In this document: positions 1-64,000 of the stretch, one piece after another
How positions within the stretch are numbered: the first letter of the stretch is position 1
How the letters are laid out: each line of letters starts with the position of its first letter
NCBI GenBank assembly: GCA_000002445.1
Contig: CP000070.1
Location: 160,001 to 224,000 of the forward strand
Direction of reading: 5' to 3'
DNA from: Trypanosoma brucei
Lineage: Eukaryota
DNA: 64,000 nucleotides
Position numbers and translations under genes: made by a program
The notes under the pieces: generated by a model
The model's input: the letters and a program-made list of their open reading frames with translations, nothing else
Databases searched by the model: none
Told to the model about the DNA's origin: nothing

Positions 1-3000
1 AAGCAATCCTTCCCCGGGACATCATGCGGAATATAAATGCGTGGAGCGTCGAAAATAATTTTTGAGCGTTGTTTCGACACAACACCAGCAGCCGCGGAGG
101 GCAAAGCCAGTCGCTTATCAATAACAGCGTCACTGCTCCTACTTCCCTCGGGATCCCACAGCTGCGGCATCTCCTGAACTTCTCTGGAATACTTTCTACC
201 AACGGAAGTCAGCGGGCCATGATCGACTACAGATCCACCATCACATGGTTTGTTGTGGCGGTTCTCATCACCAGCTCTCAAGAGGTGACTATCAGCTGCC
301 TTTAGTTCATTTTCCTCGTCGTCGCTAACGTCACCCAACAAAAGGGTGCGGCGAACGGGTGTGCACGCGTTCGCACTACTTGGGCTGTTATCCGCCATAT
401 TTTCCTCAAGTCTTGCTGGCGTGTTAGACTTCCCCCGTGATAAACCACATAGAAAGCCAATGGGGGGAAACGTCTCCTCATCTCCCACCAAAGCCGCTTT
501 AACATGGGCAGAAGGCGATGCAAACCGGGGTGTGCTGGCACGTTGCTGCCCGGGGGTGCGCAATGTAGCCCGAGCTGGCGTAGCACCTGGCGTTGTAAAA
601 TCGAATTGGTAGTTGACAGCAAGTTGCGGTGACTGGAAAACCGGGCTGTGGCATGTTGCGCTACTGAATGGGAGTAGCGTCACGTCAGTTTCTCGTACTG
701 GTGTAGCGGGTGGCGTCACGGCAGAGTAAACTAGGGGCCCACCAATGACGGTTTCACCTTCAACCGCCCTATTTTCCTTGTGTGGTTGCTGACGAGTGAG
801 TGTCGTTGGTAAGGCAAAAGGTTTCTCATCAAGAAAAGTGCCCCATGCCACACTAGCCTCCAGCCATTCCAACCCGACTAATGAGACACGATCGGATGCA
901 GCATACTGTACTAACCTTTGCGGTAGCAATTCCTGGTGCACCTCACAAGGCCACGTGCTACCGCGGGAGAGTAGTGCATCCATACTTTTTCGCTCATCCA
1001 CATCGCCCGTCCTAAAGCAGCAGCGAATGTCAGAAACTGCTGACGAGCCACCCACCGCCACCTCGTCCACAACCTGGGGGATTTTAGAAAGAAAAATGGT
1101 TGCAACATCCACAAGCACAACATGCGTGACAGCTTCCAGCACCAACTTCTCCGCTCGGTGACCACATAGTTCGCTAACAGCAGCACCAAGGCAGTTCAAA
1201 AGTACCCGACGAAGCGCAGTCAGCGTCTCAAACCCCTGATCGTCAATAACGCATCCTTGTTGTCCTGATTTAGAGGGCATCAGACATAAAAAGTACACAG
1301 TTACACCGATGAGTGGAGCTTTTTCATTCCGGCGGCGGCCAAGCCACGGTGATGGTGCTAAGGGCATCCCTCCTTTGGTGGTGACATCACCACGGCGCAA
1401 TAACTGCTGCCGTGCCAGTCGCTCCGCCTCTGTAGGTGTTGATCTATAAAAAAGAAAGCAACTTTTGGGTTGTAATAGGTGACGTGCCGCCAGCGAGCAC
1501 AAAATGTAGTCTTGCGTGACGCTCGGAAGAAAGCGAAACGGGTGGCGAGCGGGGGCGGTATCTGCTTGCCGTTGGTTCCTTCCGAGCAGTAGCACATCGG
1601 AAGGTTTCTGATTTCCATGCGGCACGACATAAAAAACGTGATGAAATGGTCCCGCAGGTCTAGTACCATTTGAAGGGGTGTCAACGTTACCAGGTTTATC
1701 GGATCGGGCTAGCGTAGTTGTTTCGCCTGCTGCTCGAGAAACCTTCCTGTGTGAAAATGATCCCGCATCATGCGCACGGATCAGCTTCCTGTACGCTGAT
1801 GTGAAGTAGTGAATCATCGATGTGATATTGTCCTCACGCGGTTCATTTTCCTTCACCCCAGTACATTCCTTTTCCCCTTCACCGGCACCGGCTCCTGTAC
1901 GGGACAGCACCTTGACCCACTCGTTGAGGGATCTTTTTGTCCATTCACCTTTACCGTATTTGATCAGTGCGCGGACGATATTGAGATCAACGCGTGAAAA
2001 GTCGTTCTCAACGAAACAAAAGAAGGACTTAGTGAATACAGGACGGCACTCTTCGTCATCAGAAGAGCCCTTTAGCAGTACGTATAGCTCGTTGAATTTC
2101 TGCACCGCAAGACTTGCGTCCGCTTCGTAACGTTTCCTTGCATCATCAACTGACTTTGACGACGTTGTTACGGCTTTGTCGTGTTGACGACCACCACTCT
2201 CAGCAGTTGTCGCTTGGTTATTTGTTGGGTTGTTTCTCGGTCGAGGTCGAAGAACGGCTCGATTCACCTTCCCTTGCTGAAGTTGCTGTTGTTGCCGATC
2301 AAAATCCATAAACGCTGCCATGTTCGTCAAGGGTTGAAGGCTGAACATACCAGTCGTCGGAAGTTTCTCCAAGGGAAGTGGAACCGGCTCAAATATTAAA
2401 TCTTCCGCTTCATGACCAGAAGAGGCACTCATCTGCGCTGCCACCTGACAACACTCTCGGAGCCAACCTACCGTTACAATGCGTTCTACCGGGATTCCAT
2501 ATGTCACACTCAGGTGGTCACGCAGCTGCGCAAGCAGCATGGCTTTCTGCTTTTGGTCCTCACTTGCGACCGCAGCCATACGTGTTGCCTCTTTTATGTC
2601 TTCGTCCACCAGTTCGCTGCCTACCACGACCACATCTGTGAAGGGTGTGACAACGGGTGTGCGCAGAAAACGACAGCGTACGGCCATACGTGCACAATCC
2701 ACTAACTGCGGCGGAGTACAACCTAATAGTGATATCTGCAGGAAAGGTCGACTATGTGTAAAGAATGTTTCACAAAAGTCAAATATGTCCTTGTCACCAT
2801 TGCTCCGACTTGCCTCCAGAGAGGTAGAGCTAGTCATACAGTTTTGAAGTCGCACCTCACCGGTCATACCGCTGTTGGTTGGAATGGGATGAGGGTCAGC
2901 AACGGAAGAAAATGGATTCAGCGTTGCACCACTCGTTGAAAGGTGAAGCGGGGGCGGCGCATCCAGCACTGCGTTTTCATCCCCCATTGGAAAACCCGTT

Positions 3001-3998
3001 GCACAGCACTCACTTCCAGTGTGCGAAGTATTCCATGTTCCAAACAACTTCTGCGAAGTGCTCAAATGATGGCTACCCGTTGCTTGTCTTTCGGGGGACA
3101 CTATTCTGATTGCACGCTGCGAATCATCACTAGACAAAGCACTATTGCATTCATCGCGGGCCCTCTTCCTGTACGGTTTGTTGTCGATATCCACCACTAC
3201 ATGTCCCGCGACGGATGTTGCTGCATTCCCTACGGAACCGGCAACCTGCGTATGCGGCACCACACCACCAACAACAGAGCTTGGTAGTGCACAAAGTTCG
3301 GCGATCGTCTCGAAGTCAGTACGAGATAAGCCAGCATCGCAACCGTTGGAGTTTCCACCCAAACAGGTGCTTTGCAGTGCAGCCAATGAAAGGAAACGCG
3401 TGTGCTCTACAACAGGGATATTGGTGGCCCATGCAAAACGAATTTTTTCTGGGAGAATCGGTCCGGCCGCAGCACCGTCACGCATTGCTGTTGAGGGACG
3501 ACCGTGTTTCTGCTGTAATTGTTGGAACTGCTTCAACCAATCGGGGGAAACAAAAAGCATGGAAATACACGCCGAGAGTGTTCGACTAAAGGTTCCGCCA
3601 TTACTTTCGATGATAGAAGTGAGAGCTCTTTCCTCGTCCACAGTCAACTGCGTTGCGCAGAAAACATAACCATGAAGAAGAGGCACACGACAGTCACTAA
3701 TGGGAAGGCGGCCATGTGATTCCAACCACCGCAATGACACGACAGGTATCGACTGCTGCTCCGCTACAAGGCGTTTACGAGTAAGTCCTCGCCCAGCGAC
3801 AAGAATGGTTGTCCGTTTTGTGATGCGCGTCTGCGTTTTTGCCCCAAGCGAAGAAGCGAGATTCGTTACCTGGCGAAGTGACACTGCCCCACTCATCTCC
3901 CCGTTTGCGGGTGCCGCTGTTACAGTACTAACTGCATCGTCCTCGTCGACTTCATCGGAGAATCCAGAGAAACACACATAGTGACCAGAGAGAGCCAT
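1..3998 (-). CDS. Partial CDS whose 3' end lies beyond the left window edge (at least 1332 codons). N-terminal tandem BRCT domains, then a long low-complexity Ser/Ala/Pro-rich region. Absent from the supplied ORF track because it has no in-window stop codon.
   Basis: ATG at 3998..3996 (reverse). I checked every + strand triplet starting at a position divisible by 3, from 3 to 3996, and found no TTA/CTA/TCA. So this reverse frame has no stop for 1332 codons. Translation starts MALSGHYVCFSGFSDEVDEDD...GAKTQTRITKRTTILVAGRGLTRKRLVAEQQSIPVVSLRWLESHGRLPISDCRVPLLHGYVFCATQLTVDEERALTSIIESNGGTFSR. This matches the BRCT pattern hhFSGf...KvTHLVag...giPIVs.eWL, twice. Same strand as all other genes. Confidence 0.75.
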   Translation of the reverse strand, partial: MALSGHYVCFSGFSDEVDEDDAVSTVTAAPANGEMSGAVSLRQVTNLASSLGAKTQTRITKRTTILVAGRGLTRKRLVAEQQSIPVVSLRWLESHGRLPISDCRVPLLHGYVFCATQLTVDEERALTSIIESNGGTFSRTLSACISMLFVSPDWLKQFQQLQQKHGRPSTAMRDGAAAGPILPEKIRFAWATNIPVVEHTRFLSLAALQSTCLGGNSNGCDAGLSRTDFETIAELCALPSSVVGGVVPHTQVAGSVGNAATSVAGHVVVDIDNKPYRKRARDECNSALSSDDSQRAIRIVSPERQATGSHHLSTSQKLFGTWNTSHTGSECCATGFPMGDENAVLDAPPPLHLSTSGATLNPFSSVADPHPIPTNSGMTGEVRLQNCMTSSTSLEASRSNGDKDIFDFCETFFTHSRPFLQISLLGCTPPQLVDCARMAVRCRFLRTPVVTPFTDVVVVGSELVDEDIKEATRMAAVASEDQKQKAMLLAQLRDHLSVTYGIPVERIVTVGWLRECCQVAAQMSASSGHEAEDLIFEPVPLPLEKLPTTGMFSLQPLTNMAAFMDFDRQQQQLQQGKVNRAVLRPRPRNNPTNNQATTAESGGRQHDKAVTTSSKSVDDARKRYEADASLAVQKFNELYVLLKGSSDDEECRPVFTKSFFCFVENDFSRVDLNIVRALIKYGKGEWTKRSLNEWVKVLSRTGAGAGEGEKECTGVKENEPREDNITSMIHYFTSAYRKLIRAHDAGSFSHRKVSRAAGETTTLARSDKPGNVDTPSNGTRPAGPFHHVFYVVPHGNQKPSDVLLLGRNQRQADTAPARHPFRFLPSVTQDYILCSLAARHLLQPKSCFLFYRSTPTEAERLARQQLLRRGDVTTKGGMPLAPSPWLGRRRNEKAPLIGVTVYFLCLMPSKSGQQGCVIDDQGFETLTALRRVLLNCLGAAVSELCGHRAEKLVLEAVTHVVLVDVATIFLSKIPQVVDEVAVGGSSAVSDIRCCFRTGDVDERKSMDALLSRGSTWPCEVHQELLPQRLVQYAASDRVSLVGLEWLEASVAWGTFLDEKPFALPTTLTRQQPHKENRAVEGETVIGGPLVYSAVTPPATPVRETDVTLLPFSSATCHSPVFQSPQLAVNYQFDFTTPGATPARATLRTPGQQRASTPRFASPSAHVKAALVGDEETFPPIGFLCGLSRGKSNTPARLEENMADNSPSSANACTPVRRTLLLGDVSDDEENELKAADSHLLRAGDENRHNKPCDGGSVVDHGPLTSVGRKYSREVQEMPQLWDPEGSRSSDAVIDKRLALPSAAAGVVSKQRSKIIFDAPRIYIPHDVPGKDC

Positions 3999-4529
3999 GT
4001 AAAATTGTCTATGGCCCTTCTCCGCTTTATGTTCTCCCCTGTCCTCCTTTTGATTTTGTTTTATTTTTTGGCAGGTGTCCTTTGGCCCTGAACAAGCACA
4101 CGCGCGACTTTGCGAGAAAAAAATTAAGAAAGAAGGATTGCTGAAGCGATGCGGTTCCCCCATGTGCGAATAAAGTTATGTTACTCAACGTAAAAGATGA
4201 TAGAGACGATCATATCACGCTGCAGTTGAAACTGTTCGCAGGTGGGTCATACTTAACAAATTTCATCAATAAACAAAAGCTGGGGGTTTTATTATTATTA
4301 TGGAAAATTGAAAAGAAAACGTAAACAAATCGCGTGAAAGGAGGGCCTCTCGGATAACGGAACGTAGCACGCCTGGAAGAAAGGATTAGCCTCTCCTTGT
4401 CCACATGCACGGACATTTTTCTAATAAACGTGTATGATCACCCCCCCCCCTCGTTGCTGTTGGAGCTTATTGTTGGAAGGGATGGGAGGGGGGTCTCGCT
4501 CTTCCCATCAATCTATTCATACACCTCTA

Positions 4530-6401
4530 TCAGTTTCTCGGTGGGATAAATATATCACCGTCGTCATCCTCGTCGTCACTACCGGTGAAATTGGTCACAC
4601 TTACGTCTCGCCACATCTCAGGATCACTGATGCCTTCGTGAGAGGTGTTTGAAGTAAAGGCCCGCGGTGCATCATTCCCGGAAGCACGTCGATTGTTGTT
4701 GGTTCCATTAGCCACCGCCTCGTTGCTGTCTTCTTCACCAGTTTCTGAACTTGTCAGCTCAGCATCGTCGTTGATGTTTCCAACATTGTCATTATCAATA
4801 AAGATTCGATTATCCCGCCCTTGATCGTTGTAACGTTCCACATGTGCTCCAGAAGCCGAGAGTCTGACCGTTTCGGACGCTCCTAAGCCCCCGTGAGCGG
4901 CGAGCCCCAGTGTTTCACGGAACTCCCGGAGGCGCCTCATGTGTTGGTCTCTCTCCTCTTGTTTCATCAGTAATAGCTCCTTTTTTTCGGCCTCATCTCC
5001 TCCACGGGCCCACGCCGTTACAAGGCGCCGCTCACCGTCGAAAACTGGTCGGTCATCCAGATGAAACAATTTGCTGCAGCGCGCGAGTACGGTCTTTCGA
5101 TACCGCGGAATGGTTCTCACGAGGGGATTACCAGACAGCTTCAAGGCCCTCAGACGATACATTCGCTCCAATACGAGAAGAACTGCCTCACCATCGGCAA
5201 GTTGGTTGTTGCTGAGGTCCAGTACCGAAAGGTTCTTGTAGCACAGTAGCTGAATTATGTCGTTCGCTGCGGTGAGATAATTACAAGCTAGATTTAGTGT
5301 ACGGAGGGAACTACAGGGAGTGCGATACTCGTCAGGGACCTCACTAAGAGGTTTGCCATCTTCTAGCGGATCCAGTGGTTTATGCGGACAGAAGGAGGCA
5401 TATGCATCCAATCGTTTGCACCATGCCTCCAAGTTCCCATCCCTCCCGGGGTCATTAACTGCGTTTCCGACATCACAACCGTCACCGCTAACCTTTTCAT
5501 TGATATGTATCCCTTCTTCTTGCGTTACTTCTGGACTGCCGGTGGCATCCTCGGTTATCTCGTCGGATTGCTGCTGCAACAACTTCCCCCCGGTGGGAGA
5601 ACTATTCAGTTCGCGCTGCATGCTCTTGGAGTTGGCCACAATAGCATTAGCCTTCGTGGTCAGCTCCTCCTCGTATTGCGCAGCCTTTTTATCGAAAGGC
5701 GCACAGGAGACTTCGACAGAGCGAATACAGTTGCTGGATAAGTTAACGGAGTCCAGAAACTGAAACGAACTTAAGTCTGGCATACGTCGCAATGCGTTGT
5801 TATGCAAATACAACTGGCGCAGCGTCGGGTAGAGAGATTGAAACACGTCCTTGGTGGCCCTTCCCGCGTTACATGACGACTTGGTGGCAGTCGACTTAAA
5901 AGCAAGCGCCGCGGCGCCATCGGTTTTACTATTTATACCATATTCTGCCGACCTCACGCACCCTGCAGCACCCGAGGAATCCACCTGAGATCTTTCCAAC
6001 CAGTCCGCACAGCAATCCAAGTGGGCACTTTTGGACATAACCTGTGTCGTGTCAGTAGCGCTCGCTTCCGTATACGCGTTCACCTCTTCTTCAGTTCCTG
6101 CACCCTGCCCCTCCGCCTGCACATTGCATGGTTGGCTATCTTTCCCGCAATGAATAACAGTGAAGGCATTGCCCTCCAACCAAAGCACCTTCACATCCGT
6201 GTAAGGATCAAAGGCACCCTCTTCAATACTATCAAATCCCTTATTGTGCAGGTAAAGCTTTTCATTACATACTGGGTTGCGGTAAAATCCAGTCTTGACA
6301 CAAATGCGCTTTATGACATCGGTTGTGATGGTCGTGGAGAGTGAATTTTCCGTCATACTTCGGTTGCTCTTCCAACCGATGGCAAGGTTGTTAGGCTCCA
6401 A
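4530..6401 (-). CDS. DNAAF1: Dynein axonemal assembly factor 1 (LRRC50/ODA7) homolog. LRR + LRRcap protein with a ~200-aa lineage-specific insertion after the first LRR.
   Basis: 623-aa ORF. KRICVKTGFYRNPVCNEKLYLHNKGFDSIEEGAFDPYTDVKVLWLEGNAF and LKLSGNPLVRTIPRYRKTVLARCSKLFHLDDRPVFDGERRLVTAWARGGDEAEKKE line up closely with human DNAAF1 (…[31 protein letters not shown]… and …[49 protein letters not shown]…). The true start may be the internal Met at MTENSL. Confidence 0.8.
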   Translation of the reverse strand: MEPNNLAIGWKSNRSMTENSLSTTITTDVIKRICVKTGFYRNPVCNEKLYLHNKGFDSIEEGAFDPYTDVKVLWLEGNAFTVIHCGKDSQPCNVQAEGQGAGTEEEVNAYTEASATDTTQVMSKSAHLDCCADWLERSQVDSSGAAGCVRSAEYGINSKTDGAAALAFKSTATKSSCNAGRATKDVFQSLYPTLRQLYLHNNALRRMPDLSSFQFLDSVNLSSNCIRSVEVSCAPFDKKAAQYEEELTTKANAIVANSKSMQRELNSSPTGGKLLQQQSDEITEDATGSPEVTQEEGIHINEKVSGDGCDVGNAVNDPGRDGNLEAWCKRLDAYASFCPHKPLDPLEDGKPLSEVPDEYRTPCSSLRTLNLACNYLTAANDIIQLLCYKNLSVLDLSNNQLADGEAVLLVLERMYRLRALKLSGNPLVRTIPRYRKTVLARCSKLFHLDDRPVFDGERRLVTAWARGGDEAEKKELLLMKQEERDQHMRRLREFRETLGLAAHGGLGASETVRLSASGAHVERYNDQGRDNRIFIDNDNVGNINDDAELTSSETGEEDSNEAVANGTNNNRRASGNDAPRAFTSNTSHEGISDPEMWRDVSVTNFTGSDDEDDDGDIFIPPRN

Positions 6402-6859
6402 CGGGAAGATGCACTCTTCCTATCACCCACTCCCCCTATATGTAGCGGCCGCTCCTTCACACTCGGTGAATGAAGAAAGCAGTGAATGGCTAAATAATAG
6501 TGATAATAGTCTTTCAAGTAGGTGCTAGTGATGCTATGGTAGTATCAGTACCTCAGTGTGTTAGCTTTTTTTTTAACCTTTTGGTATTGTGTGATCTAAA
6601 TGTCTTCACACTAGAGGGTTCTGCTCCCTTGTGTGTGTTTGGTCGGAGGAGCGAATCCAACGACGGTAACGCAGCAGCGGCGGAGTAACGAGGCGATAGT
6701 CAAAATAAACAAAAGCAAAATATAACGAGTGAGCAAACCACGTACCGATGCACATCTGCGCAAGTGGTGGCATAGAACGGAATTAAAAGGTGAAGTCAAA
6801 CGTCAGCGAATGGCAAGTGGCAAATGGGGAAAAGAAGAGTAACTCCCCTCGCCCTAATG

Positions 6860-6897
6860 TATTCGAAAACAGAAGAAGAAAAAAGGGGAAAAGAACC
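6860..6897 (-). promoter_or_regulatory. Candidate polypyrimidine tract (minus-strand sense) for SL trans-splicing of the downstream DNAAF1-like gene and polyadenylation of the upstream DnaJ gene.
   Basis: The + strand reads gaagaagaaaaaaggggaaaagaa, which is a T/C-rich tract on the coding (minus) strand. It sits ~460-500 nt 5' of the ATG at 6401, in the intergenic gap. Confidence 0.35.
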
Positions 6898-7244
6898 TCC
6901 CCTGAGGAACTCTCCGGCAGCTAACACGCGAGTCGCTTATGTCACAACGCTGTAGACCCCATGCGGAAATGCGTTTGCACCAACAACTTGTGTGTGTGAG
7001 AGAGAGGAAACATACGTGAAGTGCTCGGATATATCCCCCCGACGGTTCACCTTTAAAAGAAATGTGTGATGTTTCTAACGATAGCATACTGATATGTGAC
7101 GCGTCATGCACATGCATAGGTGATGTCCGGCCTCCAAAAATGGGTTGCTGTGCAGCTTTTGTCATGAATAAATACAAAAGAGACGCTCCCCCTAAACAAA
7201 AGATAAAACAAACGCCCCTCCCCCTGTCTTTCCCAATAGAATAC

Positions 7245-8888
7245 TTAACCACCTTCACCTCGTTTCTGCTGTTGATAATAATCTCTGAGGGAATTCATTA
7301 GAGCGTCCATGGTTTGCTTATTAGCACCTTTGTACGACTGGCCGTAAGTTATGAATATTTCAGCCAGTGCCTGCAAGGCTTCAAGTCGCTGTCGCCGCTC
7401 CTCTTCGGGTACCTGATGATCCAGTAGAAGAGACGTTGCCACCCACCGAGCTGTGCTCTCCAATTCCTCAACGGAGGTGTACCAGGCCAAATCCACCATT
7501 GTAGCAGAATCCCTAAGAGTGTGTTGGCGGATGCGGCACAAGTGGCGCCATTTGTCAAGGCGTCGACGCATACGATGCGGCCCCGCCTCGTTTAAATACA
7601 GAGTCATTCTCTCCCTTGGTCCAGACGCTTTGCCGTACAGCACCACACGCATGTACTCATGACCCACCGCATGCAGAACCTCGCGCGCAAGACCCGTGTT
7701 AAGTAACCGTTGCAAGCGTCCCTTGAGTTCCTGAAGCGCAGGCGCGCCCTTGCTGTCCTTCTCGCTCCGTAGAGGTTGCAAGTAAACGCTAAGCAACTCA
7801 TCGCGACACCGTTCCAGCGTGCGCTGCCTGAAAATAGCAAGCTCTTCCTGTGTCCAGTCAAGTCCATCAATTACACGTTGCGAAAAGCTCCCTGTCTTAA
7901 CGTCACCCACTATGGCATACAGAGCGTCACCACCAAATAGGGCCCGAACAGCACCACGCTTCTTCTTACCTATGTCCTCTACCCCACTTCTCCCACCCAT
8001 ATCATACTTACGGCGCTTCTCCGCGTTACCAAGAACACGGTATGCTTTGGTTAAAACGTCAAACTGAGACGCTGCTGATTGGCTTGGATTCCTGTCAGGG
8101 TGAATTTCAAGAGCAAGACGATTGTAAGCCTCTTTGATTTGCTGCGGTGTTGCGTCCCGTGTAACACCTAGAATTGCATAGTAATCGTCACCTTCACTAG
8201 GGTGTGTACCTCCCTTTCGTTCATACCCTACATCTCGCTTGCCCCGGCGCTTGCGACGCGTTTCCCGCTTCATTGCCCGCTCGAACAGTTTTTCCGGTGG
8301 TGCCTGAAGTGAGAGAAGTGGATGGGAATTGCCAACAACACCAGAGGGGTACTCATATCTGCAGGAGAGTTCATTCCAGCAGCAACCTGGGCAAAACAGG
8401 TAAAATATGGGCGCCCTCAACGTGTGAACGCCGCATAGCAGCATCTGTTGCACAGCCGCGTACCATGCAATGGCCATAAAAACAGCTCCCCAGAACAACC
8501 CAACACCTGGGGCAATGACTAAAGCCGCTGGTCTCAAGCCTCGCAACCGTATCGCCTCAAGGGATACGGAAAGCGCCAGTAACGGCGAAACGAGAAAAGA
8601 AAGCGTTATATTAAGGGCAGCCCCACCCACAGCCCTCACTATATTCCTCGTTGGGCGTGTTGAAAGGATCACACGCCCCTCATCACCTTCTTCCTCACAG
8701 CGCCGCTTCAGAAATGCAACTTCCTCCTCCGTTATTAGCGTGAAAACCCTGCGATCGCCTTCTGGTCGGACAAAGGAGGAAAGCCACCATCCTTTACCAC
8801 TGGTGCGCCGTGCTTGGAGCGGGATGTGTTGCGTCACCGCGGTCAACTGCTGAAGAATGAGCCGCCTGGCTGTTAGTCCACTTGACAT
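7245..8888 (-). CDS. DnaJ (J-domain) protein with N-terminal transmembrane helices and a C-terminal DnaJ-X-like domain.
   Basis: 547-aa ORF. J-domain DYYAILGVTRDATPQQIKEAYNRLALEIHPDRNPSQSAASQFDVLTKAYRVLGNAEKRRKYD with the HPD motif. Hydrophobic segments LNITLSFLVSPLLALSVSL and LVIAPGVGLFWGAVFMAIAWYAAV. C-terminal region resembles DnaJ-X. Confidence 0.8.
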   Translation of the reverse strand: MSSGLTARRLILQQLTAVTQHIPLQARRTSGKGWWLSSFVRPEGDRRVFTLITEEEVAFLKRRCEEEGDEGRVILSTRPTRNIVRAVGGAALNITLSFLVSPLLALSVSLEAIRLRGLRPAALVIAPGVGLFWGAVFMAIAWYAAVQQMLLCGVHTLRAPIFYLFCPGCCWNELSCRYEYPSGVVGNSHPLLSLQAPPEKLFERAMKRETRRKRRGKRDVGYERKGGTHPSEGDDYYAILGVTRDATPQQIKEAYNRLALEIHPDRNPSQSAASQFDVLTKAYRVLGNAEKRRKYDMGGRSGVEDIGKKKRGAVRALFGGDALYAIVGDVKTGSFSQRVIDGLDWTQEELAIFRQRTLERCRDELLSVYLQPLRSEKDSKGAPALQELKGRLQRLLNTGLAREVLHAVGHEYMRVVLYGKASGPRERMTLYLNEAGPHRMRRRLDKWRHLCRIRQHTLRDSATMVDLAWYTSVEELESTARWVATSLLLDHQVPEEERRQRLEALQALAEIFITYGQSYKGANKQTMDALMNSLRDYYQQQKRGEGG

Positions 8889-9509
8889 GTACCCTAAACC
8901 TTTCCATCACCAGAGTCAAAAAGCAGAAGATAAACGTGTTAACCCTGACAACTTCCACTGCTCTAAAACAATAAATGAACAAACAAGGCAACAATGTGAA
9001 ACGCAACACAGTGGAGTTATTAGAAAATGGGAACAATCGTTTATTAGTCCGAAACGATTCCTACAGCGCACAAAGATTTCTTTCTTGGTGCTTTTAATGG
9101 TACTGCGGATAATTTCCATGCCTTCAGGTATGTAATATGGGTTCATTTCGAAAGAAAAAAAAGATAAACGCACGTGAGCGACACATGTGTATCTATAAAT
9201 GTATACATGTTGATCAAAGTGACGACATGACGATTGTATAAAACACAAATCTATATCTATGTGGTTGGTTTAAATGAAATCTCGCCTCAAACCCATGTAA
9301 ACGCAGGTTTGTAGGTACAAGAGTTCACGTGCAATTTAAAACAATATGTTGCTTCTATTGCTACATTGTCATGTCTAATTATATCTAGAATACGTTTGAC
9401 AAAGAGAGTTTTAAAGAAAAAAAAAAGAAAACTTTTTCTCTACAGAAACCGCAAAATCGTCCAAGCGGTGGTGGTAGTGCACTTATGGTCCTGCGCATAA
9501 AACTTGTTC

Positions 9510-12170
9510 CTACTCCGAATAGAAAGAACTTGGTTGCGACTGCCCTCCACTGGCTGGACACGGAACCATTGTGAGAGAGATGCCCAACAGGTTGCACATC
9601 ACGTACGCGAGGTCTTGGTGCAAACGTGGTAGCCGAAGTTGGTAAAACCTCGGCAATGCGGTTTGAACATCATCCGAGTGAGTGCAATACGTCCCAGATG
9701 ACTCCTTGTCCGCTTTAGCCAGCGTCGACTCGGCGATCGTCATCGGACGATACCAAGGGAAACGGCCCAACGGCCCATTAATCTTCAGCAGCATCTCCTG
9801 GAGAGATACTTGAGCTAGATGGGCAGCCTGGGCTGCTCGGGCCTCCTCTCGCTTTCTTAACAGCTCGATTTCAAAGGCGCCCATTCTGTTATTTATCCAC
9901 CGTTCAGTATCGCTACCTACCTCATTTTTAAACACATTAACTTGTGGTTTTCTGTAATTTTTACAACTATCCAAAATGAACACTCGATATCGTAGTCCCT
10001 CGATCTCCATTGGTTCAGGAAGGACACCGCTTAACTTCGACGCCTCGACGCTCATTAAAAAGGCTACTGCAATATCACCGTAGTCAACCGCTTTCTCTTT
10101 CAGGGAATTAAGAGCGGAGCCGTTCAACGTGGGGGACGAGGCCGCAGCAGTGTACGAAGGTTCCGGCCCGCGTGTCGGCTGCTTATCAGACCTGGGGTGA
10201 AATCCTACGAATGACTTGTCAGCCGCCGCACTTGTAATGGTTTGCATGCTGACTCTCTCTGGTGCATCGCCTACACTCTCATTCAGTAAGGGCAGCACGT
10301 GTACCACCTCTCGCTTGCCAAACCGCTCCACACATGACTTTTCGGCGAGAACGGAGCGGACGATAACGCTCCGCTCCTCACGGAAGTTAACCTCTTGCAT
10401 ACCCTTCCCTCTCTTACCCCCTGGGGAAAAGCGTGTGGTGGCAAATACAAGTTCCAAGCAATTCTCCTTTTCAACAACGGTACTACTATCTGAAAGCGGG
10501 GTGATTCGCTGGAGCGTCGGGAACCCGCCGAGTGTACGAATGTACAGCAGTGCAACATAAAGAATACGTGCGGCGTAAGAAAGTTCTACGCAGCTTCCCT
10601 GGTCAAGTATCGTCTGTTTATCCAATGTAGCTGCCGAATCACCACCGGATGCCAGCCACCACTTCTTCAAACTACCTTCAGGTCCTCGCTGGGAACCCAC
10701 CGCAAATAACATGCTATTCAAGTTCCTACTAACCAATAAACCTTGTGGATCCCTCAGAATGGCAGAGCAAGCAACGAGAGAGTTAGGTTGTTCTCCCACC
10801 GCGCCCGTAGCCCCCGCTTTGTCGCTCAAATTCTTTAAAAACCCGATGTGCCCACGGCTGGAAGAGCAGCTCCACAACCTGTAAAAAACGTTTTGGTAGT
10901 CATCGAATGTCTCCGTGTACGTCATCCGGTTGTTGGCAAGTGTGACGGCGAGCTCCCCCCGCTCCCCTGGCTTCTCCTCGGTATCACCAAACTCCTGCAA
11001 TGGCTGCTTCCACGAACTTAAGTTTGCCTTTTCGGCCGGAGTGCCATCCTCCACATGCCACACGTCGTTGTGTCTACTCTTTTCCTTCAACCGGGTTATT
11101 TTAGAGGGGTGAATTGAGCCTCCAGGGAAAACAACATTTGCGGGCGGCTCTCCTGAGGTACCCCAGAAGTGATGAAACAACGCATCACCTGCTTCGTTGC
11201 TCAAACCGGTAGTTACGTCGTTCACGGGTTTACTGCTGTTGTTGGGGAAGCCATCCCACCTCGGGAAGGTGAGGTCGGGGGAAGAGTAGAAACCATGATG
11301 CTGCGACGGTGCCTGTGAACTTGTTTCATCAAGTGTGGGTGCGTCTTTGAGGTACAACTCTCGTGCGACACGTCGTGGGAGAGGAGACATGGTTGAGGTA
11401 TGTGCTTGTTTTTTTGCCTCGGGGCTACCTTCTAGTGGTGGAGCACCCCAACATTCATTCTCATTTACTGTTATACTCTCAATGAAACTCTTCCTGTTCG
11501 CCGGAGTGGCCGTGGTATAATCCCTCAGTGTCGATACAGCTGTTGCTCGTGCCTGGTGCTTGCGCGCCCTGCGGCTTGCAGCACGCGACACTACTACTTC
11601 GTTTTGCTTCTCTTTTGCAGATTCCTGCTTCCTAGTCGCCTTTGAACCTTGGCGGCCTTGATGGAGGCGCTTTCGCTCCTGGGCAGCTTTTGGTCGTGCG
11701 GCGCTGCGGCCACGGTCGGTTTTCTTCCCCATTTTGTTACTCGCAGAACGCGGACGCGCTTCACTCGCACGAGTGGGGATGCGTAAATTTCGATCCCCTC
11801 GAAGAGGAGCTGCCAAGGCAGCAGTGGGCGACCTCTTTTCCTCCGACGCCACGGCTGTCGGTGACGAGGCACACTCATCGGTGTTAGCATACTTTCTTAG
11901 CGTATCAGCCACACTTAAAAGTTCCTCCGACGCATAACTTGCGCTGCCCCTCGTATCGGCAGCGTCGTTGCGGGAGGGGTCGGCGTCGGGTTCCAAAAAT
12001 AGCTTAATGGACGTAGCGAGACGCACATTTAGACCTTCGCCAGCCCCCTCAAACATGATGAAGCAAGCTTGACCAGGGGTCAATGAAAGAACACCTAATT
12101 CACTTGCAAGTGGTCGCGCTTTCCTATTTCGGTCGCTGTACTCTACGCAGCGAATTAGTTCCTTCTTCAA
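9510..12170 (-). CDS. Hypothetical protein (886 aa), no recognisable domain.
   Basis: Long uninterrupted ORF on the same strand as neighbouring genes. Ser/Ala/Arg-rich C-terminal half. Confidence 0.6.
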   Translation of the reverse strand: MKKELIRCVEYSDRNRKARPLASELGVLSLTPGQACFIMFEGAGEGLNVRLATSIKLFLEPDADPSRNDAADTRGSASYASEELLSVADTLRKYANTDECASSPTAVASEEKRSPTAALAAPLRGDRNLRIPTRASEARPRSASNKMGKKTDRGRSAARPKAAQERKRLHQGRQGSKATRKQESAKEKQNEVVVSRAASRRARKHQARATAVSTLRDYTTATPANRKSFIESITVNENECWGAPPLEGSPEAKKQAHTSTMSPLPRRVARELYLKDAPTLDETSSQAPSQHHGFYSSPDLTFPRWDGFPNNSSKPVNDVTTGLSNEAGDALFHHFWGTSGEPPANVVFPGGSIHPSKITRLKEKSRHNDVWHVEDGTPAEKANLSSWKQPLQEFGDTEEKPGERGELAVTLANNRMTYTETFDDYQNVFYRLWSCSSSRGHIGFLKNLSDKAGATGAVGEQPNSLVACSAILRDPQGLLVSRNLNSMLFAVGSQRGPEGSLKKWWLASGGDSAATLDKQTILDQGSCVELSYAARILYVALLYIRTLGGFPTLQRITPLSDSSTVVEKENCLELVFATTRFSPGGKRGKGMQEVNFREERSVIVRSVLAEKSCVERFGKREVVHVLPLLNESVGDAPERVSMQTITSAAADKSFVGFHPRSDKQPTRGPEPSYTAAASSPTLNGSALNSLKEKAVDYGDIAVAFLMSVEASKLSGVLPEPMEIEGLRYRVFILDSCKNYRKPQVNVFKNEVGSDTERWINNRMGAFEIELLRKREEARAAQAAHLAQVSLQEMLLKINGPLGRFPWYRPMTIAESTLAKADKESSGTYCTHSDDVQTALPRFYQLRLPRLHQDLAYVMCNLLGISLTMVPCPASGGQSQPSSFYSE

Positions 12171-12771
12171 ACTAAGGGATAGGAGTAAAAAAAAAAATCA
12201 TATATGTGGGTAAAGGAACGAGACACGACAACAGAGCGAATGAACACCATTTTTCTACCACTACACACATTTTTCACATTTTTCTTTGTTTTATAAATCA
12301 TGCAATATGCATTGCATACAAAACAAGATCGGGCGATCGTGAGGGCAATGGGACAAGTCCACACAGGCAACTAAGAGAAAATCACAAACGGGAATGAAGG
12401 GACGAAAAGAAGAAAAGTGAAATCCTTGCAGACAAATATTATCCTCGTCCGCTTCTGCCCTTACTCTCCTTTTACCCATTACAAACTTAATCCGCATTGC
12501 ATTCCCGGCTCCCCTCTTATCTACATAATGAACCCCGCCACGATCCCCAAACATAGGAGAAAGGGGTTGGGGAAAAGTACAAGTAGCTTTTTCTAAGTAC
12601 ATTCATCTCATTCAATTTATCGCCATTCACATGTCTTTTTCACCGCTTGACCTGTCGGACACCTCGCAGCGAACCTCTAGAAGTTTAAAAATGAAAAATG
12701 AAAGGGAAAATGGCGGTGAGCTAACCAAATCGATACTCGAACACAAACATGGCCTTTGAACAGAAGCGGCT

Positions 12772-14481
12772 TTAGTTGTCTTCACTCTCAAGGGGAGTGC
12801 TTCCACGCACGTGGACATGAAACCCCTTCAGAAGAAACCTCCTCTCCTCTGAAGGTCCTGAAAGTGGAGGTTGAGTGTCGTCCTTTTCCATGTAAATGAC
12901 GTTATCGCACATTGTGCCACAACTGACGTCGCCCTCTAAACGAACAGTGCCCTCCAAAGCATTCTTCTGAAGGGAAGGATGTTGCGCAGGAATGGGCGGC
13001 GGCCTTGGCACGTCAGCGTCCTCCTCTTCCTCACCTTCTTCTTCCACTTCTTCGTTCTCATTTTCTTCAGCTTCCCGCTGTGCACGCTCGCAGGCCACTC
13101 TCTCAACAGCTTCTGCATCAGGTGGTATAGGTGGCACACGACCTTTTACAAGGATGCACTCCCTCCCACACCATCTAATCGCACAGCACTTAACTTTAGC
13201 AGCGCCACACTCTCCAGTGAAGAGTATGCCCACAGTACTATGGCTTTCCAGCCGCAGGAACTTCAATTCGGTGCCCGCGCAACCGTCGACAAGCATAACC
13301 CCAATATCTGTGTGGGCAATAAAGCAGTCACGCACGGAAACATCCGCATCGTCCAGATACAGTGCTACGTTGCACATAGCCTTTGTAGGTATCTTGGGTT
13401 GGGATACGACCTTCTTCCACCGATTCTTCAGGCGAAATAAGGGGCTTTGTTGTGCATGACGCGCAGCACGAAACTGGTCGGCGGTATACGTGGTTGGCGT
13501 TCCCTCAACAGGACCCAAAATCATGGAGGTGTGGATCTGCAGTGAGCACCGTGGATACGCGTAAAGCGCCTGCTTCGCACTGCCGTAAATAATGCAGAAC
13601 TCTATCAGCGCCTCGCTAAGAGGGTGGGCCACTACTGTTGGCAGCACTGGAGGTTCCGTAGATGGTTGACACGTAGTCGTTTCCACGGCCTCGGTCGTCG
13701 CTAAGGGATCTTTCCTCTGTAATGCATAATCGCCGAAGACACAGTGGCGGAATGTGGATCTGGTGAGTGGATTAAGCTCGATACCCCCAAAGAAGCATAA
13801 ACCTTGCATTTCCAGATGATTATCCTTTGCTTTGTGAACCATCTCAGCCTCCTCTGTGGACCCCTCTGGAGCATCGTCGGCATTTTCCTCCTCTTCATCC
13901 CCATCAGCCACTCTATCCTGCTCATCATCATAGTGTTTAATGCCCTGCAATCCCTCAGGAATTTCCGCGTCTTCATCGACAGAAACAAACGGCCGACTGT
14001 GACGCACTATCAGTCGCCCTTCAATCACTGGAAACAGTTGGGGATCTGGTGCTGTAGGGGTTACAGTTGCGGTAGCAGGTGCTTCACCACCGTAGGGCGC
14101 GTACCATGGGCCCAATCGGCGCTCGTCCCTTGGAATATGGATCTTCTTGCGATAACCAGCCTTCCGCCCCAGTGCCACCGGGACGCTCATAATCCGTAAG
14201 CCATCCAGTCGAGACTCCTCAATGACCACCTCTTTCTCAAGATAGGCGCCAGGGTACACGATCACAAGGTCCTCACGGTATGTCACCGCGTCCAACGCTT
14301 CCTGCAGCTTCTGCATGCTACTAAAACCACCCACGTAAAATGTACTTGGTCCATCTTCCAGCTGGGAGAGATCGTTTGATTCCTCCCACTCCTCTTCTTC
14401 TTCCTCTTCTTCTTCCTCTTCCTCCTCTTCTTCTTCCTCTTCTTCTTCACGTGCTTCAAGCTCGCTTTTCTTCGGAGGCAT
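12772..14481 (-). CDS. Hypothetical protein (569 aa) with an N-terminal poly-Glu tract, a second acidic patch, and a possible beta-helix-like C-terminal half.
   Basis: ORF MPPKKSELEAREEEEEEEEEEEEEEEEEEEEWEE..., encoded by (GAA/GAG)n at 14388-14452. Later a GxxG/Cys-rich region CFIAHTDIGVMLVDGCAGTELKFLRLESHSTVGILFTGECGAAKVKCCAIRWCGRECILVKG. Confidence 0.6.
   Translation of the reverse strand: MPPKKSELEAREEEEEEEEEEEEEEEEEEEEWEESNDLSQLEDGPSTFYVGGFSSMQKLQEALDAVTYREDLVIVYPGAYLEKEVVIEESRLDGLRIMSVPVALGRKAGYRKKIHIPRDERRLGPWYAPYGGEAPATATVTPTAPDPQLFPVIEGRLIVRHSRPFVSVDEDAEIPEGLQGIKHYDDEQDRVADGDEEEENADDAPEGSTEEAEMVHKAKDNHLEMQGLCFFGGIELNPLTRSTFRHCVFGDYALQRKDPLATTEAVETTTCQPSTEPPVLPTVVAHPLSEALIEFCIIYGSAKQALYAYPRCSLQIHTSMILGPVEGTPTTYTADQFRAARHAQQSPLFRLKNRWKKVVSQPKIPTKAMCNVALYLDDADVSVRDCFIAHTDIGVMLVDGCAGTELKFLRLESHSTVGILFTGECGAAKVKCCAIRWCGRECILVKGRVPPIPPDAEAVERVACERAQREAEENENEEVEEEGEEEEDADVPRPPPIPAQHPSLQKNALEGTVRLEGDVSCGTMCDNVIYMEKDDTQPPLSGPSEERRFLLKGFHVHVRGSTPLESEDN
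14388..14452 (-). repeat. Coding trinucleotide repeat (GAR)n giving a ~22-residue poly-Glu run.
   Basis: The + strand shows (ttc/ctc)n over ~65 nt, in frame within CDS 12772..14481. Confidence 0.85.
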
Positions 14482-15573
14482 AGATATTGCTTAGACCTCT
14501 GTTTGTCTTATGAAATCCTTTGTGTCAGAAAATAGCAGACAGAGAAGAGGAGTAATGGAATGCCGCCATGGAGAACGCAGGACATAGCGGGAAAACAGGG
14601 TAACGTTAGTGACTGTAAAAGTGGGCAACTTTCGGTAATGTCAGGAGTTCGGTTTCTCCTCTTTTCTTCCCCAGATTCATCATCTACTTTTCAGATTGTA
14701 ACAACGAATAGTTCGTGAGGAAATGGGCAAGAAACAACCCATAGGTCACGCACAAAGGAATAAAGTGAGCAGCGCTGTCACGTAAAAACATGTGAAACGA
14801 GATGGTGATGTAACTCCAGGGGTGTGAGAGAAAATGAAAGACAAGCGTGACCACAACAGCAGGATCAACATGGAATAGACAGAACTTTGGGGAAGTACAT
14901 TCTTCTAAATATTTTTCTCACCCAACTGGAGTTGCATAACGGCTGAAGTCCGTGTTTCCACAGGTTGATAACACCTTCTATTTCCATCATCCCGACACAT
15001 ATATACATTCCCAACACCAGTGCTTACATGCAGCCACTGGCTATTAACAGACCACTCACGGGCTCATTTCATCCTGTTTTGCTCGTAAACAAACAAAAGG
15101 TGAAAAAAACAATGCCCCGGAATGCAAGTTAGAAAAAGGGAAGGTGCCCCGGTACAAACTCACTTGAGATGATATGAGTTACTTTCCTAACTCTCCACAC
15201 CTCTACGACAATTTAGTGTGTTGAGGTACGCAGTCGTCCATTGAGACACGGGCCTACGCACTTTTGGATTGGTGAAATAAGACACACCACGTCAAAAAAA
15301 AAAAATGTCGTGGAGTAACCGCGAGTCTGCAGAGCCGTCACGAGCTCAGTTGCAGCGCAAACCCCCGTAACGAGCGCCGTATGCCTGCGTCAATTTAGTA
15401 CGGGGTTGCCATCGTTCCGGGGACACAGGCACTAAGCACTAAATAACAAAGTTTTAACTATAAGACAACCCCTTTCTTCTCGTGCGAAATTTGTTCTATC
15501 AAGTGACACCGTCCACACGGTGAACTGCACCAAATAGTGCAACGCACAAGAGCGACAAATCACCTGGCGAGCC

Positions 15574-16626
15574 CTATAATCTCGGTTTCTTCTTTGGATG
15601 CAATGCTTCCTCGTGAACTTTTGTAAAATCGTCAGGTTTCCCCGGCTTACCCGTTTCAAAGGGGGCACGGCAGTCAGTATCACCAGCGCCACATCGCTTG
15701 CGGCAGTGGTCCAACTTTTGGGCATAATGCGCAATTCTTCCGTGCTGTCGCGCCTTTTCACGCGTGGCATCCGCAAGTTCTCTAGTCAGTGACTCCACAG
15801 AGTTGTATGTCTCGAGTGCAACAGTTCGAAGTTTCTGCAGCCGCTCAACCCCCACCGTCCCATTCTGCGTTAGTGCATTGTACCGATTCTGGGCTCTTCC
15901 CAGGGAATCTTGTAATTTAATGCACTGATCCTCCAACTGCTGCTGACTGTTTGCAAGGTTGAGTTCGCGACTATTGAGATTTCTACACCGCTTCATCAAA
16001 TCCTTTACTTCGCGCTTTAATCTATCCACATAAGCTTCAGTCGGTGGGCACTGCCTTTGGCCAGTAATGCACACCTCATCGTCTACATCATGCGCAACAT
16101 CAGTCTCACTACTACCAGCATTATTCATGTCGACAACGACTTCTCCTTGCTGTTGCCCAGCTCTTCGCCTACACTGTGGGTGGAAGCACAGAATATCAGA
16201 TTTCCTCTTCAAGGGATGACGGCAGATGGGGCACTGTGCACCAGTCTTGTACTCGTACAGCTGCATTGCGCACGTAAAGTGAAGTAAGTGCCCACATGGA
16301 AGCACTGCGATTCCCTCCAGGGCTCCTGACGTCTCGGATGAACTCGCTGCCAACCTTGCTCTACCAGCACCCAAACGGTACAAACTTACCGCCGCCACAA
16401 AGGCGTCTGGCATGTTGCCGACCCACCCAAACGCGCCGTTTGGCCAAACTCGCATGGGAAAGTTGACTTCATCACCTACTTGGTTCAGATCACCACTTGC
16501 ACCCACGTCCGTTGACGATGGCGTTGCTGCGGGTGCGTTACTCAACAGCGACTCAATGCAAATGGGGCACTCTGCACCACGCAAAAACTCAAACTGAGGC
16601 ATTAGCATATTTGGCAGTGCTGGCAC
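15574..16626 (-). CDS. RING-H2 zinc-finger protein with a coiled-coil C-terminal half (candidate E3 ubiquitin ligase).
   Basis: 350-aa ORF. CPICIESL...LPCGHLLHFTCAMQLYEYKTGAQCPICRHPL fits C-x2-C...C-x-H-x2-H-x2-C...C-x2-C. The C-terminal 150 aa have heptad-like Leu/Glu/Arg periodicity. Confidence 0.7.
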   Translation of the reverse strand: MPALPNMLMPQFEFLRGAECPICIESLLSNAPAATPSSTDVGASGDLNQVGDEVNFPMRVWPNGAFGWVGNMPDAFVAAVSLYRLGAGRARLAASSSETSGALEGIAVLPCGHLLHFTCAMQLYEYKTGAQCPICRHPLKRKSDILCFHPQCRRRAGQQQGEVVVDMNNAGSSETDVAHDVDDEVCITGQRQCPPTEAYVDRLKREVKDLMKRCRNLNSRELNLANSQQQLEDQCIKLQDSLGRAQNRYNALTQNGTVGVERLQKLRTVALETYNSVESLTRELADATREKARQHGRIAHYAQKLDHCRKRCGAGDTDCRAPFETGKPGKPDDFTKVHEEALHPKKKPRL

Positions 16627-17065
16627 GTACGCAACTCCTCTTCCCCCACCTTCACCCGAGCCAGATGGAAAAGAATACGTAATGCGTTACTTATGTGTAT
16701 AAATCCTGCCACAAAGTATCGATAATATTCCCTTCCGCCTCCACACTTGGCACTAGCCTTCCTGGTGTTAAGAGAATCAGGGAAAGAAATAAATCGCAAG
16801 GTGCACCATGTTGATGCAGGGGAAAGTGAAGAAATGGAGAAGCAGCATCCGACGTGAAATTTTTAAAAGTGCAAAGTTGTGTCGAAACTCATTATGATGT
16901 TTCCGCGTAGACCCTGTTTTTAATCAATTGGCAGTTCGTGAAAAGAGTTTTGTCAATAAAAATTATAAGCGGTAGAGAAAGAATAAGGTAACCTTCTGCC
17001 CAACAAAACGTAAGGGGAAATGCGACGCAGCAGAAGCTCGCCAAAACGTTACGACGACATTACAT

Positions 17066-19054
17066 TTACTCTACAACCCAAGGTGGCGGAGGTGCAAGAA
17101 AAATAACAACTGGTCCCTGCCGCTGCACAAAACCCACATCCATACGCACTGCGTCTTCATAGCAGCACTCCAAACTGGGCGGTGGGCCCTCACCGTACCC
17201 CAAAATTTGACCTTCGGTGATGCTTTCGGAGTCGACCACATCCGAGCAGGCAAGTAAAGATTTATGCTCCATTTCGTACCGCCAGGCGTGCAAGGCAACG
17301 CGGGACCCATTGGAACCATCAAAAGAAGCCACAGGAAGTTTCCCACCACACTCCCAGCACAACTCGTCGGAAGCATAAAATCTGTCACGAAAAGATTTTG
17401 GCAACTCGTCTACGCAAAAGTAAAAAGTTTGCCTATCATGCCCTCGCTCATTTGTATTGTATGTCACATCCCCAACAATGGGATGTCCCCAATCACTAAG
17501 GTGGATACGAATCTGATGCATGCGACCAGAGAATGGCACGCAGTGGACAAGACTTTCGGTGTTCGTTCCTGCATCTTTATGGTGGGAGTGATCACTCTGA
17601 TAGTGCCGTAGCGGCTGACACAGCGTCATAGCATCCTGACAAAACATTTCCTTGATAGGGGTCCCATACGATTCATTCAAATCTTCATATATCGTTTCAT
17701 TTTCACTGAACCTGTACTGCCGCAACGGAGAGGTGAAAAGAACCGGTACACCAACTGAATTCACAAAAGTCTTTACGTTCATCCCATCAGTTGCATCTCT
17801 GCGCCCTTCATGAGAGTTTTTGGTAACAATTAACAAGCCACCGTTAATGGGGCATGTGGTATCTTTCTCATTGCTGTCAGCTAGCACGCCTTCCTTATTT
17901 TTATCCCCAGGACAATTTTCAAATCGTATCTTCATAGAATTTTCCGGGAAACAGCCACGAACCCGCGCCAAGTACCGTTTCCTGACTGTGGCGCCGGACA
18001 TGTGCAACTTATCAAAAGTAATCGTCCCCTCGTCGCTCTCAAAGCGGGATCGCCGTGGCAGAATCTCCTCCATCTGCCGCGTCTTACTCATAAGCGCTTC
18101 TCCAACGCGCCGCGCTGCTACCTTCGAGATTCCCAAGAGAAGCACACCAGATGTTACTTTATCCAACCTATGGCAGGGCCGCGGGAGCCGCTCAATAGGC
18201 ACCGTGTCTTCTTCCATTGAATCCGTGAGATAATACGCCAGCAGCTCATCCCGCTCCCTCCCAGTAAGGTGAATAGTAGAAACCAACGATTGCAGGAGTG
18301 GATCCTTCTCTACAAGCCATGCATGCAGACGTCTTGGCGCAAGGACGTATTCCAGCATAGCTGTGCAGGAATTCATGAAATACCTGCCACTTGCATGAGT
18401 CGGCAAACCGGCAGGTTTGTGCACAACCAGAATTCCATATTCACAAATACGCACCGCCGCTAGAACTATGGGCTCGACGCCCGTGGCGCCCATACGCACG
18501 GGGATTTCATGTCGGTGGACCGAATGAAGAACAACGTCCCCATGCTGAAGTGGTCCGTTCGCATTAGATGAATCCCCAGCACTGGCATCTGCTCCACTCG
18601 GCTCGCCCGCAGTGTGAGATCGTTTCATGTGATTCCGTCGGACATTGCACCTCGATCGCGAGATTTTCTGCAAGCGTCCCTTTTCCACGCAAGCCTCGTA
18701 GTAACTGCGGGAGTGATGAACATGCTCCTCGGAGTAAACATCCACCAGCTCACGGCCCACCCAACGACCCTTTACGAAAACGCGAAACGTAAAAAAATAC
18801 GGGACGACAAAGCGCCGCGTAGGTTGTTCGCGCTCCTTAGGAGGTGAAGTCGCGGTGTACCATGGAAAACCGGGGAACAGCGGCGTGCTGTATAATTTTC
18901 GCTTCGATTCATCATTCCAGGAGGCCTCTTCCAAAAGTTGGAGCCGTGTTGCCTCCATAGATCCTTTGGTACTGTAACACATGAAAAATGCAGAGAATAT
19001 AAAGAGATTGTTTTCCTCGTTTGGAGTTGGATTCCCTCCTCTCCATACGACCAC
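17066..19054 (-). CDS. RluA-family RNA pseudouridine synthase, unusually long with N- and C-terminal extensions.
   Basis: 662-aa ORF. Contains VVHKPAGLPTHASGRY and the catalytic-type motif HRLDKVTSGVLLLGISKVAARR (HRLDxxTSG with Asp). C-terminal Cys-containing tail CWECGGKLPV. Confidence 0.75.
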   Translation of the reverse strand: MVVWRGGNPTPNEENNLFIFSAFFMCYSTKGSMEATRLQLLEEASWNDESKRKLYSTPLFPGFPWYTATSPPKEREQPTRRFVVPYFFTFRVFVKGRWVGRELVDVYSEEHVHHSRSYYEACVEKGRLQKISRSRCNVRRNHMKRSHTAGEPSGADASAGDSSNANGPLQHGDVVLHSVHRHEIPVRMGATGVEPIVLAAVRICEYGILVVHKPAGLPTHASGRYFMNSCTAMLEYVLAPRRLHAWLVEKDPLLQSLVSTIHLTGRERDELLAYYLTDSMEEDTVPIERLPRPCHRLDKVTSGVLLLGISKVAARRVGEALMSKTRQMEEILPRRSRFESDEGTITFDKLHMSGATVRKRYLARVRGCFPENSMKIRFENCPGDKNKEGVLADSNEKDTTCPINGGLLIVTKNSHEGRRDATDGMNVKTFVNSVGVPVLFTSPLRQYRFSENETIYEDLNESYGTPIKEMFCQDAMTLCQPLRHYQSDHSHHKDAGTNTESLVHCVPFSGRMHQIRIHLSDWGHPIVGDVTYNTNERGHDRQTFYFCVDELPKSFRDRFYASDELCWECGGKLPVASFDGSNGSRVALHAWRYEMEHKSLLACSDVVDSESITEGQILGYGEGPPPSLECCYEDAVRMDVGFVQRQGPVVIFLAPPPPWVVE

Positions 19055-19120
19055 GCGAGATTATTTCAAATAAAAGGTCAGAGGAAAGATAGGACATCCA
19101 ATATAAAACGACAAGGGTGA

Positions 19121-20893
19121 CTATTCTTGCTGAAAGTCAGCCGCCGTCTTACCTCGGACCTTTTTCATTACCTCATGCACCTCTGATGGTGGGGGGACAG
19201 GTTCGCGGAGCATACCCCGTCTCACTAAAACTGACATGAGTCGATCGTACATAGTTAACTGCTTCACGTAGTACAGGGAAAAGAGAATGTGACGCACATC
19301 TCGCGGAACTTCTGCAGTTGATGTTATCTCGATGGTCAAACATGTGAACTCCGTAACCCTACTCCAAAATGCGTCGTCCATATAACGGCGAGAAGCAAGA
19401 GCACAACACAGCACAGCAACATCCTCAAGCAACTCCTCTGCGTTCACCACTGATCCTTCATGCTTTGCAGCCTTTCGCTCTGCCACCTTACGCTCCTTTA
19501 GTGAAAGCAATCGCAACTTCACTGCTTCAATATTGGTCTGACTTGGGGTTGGCCTTAACCGGGTTGTCACCTCACGCATGCGAACCTCAGTGGCTCTAGC
19601 TAATGCGTTCATTTGAGACAATACGGTGTACGACGTCATAACGGGCTTAAGGGCCTCACTGGTCGCAGGGGCGGAGGTTGTGGCGGATTTATTCTCATCT
19701 CTATCATCAGAGTCGTTAACACTGATATCGGCAGAAGAAATCGAGGCCTGACCCACGTGGGGATCATCAAAATCCGTGCATTGGGCAAAGGCCGTAGCGA
19801 GCCTGCCAAGTCGCTTGCTATCAAGTTGTTCGCAAGCACCAAGTGCGGGCAACAAGAGTTGATAAACAACGGGGAGCAGAACAACAGGCGGATCAACCGA
19901 CAACAGTGCTCCGCCGGTGTCAGCCAGCATTATGGCATGTTGAAGAAGTTCAGCGGAAAGTTTCACACCCATATGGCTAAGGCGCTCCCCATCACGTGAC
20001 GGTATTGGACTTGGTGCCTGTGTTGGTACGACATCGTTCGTAGTGTTCACTCCATTTTCGCATTCCGTAGCCAACTTTTCATCAGGTAAGTGATCATGTA
20101 TGGCGTGCCAGACATGCGTAAGTCTCTCACGCGCCAGGTAAAAAATAACTACACGGATCTCATCAACAACGGTGGAAAGTAGTCCCTCATCCAAGCCATG
20201 CACAGCCGCATTGACAGACACTACGTTTTCTGGCATTTGGAGGCTCGGTGGTCCTGCTCGGAGAGTGCACAGTCGCAAAGCTGAACAAAGAGCCTGTACG
20301 AAAACAGGAAGGCAATACAGGTCGCGCGGAACCCGCTCCCCAGTGCCCTGTGGATCACTATGGTTCGCAAGCAGTTCCTTCTCCAATGTAGAGAGAAGGG
20401 AAGTGGTTTCAGTCCGGGGAAAGTGGCTTCGCCAGAGAAGACAGAATCGTCTCAAAGCCTCCGTGTCGTCTACATTTTGCAGCATGTCTTGGATACTCAC
20501 AACAATACGCTCCCAGACCGGAGCTGAATCACTTGACTCCTCAAGTCCCAGTGGAAGAACTCCACCACTTCGGGGGATGGAAGAACAGCGCCTGGAGAAC
20601 GAAACGACACGTAATGAAGGCGGCTGCAGCCTTCCTACCCTCCTGAAAATAGGTCGTATATACCACTGACACTTCATCATCCCGTGCCTCGCACAGGCTC
20701 CCACGACCGGCGCCAAGGAGACCAGCATCCGTGTGTGGAATGTTGTGCCTAAGAGAGAACAAAACGGGCAAATAATGATATTATCCACGCAAAGATCCAT
20801 TTCCTGCACATTCATTGGGTGCATCCGTAGAGGATAAAAGGAACGGAAAGTTATCAAAGGTTCTACCGAACCCCTCTGACAAACATCACACAA
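19121..20893 (-). CDS. Hypothetical protein (up to 590 aa; the true start is probably an internal Met).
   Basis: Long ORF on the unit strand. The first ~100 codons are Cys/Arg-rich and look like translated UTR. No recognisable domain. Confidence 0.55.
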   Translation of the reverse strand: MCDVCQRGSVEPLITFRSFYPLRMHPMNVQEMDLCVDNIIICPFCSLLGTTFHTRMLVSLAPVVGACARHGMMKCQWYIRPIFRRVGRLQPPSLRVVSFSRRCSSIPRSGGVLPLGLEESSDSAPVWERIVVSIQDMLQNVDDTEALRRFCLLWRSHFPRTETTSLLSTLEKELLANHSDPQGTGERVPRDLYCLPVFVQALCSALRLCTLRAGPPSLQMPENVVSVNAAVHGLDEGLLSTVVDEIRVVIFYLARERLTHVWHAIHDHLPDEKLATECENGVNTTNDVVPTQAPSPIPSRDGERLSHMGVKLSAELLQHAIMLADTGGALLSVDPPVVLLPVVYQLLLPALGACEQLDSKRLGRLATAFAQCTDFDDPHVGQASISSADISVNDSDDRDENKSATTSAPATSEALKPVMTSYTVLSQMNALARATEVRMREVTTRLRPTPSQTNIEAVKLRLLSLKERKVAERKAAKHEGSVVNAEELLEDVAVLCCALASRRYMDDAFWSRVTEFTCLTIEITSTAEVPRDVRHILFSLYYVKQLTMYDRLMSVLVRRGMLREPVPPPSEVHEVMKKVRGKTAADFQQE

Positions 20894-21531
20894 AACAATC
20901 CTTTATTGTTTAAACGATCGGTATACAAGTAGCAGAGAATCGTGAGGCGAAAATCGCTTCACCATACATATAAACCCACAAGCTGTGTCTTCTTCCAACA
21001 CCCAACACCCGTTAGTGCCGGCAGGCTACCGATACCCGCGTCCGACATGTTCGCAGCTATGATTTGAAACTTGCATTATTATTAAGGAGGGCTCGCAGGT
21101 AGGAACAGGGGAAAACGGGTAATAACTAAAAAATCGAACGGTACTCACACAACGTGAACCTTGAGAGTGCGGAATGGGAAAAAAAGCATGAGGGCGTCCT
21201 CAGGATCCACCGGTTGATAAATATGTTAGTAAAAACGAAGGAAAGTAATAATTTCCTGGCACCATGGCAACCATCCTTTCAGTATCGGTTACTCACCTCC
21301 ACAGGACAAACCACATGCGTTGCCCGGCAACAACGCATTCCATGCACACAAAACAACTGAGACTGATGGAATGGATGCTTGTATTAAAACCACCAACGGT
21401 TATCTCGATAGATACTGGCGTACTCCGAAGACGACTTTCCCCCTTAAAATGTGCGTATTTTTCGCTAAATTAGACAGACAAGATCGAAAGCATATGCCCT
21501 GCTCGTGAACCTGGGTGCACAGTAATTACCA

Positions 21532-23163
21532 CTAAAGCGATGCTTCGTCAGGTAACACTCCCTCGCGGAATGCCTCCTTCATCCGCTGGGACAGCTCCGG
21601 TGCAAGATCGTTGCCGTAGTGCGATAAGAGCGCCTGCAGTTGCCTCCCCTCCTCCGCCGTTATGGGGCGCACACGCTTTCCTGTTTTTGGGTCGACGAGA
21701 TCGTCCTTCTGCTCCATCACTATCGCAACCATATCATTTGCTTGGGAAAAAATGACCTGCAGACACTTCTTGGGCACGTATATTTTCAGCGTGACAACGA
21801 CATCGAGTATGCTAAGGATGACGGGTAGTGCTGGGTACTCAACTTCGTCAAGGCGGCACCCGATCTGCTCACCCATTGCGCGGAGCTTCTGCCGAGTCGG
21901 TTCCGCATTCATCGCATTGCGACCTCCATCACTTACTTGATTGAAACATGTGCGTATGGCAATCATGGCGGCGTTCGCCATATGATGGGTAAGCTGATCG
22001 GAGGTACAAATACGCTCTACTAACCGTTCACACACCTCCAGGCGCATGGTGCGCCACTTACGCAATACGTGGGCGAGCGTGGCACACTCGTGCGGGGTAA
22101 AGTCACCCACGTGATTCGTGGCACGGATAGCTAATGGCTCAAGGTGAAATGGCGTAAGGTCATGTACTGTATAACACTGCAATACACCGAGTAGTGACGG
22201 TAGGTCGAAGTCATTCGCGAGGACTCCAACACGGCGAGACATCGCCAGCAACACCTTACGGCGGATATCCAGTGTCTCTTTGGCACATCCACGACGGGTT
22301 TTAAAAAGACGAGTTGAAAATGCCTTAACGGAAGACATGTCAATGTTCTCGTAATTACTGAATTTGAGAAGTGATTTCTCCATGCGATTCCAAAGGTGCC
22401 TGTTGTAAAAGTTGGCTGTAACAACATGCGTTGTCACATACAACACATCATCAGCAGAGAGGACACCGTCACCATCGCGACGTAACACCTCAACCGTTAG
22501 CATTCGCATAGCCGCTGTGTACTGCTTCTCTTCCAACCAATCCCGTTCTTTTAGCGAAGTTGTGTAATAAAGTGTCCGGCGTAGCTCGTGCATCCCTGCA
22601 CGCTGCAACAAGGGTGTTGTTTGCATTTGCTTTACTAATGCTGTCATTTCATTGGTCGCCGACGTCTTCAGCTCCTCAACGAATTCCTCCATGCCTTCCT
22701 GCGTAAGAATTTCAGCGCTAGCACTGAGTGCATTCTGGGCTTTCAGTTGCACCGCCAATTCATCCGCCTTTGCAACACACTCCGACAGTACGTCACAATG
22801 AGCGGTGATGGCGGTGGAGGTGACCGGAAGGGAGCCGTTGACTCCAGATCCCGGTGAGTACGACACGGGAAGCGGGCCTTCCATTGCCACCGCCTCCCCT
22901 CCCCCAGTTCCAACATTTAACGAAGGATTGGTAACAGGTGACAGCGGTGAACCGGTGACGGGTGGCCCAGAGGACGCAATCCATCGTTTTGTGTCAAGAA
23001 CTGTAAAACCTGCCTTCGGTAGCACGGTAACTACCGGGTAGCGGCGATACAACAGATTCCTACTGAAAACTCGTTCATGGTAACCAATGCCAGAATGTAC
23101 AGAATGTTTGGACGACAGTAAACTCCCCACATCCTGACAACATAAAACTACCCGACGTCGCAT
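21532..23163 (-). CDS. Hypothetical protein (543 aa), possibly organellar given its Arg-rich N-terminus.
   Basis: Long ORF on the unit strand. N-terminus MRRRVVLCCQDVGSLLSS. Mostly helical-looking, Leu/Ala-rich body. Confidence 0.6.
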   Translation of the reverse strand: MRRRVVLCCQDVGSLLSSKHSVHSGIGYHERVFSRNLLYRRYPVVTVLPKAGFTVLDTKRWIASSGPPVTGSPLSPVTNPSLNVGTGGGEAVAMEGPLPVSYSPGSGVNGSLPVTSTAITAHCDVLSECVAKADELAVQLKAQNALSASAEILTQEGMEEFVEELKTSATNEMTALVKQMQTTPLLQRAGMHELRRTLYYTTSLKERDWLEEKQYTAAMRMLTVEVLRRDGDGVLSADDVLYVTTHVVTANFYNRHLWNRMEKSLLKFSNYENIDMSSVKAFSTRLFKTRRGCAKETLDIRRKVLLAMSRRVGVLANDFDLPSLLGVLQCYTVHDLTPFHLEPLAIRATNHVGDFTPHECATLAHVLRKWRTMRLEVCERLVERICTSDQLTHHMANAAMIAIRTCFNQVSDGGRNAMNAEPTRQKLRAMGEQIGCRLDEVEYPALPVILSILDVVVTLKIYVPKKCLQVIFSQANDMVAIVMEQKDDLVDPKTGKRVRPITAEEGRQLQALLSHYGNDLAPELSQRMKEAFREGVLPDEASL

Positions 23164-24356
23164 GCGCGAAATCCCTTCACCTGATCCGCTCTAAGAGAAG
23201 AGAAACTTAAAGACATGCACAAAGTGTTGCGAGTGATCGTTGGAAGCATTGAGAAAACGGTAGTACTACAACACTCGCACTGATGCAGATCCATTGAACA
23301 CACACTAGAGGGAGAGCTCGTTGAGGATAAAGTAAAGATTTGGAGCTTTAATCTCTTTTGCACGAGGGCAACAAACTCCGTACAGAAAATAAAAAGTTCC
23401 CTCGTGGAAAAACACAAGCTACACGAAGCATAACACCACGCACGGAGGGCACAACGACCCGGGGTAGCATAAGCAAAGAAAAAAACCTTAAAAAAATTAA
23501 TAACACGATATATGTTCTGATCGTCGCTGTTGCCCTTCCAACCTAGCCTACCGCACAAAAGCGGAGGCAAAGAAGGATTTAAAAGGAGGGGGTGAATTTA
23601 AATGCTATCTTGCACATAATAAGTTGTAATGTGGGTTATACATCGCTTAGCACAACTAACTGATGCCACATAATTGATAAACTAAAAGGTGGGGAAAGAA
23701 GAAACTCCTCTCCCCTTCTATCCCATGACTCATGGTAGAGCAACCACACAACAACCTGCGCAGTGTCGCACATGGGTAAAATCTATTGGAGGAGCTGCGC
23801 GTAAACAGTCGGTATCAAAACAGGTCGCAAGTTTTCTAACAGAGACCGGCAACGGAGAAAATTACAAAAACCAACGTGCGACAAAAAAGGGGATACAGAG
23901 GAGAAACGTTGCCTCTAAATCTGAGCAACTGCACACGTTGTTGCTCACAAGTACAGGAGAAACAAAGATATGAGGAATATGCCAAGTAAGCAGTCAAGCG
24001 TGGGAATGAAGGAAGGAAGGTATCTCGTGCGACACACTAAAGGGGACGCAACCGGTTCCGCGTCAGCTACGGGGAAGTGAAAAAAAGAAACTTGAAAAAC
24101 ACACCCAATATATATGCATATATGCTCTCACTTGATTTCGCCATCCTTCACGTGCAGTTATTGACGGTTCCCTCGAAATATTGCACGGGAACTGCCATGT
24201 TCTATAGGAGGTGAAACTCGTATCAGAGACACCACTGGCAACCACCAAACGGTACACGCATGCCACAAAGCAAATGCAGAAGCAAGTATGCAGGGAAAAA
24301 ATTTAACCGTCAAACGGAAGTTCACGCATGGTCCCAACACGACAGCACGCAATTAT

Positions 24357-27300
24357 TTACCATGAACTACTACACGACTCCGTCTCATGGCTCTTTGCGG
24401 TGCGGTCATTAGTGTGCGAATCCCGCCCAGAACTTGTTTCTGACCTGGTGTCATCACTGACATCACTGGTGGCATCTGATTTAGTATCTTTGATATCCGT
24501 AGCGGTATCTGCAGTAGCTGGTTCCTGTTCAACACTGGTAACAGATTTCGCATCATCACTAACATCACTGGTGGCATCTGATTTAGTATCTTTGATATCC
24601 GTAGCGGTATCTGCAGTAGCTGGTTCCTGTTCAACACTGGTAACAGATTTCGCATCATCACTAACATCACTGGTGGCATCTGATTTAGTATCTTTGATAT
24701 CCGTAGCGGTATCTGCAGTAGCTGGTTCCTGTTCAACACTGGTAACAGATTTCGCATCATCACTAACATCACTGGTGGCATCTGATTTAGTATCTTTGAT
24801 ATCCGTAGCGGTATCTGCAGTAGCTGGTTCCTGTTCAACACTGGTAACAGATTTCGCATCATCACTAACATCACTGGTGGCATCTGATTTAGTATCTTTG
24901 ATATCCGTAGCGGTATCTGCAGTAGCTGGTTCCTGTTCAACACTGGTAACAGATTTCGCATCATCACTAACATCACTGGTGGCATCTGATTTAGTATCTT
25001 TGATATCCGTAGCGGTATCTGCAGTAGCTGGTTCCTGTTCAACACTGGTAACAGATTTCGCATCATCACTAACATCACTGGTGGCATCTGATTTAGTATC
25101 TTTGATATCCGTAGCGGTATCTGCAGTAGCTGGTTCCTGTTCAACACTGGTAACAGATTTCGCATCATCACTAACATCACTGGTGGCATCTGATTTAGTA
25201 TCTTTGATATCCGTAGCGGTATCTGCAGTAGCTGGTTCCTGTTCAACACTGGTAACAGATTTCGCATCATCACTAACATCACTGGTGGCATCTGATTTAG
25301 TATCTTTGATATCCGTAGCGGTATCTGCAGTAGCTGGTTCCTGTTCAACACTGGTAACAGATTTCGCATCATCACTAACATCACTGGTGGCATCTGATTT
25401 AGTATCTTTGATATCCGTAGCGGTATCTGCAGTAGCTGGTTCCTGTTCAACACTGGTAACAGATTTCGCATCATCACTAACATCACTGGTGGCATCTGAT
25501 TTAGTATCTTTGATATCCGTAGCGGTATCTGCAGTAGCTGGTTCCTGTTCAACACTGGTAACAGATTTCGCATCATCACTAACATCACTGGTAGTGTATG
25601 GCTTAGTCGCCCGAGATTTCGTGGTGGCGTCCGACGGTGTTGGCCCCTGCCCTACGCTTGCGGCGGACTGTGTGCCGTCGCTTACTTCAGAGGCAGCCTC
25701 TGATTTTGGTTCCAATGATTTCGTGGTATTTTCCAACAGGTCCCGTTGTTGCTCATCAGCCCTCCTCGCGGAGCCCTCAATGACAGTTCCTTCAACAGGG
25801 TTGACAACACCTTTAGTGGTGGGCTCCTGCTCATCACTGGCATTTGATAGCGCACCTTTACCTATCTTGGTAAGACTCGCTACATTCGAAACTTCACCTG
25901 CTGAAACATTACCACCCGTATGTGCCTCTTCGTTGGATCCTCCTCCCGATCGCCGGTCAACACTCAACCCTGCAGCTCCCATTCCATTCGTTTCCTTTGC
26001 TTTTAGAACGGTGTCCCTTACGGTGGAAGCCTTCTCCTTGCAAGTCTTTAAATGTGCTCCGTGGCTGATGTCAGTAACTCTGTTTAATTTATCGTTTGGA
26101 GCCACTGTGACACAGCCTTCAACGGCAGACTCGTGTTTGTGACCGGTGCCCAGTAACTCATTCTGCGGAGCACCGCTACTCTTTTGTACAATCATCCCCA
26201 TGGTTGTGTGCCGGGGCAAACCCGCGGGGCTGTCGCTGGAAAGTTGATGTTTCACCGATGCGGTGTCTGCTTCGTCAGTTCGTACAGTCGCTTGCGATGC
26301 GCTTCTAAAATCCTGATATCTCCTCAAGTTTTCCTCTCCCGTCATGTGTGGCTTCTGGTTCCCTAAAACTTTAGTCGATTGGACACTTTTCGCGGAATCA
26401 CACGATGATGGACGCACGATTCGACGCTCCTCTACCCCTTCGTCCGTTACATGCCTAAGCGTAACCCCCAATTCCCCACCCTGCATCTCCTCTCGGTTTA
26501 ACAACTTCTGTTTCGCTCCAAGGTGCGATACTAGCCAACGGTTGTACGCATCTTCTAGATGGTGTAATAATACCTCCTTGCGATTCACGTCATATTCTCC
26601 CCCCTCTCCACAATTTTCCCTTTCTATCTCCTCTACCTCATGTTCGAGAAGCAGCTGTTCTACTACTCGTTTGTGAAGCATGCGAGCTTGCTGATAGCTT
26701 CTGATCCCGTCGAAGTAGCGGTGGAAAACACTCTCAGTCATTTGTGCACCATCGGGCAAGGGACATCCCGGTACTCTGCCATCAAATAAAGAAGCATCAC
26801 GTGTCCCGCGTCCTTCTATTTCAGGTCTATTGTGGGAGAAATTTCCCCGCGTCCTCCGGTTTCGAAGTGTAGTGATGTCCCTAGCCCCAGTTCCACGAGA
26901 CGAAGTGGACCCAGAAAGACCGGGGTAAGAAACTCCTAGAGCTGCAAACGAATCAGCAGCAGTCACTCCGAACTTATTTCTGTTGCTGTTGAAACTGAGC
27001 CCACCCACATGCTGCTGCAGTGATGGGGACAATTTATTACGGGATTGGTCACACGATGTTGCTCCTGAACGAGACCGGGAAGAACTATTAAAACGCATGG
27101 ACGAATATGCAGACATTGGTGCATCACCTGTACCTGATGCATAGAAACGGTGAAATCTCTTGGGAGTCTGGACGCGCCTGCTGGGTGACCTTCTTTCAAA
27201 CGAGTATAATTTCACCAGTTTCGGCTCTCCTAAGTCAAAGATCGAGTCGTCCTGTTGCATTCGTTGTGGCATTCCCACATTTGTTCCGGGAGATACCCTC

Positions 27301-28907
27301 GTACGACGATTCCGTTGGGGCGAGACAGACATGCGTCTACCATTAACAGGACTCTGGGGGGAAGCGTTAATTGGCCAGTTTTGCGAGTAACTCCAGTGAG
27401 TGGTACTTGCAGAGTTGGGCATCCCGCTCGACCTTCGAGTTGAAGCATTAGGAGTACACATTCCATCCCTTGATTGGGAATTGCCTTGGTTCCCAGATAA
27501 CGCACGCCAATAAGTGCTGGAGGGCAAATAACCGCCACTAATGTCCGTACGTTGATGACCCTCTCCGTATACAGGGGACGTGGACGATCCGTTATCTGCT
27601 CTCATATGTGTCTCCCCTGTCGGATTTAATGAAAGTTTGTCTACTCGAGTGCCTGGGCGGCTGCAATGAGGTGTGCAGAAAGAATAACCATTTTGCCGCT
27701 GCCCCTCAATCTCTTCTTGCTCCCGGGATTGTCCACCACTCATGGGTCTCCAATGGTCAATGCCAGGTCGAGATAAATTACATGAGGAGCAACGGGACCC
27801 ATCAAAGCCACTGCATGACCTCGGCACCCGCATCGGTGAGGCGGGAGCAGCCGTAAATAGATGCTGAGCTGCAGGTTGGGAATGCGATGACACACCAAAC
27901 GACCCACACGAAAGACTGTTCGGACTACGTGATCCGCAAGGTACACTTTGAATGCAACTGCCATGCACGACCCCGGAGCCTGCGTGAGCAGCCACTGGAA
28001 TTCCACTCCCATAACTGGCTCTGCGAACACTATCAAAGTCCCTGGAGTCCCTGACACTGTTTCCCATATAGTTATTTAACTTAGTAAAAAACAGTTGTTG
28101 TTTCTGCTTCATACAGGGAAAGTCATTACCAACCACTCCTGTGGACCCCGCATTGCCACCCCCGTGAGCACATGGCTTCCCCCCTCCATCAGCATCACTG
28201 CAGTCAGCAGCGCGGCTGCCGTGGCGGTCACCATCTTTGCACCCTTCGGTAAACGATCCGTCGATTATGGAAGACGGTGGTCGAGTGACTGTTGGGTCTT
28301 GCTTGCGGGAATGGTATCCACGTATTATGCATGAATGGGAAATCGCGCTGAGTTCCTTTCCGAGTTGTTCCATGGCAAGTCGGCGCCTTAAAACGGAACA
28401 GCAATCACCAACTGCTTCGGTTGTATCTATCAGATATTTTGCACTCTCTAACCGCAGGAGGGCCTGCTGGAAGCAATTGTGCTGAATGAAGACACGCGCC
28501 TCCCCGAATTTCTGCCAGGCGATGTCTAATGCCGCATGAACCCTCTTGCGAGCCTCGTCTCCAGTACTACTTGTAGGCCTTTCACACCCGTGGAATGAAT
28601 GCGGTGGTTTTGACTCACCTCGAACGGATTTCCCCCCCCTTCCTTCGGAATCTGGTCTCACTGATCGAACCCTCGTCCTCCGTTGAAGCGGTGTGTAGTC
28701 AAGTCCCCGCGTCAGTGGCGTCGCACTCTGCGCCCGGGAAGAAGGCCTCGAAGTTTTGTGGCTCACAACACTGCTTCTTCGTGGAGCTCTACCTCGACCA
28801 GCCGCACCTGCAGGTGTTGCACAGGATACCCATTGTCTTGATCTAAAAATGAAGTCTGAATCAGACAAATGACCCTTCGCGTCTCTTCCAACGGCGATCA
28901 CCCTCAT
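24357..28907 (-). CDS. Large repetitive protein (1516 aa). Its C-terminal ~380 aa consist of ~11 perfect 34-aa acidic Ser/Thr/Asp-rich repeats. The centre is a Ser/Pro/Arg/Gly-rich low-complexity region.
   Basis: Single ORF. The 34-aa unit SDVSDDAKSVTSVEQEPATADTATDIKDTKSDAT is encoded by a 102-bp tandem array. Architecture resembles kinetoplastid tandem-repeat surface, cytoskeletal or antigen proteins. Confidence 0.75.
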   Translation of the reverse strand: MRVIAVGRDAKGHLSDSDFIFRSRQWVSCATPAGAAGRGRAPRRSSVVSHKTSRPSSRAQSATPLTRGLDYTPLQRRTRVRSVRPDSEGRGGKSVRGESKPPHSFHGCERPTSSTGDEARKRVHAALDIAWQKFGEARVFIQHNCFQQALLRLESAKYLIDTTEAVGDCCSVLRRRLAMEQLGKELSAISHSCIIRGYHSRKQDPTVTRPPSSIIDGSFTEGCKDGDRHGSRAADCSDADGGGKPCAHGGGNAGSTGVVGNDFPCMKQKQQLFFTKLNNYMGNSVRDSRDFDSVRRASYGSGIPVAAHAGSGVVHGSCIQSVPCGSRSPNSLSCGSFGVSSHSQPAAQHLFTAAPASPMRVPRSCSGFDGSRCSSCNLSRPGIDHWRPMSGGQSREQEEIEGQRQNGYSFCTPHCSRPGTRVDKLSLNPTGETHMRADNGSSTSPVYGEGHQRTDISGGYLPSSTYWRALSGNQGNSQSRDGMCTPNASTRRSSGMPNSASTTHWSYSQNWPINASPQSPVNGRRMSVSPQRNRRTRVSPGTNVGMPQRMQQDDSIFDLGEPKLVKLYSFERRSPSRRVQTPKRFHRFYASGTGDAPMSAYSSMRFNSSSRSRSGATSCDQSRNKLSPSLQQHVGGLSFNSNRNKFGVTAADSFAALGVSYPGLSGSTSSRGTGARDITTLRNRRTRGNFSHNRPEIEGRGTRDASLFDGRVPGCPLPDGAQMTESVFHRYFDGIRSYQQARMLHKRVVEQLLLEHEVEEIERENCGEGGEYDVNRKEVLLHHLEDAYNRWLVSHLGAKQKLLNREEMQGGELGVTLRHVTDEGVEERRIVRPSSCDSAKSVQSTKVLGNQKPHMTGEENLRRYQDFRSASQATVRTDEADTASVKHQLSSDSPAGLPRHTTMGMIVQKSSGAPQNELLGTGHKHESAVEGCVTVAPNDKLNRVTDISHGAHLKTCKEKASTVRDTVLKAKETNGMGAAGLSVDRRSGGGSNEEAHTGGNVSAGEVSNVASLTKIGKGALSNASDEQEPTTKGVVNPVEGTVIEGSARRADEQQRDLLENTTKSLEPKSEAASEVSDGTQSAASVGQGPTPSDATTKSRATKPYTTSDVSDDAKSVTSVEQEPATADTATDIKDTKSDATSDVSDDAKSVTSVEQEPATADTATDIKDTKSDATSDVSDDAKSVTSVEQEPATADTATDIKDTKSDATSDVSDDAKSVTSVEQEPATADTATDIKDTKSDATSDVSDDAKSVTSVEQEPATADTATDIKDTKSDATSDVSDDAKSVTSVEQEPATADTATDIKDTKSDATSDVSDDAKSVTSVEQEPATADTATDIKDTKSDATSDVSDDAKSVTSVEQEPATADTATDIKDTKSDATSDVSDDAKSVTSVEQEPATADTATDIKDTKSDATSDVSDDAKSVTSVEQEPATADTATDIKDTKSDATSDVSDDAKSVTSVEQEPATADTATDIKDTKSDATSDVSDDTRSETSSGRDSHTNDRTAKSHETESCSSSW
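24455..25595 (-). repeat. Tandem array of ~11 near-identical 102-bp units (in-frame coding repeats).
   Basis: Unit ...catcactggtggcatctgatttagtatctttgatatccgtagcggtatctgcagtagctggttcctgttcaacactggtaacagatttcgcatcatcactaa... recurs head-to-tail with no visible mismatches across ~1.14 kb. Antisense frames are also open, which explains + ORF 24328..26142 and the alternate-frame ORF 24353..25588. Confidence 0.9.
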
Positions 28908-28935
28908 GACGCCCTAAGAGAAAGAAGTTAATGTC

Positions 28936-28964
28936 AAAAAAAAAAAATATATATATATATATAT
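28936..28964. repeat. Poly-A followed by an (AT)9 microsatellite in the intergenic region.
   Basis: aaaaaaaaaaaatatatatatatatatat. Confidence 0.9.
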
Positions 28965-29569
28965 GAAATCAAACATGATGTGACACGGTGGTAAAGTTAA
29001 GCAAAGCAACTGAGAACAGCTAAAAAACAAATAAAAAGAGGGAAACAACAACAGCAGTCCCTCCGGCAAAGATAAAAGCGAAAGTGAAAGGTAAGTGTAA
29101 CGGTCAGCACAGGGTCAAAAAAAGAGAATTAAATCTGCGGCCCACTGAGCAAGGGGAAACAGATACACAATACATGTGGGTGTACATCGGTTGACACAGC
29201 TTTCTTTTATGACTCTATTTTCCTCGGAGACCCCCCATTATGCATGAAGGTTTGTGATCATCCATCTAACATCTATTGCGCCTCCTCCTCACCATTCGAT
29301 CCTCTTTTTCACTTCTTCTCTGTCTCCACGGCTTTCTTGCTTCCATCAAAAACAACATACAGTATATATAAATATTTATTTGCATTCCAAGTTGTGCACA
29401 CACCGAGTCGGAGCACAGCTTGGCTTCCCTCCACATTGTTCATTTTGAGTATAGCGCAGGTCAAACATAGATGCAACCTCGGGAAGAAAAAGAGGGGAGT
29501 TTCAAGGCTGCATCCCACGTTGCCAAGACAAATTGAACTTCACTGCCTCTTCTTGCACGCAGGCCAATC

Positions 29570-30490
29570 TCACATGCCTGGTGTCGGGGTACTACTCTTC
29601 TCTACAGCGGCAAATCTTTTAATCTCATTGATAATCTGCTGATTGGCTTTTCTCAGATACTTCACTTCCTCCTCGTGGATCTTCTGTTCGGACTGCTTCT
29701 GCTCCTCGAAGCGCTTCAGCATCCCATTGTGCTTTGCTCGTAACTCATTCACACGATTCTCGAGTCGACGCACCTCGCTTTCCATCCATTCTTTCTCCTT
29801 GAATAGATAGCTTCTCAAATCACGCTCAATGGCCTTTCGTACGGTATATTGAGAGGCACTATCAAACAGAATATCGTACGTATTTGTTGTTTGCTGCATC
29901 TCCTCCGCCAATTCGGCTAGCAGCAACCCACGTTCCGGACAGAGCACAGTCACCTGTCGAATAACCTCCCGCATTCCATCTGCGTATATCCCCTCCCGAA
30001 TAGTGCATACCACTCCAGAGGGACGTGCATGCTCCTGTTGACAGCGCCGCTCCAAGTGTTCCTGAAGGTGAACACAGTCCAAACGGCTCGTGTGATCAAC
30101 GGCAGCAGCCTTCATCCATGCACATTCCTGCTCCTGCCCGCGGGTATTGGTACGATCCTTATCGTGTCCCGGCACGTTGAGTGGCACGGGGGGAAACAAT
30201 TTGGCGAGGGCTTTTACTGGAGTTAAACTTTCCTGAGTGAGTCGCACTGGTCCCCCATCCGACTGAATGGCGTCTCGTGTGCCGGCAACCCCGCTTTGCG
30301 TTTGCCCGAACTTTTGTCTATTGGTGGTGGGAATGGTGGGCGCCTCTTGGCCCGCGGCGGCGGCTGTAGCAGCATTAACCGCTGCAGCCGTGATCGGCTC
30401 ATCGTCACTAATTAAGTTTGAAGGAACAGCACGATACAACACGGTGCCTTCCTCATCGTAAACGTTCGGTGGTGCGTTCAAGGTTGCCAT
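29570..30490 (-). CDS. DNALI1: Axonemal inner-arm dynein light chain p28 (DNALI1 family).
   Basis: 306-aa ORF. LCPERGLLLAELAEEMQQTTNTYDILFDSASQYTVRKAIE and EEEVKYLRKANQQIINEIKR match the conserved core and C-terminal coiled coil of p28/DNALI1 (…ERGLLLLRVRDE…QTLYESS.AFG.RKAL…NEEIQFLKRTNQQLKAQLE). Confidence 0.75.
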   Translation of the reverse strand: MATLNAPPNVYDEEGTVLYRAVPSNLISDDEPITAAAVNAATAAAAGQEAPTIPTTNRQKFGQTQSGVAGTRDAIQSDGGPVRLTQESLTPVKALAKLFPPVPLNVPGHDKDRTNTRGQEQECAWMKAAAVDHTSRLDCVHLQEHLERRCQQEHARPSGVVCTIREGIYADGMREVIRQVTVLCPERGLLLAELAEEMQQTTNTYDILFDSASQYTVRKAIERDLRSYLFKEKEWMESEVRRLENRVNELRAKHNGMLKRFEEQKQSEQKIHEEEVKYLRKANQQIINEIKRFAAVEKSSTPTPGM

Positions 30491-41317: not shown

Positions 41318-42373
41318 TCATAAACCCATACTCGCCAAGTTTGCCTCTCTCAAGCAGCAAAGGATGCTTTGAGCAGTAATGCGGGGAAGAAAAACACGAG
41401 CCCCGCGCCCCGCCACTCCCGAGAACATGTTGGAAACACATAATTTTTGCTGCTGATCTCTGGTGAGAAGCACAATAGATGGCGCACATCCCCTCATGTC
41501 CTGAAAGAGCAGCTCACCCATGAGCGCGGCGGTAAGTAAATCACCGGACTCAATGCGTGTTGCGGCGTACAAAGTGAAAATATCCGACAATGCATTTAGG
41601 CGGGAAAGTTGAAAGAAAATGTGGCCGGGGCGTGAGGTGTGAGGAATAAAAACCTCATGCACACATACTATGGCGCATGCCACGCGGGAAAAAAATAGAA
41701 TACTCTCTTCACTGGTTAGGAGTTGAATGAGAACATCCTCAAGACTTAGCTCAATGTTAGCGACGTCAAGCATCAGCACAACACGCGGTTTCATTGCTGT
41801 TTCCTCACGAGGGTCATCAGCAGATGAGCAAGGCAACGACTTGCAGAGCCGCCGCATTTCCCCAGCATTATAAATGGAAAAATTAGACTGAGTGTAGCCA
41901 CTGGAGGCGTGTAACCAACTCATGTGTCTCGTCATCTCTTGTGGGTCCATCCATGGTTGCATATGGCGCTTGATATCACCTTCTGCAGAGGAGCCGCATG
42001 AACATATGGGGCATTGGTAAAGAGGCACATTAGTGTCAATGGTGCCTGTCGATCCAAATGGCCGGTTTAGCAGCGCATTCATATGAGGTGAGAAATATGT
42101 GACAGTTTTTCTAACACCAGGAGTACGCTGGTGAGATTTGCAGAATCCTTCTGGCTTGACATATTCGGCAGCATTGTGCCTACCACTTGCCGTGACGGAA
42201 CCTACTGGTGAGGCGTCAGTAACAGCGCCTGAAACCTTATCGTGCCGCAGGCTTCGAGCAAGCGGGAAGATGAACCGACTAAGGTCGCTCTGCAGTGACG
42301 TTGAGGAACGCAATGTCATCATGCCTGCAGCGGATGCAGCAGAGCAAACGCCACGATAACAACCTCGGCACAA
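41318..42373 (-). CDS. Hypothetical protein (351 aa) with a Cys/His cluster and a C-terminal region weakly reminiscent of a NYN/PIN-like fold.
   Basis: ORF on the unit strand. YQCPICSCGSSAEGDIKRHMQPW...TRHMSWLH, then KPRVVLMLDVANIELSLEDVLIQLL (compare NYN 'RPVVIDGSNVA'). Weak. Confidence 0.5.
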   Translation of the reverse strand: MCRGCYRGVCSAASAAGMMTLRSSTSLQSDLSRFIFPLARSLRHDKVSGAVTDASPVGSVTASGRHNAAEYVKPEGFCKSHQRTPGVRKTVTYFSPHMNALLNRPFGSTGTIDTNVPLYQCPICSCGSSAEGDIKRHMQPWMDPQEMTRHMSWLHASSGYTQSNFSIYNAGEMRRLCKSLPCSSADDPREETAMKPRVVLMLDVANIELSLEDVLIQLLTSEESILFFSRVACAIVCVHEVFIPHTSRPGHIFFQLSRLNALSDIFTLYAATRIESGDLLTAALMGELLFQDMRGCAPSIVLLTRDQQQKLCVSNMFSGVAGRGARVFLPRITAQSILCCLREANLASMGL

Positions 42374-43151
42374 ATTTATTCTACGTTGCTTCTAGCCTTC
42401 ATTACCACGAACAAATAGAAGGAAATTCACCCAAGAACAGAGCGGAGGCCATTGTCGCTTCCCCCGTCTTTGACACTTAAGATATTACAATGATGATAAT
42501 AATAATAAAGAACAGTCATATGATGAGTCCATTTGTATTTGCGCACGCATATGTACATGTGCATATTTATTTATATGTATTTATATATGTATGGTGGGGT
42601 ACACATCTGAAGCCGCTAACTCTCACAATAAAGCCAAACAAATCACATACCAACACTCTTAGCTATGAAGGAAAAAATTCCCCTACGTTGCATATGTTTT
42701 GTTCCATGTTGTCTTAATTATTACTAGTGGAGTCCACTAGATGCGAAATGACAAAACACGTGAAAGACAGGTGTAAACAAGCTCCTTTCAGTCTGCACGC
42801 ATCCCCACCACCGTTTTGAAAGCAGGTGAATGGGAACCCCGTTAGGTTGCGTGTGCCGAAATCTTGAGCAATACAAACAACTAAGGTAGAAAAGAATGTG
42901 ACGCGAACAATAAGTTTCCAAAAAAAAAAAATGCAATACGTACCGCTATTTAGTCTACGACCGCACATATACCTGCAGAAGCAGGCGTACAAGTATCCAA
43001 GCGAAGGAAAATAAAAAAGAAATGCGATGGACCCATTACTATTCGCATCAACAAAAAATATATATATATATCAGCTGGCGGTGACTCAGCAAAAAAAAAA
43101 AGAATTAAGGAAAATTTATTTAAAAATATAGTAAATGTCGATCATTCTCAC

Positions 43152-46100
43152 TTACCCAGCAATGCTGGGAACGTCGGAAAACAACTGCTGGGGTAAATCA
43201 ACAGGAAGAAGAACCGGTGACAACACGTCGTCAGGGGATGCTAGACACGAAATAAAGCGCGACACCGAGTACTCACCTTCAGCAACAACAGTTGCTGCGG
43301 CATCCAACTCTGGCATGTAGTGAGTTGTCACTTCTTTGCGGCACAGCATGGCTCCTAATTCGTTAGCTCGCATCTCCAGCTCCAATAGAGTTTCCTCTGC
43401 GCGTGAGCGCAGCTCCTCCTGGCCGCCATGGTACTCCAGCAGCAATAAAACAGGGCGAAGGAATGGACGGTACTTCGGTGGAATAGGAAACAAACCAAGT
43501 TCTTGTACTAGCACGCAGAAGGCATAAGCCAAACGCAGTGTACGGAGATACAGGTGACCCCACAGTAGCTTCCGCTGCTGTATGAACCTGTAATGCGGTA
43601 AATGATGAAGGTTGTAGTAAATGATGGTCGACTCATTGCGTAGCAGTGTGACTAGTAATTTGCTGTAGTCGCTTTCTAGTTTCAGTAACTCCAGCGCTCC
43701 AGACAAGTGAGCGGAGGCTCGTTTGCTGTCGTCGAGAGTAAAACCTGAGGAACAAGACACTGTGGTTTTGCAAACATCCTCCTCAGCCATCCTCGCGAGT
43801 CTTGAGTATTGACATCGGTATTCGGTGGCTAACCGAGCTAACGCCGGTAAGATGGAATTATTGGTTTCCTCCAATGCTGTCGCAGCAACGCAAAACAAAT
43901 GTTTGGCATCAACCACGTAATGATCACGATGGGCTGGAGCTGCGTAGACGTCGACCTGAGTTGTGTACTCATATGCACATGTAAGTGGCAAAACAAAGTC
44001 CGACAGCGAAAATTCGAGATTGGAATCCTCTACCGACCCCGGATATGAGGTTACTGGTGGTAGCGCAAGCGAATGCACAGCCACTCTCTTCGTCCTCGGC
44101 ATTGACAGGAGCGTTGGAGTTGCGTCGACAGTTGCGTCGCCACTGAGCGTTTGAGCCGTGACGTAGGAAACGGATTCTCTTCTTCTCTCATGCTCAATCA
44201 TGGCGTTGCTCATCGCTAGCATCACAAAAACTTTAGCCAATATTTTGCGCTTTAGATGGTCATACTCTTCATTTGCTAACTGTTTCAGTGTCGTTGAACG
44301 CCACGCACTTTGCCTGATAACTATTTGAAGTTCAACAGAGTAATTCGTCAAGTGTTCTGAGGCACAGAGAGCTCTGCCTGAGACGTCCGCACCCGCCAAA
44401 TACTTACACAAATTTAGCGGTGGTACGATGCCCTCCTTGGAAACAGCAGCTCTTTTACCCGAAGTATCGTAACCGTGCCCCTTATGATTTGTGAAAACAG
44501 AGGATGGAATAGTCGCTATGCTTCCTTTCTTCCTGACACTTACAACAGAAGCAGCATCAGTCATAACAACCCTTGGTGGGAGGCCGGTGTCAGCTACACA
44601 AAGCCGCAAAGGAAGTAAGAAGAGAGAAGCTCCCTCCAAGTCGTGCGGCCGCTGATTCCCTTCCATGAATGCTTTGAGCAACGACTGAGGGTCATTACTC
44701 TCCGACAGCGCCTGCAGATGTCTTGGTGCCCTAAATACACCATACGAACACTTCGCGAGCGAGAAAGGTGACATATTTTTAGCGCCTTGTGAACTCTTTG
44801 AACTTATATGTTCCTGCAGTTTTTGCGTGATTAACTTCACTGCTGGTAGATCGTCGTCGAAAATAATACACTCCAACCAGTTGCTATCCATATAGAAAGT
44901 AATTGGAAGTGCGAAAATAGTGTTCCTTCCCGCCCTTTCGTACAGTAACCCGGCGTCTAACCTGTGGCTCCTGGCCCCTTTACGGGAAGCTGACACGGCG
45001 TTCATTAGGGAACCATCTTTTACAGCCACTAGTAGCTTCTGAAGTTCTTGCAGGGGAATGTTCTCCTCATCAGCTCCCGAATTCCTCAACTGGTATCCAA
45101 CATTTGATCTGTGCATAGGTCTTCCCAATAAACCGGGTACATGATACGGTCCTGCAAGAAACCCTTGGGCGCGACGCGGACACACACCAGTGTGGGTCCC
45201 CTCTCCCACTGTTACAAAAGTGTTTCGGGTAGGCGCCCGAGGAGAATTTACTATTTTTGACGGAGTCGAACCATCCTGACTCCCTTGCGAAGCACTGTAA
45301 GCAGATTCCCCCGCACATGCAGTTCCCTTGTCCCAAGAAGTGAGAAGGGACCTCCAGTCACTTTGGATCGCAAAACCATACCGGGCATCATTTGCCCCAT
45401 ACATGCGCTCATCCTCAAGTCTCTGTATTTGTCTCGTGTATTCCCGCTCCTGCATTCTCTCATGCTTCTGCACCTGCTCGAAAAGCTGCACGGTGTGCTC
45501 ATCCCTTCTGACTTCTTTCATAACTTTGTCGTGTAGCTTAGTTGGATCAAGTTCAAGTCGTTCTCTACATGACACATCCGATATAGTACGGCACCATTGT
45601 TCTAACAATAGGCGCTGTAGATATGTAAGTTCACGAAAACGTTTCCGCCCCCTGAGCAAATAAACCTTATCCACCTTTTCACAATTTCCAACGTCGTCAC
45701 TTCGGTTCCGTGGGGAAGAAGGTCGTCTTTTCCGCGTCAGCGTACTTGTGGCTGTTTTCTTGCTATTCTGATGAGAAGCGCCACTACAATGACAAATGGT
45801 AGATAGCCTGTCTCCGTCAAGAGGGCCAAATAAGGGCCTGCTGTTTGGACGACAACAACACTGCGTAAGCTGGTGCAGATTAAGTGTGGGTAGGTACCAC
45901 GGTGGTCCCTTGATATTCTTGTCGTAGCTATACGGGTTCTCCTCCACGCGCGAATTAATGGTATCCAGCATGGCATCAAGTGTACCACCCATATCGAACT
46001 TTCGTGTGCTATTCACCGAATTATGGAGTCCTACTAAACTTCCCGTTTGTTGCATCATTTGAAGCCGAAGCTCCTGCGTGCGGTGAGAAAACTGGGTATT

Positions 46101-46334
46101 CGCCATCTCATTGATAGTCATGGTAAGAAAGGGTAAACCGCTCTCTGTGCTAGCGTTTCCAGTCTTCCTTTCTGTCTTGTTATCAACGTTACGTGTCTCT
46201 TGGCGCCGAGGACGGCCCAACCCCTTTGCTGAAGAAACATAGTGGGAGTTCTGCTTGGGCCATTCCACTGGCATGAAGCTGACGGAATTCGCACCTCTCC
46301 ACACAGACACGAAAACGCTGCTGCCCTCGGTCAC
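43152..46334 (-). CDS. Hypothetical protein (1060 aa), no recognisable domain.
   Basis: Long uninterrupted ORF on the unit strand. Confidence 0.65.
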   Translation of the reverse strand: MTEGSSVFVSVWRGANSVSFMPVEWPKQNSHYVSSAKGLGRPRRQETRNVDNKTERKTGNASTESGLPFLTMTINEMANTQFSHRTQELRLQMMQQTGSLVGLHNSVNSTRKFDMGGTLDAMLDTINSRVEENPYSYDKNIKGPPWYLPTLNLHQLTQCCCRPNSRPLFGPLDGDRLSTICHCSGASHQNSKKTATSTLTRKRRPSSPRNRSDDVGNCEKVDKVYLLRGRKRFRELTYLQRLLLEQWCRTISDVSCRERLELDPTKLHDKVMKEVRRDEHTVQLFEQVQKHERMQEREYTRQIQRLEDERMYGANDARYGFAIQSDWRSLLTSWDKGTACAGESAYSASQGSQDGSTPSKIVNSPRAPTRNTFVTVGEGTHTGVCPRRAQGFLAGPYHVPGLLGRPMHRSNVGYQLRNSGADEENIPLQELQKLLVAVKDGSLMNAVSASRKGARSHRLDAGLLYERAGRNTIFALPITFYMDSNWLECIIFDDDLPAVKLITQKLQEHISSKSSQGAKNMSPFSLAKCSYGVFRAPRHLQALSESNDPQSLLKAFMEGNQRPHDLEGASLFLLPLRLCVADTGLPPRVVMTDAASVVSVRKKGSIATIPSSVFTNHKGHGYDTSGKRAAVSKEGIVPPLNLCKYLAGADVSGRALCASEHLTNYSVELQIVIRQSAWRSTTLKQLANEEYDHLKRKILAKVFVMLAMSNAMIEHERRRESVSYVTAQTLSGDATVDATPTLLSMPRTKRVAVHSLALPPVTSYPGSVEDSNLEFSLSDFVLPLTCAYEYTTQVDVYAAPAHRDHYVVDAKHLFCVAATALEETNNSILPALARLATEYRCQYSRLARMAEEDVCKTTVSCSSGFTLDDSKRASAHLSGALELLKLESDYSKLLVTLLRNESTIIYYNLHHLPHYRFIQQRKLLWGHLYLRTLRLAYAFCVLVQELGLFPIPPKYRPFLRPVLLLLEYHGGQEELRSRAEETLLELEMRANELGAMLCRKEVTTHYMPELDAAATVVAEGEYSVSRFISCLASPDDVLSPVLLPVDLPQQLFSDVPSIAG

Positions 46335-46920
46335 GCAAATTCACAACACAGTGTCACACAAAGGTGCTTCAATTTTGTGATTGTATTTGGAACAAAAGAA
46401 AAAAGTTTCTTTTTTATTGCGTCCTGTGCTATGGGAACGTAAGAATTGATTCCAACTTCCCTTAGACGCCGGCGGGTGCTCTGTGTCGGGGGTTACGAAA
46501 AAAGTGGTCCAGACGACAAAAACGGCAAAACGTGGAAACAGGTTAAATGAATATCCCTAGACTGTTCGCTCAATGCATGAAAACGTGTACACAATCCTTC
46601 ACTTATTATTTCCGTCCACCTCTCAAATATGGTGTCTCTTACTTCCTTGATAAAGCAACACAAAAATTGGTGGCAACCGTGGCAAGTACATGGGGATACA
46701 GGAAGAAGGATGGAAAGAAGAAAAACTGCAGTAACCTTGCATCGGGGCACCACACGGTTCCAGCTTCGAAGTAACAACCGAAGACGAAATGAACACGTTC
46801 CCCACCGAGGTTTGCCTAAGCCAACCACGCATGCTTAGTGAAGTAAACCAACACACTCTGTGGTGGAGAAAACGTTCAACAATTGAGCAATGAGAAGCGA
46901 CAAAAAAAAAAGTATAGTCG

Positions 46921-46940
46921 CCCCCCCCCCACACACACAC
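46921..46940. repeat. C10 homopolymer followed by (AC)5.
   Basis: ccccccccccacacacacac in the intergenic region. Confidence 0.9.
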
Positions 46941-46981
46941 ATGCCCTCCGCTCCACAACCCTCGGTTACACGTGCCACACG

Positions 46982-48112
46982 TCATTCCAAGGCACGGCAG
47001 GCTGTATAGCGCGCAAACTGAATAAGCTCATCCTCACTATGTGTGCTACCCAAAACGAATGGCAAAGGTTCAATGTTCACCGTGTCATTATGCGAGTTGA
47101 CGTCTTGTTGCTGTTCGTGCTGGGATCGGTGCAATTCGGCAGCCGTTCGCACGTGGGACCAGCCCTCCGAAATAATTAAAATCTTTCTGTGGATCCCCAA
47201 AGGCGTATCGCTCCTACACGCCCCATCTGCCTCCGTATCCATTCTACACAGGCATTGCAATAATGCGTTAAATGTATACACACCGGCATCGGGGTACCAC
47301 AAACTATCATCGTGCTGAATACTGGGGTTTTTATCGACACCTCCTACCGATTCCTCAGTTGAGCACCCGCCAACCTCTTCGAGGTCCCGCCATCGAACTC
47401 CAATGGCGGCACTCACAACGCCCAGCACCTCGTTGTGACGCTCACAAAGCATGGTTCTTACGATGTCTCGTATACGCCTCATGTGGTATCCAACGGCCAC
47501 GTTATGACGAGTATGCGAATACAATACGAGCGCAACCAACCGCCGGGGAACAGTTGTGGCACTCTGCTCAGATGGACGATGGTGTATCAGGCACTTATGA
47601 AGGAGGGACAGTGCCTCACGTGCCCCCTGCAGGCAAAACTGAACATCTCTTTGTATTGTATCGAATGGCACTTCAGTTGTACCGTTATATTTTTCTTGAT
47701 CACACTGGCTCGTGAAACGACTACTCAGCCGCCTGTGGAAGCGGACATCATCTCTAACACCAACTATCTCATTTCCACTAGGCGGCAGACCTGAAGCAGT
47801 ATCCCCGCTATTAGAAACCCACTGTGGGGATTTAACGCCTTTTGACTCAAGAGACGCATCCTCTAACTTATGGGCTAAGTGTCGTAACAAGAAGCCCTCA
47901 ATATCCGCCGGTTTTAAGTTAAGGCTTTCGGTAACGGAGGGTCGTCCACTGGCAGGCGTTGTTTGGCTCTCTCCAGGGAAATGCGTTGTGGCCGCGCAGC
48001 GTCGCTGAATGCATTTGGGCACACTGCTTTTCTTGGCACAAAGCATCGTCAACCGTGGAAACGGAAGGAGCATCCGAAACACCAAACTCTCCACAACCGG
48101 GTACACACACAA
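46982..48112 (-). CDS. Hypothetical protein (376 aa).
   Basis: ORF on the unit strand. No recognisable domain. Confidence 0.55.
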   Translation of the reverse strand: MCVYPVVESLVFRMLLPFPRLTMLCAKKSSVPKCIQRRCAATTHFPGESQTTPASGRPSVTESLNLKPADIEGFLLRHLAHKLEDASLESKGVKSPQWVSNSGDTASGLPPSGNEIVGVRDDVRFHRRLSSRFTSQCDQEKYNGTTEVPFDTIQRDVQFCLQGAREALSLLHKCLIHHRPSEQSATTVPRRLVALVLYSHTRHNVAVGYHMRRIRDIVRTMLCERHNEVLGVVSAAIGVRWRDLEEVGGCSTEESVGGVDKNPSIQHDDSLWYPDAGVYTFNALLQCLCRMDTEADGACRSDTPLGIHRKILIISEGWSHVRTAAELHRSQHEQQQDVNSHNDTVNIEPLPFVLGSTHSEDELIQFARYTACRALE

Positions 48113-48399
48113 CTTTCTTTTCGAGGAAAAAAAAATATCCCTCGCTAAGTTTTAGTGATTTGGTTCGGTTGAAATAACACAGGAATCAAAAAATTAAAAG
48201 GGGAAAAAGTCGATGAAAAGCAGAGATGTATTTTTTCCCCCGACAATTACAAACTGGAAAGAAACCCATGAAACTTTAGCCCCCACAGCACTACTACTTC
48301 CGACAACTCCGTGCCACAGCTTCCATTCTCCCCAACAAAGCAGCATTCTTCCTCAAAGAATAAGGACTTACGCACCTGCGTATCTTCCGTTTTCACAAC

Positions 48400-49233
48400 T
48401 TACGACTCTTCATTTCCTGCAACAGCCTCAGCAGGGGCGTTGTCTGCCTCAGGTACCTGCGCGGAGTCATTACCAATGTCACCAACTACCTCACATACAA
48501 CCTCAGCCGCTTCCGTTTCACAAGCAACCTCACCGGTTGGGTCTCCTTCATTCTCATTAGGAGAACCTGCACGGCGCTGTGCGTCACGCGAGGCGATGTA
48601 CCGCTCAAACGCCTCATCCACATCACGTCCCGGGAAACCGCTGCTACGCCCACCCAAACCCCGCCCACGGCCACCCCCGCGCCTCATGTGAGGGCCTCCT
48701 CGCCCATTGCGGAACGGAAAGGAATGTCCCCTACCGAAACCTCTTCCTCCCCGTACAGAGTCGGTGCTTTCTTGCGTACCATCATGATATCGATCGTGCT
48801 TCCACTTGCCGTCGACACTATCATTACCACCGGCATGACTCTGCTCACCACCATCGGCATTATGCAGTAGAACGACTCCATGATCGCGTGAAAGCGAAAC
48901 CTTAAGAATGCTTCCATCAATATTTTGATCATTCATGTGCTGAACGGCCGCACTGGCATCTGCTGGGTTACGGTACGTACATAACACGGTGCCGATGAAG
49001 CGCCCAGACCTGTCAGTAAACATTTTATATGCCTCCACGGGGCCAAACGCCTCAAATTCAGATCGGAGGGCATTGACGCCATCACGTTCGATGCGAGAAA
49101 AGGGAATTTGTGTTATGTACACGCGACAAGTGTTGTCGATGATAAGACTTATTGGAGCAGATTTATGGCCACGCCCACGCCTCGCGGAGAACTCTTCACC
49201 ATCTGTAAGTGGCGTAAATGTAAGTTTGTTCAT
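48400..49233 (-). CDS. RNA-binding protein with one N-terminal RRM and a C-terminal RGG/Gly-Arg-rich region.
   Basis: 277-aa ORF. RRM-like VYITQIPFSRIERDGVNALRSEFEAFGPVEAYKMFTDRSGRFIGTVLCTYRNPADASAAVQHMNDQNIDGSILKVSL. RGG box GGRGFGRGHSFPFRNGRGGPHMRRGGGRGRGLGGRSSGFPGR. Confidence 0.75.
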   Translation of the reverse strand: MNKLTFTPLTDGEEFSARRGRGHKSAPISLIIDNTCRVYITQIPFSRIERDGVNALRSEFEAFGPVEAYKMFTDRSGRFIGTVLCTYRNPADASAAVQHMNDQNIDGSILKVSLSRDHGVVLLHNADGGEQSHAGGNDSVDGKWKHDRYHDGTQESTDSVRGGRGFGRGHSFPFRNGRGGPHMRRGGGRGRGLGGRSSGFPGRDVDEAFERYIASRDAQRRAGSPNENEGDPTGEVACETEAAEVVCEVVGDIGNDSAQVPEADNAPAEAVAGNEES

Positions 49234-49705
49234 TGTTACTGACAGTGGCTAACGCAACAACCAAAAAAAAAAGTGCAACTACTGAGCAGTTATTTACCTA
49301 TCCTTTATCTGAGATGGGTGCCTCGCTCAACTTCCTTTCTGCTTTTTATTGAAAACCAAAAACTTCTCCCCTCCCCTGCTTTATCAGGTAAACGAGTGGG
49401 AGAATTTTTAAAAGAAAAAACAAAACAGATAAAACCGAAACGGTGCCAAAAGCAAATGAAATGGAAAAACGACGCTGAACCGCACTTTCGCGGAGTCCAA
49501 ATGGTTCTGTCAGCCCATTCGGTGTTTGTGAAAGCGATATTTTGATGGAAAAGACAGAAGACGTTAATGCGGGAATAGCAATCACCACGGGAAGGAAACA
49601 GAACGATGAACACGCTACGGCGGGTGCGGAAAAAAGGTAACAATACAACCAGTAAGAAAAAAAATTGAAGCATGTGTGTGGTGCAAACTGCCTTCCTAGC
49701 CACCT

Positions 49706-50383
49706 TCAGTGATGAGGGGTTATGGTGTGGCCGTCCACATACATATTCCTTGTCGCCTTAGGAAGTGAAATCTTCAATCCGTCGTGTTTCTGTTGCCGCA
49801 AAGTTAGTTGACAACCCAATCGCGACGTCGACTGAGGGAAAAAAGCCATGTCAAGCATATCATTCTCTTCATCGGTAGCTTCATCAAACAACTCCATAGC
49901 CTCGTCATTCTCTAGGTACACGTGACACGTGGAGCAGGCGCAAGAGCCACCGCACGCTCCCTCAATCGGGAGTCCATGTTCCATCGCAACATCCAACAGT
50001 GTCTGTCCTTCATATGCTGTCAGTGTCCGCATAGTACCGCAGGGCAATTGCACATGAAGCGTTAGCGGCTTGCTACGTTCCCCACTGTCGTTGCTATGGG
50101 TTCGAACGGCATGCCACAAAACAGGGAATGTGTGAGGTCGTTGACTACTGAAAATACCACCGCTACTCACACAAGTCACCGACCTGAGAAAAGGAGTGAC
50201 AAGAGCTCGCCGTGGAGCAAGCAAGTAGCGTAAAGCAGCCATTGCCCGCGTCACCTTGGTTACTTCTACTGATCCGTACTTAGAGGAAGCGGAGACGTTT
50301 TCCTCGTCCTTCTTCTTAAGTGCCCCGGTGTGTATCGGCACCGGGGTTATGGAGCGAAACGTTATAGAGCGGGGGGAAAGCAC
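49706..50383 (-). CDS. Adrenodoxin-type [2Fe-2S] ferredoxin, probably mitochondrial.
   Basis: 225-aa ORF. Cluster-binding motif EGACGGSCACSTCHV...LGCQLTL (C-x5-C-x2-C...C). N-terminal extension consistent with a presequence. Confidence 0.8.
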   Translation of the reverse strand: MLSPRSITFRSITPVPIHTGALKKKDEENVSASSKYGSVEVTKVTRAMAALRYLLAPRRALVTPFLRSVTCVSSGGIFSSQRPHTFPVLWHAVRTHSNDSGERSKPLTLHVQLPCGTMRTLTAYEGQTLLDVAMEHGLPIEGACGGSCACSTCHVYLENDEAMELFDEATDEENDMLDMAFFPQSTSRLGCQLTLRQQKHDGLKISLPKATRNMYVDGHTITPHH

Positions 50384-50772
50384 AATATAAAGGACAAACG
50401 TAACAAATAAAAAAAAATCGCATTAAAACAAACCAAACGCTTTATAGGGTTCACATCTTAGTTCTGTCTTTACCGTTACTCCGAGCCTGCCGCCACGGCT
50501 GCAAGAAAAGAGGACACCGTGTAATGAGTCTTATCAGGACGCAAGTACACATCACGGCGCCGCAACTCAACCCCGCGGAATCGGCCCACCTCCCTTTCGT
50601 GCCCTTCCCGATACAAGTAGCTTACCTCCTTTTCTCAGCTACACCACAGGCCCCACTTACTTTGATAAACGGCAGTTTCTCCCACAAGGTCCAACATCCC
50701 TCCAACATGCACTCATTCACAACTCTCGTTCTAATTTGTTTTCCTCATATTCTCCCCCTTGTCTTCCCCTGA

Positions 50773-52560
50773 TCAACTGCTTCCACTGCTAGCAGTCTCT
50801 AGCTCCCCTTCGCAATTCATCAGGACACGAATTGTTCGAGTGAACCCGAACTCCAGCACAGCAAAAATACCTACAGCCACCACCGCCGCCAAGAGGACCA
50901 ACAACTCCATGCTTTTTCGCTTAACCACAGATACATGTGCCACGTCCTCATACGGTCCGAAAAGCACAATACCAGGGGGTTTGAGGCGGTAAGTCGAGAG
51001 AGAAACACTCGACGAAAGGGCGCGGCGGCCCAAAGGTGATGACGGCATCACCAATCGATTTTGCATATGCCGTTCAAGGCTTTTAGCGAACTTCAACTGA
51101 TCGGCACCACCATTAGCAACGGGACTGCGGTGCGACACGGCGGCATGACGCAGCATTCCTAGCATATAAGCATCATTACCAACCCACAGCCGATTGTTGG
51201 TCGTGGTGGCACCATGCTCAGGAAGACGTAATAATGCCTTAGCAAAAGCATAAACAAAATCAACACGACGGCCCAGTTGCTTGGCGACATCAGTATAATT
51301 CTTGGTTGTGTTGGGAAATGTTGAGAGCGGGTAACGTGCAGCTCTAAACAGCTGATCTGACCGATATCTTCTCGTAGAAGAAATTGTAACAGCATGAACC
51401 TGCCGATGTGCTAGCACCTCGTGCTCAAAGTGGAGATCGTAGTGGTGATAGTTCGTCTTTGCGACAAGAATAGTGAGGTGAATGCCCTGCTTGATCGCCG
51501 TGGCCTCAGCTAATTCTTTTACTTGTGAGTAATATGGATCGTTGTGGAAGGAATCATGTACGTGCATGTATAGTCTGGAAGAGTCATCTGCGCTCTGCTT
51601 GCCATCAGTTGACTCACCATCCACGTCTTCCCCGAAAGTATTATCGCTACGGTCGCTTGTGAGGAGCTCGTCCAAACAGAGTACGAGTGCGTACCGGTCC
51701 AGATCCTCCTCTTGTTGGTTGGATAGCCACCACCTTGTTCCTGCGTAGTTGAACCTGGCCGTATTTCCCAACAGGAAGGAAACGCTGTAGGGATTTAGTG
51801 GAGCCGCATTAACATTTACACCAGCGTTCTTGTCGGCATTCACCGCAGCCTCCGCATTGAATCTCCACCACAGATCCACTGCAGCAACGGCCGCTGAAGC
51901 CCCGCCAGCTGTGAGAGAAGCAGGTGCAACGCCCAGAGTGTCGAAGGAAGCGGTAATGAGAAGACGTGGTGTGTCCGCAGAAGCTTCTTTCGGTTTTACT
52001 TTCAACGACGCATAAATATTAATACCCGTAAACGAGGCGTTCGCTGCTGGGGTTACCTCCCGAACACTGTTTCCGATCGACACTGCAGCATACTCGCTGA
52101 CTTCTAGAGTGGCGAACATCTTCTTCAGTTTCTCAGCAGCCACCCCGTCTTGAGGAAGGAAATAAACAGGGATGGACACAGTTGCGCGAGAGAGCTGGTG
52201 CTGCAGCAGTAGCTCATTGTGTGTGTCGAAGGGCGAGGTGGCAGCGACAACCCCATTAACAGGGAGGGACACAAGTTGCTTCCAGTCGGCTTGTGTTAAA
52301 TGTACCTCGGTGGGAATAAATACAGTGTGACCTGCATGTGCGGAGACATCAGCCGGATTAAACTGCGAAATTGCGCCGCGGAGCAGCCACTGCTTCGAGC
52401 CAAAAGACGATTGACCCAACCCTCCTGAGGCATCCGTTTGTGACTTTGCATTACTACGTTCGAAGCTGATCGCGTGCGCTACATCAGCTGTTAGCACAGG
52501 TATTGACGCCGCTACTTGAATTCTCACTAGCACTGCCAGTAGTGCCAACGACAAAAACAT
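50773..52560 (-). CDS. Type I membrane protein with an inactive M28-aminopeptidase-like ectodomain, candidate nicalin homolog.
   Basis: 595-aa ORF. Signal-peptide-like N-terminus MFLSLALLAVLVRIQVAAS. C-terminal TM LLVLLAAVVAVGIFAVLEF. PRLLITASFDTLGVAP...GGASAAVAAVDLWWRF...NYAGTRWWLSNQ...LVLCLDELL resembles nicalin (…NYQGTKRWLE…VLCLDTVG…). Metal-ligand His/Asp residues are replaced. Confidence 0.5.
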   Translation of the reverse strand: MFLSLALLAVLVRIQVAASIPVLTADVAHAISFERSNAKSQTDASGGLGQSSFGSKQWLLRGAISQFNPADVSAHAGHTVFIPTEVHLTQADWKQLVSLPVNGVVAATSPFDTHNELLLQHQLSRATVSIPVYFLPQDGVAAEKLKKMFATLEVSEYAAVSIGNSVREVTPAANASFTGINIYASLKVKPKEASADTPRLLITASFDTLGVAPASLTAGGASAAVAAVDLWWRFNAEAAVNADKNAGVNVNAAPLNPYSVSFLLGNTARFNYAGTRWWLSNQQEEDLDRYALVLCLDELLTSDRSDNTFGEDVDGESTDGKQSADDSSRLYMHVHDSFHNDPYYSQVKELAEATAIKQGIHLTILVAKTNYHHYDLHFEHEVLAHRQVHAVTISSTRRYRSDQLFRAARYPLSTFPNTTKNYTDVAKQLGRRVDFVYAFAKALLRLPEHGATTTNNRLWVGNDAYMLGMLRHAAVSHRSPVANGGADQLKFAKSLERHMQNRLVMPSSPLGRRALSSSVSLSTYRLKPPGIVLFGPYEDVAHVSVVKRKSMELLVLLAAVVAVGIFAVLEFGFTRTIRVLMNCEGELETASSGSS

Positions 52561-52644
52561 CTGCGTTGGTAATGTTCGTTGAACGGACGTTATGTGTGTT
52601 ACCGTCCACTGAATACCTTTGTTCTGGTGCCTTTCTTCTTTTCA

Positions 52645-52653
52645 AAAAAAAAG
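52645..52653 (-). promoter_or_regulatory. Short poly-T tract (minus-strand sense) ~90 nt 5' of the nicalin-like ATG; possible trans-splice-associated polypyrimidine element.
   Basis: The + strand reads aaaaaaaaa at 52645-52653, in the intergenic region. Confidence 0.25.
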
Positions 52654-62300: not shown

Positions 62301-64000
62301 CGCTGAGTACAGTGTCGAAATATTCCCACGGACCCTCTGGATCGTCTCCACGCAACGTACCGGTTACAAAGTCCATAACAGCCAGCGACTTTCCCGTTCC
62401 AGTCACACCGTTCAGTAAAACGTGCCGTGAGTTTGCAACAAGAACTCCAAAGAGAGTTATGACGCTGACTGTCTCCGCGGTGGGTACAATGAGATCGAAG
62501 TACGGCAACTCCGGGCTGAAACAGAAAGTGGGCACCAGATGACGCCACGTGACAAACCTCATCGATGCTTTGTGCACAACGTAGTCGTAAACGCTGTTAC
62601 CATCATCAGCCGCGATCTTTCCTGGAAGCAACTCCTCAAAGTGCTTCTTGACAAAAGCACTGAAGCGTTCACGAGAGTCATCCCGAAGGTTACCCCCCAC
62701 TGACCAAACAAACGACATTAAAAAGTACATGTCAAGCAAGGTTTCATCATCCGCAGATACTTGCTCATACGCGATCTCAGGGGCCTTAAATTCCTCTGGC
62801 TCACTCGGCACCAGCTTGACGCCCGAGTATGTCGTCTCAGGTAAGAGATACACGTCATCGTTTTGCGGTTTCGCTTCCTTCGTACGAAGCAGTGGTGGCA
62901 GTAGGTCCTCTTCATCAATAGTTTTCATGAACGCAGCAAGCAGTTCGATGCACGATACTGCTAACTGGGCATCAACAGACCCAATCCACTCCCGACACTC
63001 TTTACGAATGAAGTCAAGGGACATGGGGAGGAAGCGCTCCAGCAGCTCACTTACGCGGTCCGCTCGAAATCTAGGAAACATGGAAGCTTTTTTGGTCACA
63101 AGACTCTTTGCTAGGGGAATCCACCCACGTCCACCGTCCACATAAAACGGTTCCGTGAACACCATACCGCAGCGGGACACAGTTGCGGGTGACGCAACTG
63201 CCAGATCCTGAACTTCAAACATAAAAGTTGCCGTGCTTGGAAGTTTGATGCGCTCACCGTTAAAAAGACACAGCAACTTGTTGTCATCCAACACTGTGTT
63301 CATATTTTCAATCCAAATAGCATCGACAGGTCCGTCGAAAACAATCCACTGACGATCAGGAAGTTCCTGCGCAACTCTTGTAATGGTCCTTGCAATGTTA
63401 CTAATAATACCGTCCGTCCATTCGCGTGTGATTTCATTCACCTGGCCGTAAAGCTCACCCATTGTAACAGACTTTGGATTTAAAAGGTGAATGTGAATGG
63501 TGTTAAAAAGCGGAATGTTGCCCTCTGGATCGTGCCCGTCTGCTTTAATTTGTGTCAGAGCCCCTTGAACAACGTGCATGATAGTCGACTTCCCGCTAAA
63601 AGTTTGACCAACAAGCATTACACCATGACGTACAACGAGTGTGTCGTAAAGTTGCAATGTTTTTGTTATCAACCCTTCGACCACCTGCAACCCTTTTTTC
63701 TCCATATCTTCCCGCACGTAGCGAACTAAGAGGTCACTCTGGGTCTCCTCGATCTTTACAGTGGGAAAGAGATCCTTAATAAGAGCCATGAAAAGTATGG
63801 TGTCGTCACGGAGAAACTTGGGAACATTGGCGTCCCGCATTGCTCTAATCAAAAGCATATCTTCATCATCGTTCGGATGTTGCCGCTTAAGACCTCCAGC
63901 AAGAACGAGAATAGACTTTACCGCACGCATACCAAAGTCGTAGTGATCCTGCTTTGACAACTGCTCGGAGCTTAACTTGTACAACTGCACCATCTTGCGC
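56317..64000 (-). CDS. Dynein heavy chain, probably axonemal. C-terminal ~2560 aa only; the N-terminal part continues beyond the right window edge.
   Basis: The reading frame stays open upstream of the reported Met at 63993 (…R-K-M-V-Q…) to the window end. AAA-module motifs GVTGTGKSLAV and LLVGMGGTGRQSLCKLAAF, coiled-coil stalk, and a conserved C-terminal domain. Stop at 56317. Confidence 0.9.
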   Translation of the reverse strand, partial: RKMVQLYKLSSEQLSKQDHYDFGMRAVKSILVLAGGLKRQHPNDDEDMLLIRAMRDANVPKFLRDDTILFMALIKDLFPTVKIEETQSDLLVRYVREDMEKKGLQVVEGLITKTLQLYDTLVVRHGVMLVGQTFSGKSTIMHVVQGALTQIKADGHDPEGNIPLFNTIHIHLLNPKSVTMGELYGQVNEITREWTDGIISNIARTITRVAQELPDRQWIVFDGPVDAIWIENMNTVLDDNKLLCLFNGERIKLPSTATFMFEVQDLAVASPATVSRCGMVFTEPFYVDGGRGWIPLAKSLVTKKASMFPRFRADRVSELLERFLPMSLDFIRKECREWIGSVDAQLAVSCIELLAAFMKTIDEEDLLPPLLRTKEAKPQNDDVYLLPETTYSGVKLVPSEPEEFKAPEIAYEQVSADDETLLDMYFLMSFVWSVGGNLRDDSRERFSAFVKKHFEELLPGKIAADDGNSVYDYVVHKASMRFVTWRHLVPTFCFSPELPYFDLIVPTAETVSVITLFGVLVANSRHVLLNGVTGTGKSLAVMDFVTGTLRGDDPEGPWEYFDTVLSAQSRARDIEDRLDGKLYKLRSNAIGPKPGKRAVFIVDDLNMPALERYGASPPLELLRQLITQGGFYDKRKSPATFKEVHDVVFLTACGVPGGGRNEMTKRLTSRFHLLCQPSFSDHSIRRIFGCILHGFLSAWEQPDVNALSSVLVEAIKECYYLISTEKLPTPKRSHYTFNLRDFSKVVQGIMQVSPTSAPTREILLNVFVHEVSRVFHDRMIDDGDRRWWWKTLSGVSQRVLKMNWDPRLENVIFGDYMRRDRSQYAEIQTGEGLIEVLREYQNGYNIESNGTCELVFFKDAIHHISRICRIFRQPRGHALLVGMGGTGRQSLCKLAAFMCNLAVHEVTITRSFNMAEFRERLKGILMESGCKDNPSVFFLTDNQIVQEEMLEDVNNLLNTGEVPGLMQNEDIDQIVEAVRPLASAAGKKEARNAIFSHFVTLCRNNVHVVLALSPVGEPFRRRLRMFPSLVNCCTIDWFDQWPADALHSVAQHIFSELPLDEEMKNGLIKLCVSIHIDVQNRSEEFFEELHRRNYTTPSSYLELLNCYHQLLSEQEEQTIAQMKRYQAGLDKLQSTQCTVDEMKEQLVQMQPKLLQAAQDTEEIMTKVKLEQESAQVVRTECSKEEEAAMAIRREADGIRAECQAELDKALPILRAAENALAELRPDDIREVKSFQKPAARVVLVLEAVLILLGERDLSWDRAKLVMGRMDFIKDLQNYKKDELTERTIRSIQKYVNNPEFQPQEVAKSSKACKSLSMWVLAINNYYEVVKVVAPKRERLAEAEAKLSVATATLREAQDRLKSIEDKINGLKRDMQENIEKKNKLEADIALTKARLNRSEQLMSGLSREQDRWHSSITFLQDEKLGLPGKVALAAGCIAYLGPFTGPYRKRMLTAWWENCKEFGVPIGNSVFDLTTLVSPAKVSSWSAAGLPQDPVSTENGVIVTKSKRWCLCIDPQGQACAWIRAMERENNLRTIRLSDPSYMRTLENAIRVGLPVLIENVEETVDAALDPVLLRQTYRSQGRLLLKLGDVEIDYDPGFRMYMTSKLPNPHYLPELQIKVTVINFTVTQGGLENQLLTDVVRYECAELEAKASNTQKDISDGKTQLKAIEDRILHLLTSSTGNILDNEPLVRTLSEAKDTSEAVTEALNLAEQTQKDIEVACNRYRPVATRGAVIYTVLSHLARVDHMYQISLDFFKQLFVKSMHRTEKVSDVDERVAILLPAVTLDSYRTVCRGLFERDKPLFVALIFSEIYRQEGIISDAEWEFLLKGSEGRSLVDIDNDSWPVWMTEAAWNELTALSMALPETFGDIKDTIYDNEDDWSTWFESDTAYEWFPSTTQGLTLFQKVLVLKACREDLTSHGLSIVCSHYLGKVFTESPAFDLEACFADSSPTAPIIFVLTAGIDPTVLFTEFAERKGFAEKKLVLSLGQDQGPKAEEMIRRGSKDGWWVYLQNCHVYESWMSTLERCVEKLHISTTLHSDFRLWLTTMPTRSFPVLLLQSGVKVVKEPPKGLKANIRDSFCNEVTPALWDGRPENPTTWRRLLCSLAYFHAVIQERRKFGPLGWNIPYEWNQSDFSASLHTLQVYVPTGVSESVPWSALRYMVGTINYGGRVTDFLDSRALVNILDAFFNENVLQPGQFNITSDGVYCIPEDVESLDAVKEYLADLPAFESPELFGMHSNADIACNRTTARNQLAVMLSVQPRTKGTAGRSPEDKVLEMVSEFQTRLPEAIDKTKAHPDTYQLTEGGVMISLGTVVSQEIDVFNSIIRKLEATLLELKRGIKGEVVMSARLESMFDACLLGQVPQIWHENSYLSRKPLASWFQDTLLRVEFFRDWNDNGMPMSFWISGFFFPQGFLTGVLQAHSRENMIPIDDIRFRTNVTRYEVVEDIVNTPKAGVLIHGLFLEGARFTFEGMSLCESNPRELYTSMPLINLEPQRLKDQDKSKPVYECPVYKTSARAGALSTTGLSTNYVISLDLSPGSSPPEHWIRRGVALLCMLDD

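Follow-up and report, generated by a model that had tools for sequence, protein, structure and literature searches.

The window, a stretch of 64,000 nucleotides from chromosome 7 of Trypanosoma brucei TREU927, begins within a long minus-strand frame that is missing from the list of open reading frames, because the listing program drops frames that run off the window ends. Is this frame a gene and, if so, what kind of protein does it encode? The preliminary description had proposed a hidden coding gene without any in-frame stop. Translation of the reverse complement of positions 1–3998 from ATG 3998 bore this out, giving 1332 sense codons and zero stops up to the window edge; by our own arithmetic, the chance expectation for such a run is about 1e-28 at a GC content of about 51%. 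The stop, to be sought by leftward extension, was found through the T. b. gambiense locus (99.3% identical), 1216 nt past window position 1. The gambiense ORF adds 405 codons and the stop, for a total of about 1737 aa from ATG 3998, and the window holds the 5′ 77% of this single-exon gene. Both loci share the order DnaJ-LRR-BRCT-HSP70, the neighbouring DnaJ matches TREU927 XP_845698.1 exactly, and the window protein is 99% identical to the 1791-aa T. b. gambiense model. The gene is already annotated in the TREU927 reference as XP_845696.1 (Q57VR8), "hypothetical protein, conserved". We infer its locus tag to be Tb927.7.720, of which no mention was found in the literature searched. It is an ordinary, real and conserved gene that runs off the window edge by chance.

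Positions 1 to 3998, minus strand: coding sequence in the window, codons 1–1332 and 2 bases of codon 1333, out of about 1737 codons
Positions 4108 to 4163, minus strand: 5′ flank with in-frame upstream ATG, polypyrimidine tract and first AG

The start codon of the reference model probably needs correction. In the TREU927 and gambiense gene models, translation starts at an in-frame upstream ATG (4163–4161). The Met of ATG 3998 is the start in all non-brucei orthologs and in the T. equiperdum model. The upstream ATG is followed by a polypyrimidine tract (about 4136–4113), and the first AG lies at 4109–4108. This AG is likely the trans-splice acceptor, and splicing at this putative site would leave the upstream ATG out of the mRNA. 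XP_845696.1 thus appears to begin 55 codons too far upstream, with ATG 3998 as the probable true start.

Two BRCT repeats had been described in the first 190 residues. Both are present, and the quoted motifs FSGF, KRTTILVAG, IPVVSLRWL and GYVFCATQLTVDEERALTSIIESNGG were all found in the translation, but the tandem extends to about aa 215, owing to a kinetoplastid-specific insertion in each repeat. BRCT1 has an acidic, variable insertion of about 27 aa in the β1-α1 loop (aa 14–40), and BRCT2 one of about 30 aa ahead of α2.

Positions 3699 to 3998, minus strand: BRCT1, aa 1–100, above the Pfam BRCT and PTCB-BRCT cutoffs, hhalign 99.9%
Positions 3354 to 3689, minus strand: BRCT2, aa 104–215, Pfam BRCT_2, hhalign tandem match and PDB profile match to TopBP1 BRCT0-2
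Positions 3246 to 3323, minus strand: motif after BRCT2, aa 226–251, with positions invariant across Trypanosoma

The profile check proposed for the N-terminus gave a clear result. Pfam BRCT (PF00533) scored 42.7 bits in two stretches against a cutoff of 21.3, and PTCB-BRCT (PF12738) scored 36.7 bits against a cutoff of 22 at aa 41–93. BRCT_2 at aa 106–164 reached 22.3 bits in T. brucei, under its cutoff of 27.3; of five orthologs scanned, three exceed this value (27.6–36.5 bits), and T. cruzi and T. rangeli lie just below. Comparison by hhalign with eight protist TopBP1-like proteins covered both repeats (99.9%, E 4e-31). These eight belong firmly to the TopBP1 family (BRCT0-2 4e-37, BRCT7/8 7e-24, BRCT3-5 9e-23, Dpb11 8e-14). 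When a kinetoplastid-wide profile of the N-terminus was searched against the PDB, it matched TopBP1 BRCT0-1-2 with an E of 1.3e-7 and human TopBP1 with 6e-4; the next family was ECT2, at E 0.06.

Residue conservation points to one phosphate-binding pocket per repeat, of the family type with a Thr/Ser behind β1 and a Lys in α2. The predicted pocket of BRCT1 comprises S11/G12 and T73-x-K75; S/T11 and the TxK are invariant across all kinetoplastid orthologs and align with the protist TopBP1-like proteins. That of BRCT2 comprises T116 and K185, kept in most kinetoplastid orthologs, with the Lys lost in two lineages. Rad4 K56 and T110 are the counterparts of K75 and T116 in the alignment, while the α1 Arg of the pocket triad lies one position off and is not clearly conserved. 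No BRCT0 precedes BRCT1, as all orthologs begin 5–8 residues before its β1; BRCT0 occurs in metazoan members only and is not required for membership in the TopBP1/Dpb11/Rad4(Cut5) family. In the motif behind BRCT2, R-x-DF-x-TIA-x-x-CAL...P-x-TQ, the DFDTI is kept in deeper orthologs.

The remaining more than 1100 residues had been described as low-complexity. This description did not hold: SEG-like low-complexity segments account for 52 of the 1142 residues of aa 191–1332 (4.6%), at a composition entropy of 4.11 bits. Strong conservation blocks within Trypanosoma (aa 410–520, 630–700, 790–850, 880–1060 and 1095–1150), rich in invariant W, G, P and C positions, persist in Leishmaniinae orthologs. 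AlphaFold models place BRCT folds at aa 420–526, 655–845 and 897–1060, so that at least three more BRCT folds are predicted inside the window beyond the N-terminal pair.

Positions 2421 to 2741, minus strand: BRCT3, single predicted BRCT fold, aa ~420–526, from AlphaFold, Foldseek and a weak hhalign match
Positions 2073 to 2393, minus strand: inter-domain elements conserved from Trypanosoma to Leishmaniinae
Positions 1464 to 2036, minus strand: BRCT4, aa ~655–845, first half of a predicted TopBP1-BRCT4/5-like tandem
Positions 819 to 1310, minus strand: BRCT5, aa ~897–1060, second half of this predicted tandem

BRCT3 shows the order β-α-β-β-α-β-α in AlphaFold model 1 (pLDDT 60–82). The top 50 Foldseek matches of the model are almost entirely BRCT structures, none at E ≤ 0.001, and a weak collinear hhalign match links it to the third BRCT of the protist TopBP1-like proteins (60%, E 9e-5). 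Between BRCT3 and BRCT4 lie an F-x-P-x-P-L-x4-L-P motif (aa 536–549) and, ahead of BRCT4, a long helix predicted in model 1, Y-x-x-E-L-x-x-A-x-R-R...L-L (aa ~614–642); by their position, these elements may correspond to the GINS-binding region of TopBP1. BRCT4 is interrupted by a poorly conserved insertion of about 90 aa (aa ~700–785), and BRCT5 carries a helical insertion between β3 and α2. The two domains are predicted to form a tandem of the TopBP1-BRCT4/5 type (Rad4/Dpb11 BRCT3/4) with its characteristic inter-domain packing, a prediction that comes solely from moderate-confidence AlphaFold models (17 sequences, mean pLDDT 52 and 62) with non-significant Foldseek E-values. Profile-profile comparison of the middle region gave neither a clear match nor a clear mismatch. 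AlphaFold was possibly pulled toward a learned TopBP1 arrangement in this tandem.

Positions 354 to 725, minus strand: disordered region, aa 1092–1215, pLDDT below 40, with motifs conserved in all 17 orthologs
Within it, minus strand: kinetoplastid-wide short motifs TPPxTPxxRR (aa 1095–1103), Y-x-F-(D/N)-F-x-(T/S)-P-G-x-T-P (aa 1130–1141; window 576–611) and L-x-T-P-R-R (aa 1146–1151)
Positions 3 to 47, minus strand: L-R-x-Y-x-x-H-D-x-P stretch, aa ~1318–1332, conserved as LRxYxVHDxP

Another BRCT pair, BRCT6-7, lies outside the window and begins about 60 residues past its edge. Profiles identify this pair as one of the BRCT7/8 type: the kinetoplastid profile matched TopBP1 BRCT7/8 in the PDB (E 3.4e-5; next match SLF1, E 0.09), and hhalign against the protist TopBP1-like proteins gave 97.5% and E 6e-12, collinear with the N-terminal match. 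Such a pair is found in animal, plant and protist members and is absent from yeasts. In alignments read by eye, neither BRCT5 nor the C-terminal pair showed an evident canonical α2 Lys.

The disordered region holds 12 of the 20 S/T-P sites of the protein. The ATR/Mec1-activating domain of other eukaryotes is likewise a disordered segment, with one or more essential aromatic residues, and aa 1092–1215 occupy what would be the position of this domain in TopBP1. By sequence, neither an ATR-activating domain nor a GINS-binding (GINI) motif was recognisable, and comparison of aa 1092–1215 with the protist TopBP1-like profile detected no similarity. Reviews note that the ATR-activating domain is poorly conserved (PMC8377203). 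The region might be a lineage-specific regulatory device, either a non-canonical ATR-activating motif or a set of CDK phospho-sites for the protein's own BRCT pockets, although we regard this as rather unlikely. On the CDK reading, the sites could be, for example, those of CRK2-CYC13, acting as ligands in cis or in trans; a single giant scaffold would then merge functions that TopBP1 and its phospho-partners divide between them elsewhere.

What family, then, does the protein belong to? Its modules run in the order BRCT1-2, linker, BRCT3, motif linker, BRCT4-5, disordered region and BRCT6-7, collinear with TopBP1 1/2, 3, 4/5, the ATR-activating region and 7/8. The specific identity had been left open; the N-terminal, middle and C-terminal modules all match TopBP1/Rad4 best. 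Since three independent modules match TopBP1 collinearly, the protein is probably a kinetoplastid, highly diverged TopBP1/Dpb11/Rad4(Cut5) multi-BRCT scaffold and a new member of this family. The divergence is extreme: single-sequence PDB searches returned no significant match, and Pfam detected only the N-terminal pair in the window protein and full-length orthologs. An exhaustive HMM search gave 16 strong matches, all kinetoplastid orthologs (11 of 11 checked by name or contig were kinetoplastid). It found no orthologs outside kinetoplastids and, with aa 1–1160, no paralogue. Those orthologs that carry names are all annotated as hypothetical.

The protein shares with TopBP1 the phospho-binding type of BRCT1/2, a single BRCT3, a BRCT4/5 tandem with predicted packing, the disordered region and the BRCT7/8-type pair. 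Unlike TopBP1, it lacks BRCT0, a separate BRCT6 was not detected, extra insertions occur in BRCT1, BRCT2, BRCT4 and BRCT5, and identity in aligned domains is about 12–20%. Like S. pombe Rad4/Cut5 and S. cerevisiae Dpb11, it starts directly at BRCT1, whereas these have four BRCTs without a BRCT7/8-type pair or a BRCT3-type single domain, and 650–760 aa. The closest non-kinetoplastid relatives in the exhaustive search were the protist TopBP1-like proteins, about 1000 aa long, such as Naegleria gruberi XP_002682648.1. They do not have the kinetoplastid insertions and long linkers, and their own similarity to TopBP1 is plain (E 1e-37); that of the trypanosome protein emerges only with profiles.

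It is next to inconceivable that the frame is open by chance or non-functional, as a pseudogene remnant or annotation artefact would be: the sole point in favour is that it leaves the window with its stop unseen there, against 1332 stop-free codons, the stop found intact at the gambiense locus, and orthologs of full length, their domain blocks conserved, in 16 or more kinetoplastid lineages. It is also very improbable that the two BRCT repeats form a head of about 190 aa on an essentially unstructured, low-complexity tail of more than 1100 aa. Pfam is indeed empty beyond aa ~165, and aa 255–415, 560–615, 700–785 and 1160–1315 are poorly conserved with pLDDT below 50, but the low compositional share, the blocks kept out to Leishmaniinae and the three regions of predicted BRCT folds argue against such a tail.

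A more serious alternative, though still one we consider improbable, is a kinetoplastid-specific multi-BRCT scaffold that has only generic modules in common with TopBP1, is not its ortholog and possibly has another role. PTCB-BRCT is common to PTIP, Brc1, related proteins and TopBP1, the protist comparison proteins score on the RTT107_BRCT_5 model too, the ATR-activating domain and GINI motif are undetectable, and Leishmaniinae orthologs, at 3000–3350 aa, are roughly double the length of every TopBP1 described. Kinetoplastids also re-use BRCT domains in novel contexts, e.g. in KKT4. Against this, TopBP1 is the sole significant PDB profile match at both ends, no Rtt107, Brc1, PTIP, MDC1 or BRCA1 chain appeared even at E ≤ 1, and three modules match in TopBP1 order. 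Under this alternative, the protein could, for example, serve in repair as a scaffold like PTIP, Rtt107 or Brc1, or act at chromatin or the kinetochore. For a PTIP/Rtt107/Brc1 type, neither an Rtt107 tetra-BRCT N-terminus nor a γ-H2A-binding C-terminal pair was the best match. ECT2 and SLF1, whose N-terminal BRCTs and BRCT pair were the non-significant next-best matches of the N- and C-terminal modules, were rejected as identities, as Pfam found no RhoGEF (DH-PH) or ankyrin domains in the window protein or full-length orthologs.

As a TopBP1-family member, the protein would act through its pockets. In other eukaryotes, BRCT1-2 bind the tail of Rad9, a part of the 9-1-1 clamp, as well as Sld3/Treslin phosphorylated by CDK, and BRCT4/5 bind Sld2/RecQ4 or mediator proteins; this leads to assembly of the CMG helicase and to checkpoint signalling through ATR. 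By analogy, each phosphate-binding pocket (S11 and T73-x-K75 in BRCT1; T116 and K185 in BRCT2) would dock a phosphorylated partner, and the scaffold would therefore bridge factors at origins, stalled forks or breaks. The earlier expectation, that the protein acts in replication or DNA-damage signalling, is sensible, and both the replication and checkpoint roles and the partners of the T. brucei protein may follow those of the family. To our knowledge, no Sld2 or Sld3/Treslin is recognisable in trypanosomatids. ATR and the 9-1-1 clamp are present there, and ATRIP and ETAA1 were not found (PMC8377203). Reviews mention an uninvestigated trypanosomatid "putative TopBP1 homolog" (PMC8377203), which may be Tb927.7.720, and a 2025 paper on Leishmania ATR states that there are no reports on it.

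Besides a corrected start codon for the reference gene model, the analysis supplies pocket residues for mutation (K75, K185) and a candidate activating motif (Y1130/F1132/F1134). A domain-resolved TopBP1-family gene would open ATR activation and CDK-triggered origin firing to direct tests in these parasites.

Read on the minus strand from ATG 3998, window 1-3998 gave 1332 sense codons and 0 stops, a run with a chance probability of about 1e-28 at a GC content of about 51% (our own arithmetic). The preliminary description had reported this frame and its absence from the ORF track, and we confirm both; the gene is missing because the ORF lister omits ORFs that cross the ends of the source. The stop that it proposed to seek beyond the window edge was found in the T. 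brucei gambiense locus, 1216 nt past position 1 after a further 405 codons. This locus aligns with the window minus strand at 99.3% identity, and the translated protein shares 99% identity with a gambiense "hypothetical protein, conserved" of 1791 aa. The gene is real but ordinary, concealed by the ORF track; what we add is a corrected architecture, a family assignment and a corrected start codon.

To identify the gene we used its neighbours. The DnaJ ORF exactly matches T. b. brucei TREU927 XP_845698.1, which places the window on TREU927 chromosome 7; the BRCT gene is therefore XP_845696.1 / Q57VR8. In the gambiense locus an HSP70 gene lies directly downstream; the ID Tb927.7.710 occurs in Hsp70 papers, and we take it to be HSP70.4. 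Together with the three numbered anchors listed below, this leads by inference to the locus tag Tb927.7.720. A numbering with DnaJ as Tb927.7.990 was rejected, as Tb927.7.950-.970 are mucolipin, a kinase and NMD3.

Genes and features of the window
4440-4470, minus: G10 run (gaggggggggggtga) with pyrimidine-rich tracts on either side, in the intergenic region between the stop of the LRR gene (~4530) and the BRCT gene upstream of which it lies
7245-8888: DnaJ ORF
RING ORF: Tb927.7.770, locus-tag anchor
24357-28907, minus: 1516-aa ORF, Tb927.7.810 by count, no Pfam match
24451-25592: 102-bp (34-aa) tandem repeat within this ORF, 11.2 copies, 99% identity
Dynein light chain: Tb927.7.820, locus-tag anchor
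31360-39780, minus: Tb927.7.830, locus-tag anchor, a TEP1-like "telomerase-associated protein" whose 2806 aa comprise a TROVE domain at the N-terminus (200 bits), a DUF4062 and numerous WD40 repeats
56317-63993, minus: dynein heavy chain with AAA modules D1-D6, stalk and C-terminal domain

With one exception, antisense to the tandem-repeat array, every ORF of 250 aa or more is on the minus strand, and the window therefore looks like part of one polycistron. The repeat also explains why three long ORFs, differing in frame and drawn from both strands, overlap here (24328-26142 plus, 24353-25588 minus and 24357-28907 minus). The dynein heavy chain ORF opens mid-protein, its residue 1 corresponding to position 192 of the D1 P-loop model; its gene therefore evidently begins past the right window edge and is cut there as the BRCT gene is at the left.

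The TREU927 and gambiense models begin at an in-frame upstream ATG (window 4163-4161), which adds 55 and 54 codons, respectively, found in no other ortholog. All remaining orthologs and the T. equiperdum model (1737 aa) start at the Met of ATG 3998. Between the two ATGs lies a polypyrimidine tract with its first AG (4136-4108), which looks like a candidate trans-splice signal. Based on the ortholog starts and this tract, ATG 3998 is likely the true start, and the extension in the reference models is probably an annotation artefact.

Next, we analyzed the domain content of the protein, numbered from the Met of ATG 3998. Every motif quoted in the preliminary description was found, and its proposed N-terminal BRCT repeats were recovered by profile models: at aa 41-93 both Pfam BRCT (42.7 bits, cutoff 21.3, in two stretches) and PTCB-BRCT (36.7 bits, cutoff 22) score above their cutoffs. 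BRCT_2 at aa 106-164 reaches 22.3 bits, slightly below cutoff, and the second repeat exceeds that cutoff in three of five orthologs scanned. The claim that the remainder is low-complexity did not hold, as SEG-like low complexity covers 52 of the 1142 residues after aa 190 and composition entropy there is 4.11 bits. Conservation within Trypanosoma comes in blocks that peak at aa 410-520, 630-700, 790-850, 880-1060 and 1095-1150.

A second word-indexed homolog search, with the alignment as query, returned only the eight Trypanosoma proteins of the first. We then ran an exhaustive HMM search with aa 1-1160 against 1.84 billion representatives. All 16 strong matches were kinetoplastid orthologs; the 11 checked by name or contig are T. 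congolense, Leishmania martiniquensis, Leptomonas species and assemblies with proteins of 2200-3350 aa, and the named ones are annotated as "hypothetical / BRCT domain-containing" throughout. The conserved blocks and the invariant W, G, P and C positions are kept in all strong matches. Leishmaniinae orthologs (Leishmania, Leptomonas and relatives) measure 3000-3350 aa, almost twice the Trypanosoma length, and their additional ~1400 residues sit between the conserved BRCT modules. Immediately after BRCT2, a strongly conserved R-x-DF-x-TIA-x-x-CAL...P-x-TQ element was observed (aa 226-251; window 3246-3323, minus). Its DFDTI is kept in deeper-branching orthologs, the Leishmaniinae rows are gapped at that site, and the alignment with protist TopBP1-like proteins contains no counterpart.

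A single-sequence phmmer search of the 1332-aa protein against PDB gave no match, and the N-terminal 260 aa alone gave non-significant Rad4/TopBP1 matches (E 0.16-0.9). The weaker matches of the exhaustive search cover only the N-terminal pair; among them are proteins of ~1000 aa, for example from Naegleria and a colponemid. As a profile, this protist set of eight matched TopBP1 BRCT0-2 (4e-37), BRCT7/8 (7e-24), the BRCT3-5 segment (9e-23) and Dpb11 (8e-14); its members belong unambiguously to the TopBP1 family. In profile-profile comparison the trypanosome family matched this set over the whole N-terminal tandem (99.9%, E 4e-31). The kinetoplastid-wide alignment matched it at the N-terminus (99.4%) and, collinearly, in the C-terminal pair (97.5%, E 6e-12). 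Against PDB sequences, the kinetoplastid profile found TopBP1 as the sole significant family, through BRCT0-1-2 (E 1.3e-7; human chains 6e-4) and BRCT7/8 (E 3.4e-5). ECT2 and SLF1 followed at E 0.06-0.09, and no BRCA1, MDC1, PTIP, Rtt107 or Brc1 chain appeared in this search. As TopBP1 alone was significant, ECT2, SLF1, PTIP/Rtt107/Brc1 and BRCA1/BARD1 were rejected as the family. Among the phosphate-pocket residues, no kinetoplastid ortholog departs from S/T11 or T73-x-K75, and most lineages keep T116 and K185; in the alignment, K75 falls opposite Rad4 K56 and T116 opposite Rad4 T110. BRCT1 and BRCT2 each bear a kinetoplastid-specific insertion.

AlphaFold modelled aa 400-1160 poorly as a whole (pLDDT 51.7), yet the order of secondary-structure elements at aa 420-526 and 900-1052 is that of a BRCT fold (pLDDT up to 88). 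The Foldseek list of this model consists almost entirely of BRCT structures with TopBP1 first, none of them significant. BRCT3 (aa ~420-526) matched the protist set weakly in hhalign (60%, E 9e-5). An hhalign comparison of the conserved blocks with each other lacked power: even the two Pfam-supported repeats went unmatched, and its negatives therefore carry no weight. Further on, the disordered segment aa 1092-1215 holds 12 of the 20 S/T-P sites and three short motifs kept from Trypanosoma to Leishmaniinae: TPPxTPxxRR, Y-x-F-(D/N)-F-x-(T/S)-P-G-x-T-P and L-x-T-P-R-R. It occupies the position of the ATR-activating domain of TopBP1, and similarity to the TopBP1-like profile was not detectable in it.

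Three modules, independent of one another and collinear, match TopBP1/Rad4 better than all other BRCT families. On this basis we assign the gene, with good though not full confidence, to the TopBP1/Dpb11/Rad4 family as a strongly divergent kinetoplastid representative. The chief competing reading, a BRCT scaffold specific to this lineage that would not be the TopBP1 ortholog, we regard as rather improbable.

Our literature search found no paper with the ID Tb927.7.720, and none of the searchable papers links TopBP1 to a gene ID from a trypanosomatid. According to two reviews (PMC8377203, PMC7783291), Genois et al. 2014 list a putative trypanosomatid TopBP1 homolog, never studied, whose AAD is poorly conserved. 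A 2025 Leishmania ATR paper notes no reports on TOPBP1 (PMC12677790). By analogy with the TopBP1/Dpb11/Rad4 family, the protein would read phosphopeptides and serve as a scaffold between replication-initiation and checkpoint factors.

Follow-up and report, generated by a model that had tools for sequence, protein, structure and literature searches.

Tb927.7.810, a protein-coding gene of Trypanosoma brucei, contains a genuine array of 102-bp tandem repeats. The interpretation favoured here, with a probability of about 80%, is that this is a genuine coding minisatellite near the C-terminus, translated into a multiply phosphorylated, disordered tail on a Trypanosoma-specific and probably intracellular protein. 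The window analysed is a stretch of 64,000 nucleotides from contig CP000070.1, and coordinates are counted from its first letter.

Host gene, repeat array and reading frame

The host gene is found on the minus strand at 24357..28907, as determined from the list of open reading frames (ORFs) and from an exact protein match in NCBI and UniProt. Its product is XP_845705.1 (Q57VS7), a protein of 1516 aa annotated as "hypothetical protein, conserved" on chromosome 7 of T. brucei brucei TREU927. In the protein collection, the exact sequence is recorded for a single contig, the 2,205,233-bp TREU927 chromosome; this match bears out the kinetoplastid origin proposed in the first-pass annotation. The gene identifier is derived from the neighbouring genes, which encode RESC10 (Tb927.7.800) and a dynein light chain (Tb927.7.820, Q57VS8), and from phosphosite numbering, which fits the XP_845705.1 sequence. 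The ATG aligns with the N-termini of the orthologues. A polypyrimidine tract (T12 plus a CT-rich stretch), followed by an AG 7 nt 5' of the ATG, is located at 28914..28947 (minus strand); given what is generally known of trypanosome mRNA processing, this is likely to be the trans-splice acceptor region of the gene. The stop codon (24357-24359) is preceded by SCSSSW, after the degenerate terminal unit of the array. Apart from one plus-strand ORF (see below), the window has its large ORFs exclusively on the minus strand, which is the expectation for one polycistronic unit. No Rfam family matches anywhere in the window.

Tandem Repeats Finder identifies a single array at 24451..25592 (minus strand), with a period of 102 bp, 11.2 copies, 99% matches, no indels and a score of 2277. 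In its register, positions 24553-25572 comprise ten base-for-base identical units, and a single mismatch is found in the unit at 24451-24552. There are 11 exact copies of a 47-nt piece of the unit; shuffled sequences are expected to give none. About 11 perfect, essentially identical in-frame units had been claimed at 24455-25595; this description holds, and its coordinates are at most 4 nt off the Tandem Repeats Finder call. The 11.2 copies run head to tail and in frame, with a period of 34 codons, inside the 1516-aa ORF; the repeats do belong to a real gene.

In codon register, the ten identical units occupy 24480..25499 (minus strand; aa 1137-1476), and each corresponds to SDATSDVSDDAKSVTSVEQEPATADTATDIKDTK. 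The first unit of the array (25500..25601, minus strand; aa 1103-1136) starts with PYTT instead of SDAT; it has 5 nucleotide differences from the repeat unit, all within the first 9 nt. Degenerate units are present at both edges: SEAASEVSDGTQSAASVGQGPTPSDATTKSRATK upstream (25602..25703, minus strand; 54% nucleotide identity to the unit) and SDATSDVSDDTRSETSSGRDSHTNDRTAKSHETE at the terminal end (24378..24479, minus strand; 61%). Both exceed the maximum of 49% found among 1034 in-frame windows of Tb927.7.810, which served as the null for unit identity (mean 27%, sd 4.6%). Homogenised interior units (10 identical) between diverged edge units are characteristic of concerted evolution. Identical units may undergo unequal recombination, gene conversion or replication slippage among themselves, by which the array would grow, shrink and homogenise; any of these would produce identical interior units and decayed edge units, as well as haplotype differences in copy number and unit variants.

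Two additional ORFs overlap the array: an antisense ORF of 604 aa (24328..26142, plus strand) and an alternate-frame ORF of 411 aa (24353..25588, minus strand). Each is open for more than 1.2 kb, but the chance that either is a real gene is negligible. Their codon usage is at or below background, with log-odds of 0.02 (plus frame) and 0.12 (alternate frame) compared with 0.40 for the annotated frame; the non-repeat portion of the plus-strand ORF scores -0.38. Both are absent from a collection of 15 billion proteins, and the minus-strand orientation of the other large ORFs also speaks against them, as do the phosphopeptides, which fit the annotated frame instead. In a simulation where the same peptide was encoded by random synonymous codons, two extra frames were open in 46% of cases; open frames are therefore expected from the unit peptide, and it is not remarkable that three of the six frames are open. 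Both ORFs are by-products held open by the repeat, as the first-pass annotation had supposed. Codon usage identifies the annotated frame as the coding frame, as does the fact that the protein upstream of the array is conserved in other Trypanosoma species. It is also the expressed frame of the repeat: besides the codon usage of 0.40, published phosphosites fit its numbering and its residues.

Copy number and unit variants among Trypanozoon assemblies

The corresponding loci in DAL972, IVM-t1 and OVI were located via flanking genes. There are 11.2 copies in TREU927, 6.2 in T. b. gambiense DAL972 and 3.2 in the IVM-t1 hybrid assembly. TREU927 is longer than DAL972 by 510 nt (exactly 5 units) and longer than IVM-t1 by 816 nt (exactly 8 units). 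The DAL972 array is 629 bp in length, and its units are told apart by SNPs, which read V, A (plus a silent change), L, A, A, V from unit to unit. Variant T41C (Val to Ala) is common to DAL972 and IVM-t1 units; it is absent from TREU927 units and from the approximately 1.6 OVI units that were assembled. The coding flanks of the array fall into the same two haplotype groups as the units (TREU927/OVI and DAL972/IVM-t1), and in the region just upstream these haplotypes are separated by 9 non-synonymous differences and 1 synonymous one. The TREU927 assembly has ten identical units; variant units are found in DAL972 and IVM-t1.

The locus is troublesome in independent assemblies. The OVI assembly (2x150-bp reads, Velvet) is broken at both array edges and gives no unit count; on one side the contig runs 160 nt into the array before stopping, and on the other the sequence breaks off 12 nt short of the last partial unit. 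In IVM-t1, the array (323 bp) is about as long as one MiSeq read and the assembly includes only about 7,500 PacBio reads; the 3.2 copies may therefore be collapsed. In T. congolense IL3000, the chromosomal array disagrees with an unplaced 2.8-kb contig which ends in repeats. With two of the four Trypanozoon assemblies unreliable at this locus, it could be argued that the differences are all artefacts and that every strain has the same true copy number. This is unlikely: the DAL972 array is SNP-marked and, at 629 bp, should be readable in single Sanger reads; its difference from TREU927 comes to exactly five units; and unit composition also differs between the two haplotype groups. Judging by the assembled sequences, copy number is probably polymorphic between strains.

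It is quite possible, though not the favoured reading, that the array is real but that its TREU927 version is an assembly construct, in which the count was estimated or collapsed or unit variants were smoothed to a consensus. The TREU927 count and the perfect identity are both taken from the assembly and not from reads; ten identical units over 1020 bp make array-internal reads unplaceable, and the 1.14-kb array exceeds the length of a Sanger read, as used in the BAC-based genome project of 2005. The OVI breaks, the low count in the largely short-read IVM-t1 assembly, the variant units in DAL972 and IVM-t1 and the discordant T. congolense versions are all consistent with this. However, TREU927 chromosome 7 is reportedly finished, clone-based Sanger sequence. 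Neither the flanks nor the reading frame is disrupted, and the length amounts to an exact unit multiple. OVI, which has a closely related haplotype, contains only the TREU927-type unit in its assembled parts, and an identical interior with decayed edges is the usual signature of a recently homogenised array. The first-pass annotation had asked whether the copy number was real or artefactual. The array is real, the count varies with the assembly, and exactly 11 units in the TREU927 reference is plausible.

The reference length of 1516 aa should accordingly not be trusted to the unit. Primer design, tagging, knock-out and MS quantification of Tb927.7.810 should allow for strain- and haplotype-dependent numbers between 3 and at least 11 units. 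The array is also a candidate marker by which Trypanozoon haplotypes could be typed, with length scored in whole units.

Phosphorylation and structure of the protein

The 34-residue unit has a pI of 4.05 and contains 26% D+E and 32% Ser/Thr, in agreement with its earlier description as acidic and Ser/Thr-rich. Over the array tail (approximately 374 residues), this amounts to a net charge of about -65 and 121 Ser/Thr residues. Phosphorylation of the unit had been considered plausible, and four phosphosites within it (S1137, T1140, S1141 and S1144) have been published for bloodstream-form Lister 427, each with a localisation probability above 0.95 (McLaughlin et al. 2024, PMC11408851, supplementary dataset 2, sheet '1HR'). 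These are unit positions 1, 4, 5 and 8, encoded in the first perfect unit at 25476..25499 (minus strand); the residue identities were checked against XP_845705.1. The array is thus translated and modified, and the proteomics check suggested in the first-pass annotation yields phosphopeptides which match the annotated frame. The phosphosite peptide, SDATSDVSDDAK, is present in all perfect units; a single molecule can contribute up to ten or eleven identical peptides, which inflates the signal. Phosphopeptide abundances of the unit have been found to shift upon a chromosome-internal double-strand break, and the inflated signal should be weighed in reading 'DNA-damage responsive' calls.

No signal-peptide-like or transmembrane-like hydrophobic segments are found in the 1516-aa protein, so it is probably intracellular. 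Its composition is on the disordered side of the charge-hydropathy boundary, and it is predicted to be mostly disordered, with two small conserved helical modules. The first of these is a three-helix module at aa 114-203 (28299..28568, minus strand; LDxAWxKFGEARV...QLGxEL), defined by invariant orthologue columns and AlphaFold2; it is the sole part of the protein with a high-confidence model (pLDDT about 90). A fold search with this module against the PDB gave nothing significant (best E = 0.63). Several MIT-type three-helix bundles are included among the non-significant matches. The second is a helical hairpin at aa 738-810 (26478..26696, minus strand; Y..AR.LH..V..LL ... LE.AY..WL..HL), based on the orthologue alignment and AlphaFold2. 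The alignment also reveals a conserved short motif, DLGEPKLVKLYSFE, at aa 558-571 (27195..27236, minus strand).

For the array itself, single-sequence AlphaFold2 gives three strands per 34-aa unit throughout (pTM 0.47), a model which would mildly contradict a disordered tail. If correct, the array would be a regular beta-solenoid with a length set by copy number, but this is very unlikely. A confident or solved regular fold would be expected, and the model has a pLDDT of only about 60, without alignment depth. AlphaFold2 builds solenoids from perfect repeats, and such models are unreliable. The strong negative charge and the scarcity of hydrophobic residues also argue against a solenoid, as do four phosphosites within eight residues, which imply kinase access. 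The tail most likely functions as an extension that is flexible, highly charged and regulated by phosphorylation; its length would be under no tight constraint.

Orthologues and known repeat proteins

Orthologues of Tb927.7.810 are found only in Trypanosoma. The protein upstream of the array is conserved in T. congolense, T. cruzi, T. theileri, T. conorhini, T. rangeli and T. grayi; no repeats are found in the stercorarian orthologues (T. cruzi, T. theileri and T. conorhini). No Pfam family matches the protein or its orthologues, and a PDB sequence search with the protein gave no match. A whole-protein search of 5.8 billion clusters, using a word index of limited sensitivity, returned the DAL972 orthologue alone. 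A profile built from five orthologues gave the same single hit and missed its own members, so it is uninformative for this low-complexity family. Among searchable papers, no main text mentions the accessions, the gene identifier or the tryptic peptides, and no serological data on the protein were found. The gene is also absent from the supplements of TrypTag, the cell-cycle phosphoproteome and the repeat-landscape paper, as far as the available portions of these go (the phosphoproteome file is partial).

The T. congolense IL3000 orthologue (G0UPD3, CCC91244.1; 1300 aa) has the N-terminal conserved modules in common with T. brucei. It also has an array in the corresponding place, on the C-terminal side of the last pair of conserved helices. 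Its unit differs: it is 41 aa long (AKESVSRSISEAKGKSPVAGSSGHGSAVMSEAPTAVEAVAE) and present in approximately 4.5 copies, and it has no significant similarity to the 34-aa T. brucei unit (E = 0.15) or to the sequence preceding the T. brucei array (E = 1.5). Neither unit has significant homology to the single-copy tail of the other of these two species. It is conceivable, though doubtful, that unrelated segments were amplified independently in different salivarian trypanosomes, in each case at this C-terminal position, with selection, as opposed to neutral processes, acting on a length-variable, phospho-regulated tail. Phosphorylation of the unit, the phosphopeptide changes after a double-strand break and the 9:1 ratio of non-synonymous to synonymous differences upstream of the array would fit such selection. 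If this were true, the tail might serve bloodstream-dwelling trypanosomes as a scaffold in signalling, or as a decoy for antibodies upon release from lysed cells.

Leaving selection aside, Tb927.7.810 is an ordinary, previously uncharacterised kinetoplastid tandem-repeat protein. It is a further case of a disordered tail with a lineage-specific expansion of repeats, which will not surprise specialists, and its array is a candidate repeat antigen. Tandem-repeat proteins and antigens of African trypanosomes include GM6, the microtubule-associated repetitive proteins (MARPs) and TbgI2/TbgI17. Like Tb927.7.810, these are non-secreted proteins with long in-frame arrays of near-identical units, each tens of residues in length; high Tandem Repeats Finder scores and copy numbers that are hard to assemble are also held in common. 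For the unit of Tb927.7.810, the search of 5.8 billion clusters detected no relative in other proteins, and no sequence relation to the described antigen families (GM6, MARP, I2/I17, K39 and others) is seen at the limited sensitivity of the word index.

Diagnostic repeat antigens of other kinetoplastids include the 39-aa repeats of the Leishmania kinesin K39 and the T. cruzi antigens SAPA, B13 and TcCA-2. Their architecture of homogenised, hydrophilic, charged coding repeats is shared with Tb927.7.810, whereas the host proteins and unit sequences are unrelated; the T. cruzi orthologue of Tb927.7.810 has no repeats. Coding minisatellites (VNTRs) such as the mucin-type arrays provide a broader comparison. 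Mucin-type arrays are Pro/Thr-rich and glycosylated, in contrast to the acidic, phosphorylated tail of Tb927.7.810, a protein without a signal peptide. As at Tb927.7.810, coding VNTRs have homogenised interiors and decayed edges, and they break or collapse in short-read assemblies; their length polymorphism in whole units would likewise match the differences between the assembled arrays.

Anatomy of the array and its host gene

The minus strand of Tb927.7.810 carries, near the 3' end of the gene, an in-frame tandem array of a 102-bp unit encoding 34 residues. Tandem Repeats Finder reports one array at 24451-25592, with a period of 102 bp and 11.2 copies (99% matches, zero indels, score 2277). 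In this register ten successive units (24553-25572) are identical base for base, and the unit at 24451-24552 has a single mismatch. A 47-nt piece of the unit has 11 mismatch-free occurrences, against none in shuffled sequence. The first-pass annotation, which placed about 11 perfect repeats at 24455-25595, was thus right. The 64-kb window contains no N runs and no second comparable array; its only other repeats are a perfect (TA)16 microsatellite (39960-39991), which is intergenic and lies downstream of a TEP1-like gene, and a short TCT/12-mer repeat (14390-14448) within the 5' end of the minus-strand ORF 12772-14481.

Read in codon register on the minus strand, the array begins with a degenerate unit, SEAASEVSDGTQSAASVGQGPTPSDATTKSRATK (25602-25703; 54% nucleotide identity to the unit). 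This is followed by a first unit with PYTT for SDAT (25500-25601; differences confined to the first 9 nt), ten perfect units of SDATSDVSDDAKSVTSVEQEPATADTATDIKDTK (24480-25499; aa 1137-1476), and a degenerate last unit, SDATSDVSDDTRSETSSGRDSHTNDRTAKSHETE (24378-24479; 61% identity), after which come SCSSSW and the stop codon. Elsewhere in the gene, in-frame windows match the unit at 27% +/- 4.6% identity (maximum 49%); both edge units exceed this maximum and are therefore true decayed copies. In tandem arrays generally, unequal exchange or gene conversion leaves a homogenised interior and decayed edges. Such exchange inside this array would account for its identical interior units and decayed ends.

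The array sits in a 1516-aa ORF (24357-28907, minus strand), the translation of which matches XP_845705.1 / AAZ12146.1 / Q57VS7 exactly; Q57VS7 is annotated as 'hypothetical protein, conserved' from Trypanosoma brucei brucei TREU927. The gene is flanked by RESC10/MRB800 (Tb927.7.800; 21532-23163) and an axonemal dynein light chain (29570-30490; Tb927.7.820 / Q57VS8, as paired in a proteomics supplement), and is therefore Tb927.7.810. This identity is confirmed by site numbers in a phosphoproteomics table, which land on Ser/Thr residues of this sequence. Of the window's 20 ORFs of 250 aa or longer, the only one not on the minus strand is kept open by the repeats; kinetoplastid polycistronic units show this layout. 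A polypyrimidine tract followed by AG immediately upstream of the ATG is consistent with a trans-splice acceptor. Two genes upstream lies a 2806-aa protein (31360-39780, minus strand), annotated as 'telomerase-associated protein, putative' (TEP1-like), that has a TROVE domain at its N-terminus and WD40 propellers at its C-terminus.

Two further ORFs overlap the array: a plus-strand ORF (24328-26142) and an alternate-frame minus-strand ORF (24353-25588). Both are present as first described, and their dismissal as spurious holds. Codon usage was scored as log-odds with the window's 17 other genes as the training set; these genes themselves range from 0.08 to 0.25. On this scale the unit scores 0.40 in the annotated frame, 0.02 in the plus frame and 0.12 in the alternate frame; outside the array, the plus-strand ORF scores -0.38. 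Neither ORF was found among ~15 billion proteins. Random synonymous re-encoding of the array peptide opened at least one extra frame in all trials and exactly two in 46% of them, so the two ORFs are expected by-products of the repeat.

Copy number and haplotypes in Trypanozoon

The first-pass annotation also asked whether the copy number was true or an artefact of assembly. A 1.14-kb array of identical units is longer than a Sanger read; the published count for TREU927, the reference strain, must therefore have rested on clone-size or finishing evidence. Three further Trypanozoon assemblies were located via the flanking genes. T. b. gambiense DAL972 (FN554970.1) has 6.2 copies (98% matches), and its protein of 1346 aa is 170 aa, or exactly 5 units, shorter than that of TREU927. 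Its units are heterogeneous: three carry T41C (Val to Ala), one carries C2T (Ser to Leu), and the silent change A102G is seen in one. The copy number in T. b. equiperdum IVM-t1 (CM010678.1) is 3.2, which is below that of TREU927 by exactly 8 units, and T41C is present in the last full unit there. This assembly combines 2x300-bp MiSeq contigs with only 7,508 PacBio reads under TREU927-guided scaffolding, and the array may be collapsed, since its 323 bp is about one read length. The T. equiperdum OVI assembly (2x150-bp MiSeq, Velvet) is broken at the array; one contig stops 160 nt inside it and the other starts 12 nt before the final partial unit.

The IVM-t1 gene copy also has a 1-nt deletion (~5075-5079) within a GGG run that lies at CDS position 5, giving a stop at codon 3. 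It is otherwise open and 99.4% identical, and the IVM-t1 record annotates no gene between the dynein light chain and RESC10. The deletion may represent true pseudogenisation or an error of sequencing or polishing.

By their flanking coding sequence, these genomes form two haplotype groups. One comprises TREU927 and OVI, with 2 differences in 3475 nt; in the other, DAL972 and IVM-t1 have a common set of differences from TREU927. The T41C unit variant tracks the latter group. The array is real, and its length very likely varies between haplotypes in whole units. The DAL972 count is the most trustworthy because that array is short and internally marked; the TREU927 figure of 11 stands as an assembly count only, and the homogeneity of the TREU927-type array is plausible.

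Between TREU927/OVI and DAL972/IVM-t1, aa 1-800 have 6 non-synonymous and 7-8 synonymous differences (pN/pS ~0.23), and the pre-array region (aa 801-1102; 25602-26506) has 9 and 1. The contrast gives p = 0.03 in Fisher's exact test, on small counts from one haplotype pair, and would fit either relaxed constraint or diversifying selection in the C-terminal half.

Phosphorylation and predicted structure

As first described, the unit is acidic and Ser/Thr-rich: SDATSDVSDDAKSVTSVEQEPATADTATDIKDTK has a pI of 4.05, a net charge of ~-6.5, 26% Asp+Glu and 32% Ser+Thr. The array of 374 residues has a net charge of ~-65 and 121 Ser/Thr, and its composition falls on the disordered side of the charge-hydropathy boundary. 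Each unit is predicted to yield the tryptic peptides SDATSDVSDDAK and SVTSVEQEPATADTATDIK. In McLaughlin et al. 2024 (PMC11408851), bloodstream-form Lister 427 cells were analysed by SILAC phosphoproteomics with the TREU927 proteome as search database. Four Tb927.7.810 sites are among those significantly changed after a chromosome-internal I-SceI double-strand break (supplementary dataset 2): S1137 (log2 induced/uninduced +1.54), T1140 (+2.42), S1141 (-2.45) and S1144 (+2.17), each with a localisation probability >0.95. These residues are S/T/S/S at positions 1, 4, 5 and 8 of the first perfect unit. The repeat is therefore translated and multiply phosphorylated, as had been thought plausible from its composition.

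Because every perfect unit yields the same phosphopeptide, the software would give its first occurrence; we infer that the signal is a sum over all copies. With the same peptide ten or eleven times per molecule, quantification and 'site' counts are inflated and ambiguous. The opposite sign at S1141 is probably due to one peptide shifting between phospho-isoforms, and we would not read it as evidence for a role in DNA repair.

In a single-sequence AlphaFold2 run (24360-25910), each unit contributes three strands to a regular solenoid (pLDDT ~60, pTM 0.47). A beta-solenoid fold is nevertheless improbable: confidence is low, and the array is extremely negatively charged, poor in hydrophobic residues and densely phosphorylated, so the model is probably a perfect-repeat artefact.

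In the host protein, an AlphaFold2 model built with a five-sequence alignment gives a confident three-helix module (aa 114-203, pLDDT ~90) and a helical hairpin (aa 738-810, pLDDT 60-83), with 633 of 815 residues below 50; the protein is predicted to be largely disordered. Foldseek against PDB gave no significant match (best E = 0.63), the non-significant ones including generic three-helix bundles, several MIT domains among these, and a profile search of PDB sequences found nothing. There is no transmembrane-like or signal-peptide-like segment (top 19-residue hydropathy 0.99), so the protein is probably intracellular.

Lineage distribution and class

The protein is genus-specific. When 1.84 billion representatives were searched exhaustively with HMMER using non-repeat aa 1-1106, relatives were found in Trypanosoma only, plus one read-archive-assembly sequence: a 1300-aa protein and a partial contig in T. 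congolense, proteins of ~1030 aa in T. theileri, T. conorhini and T. cruzi, two gene models in T. rangeli and fragments in T. grayi. The T. rangeli AM80 orthologue is divided between the adjacent models RNF08545 and RNF08546, and the T. grayi pieces lie on two separate contigs, which points to frameshifts or breaks in assembly within the protein's long disordered middle in these draft genomes. Four alignment blocks are conserved (the N-terminus and aa 127-186, 558-571 and 732-796), the third with the motif DLGEPxLVxLYxFE; the remainder is divergent. A Pfam scan of Tb927.7.810 and all orthologues found no family.

In T. cruzi, T. theileri and T. conorhini the protein ends shortly past the last conserved helix pair, with a short conserved C-terminal motif instead of repeats. 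At the equivalent location T. congolense has an array of its own, a 41-aa unit in ~4.5 copies, followed by a Ser/Asp-rich tail. This unit has no significant similarity to the T. brucei unit or pre-array sequence; the top T. congolense match of the T. brucei unit is a single-copy tail piece (E = 0.15). Two readings remain: independent amplification of different segments in two salivarian species, or divergence beyond recognition.

T. congolense IL3000 itself has two discordant arrays. The chromosome copy (aa 943-1147) has ~4.5 units, predominantly of SISEAKGK type, and an unplaced 2811-bp contig terminates within at least 5.6 SISESKGK-type units with AK/AE alternating. These are either two alleles or mis-assembly.

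The reference genome annotation already includes Tb927.7.810, and a published supplement (PMC11408851) lists its phosphosites; no discussion of it was found in the searchable literature. In practice, caution is due over protein length and peptide multiplicity, the two extra ORFs can be set aside as spurious, and the array is a possible length marker for haplotype typing. A word-indexed protein search found no sequence relationship to described repeat antigens. Its negatives weigh little for this family, since low-complexity words apparently swamp the candidate list: its sole match was the gambiense orthologue, despite T. cruzi, T. theileri, T. conorhini and T. congolense orthologues in the query alignment. 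In structure the array belongs with the kinetoplastid tandem-repeat proteins; it works as theirs do, and as coding minisatellites do in general.
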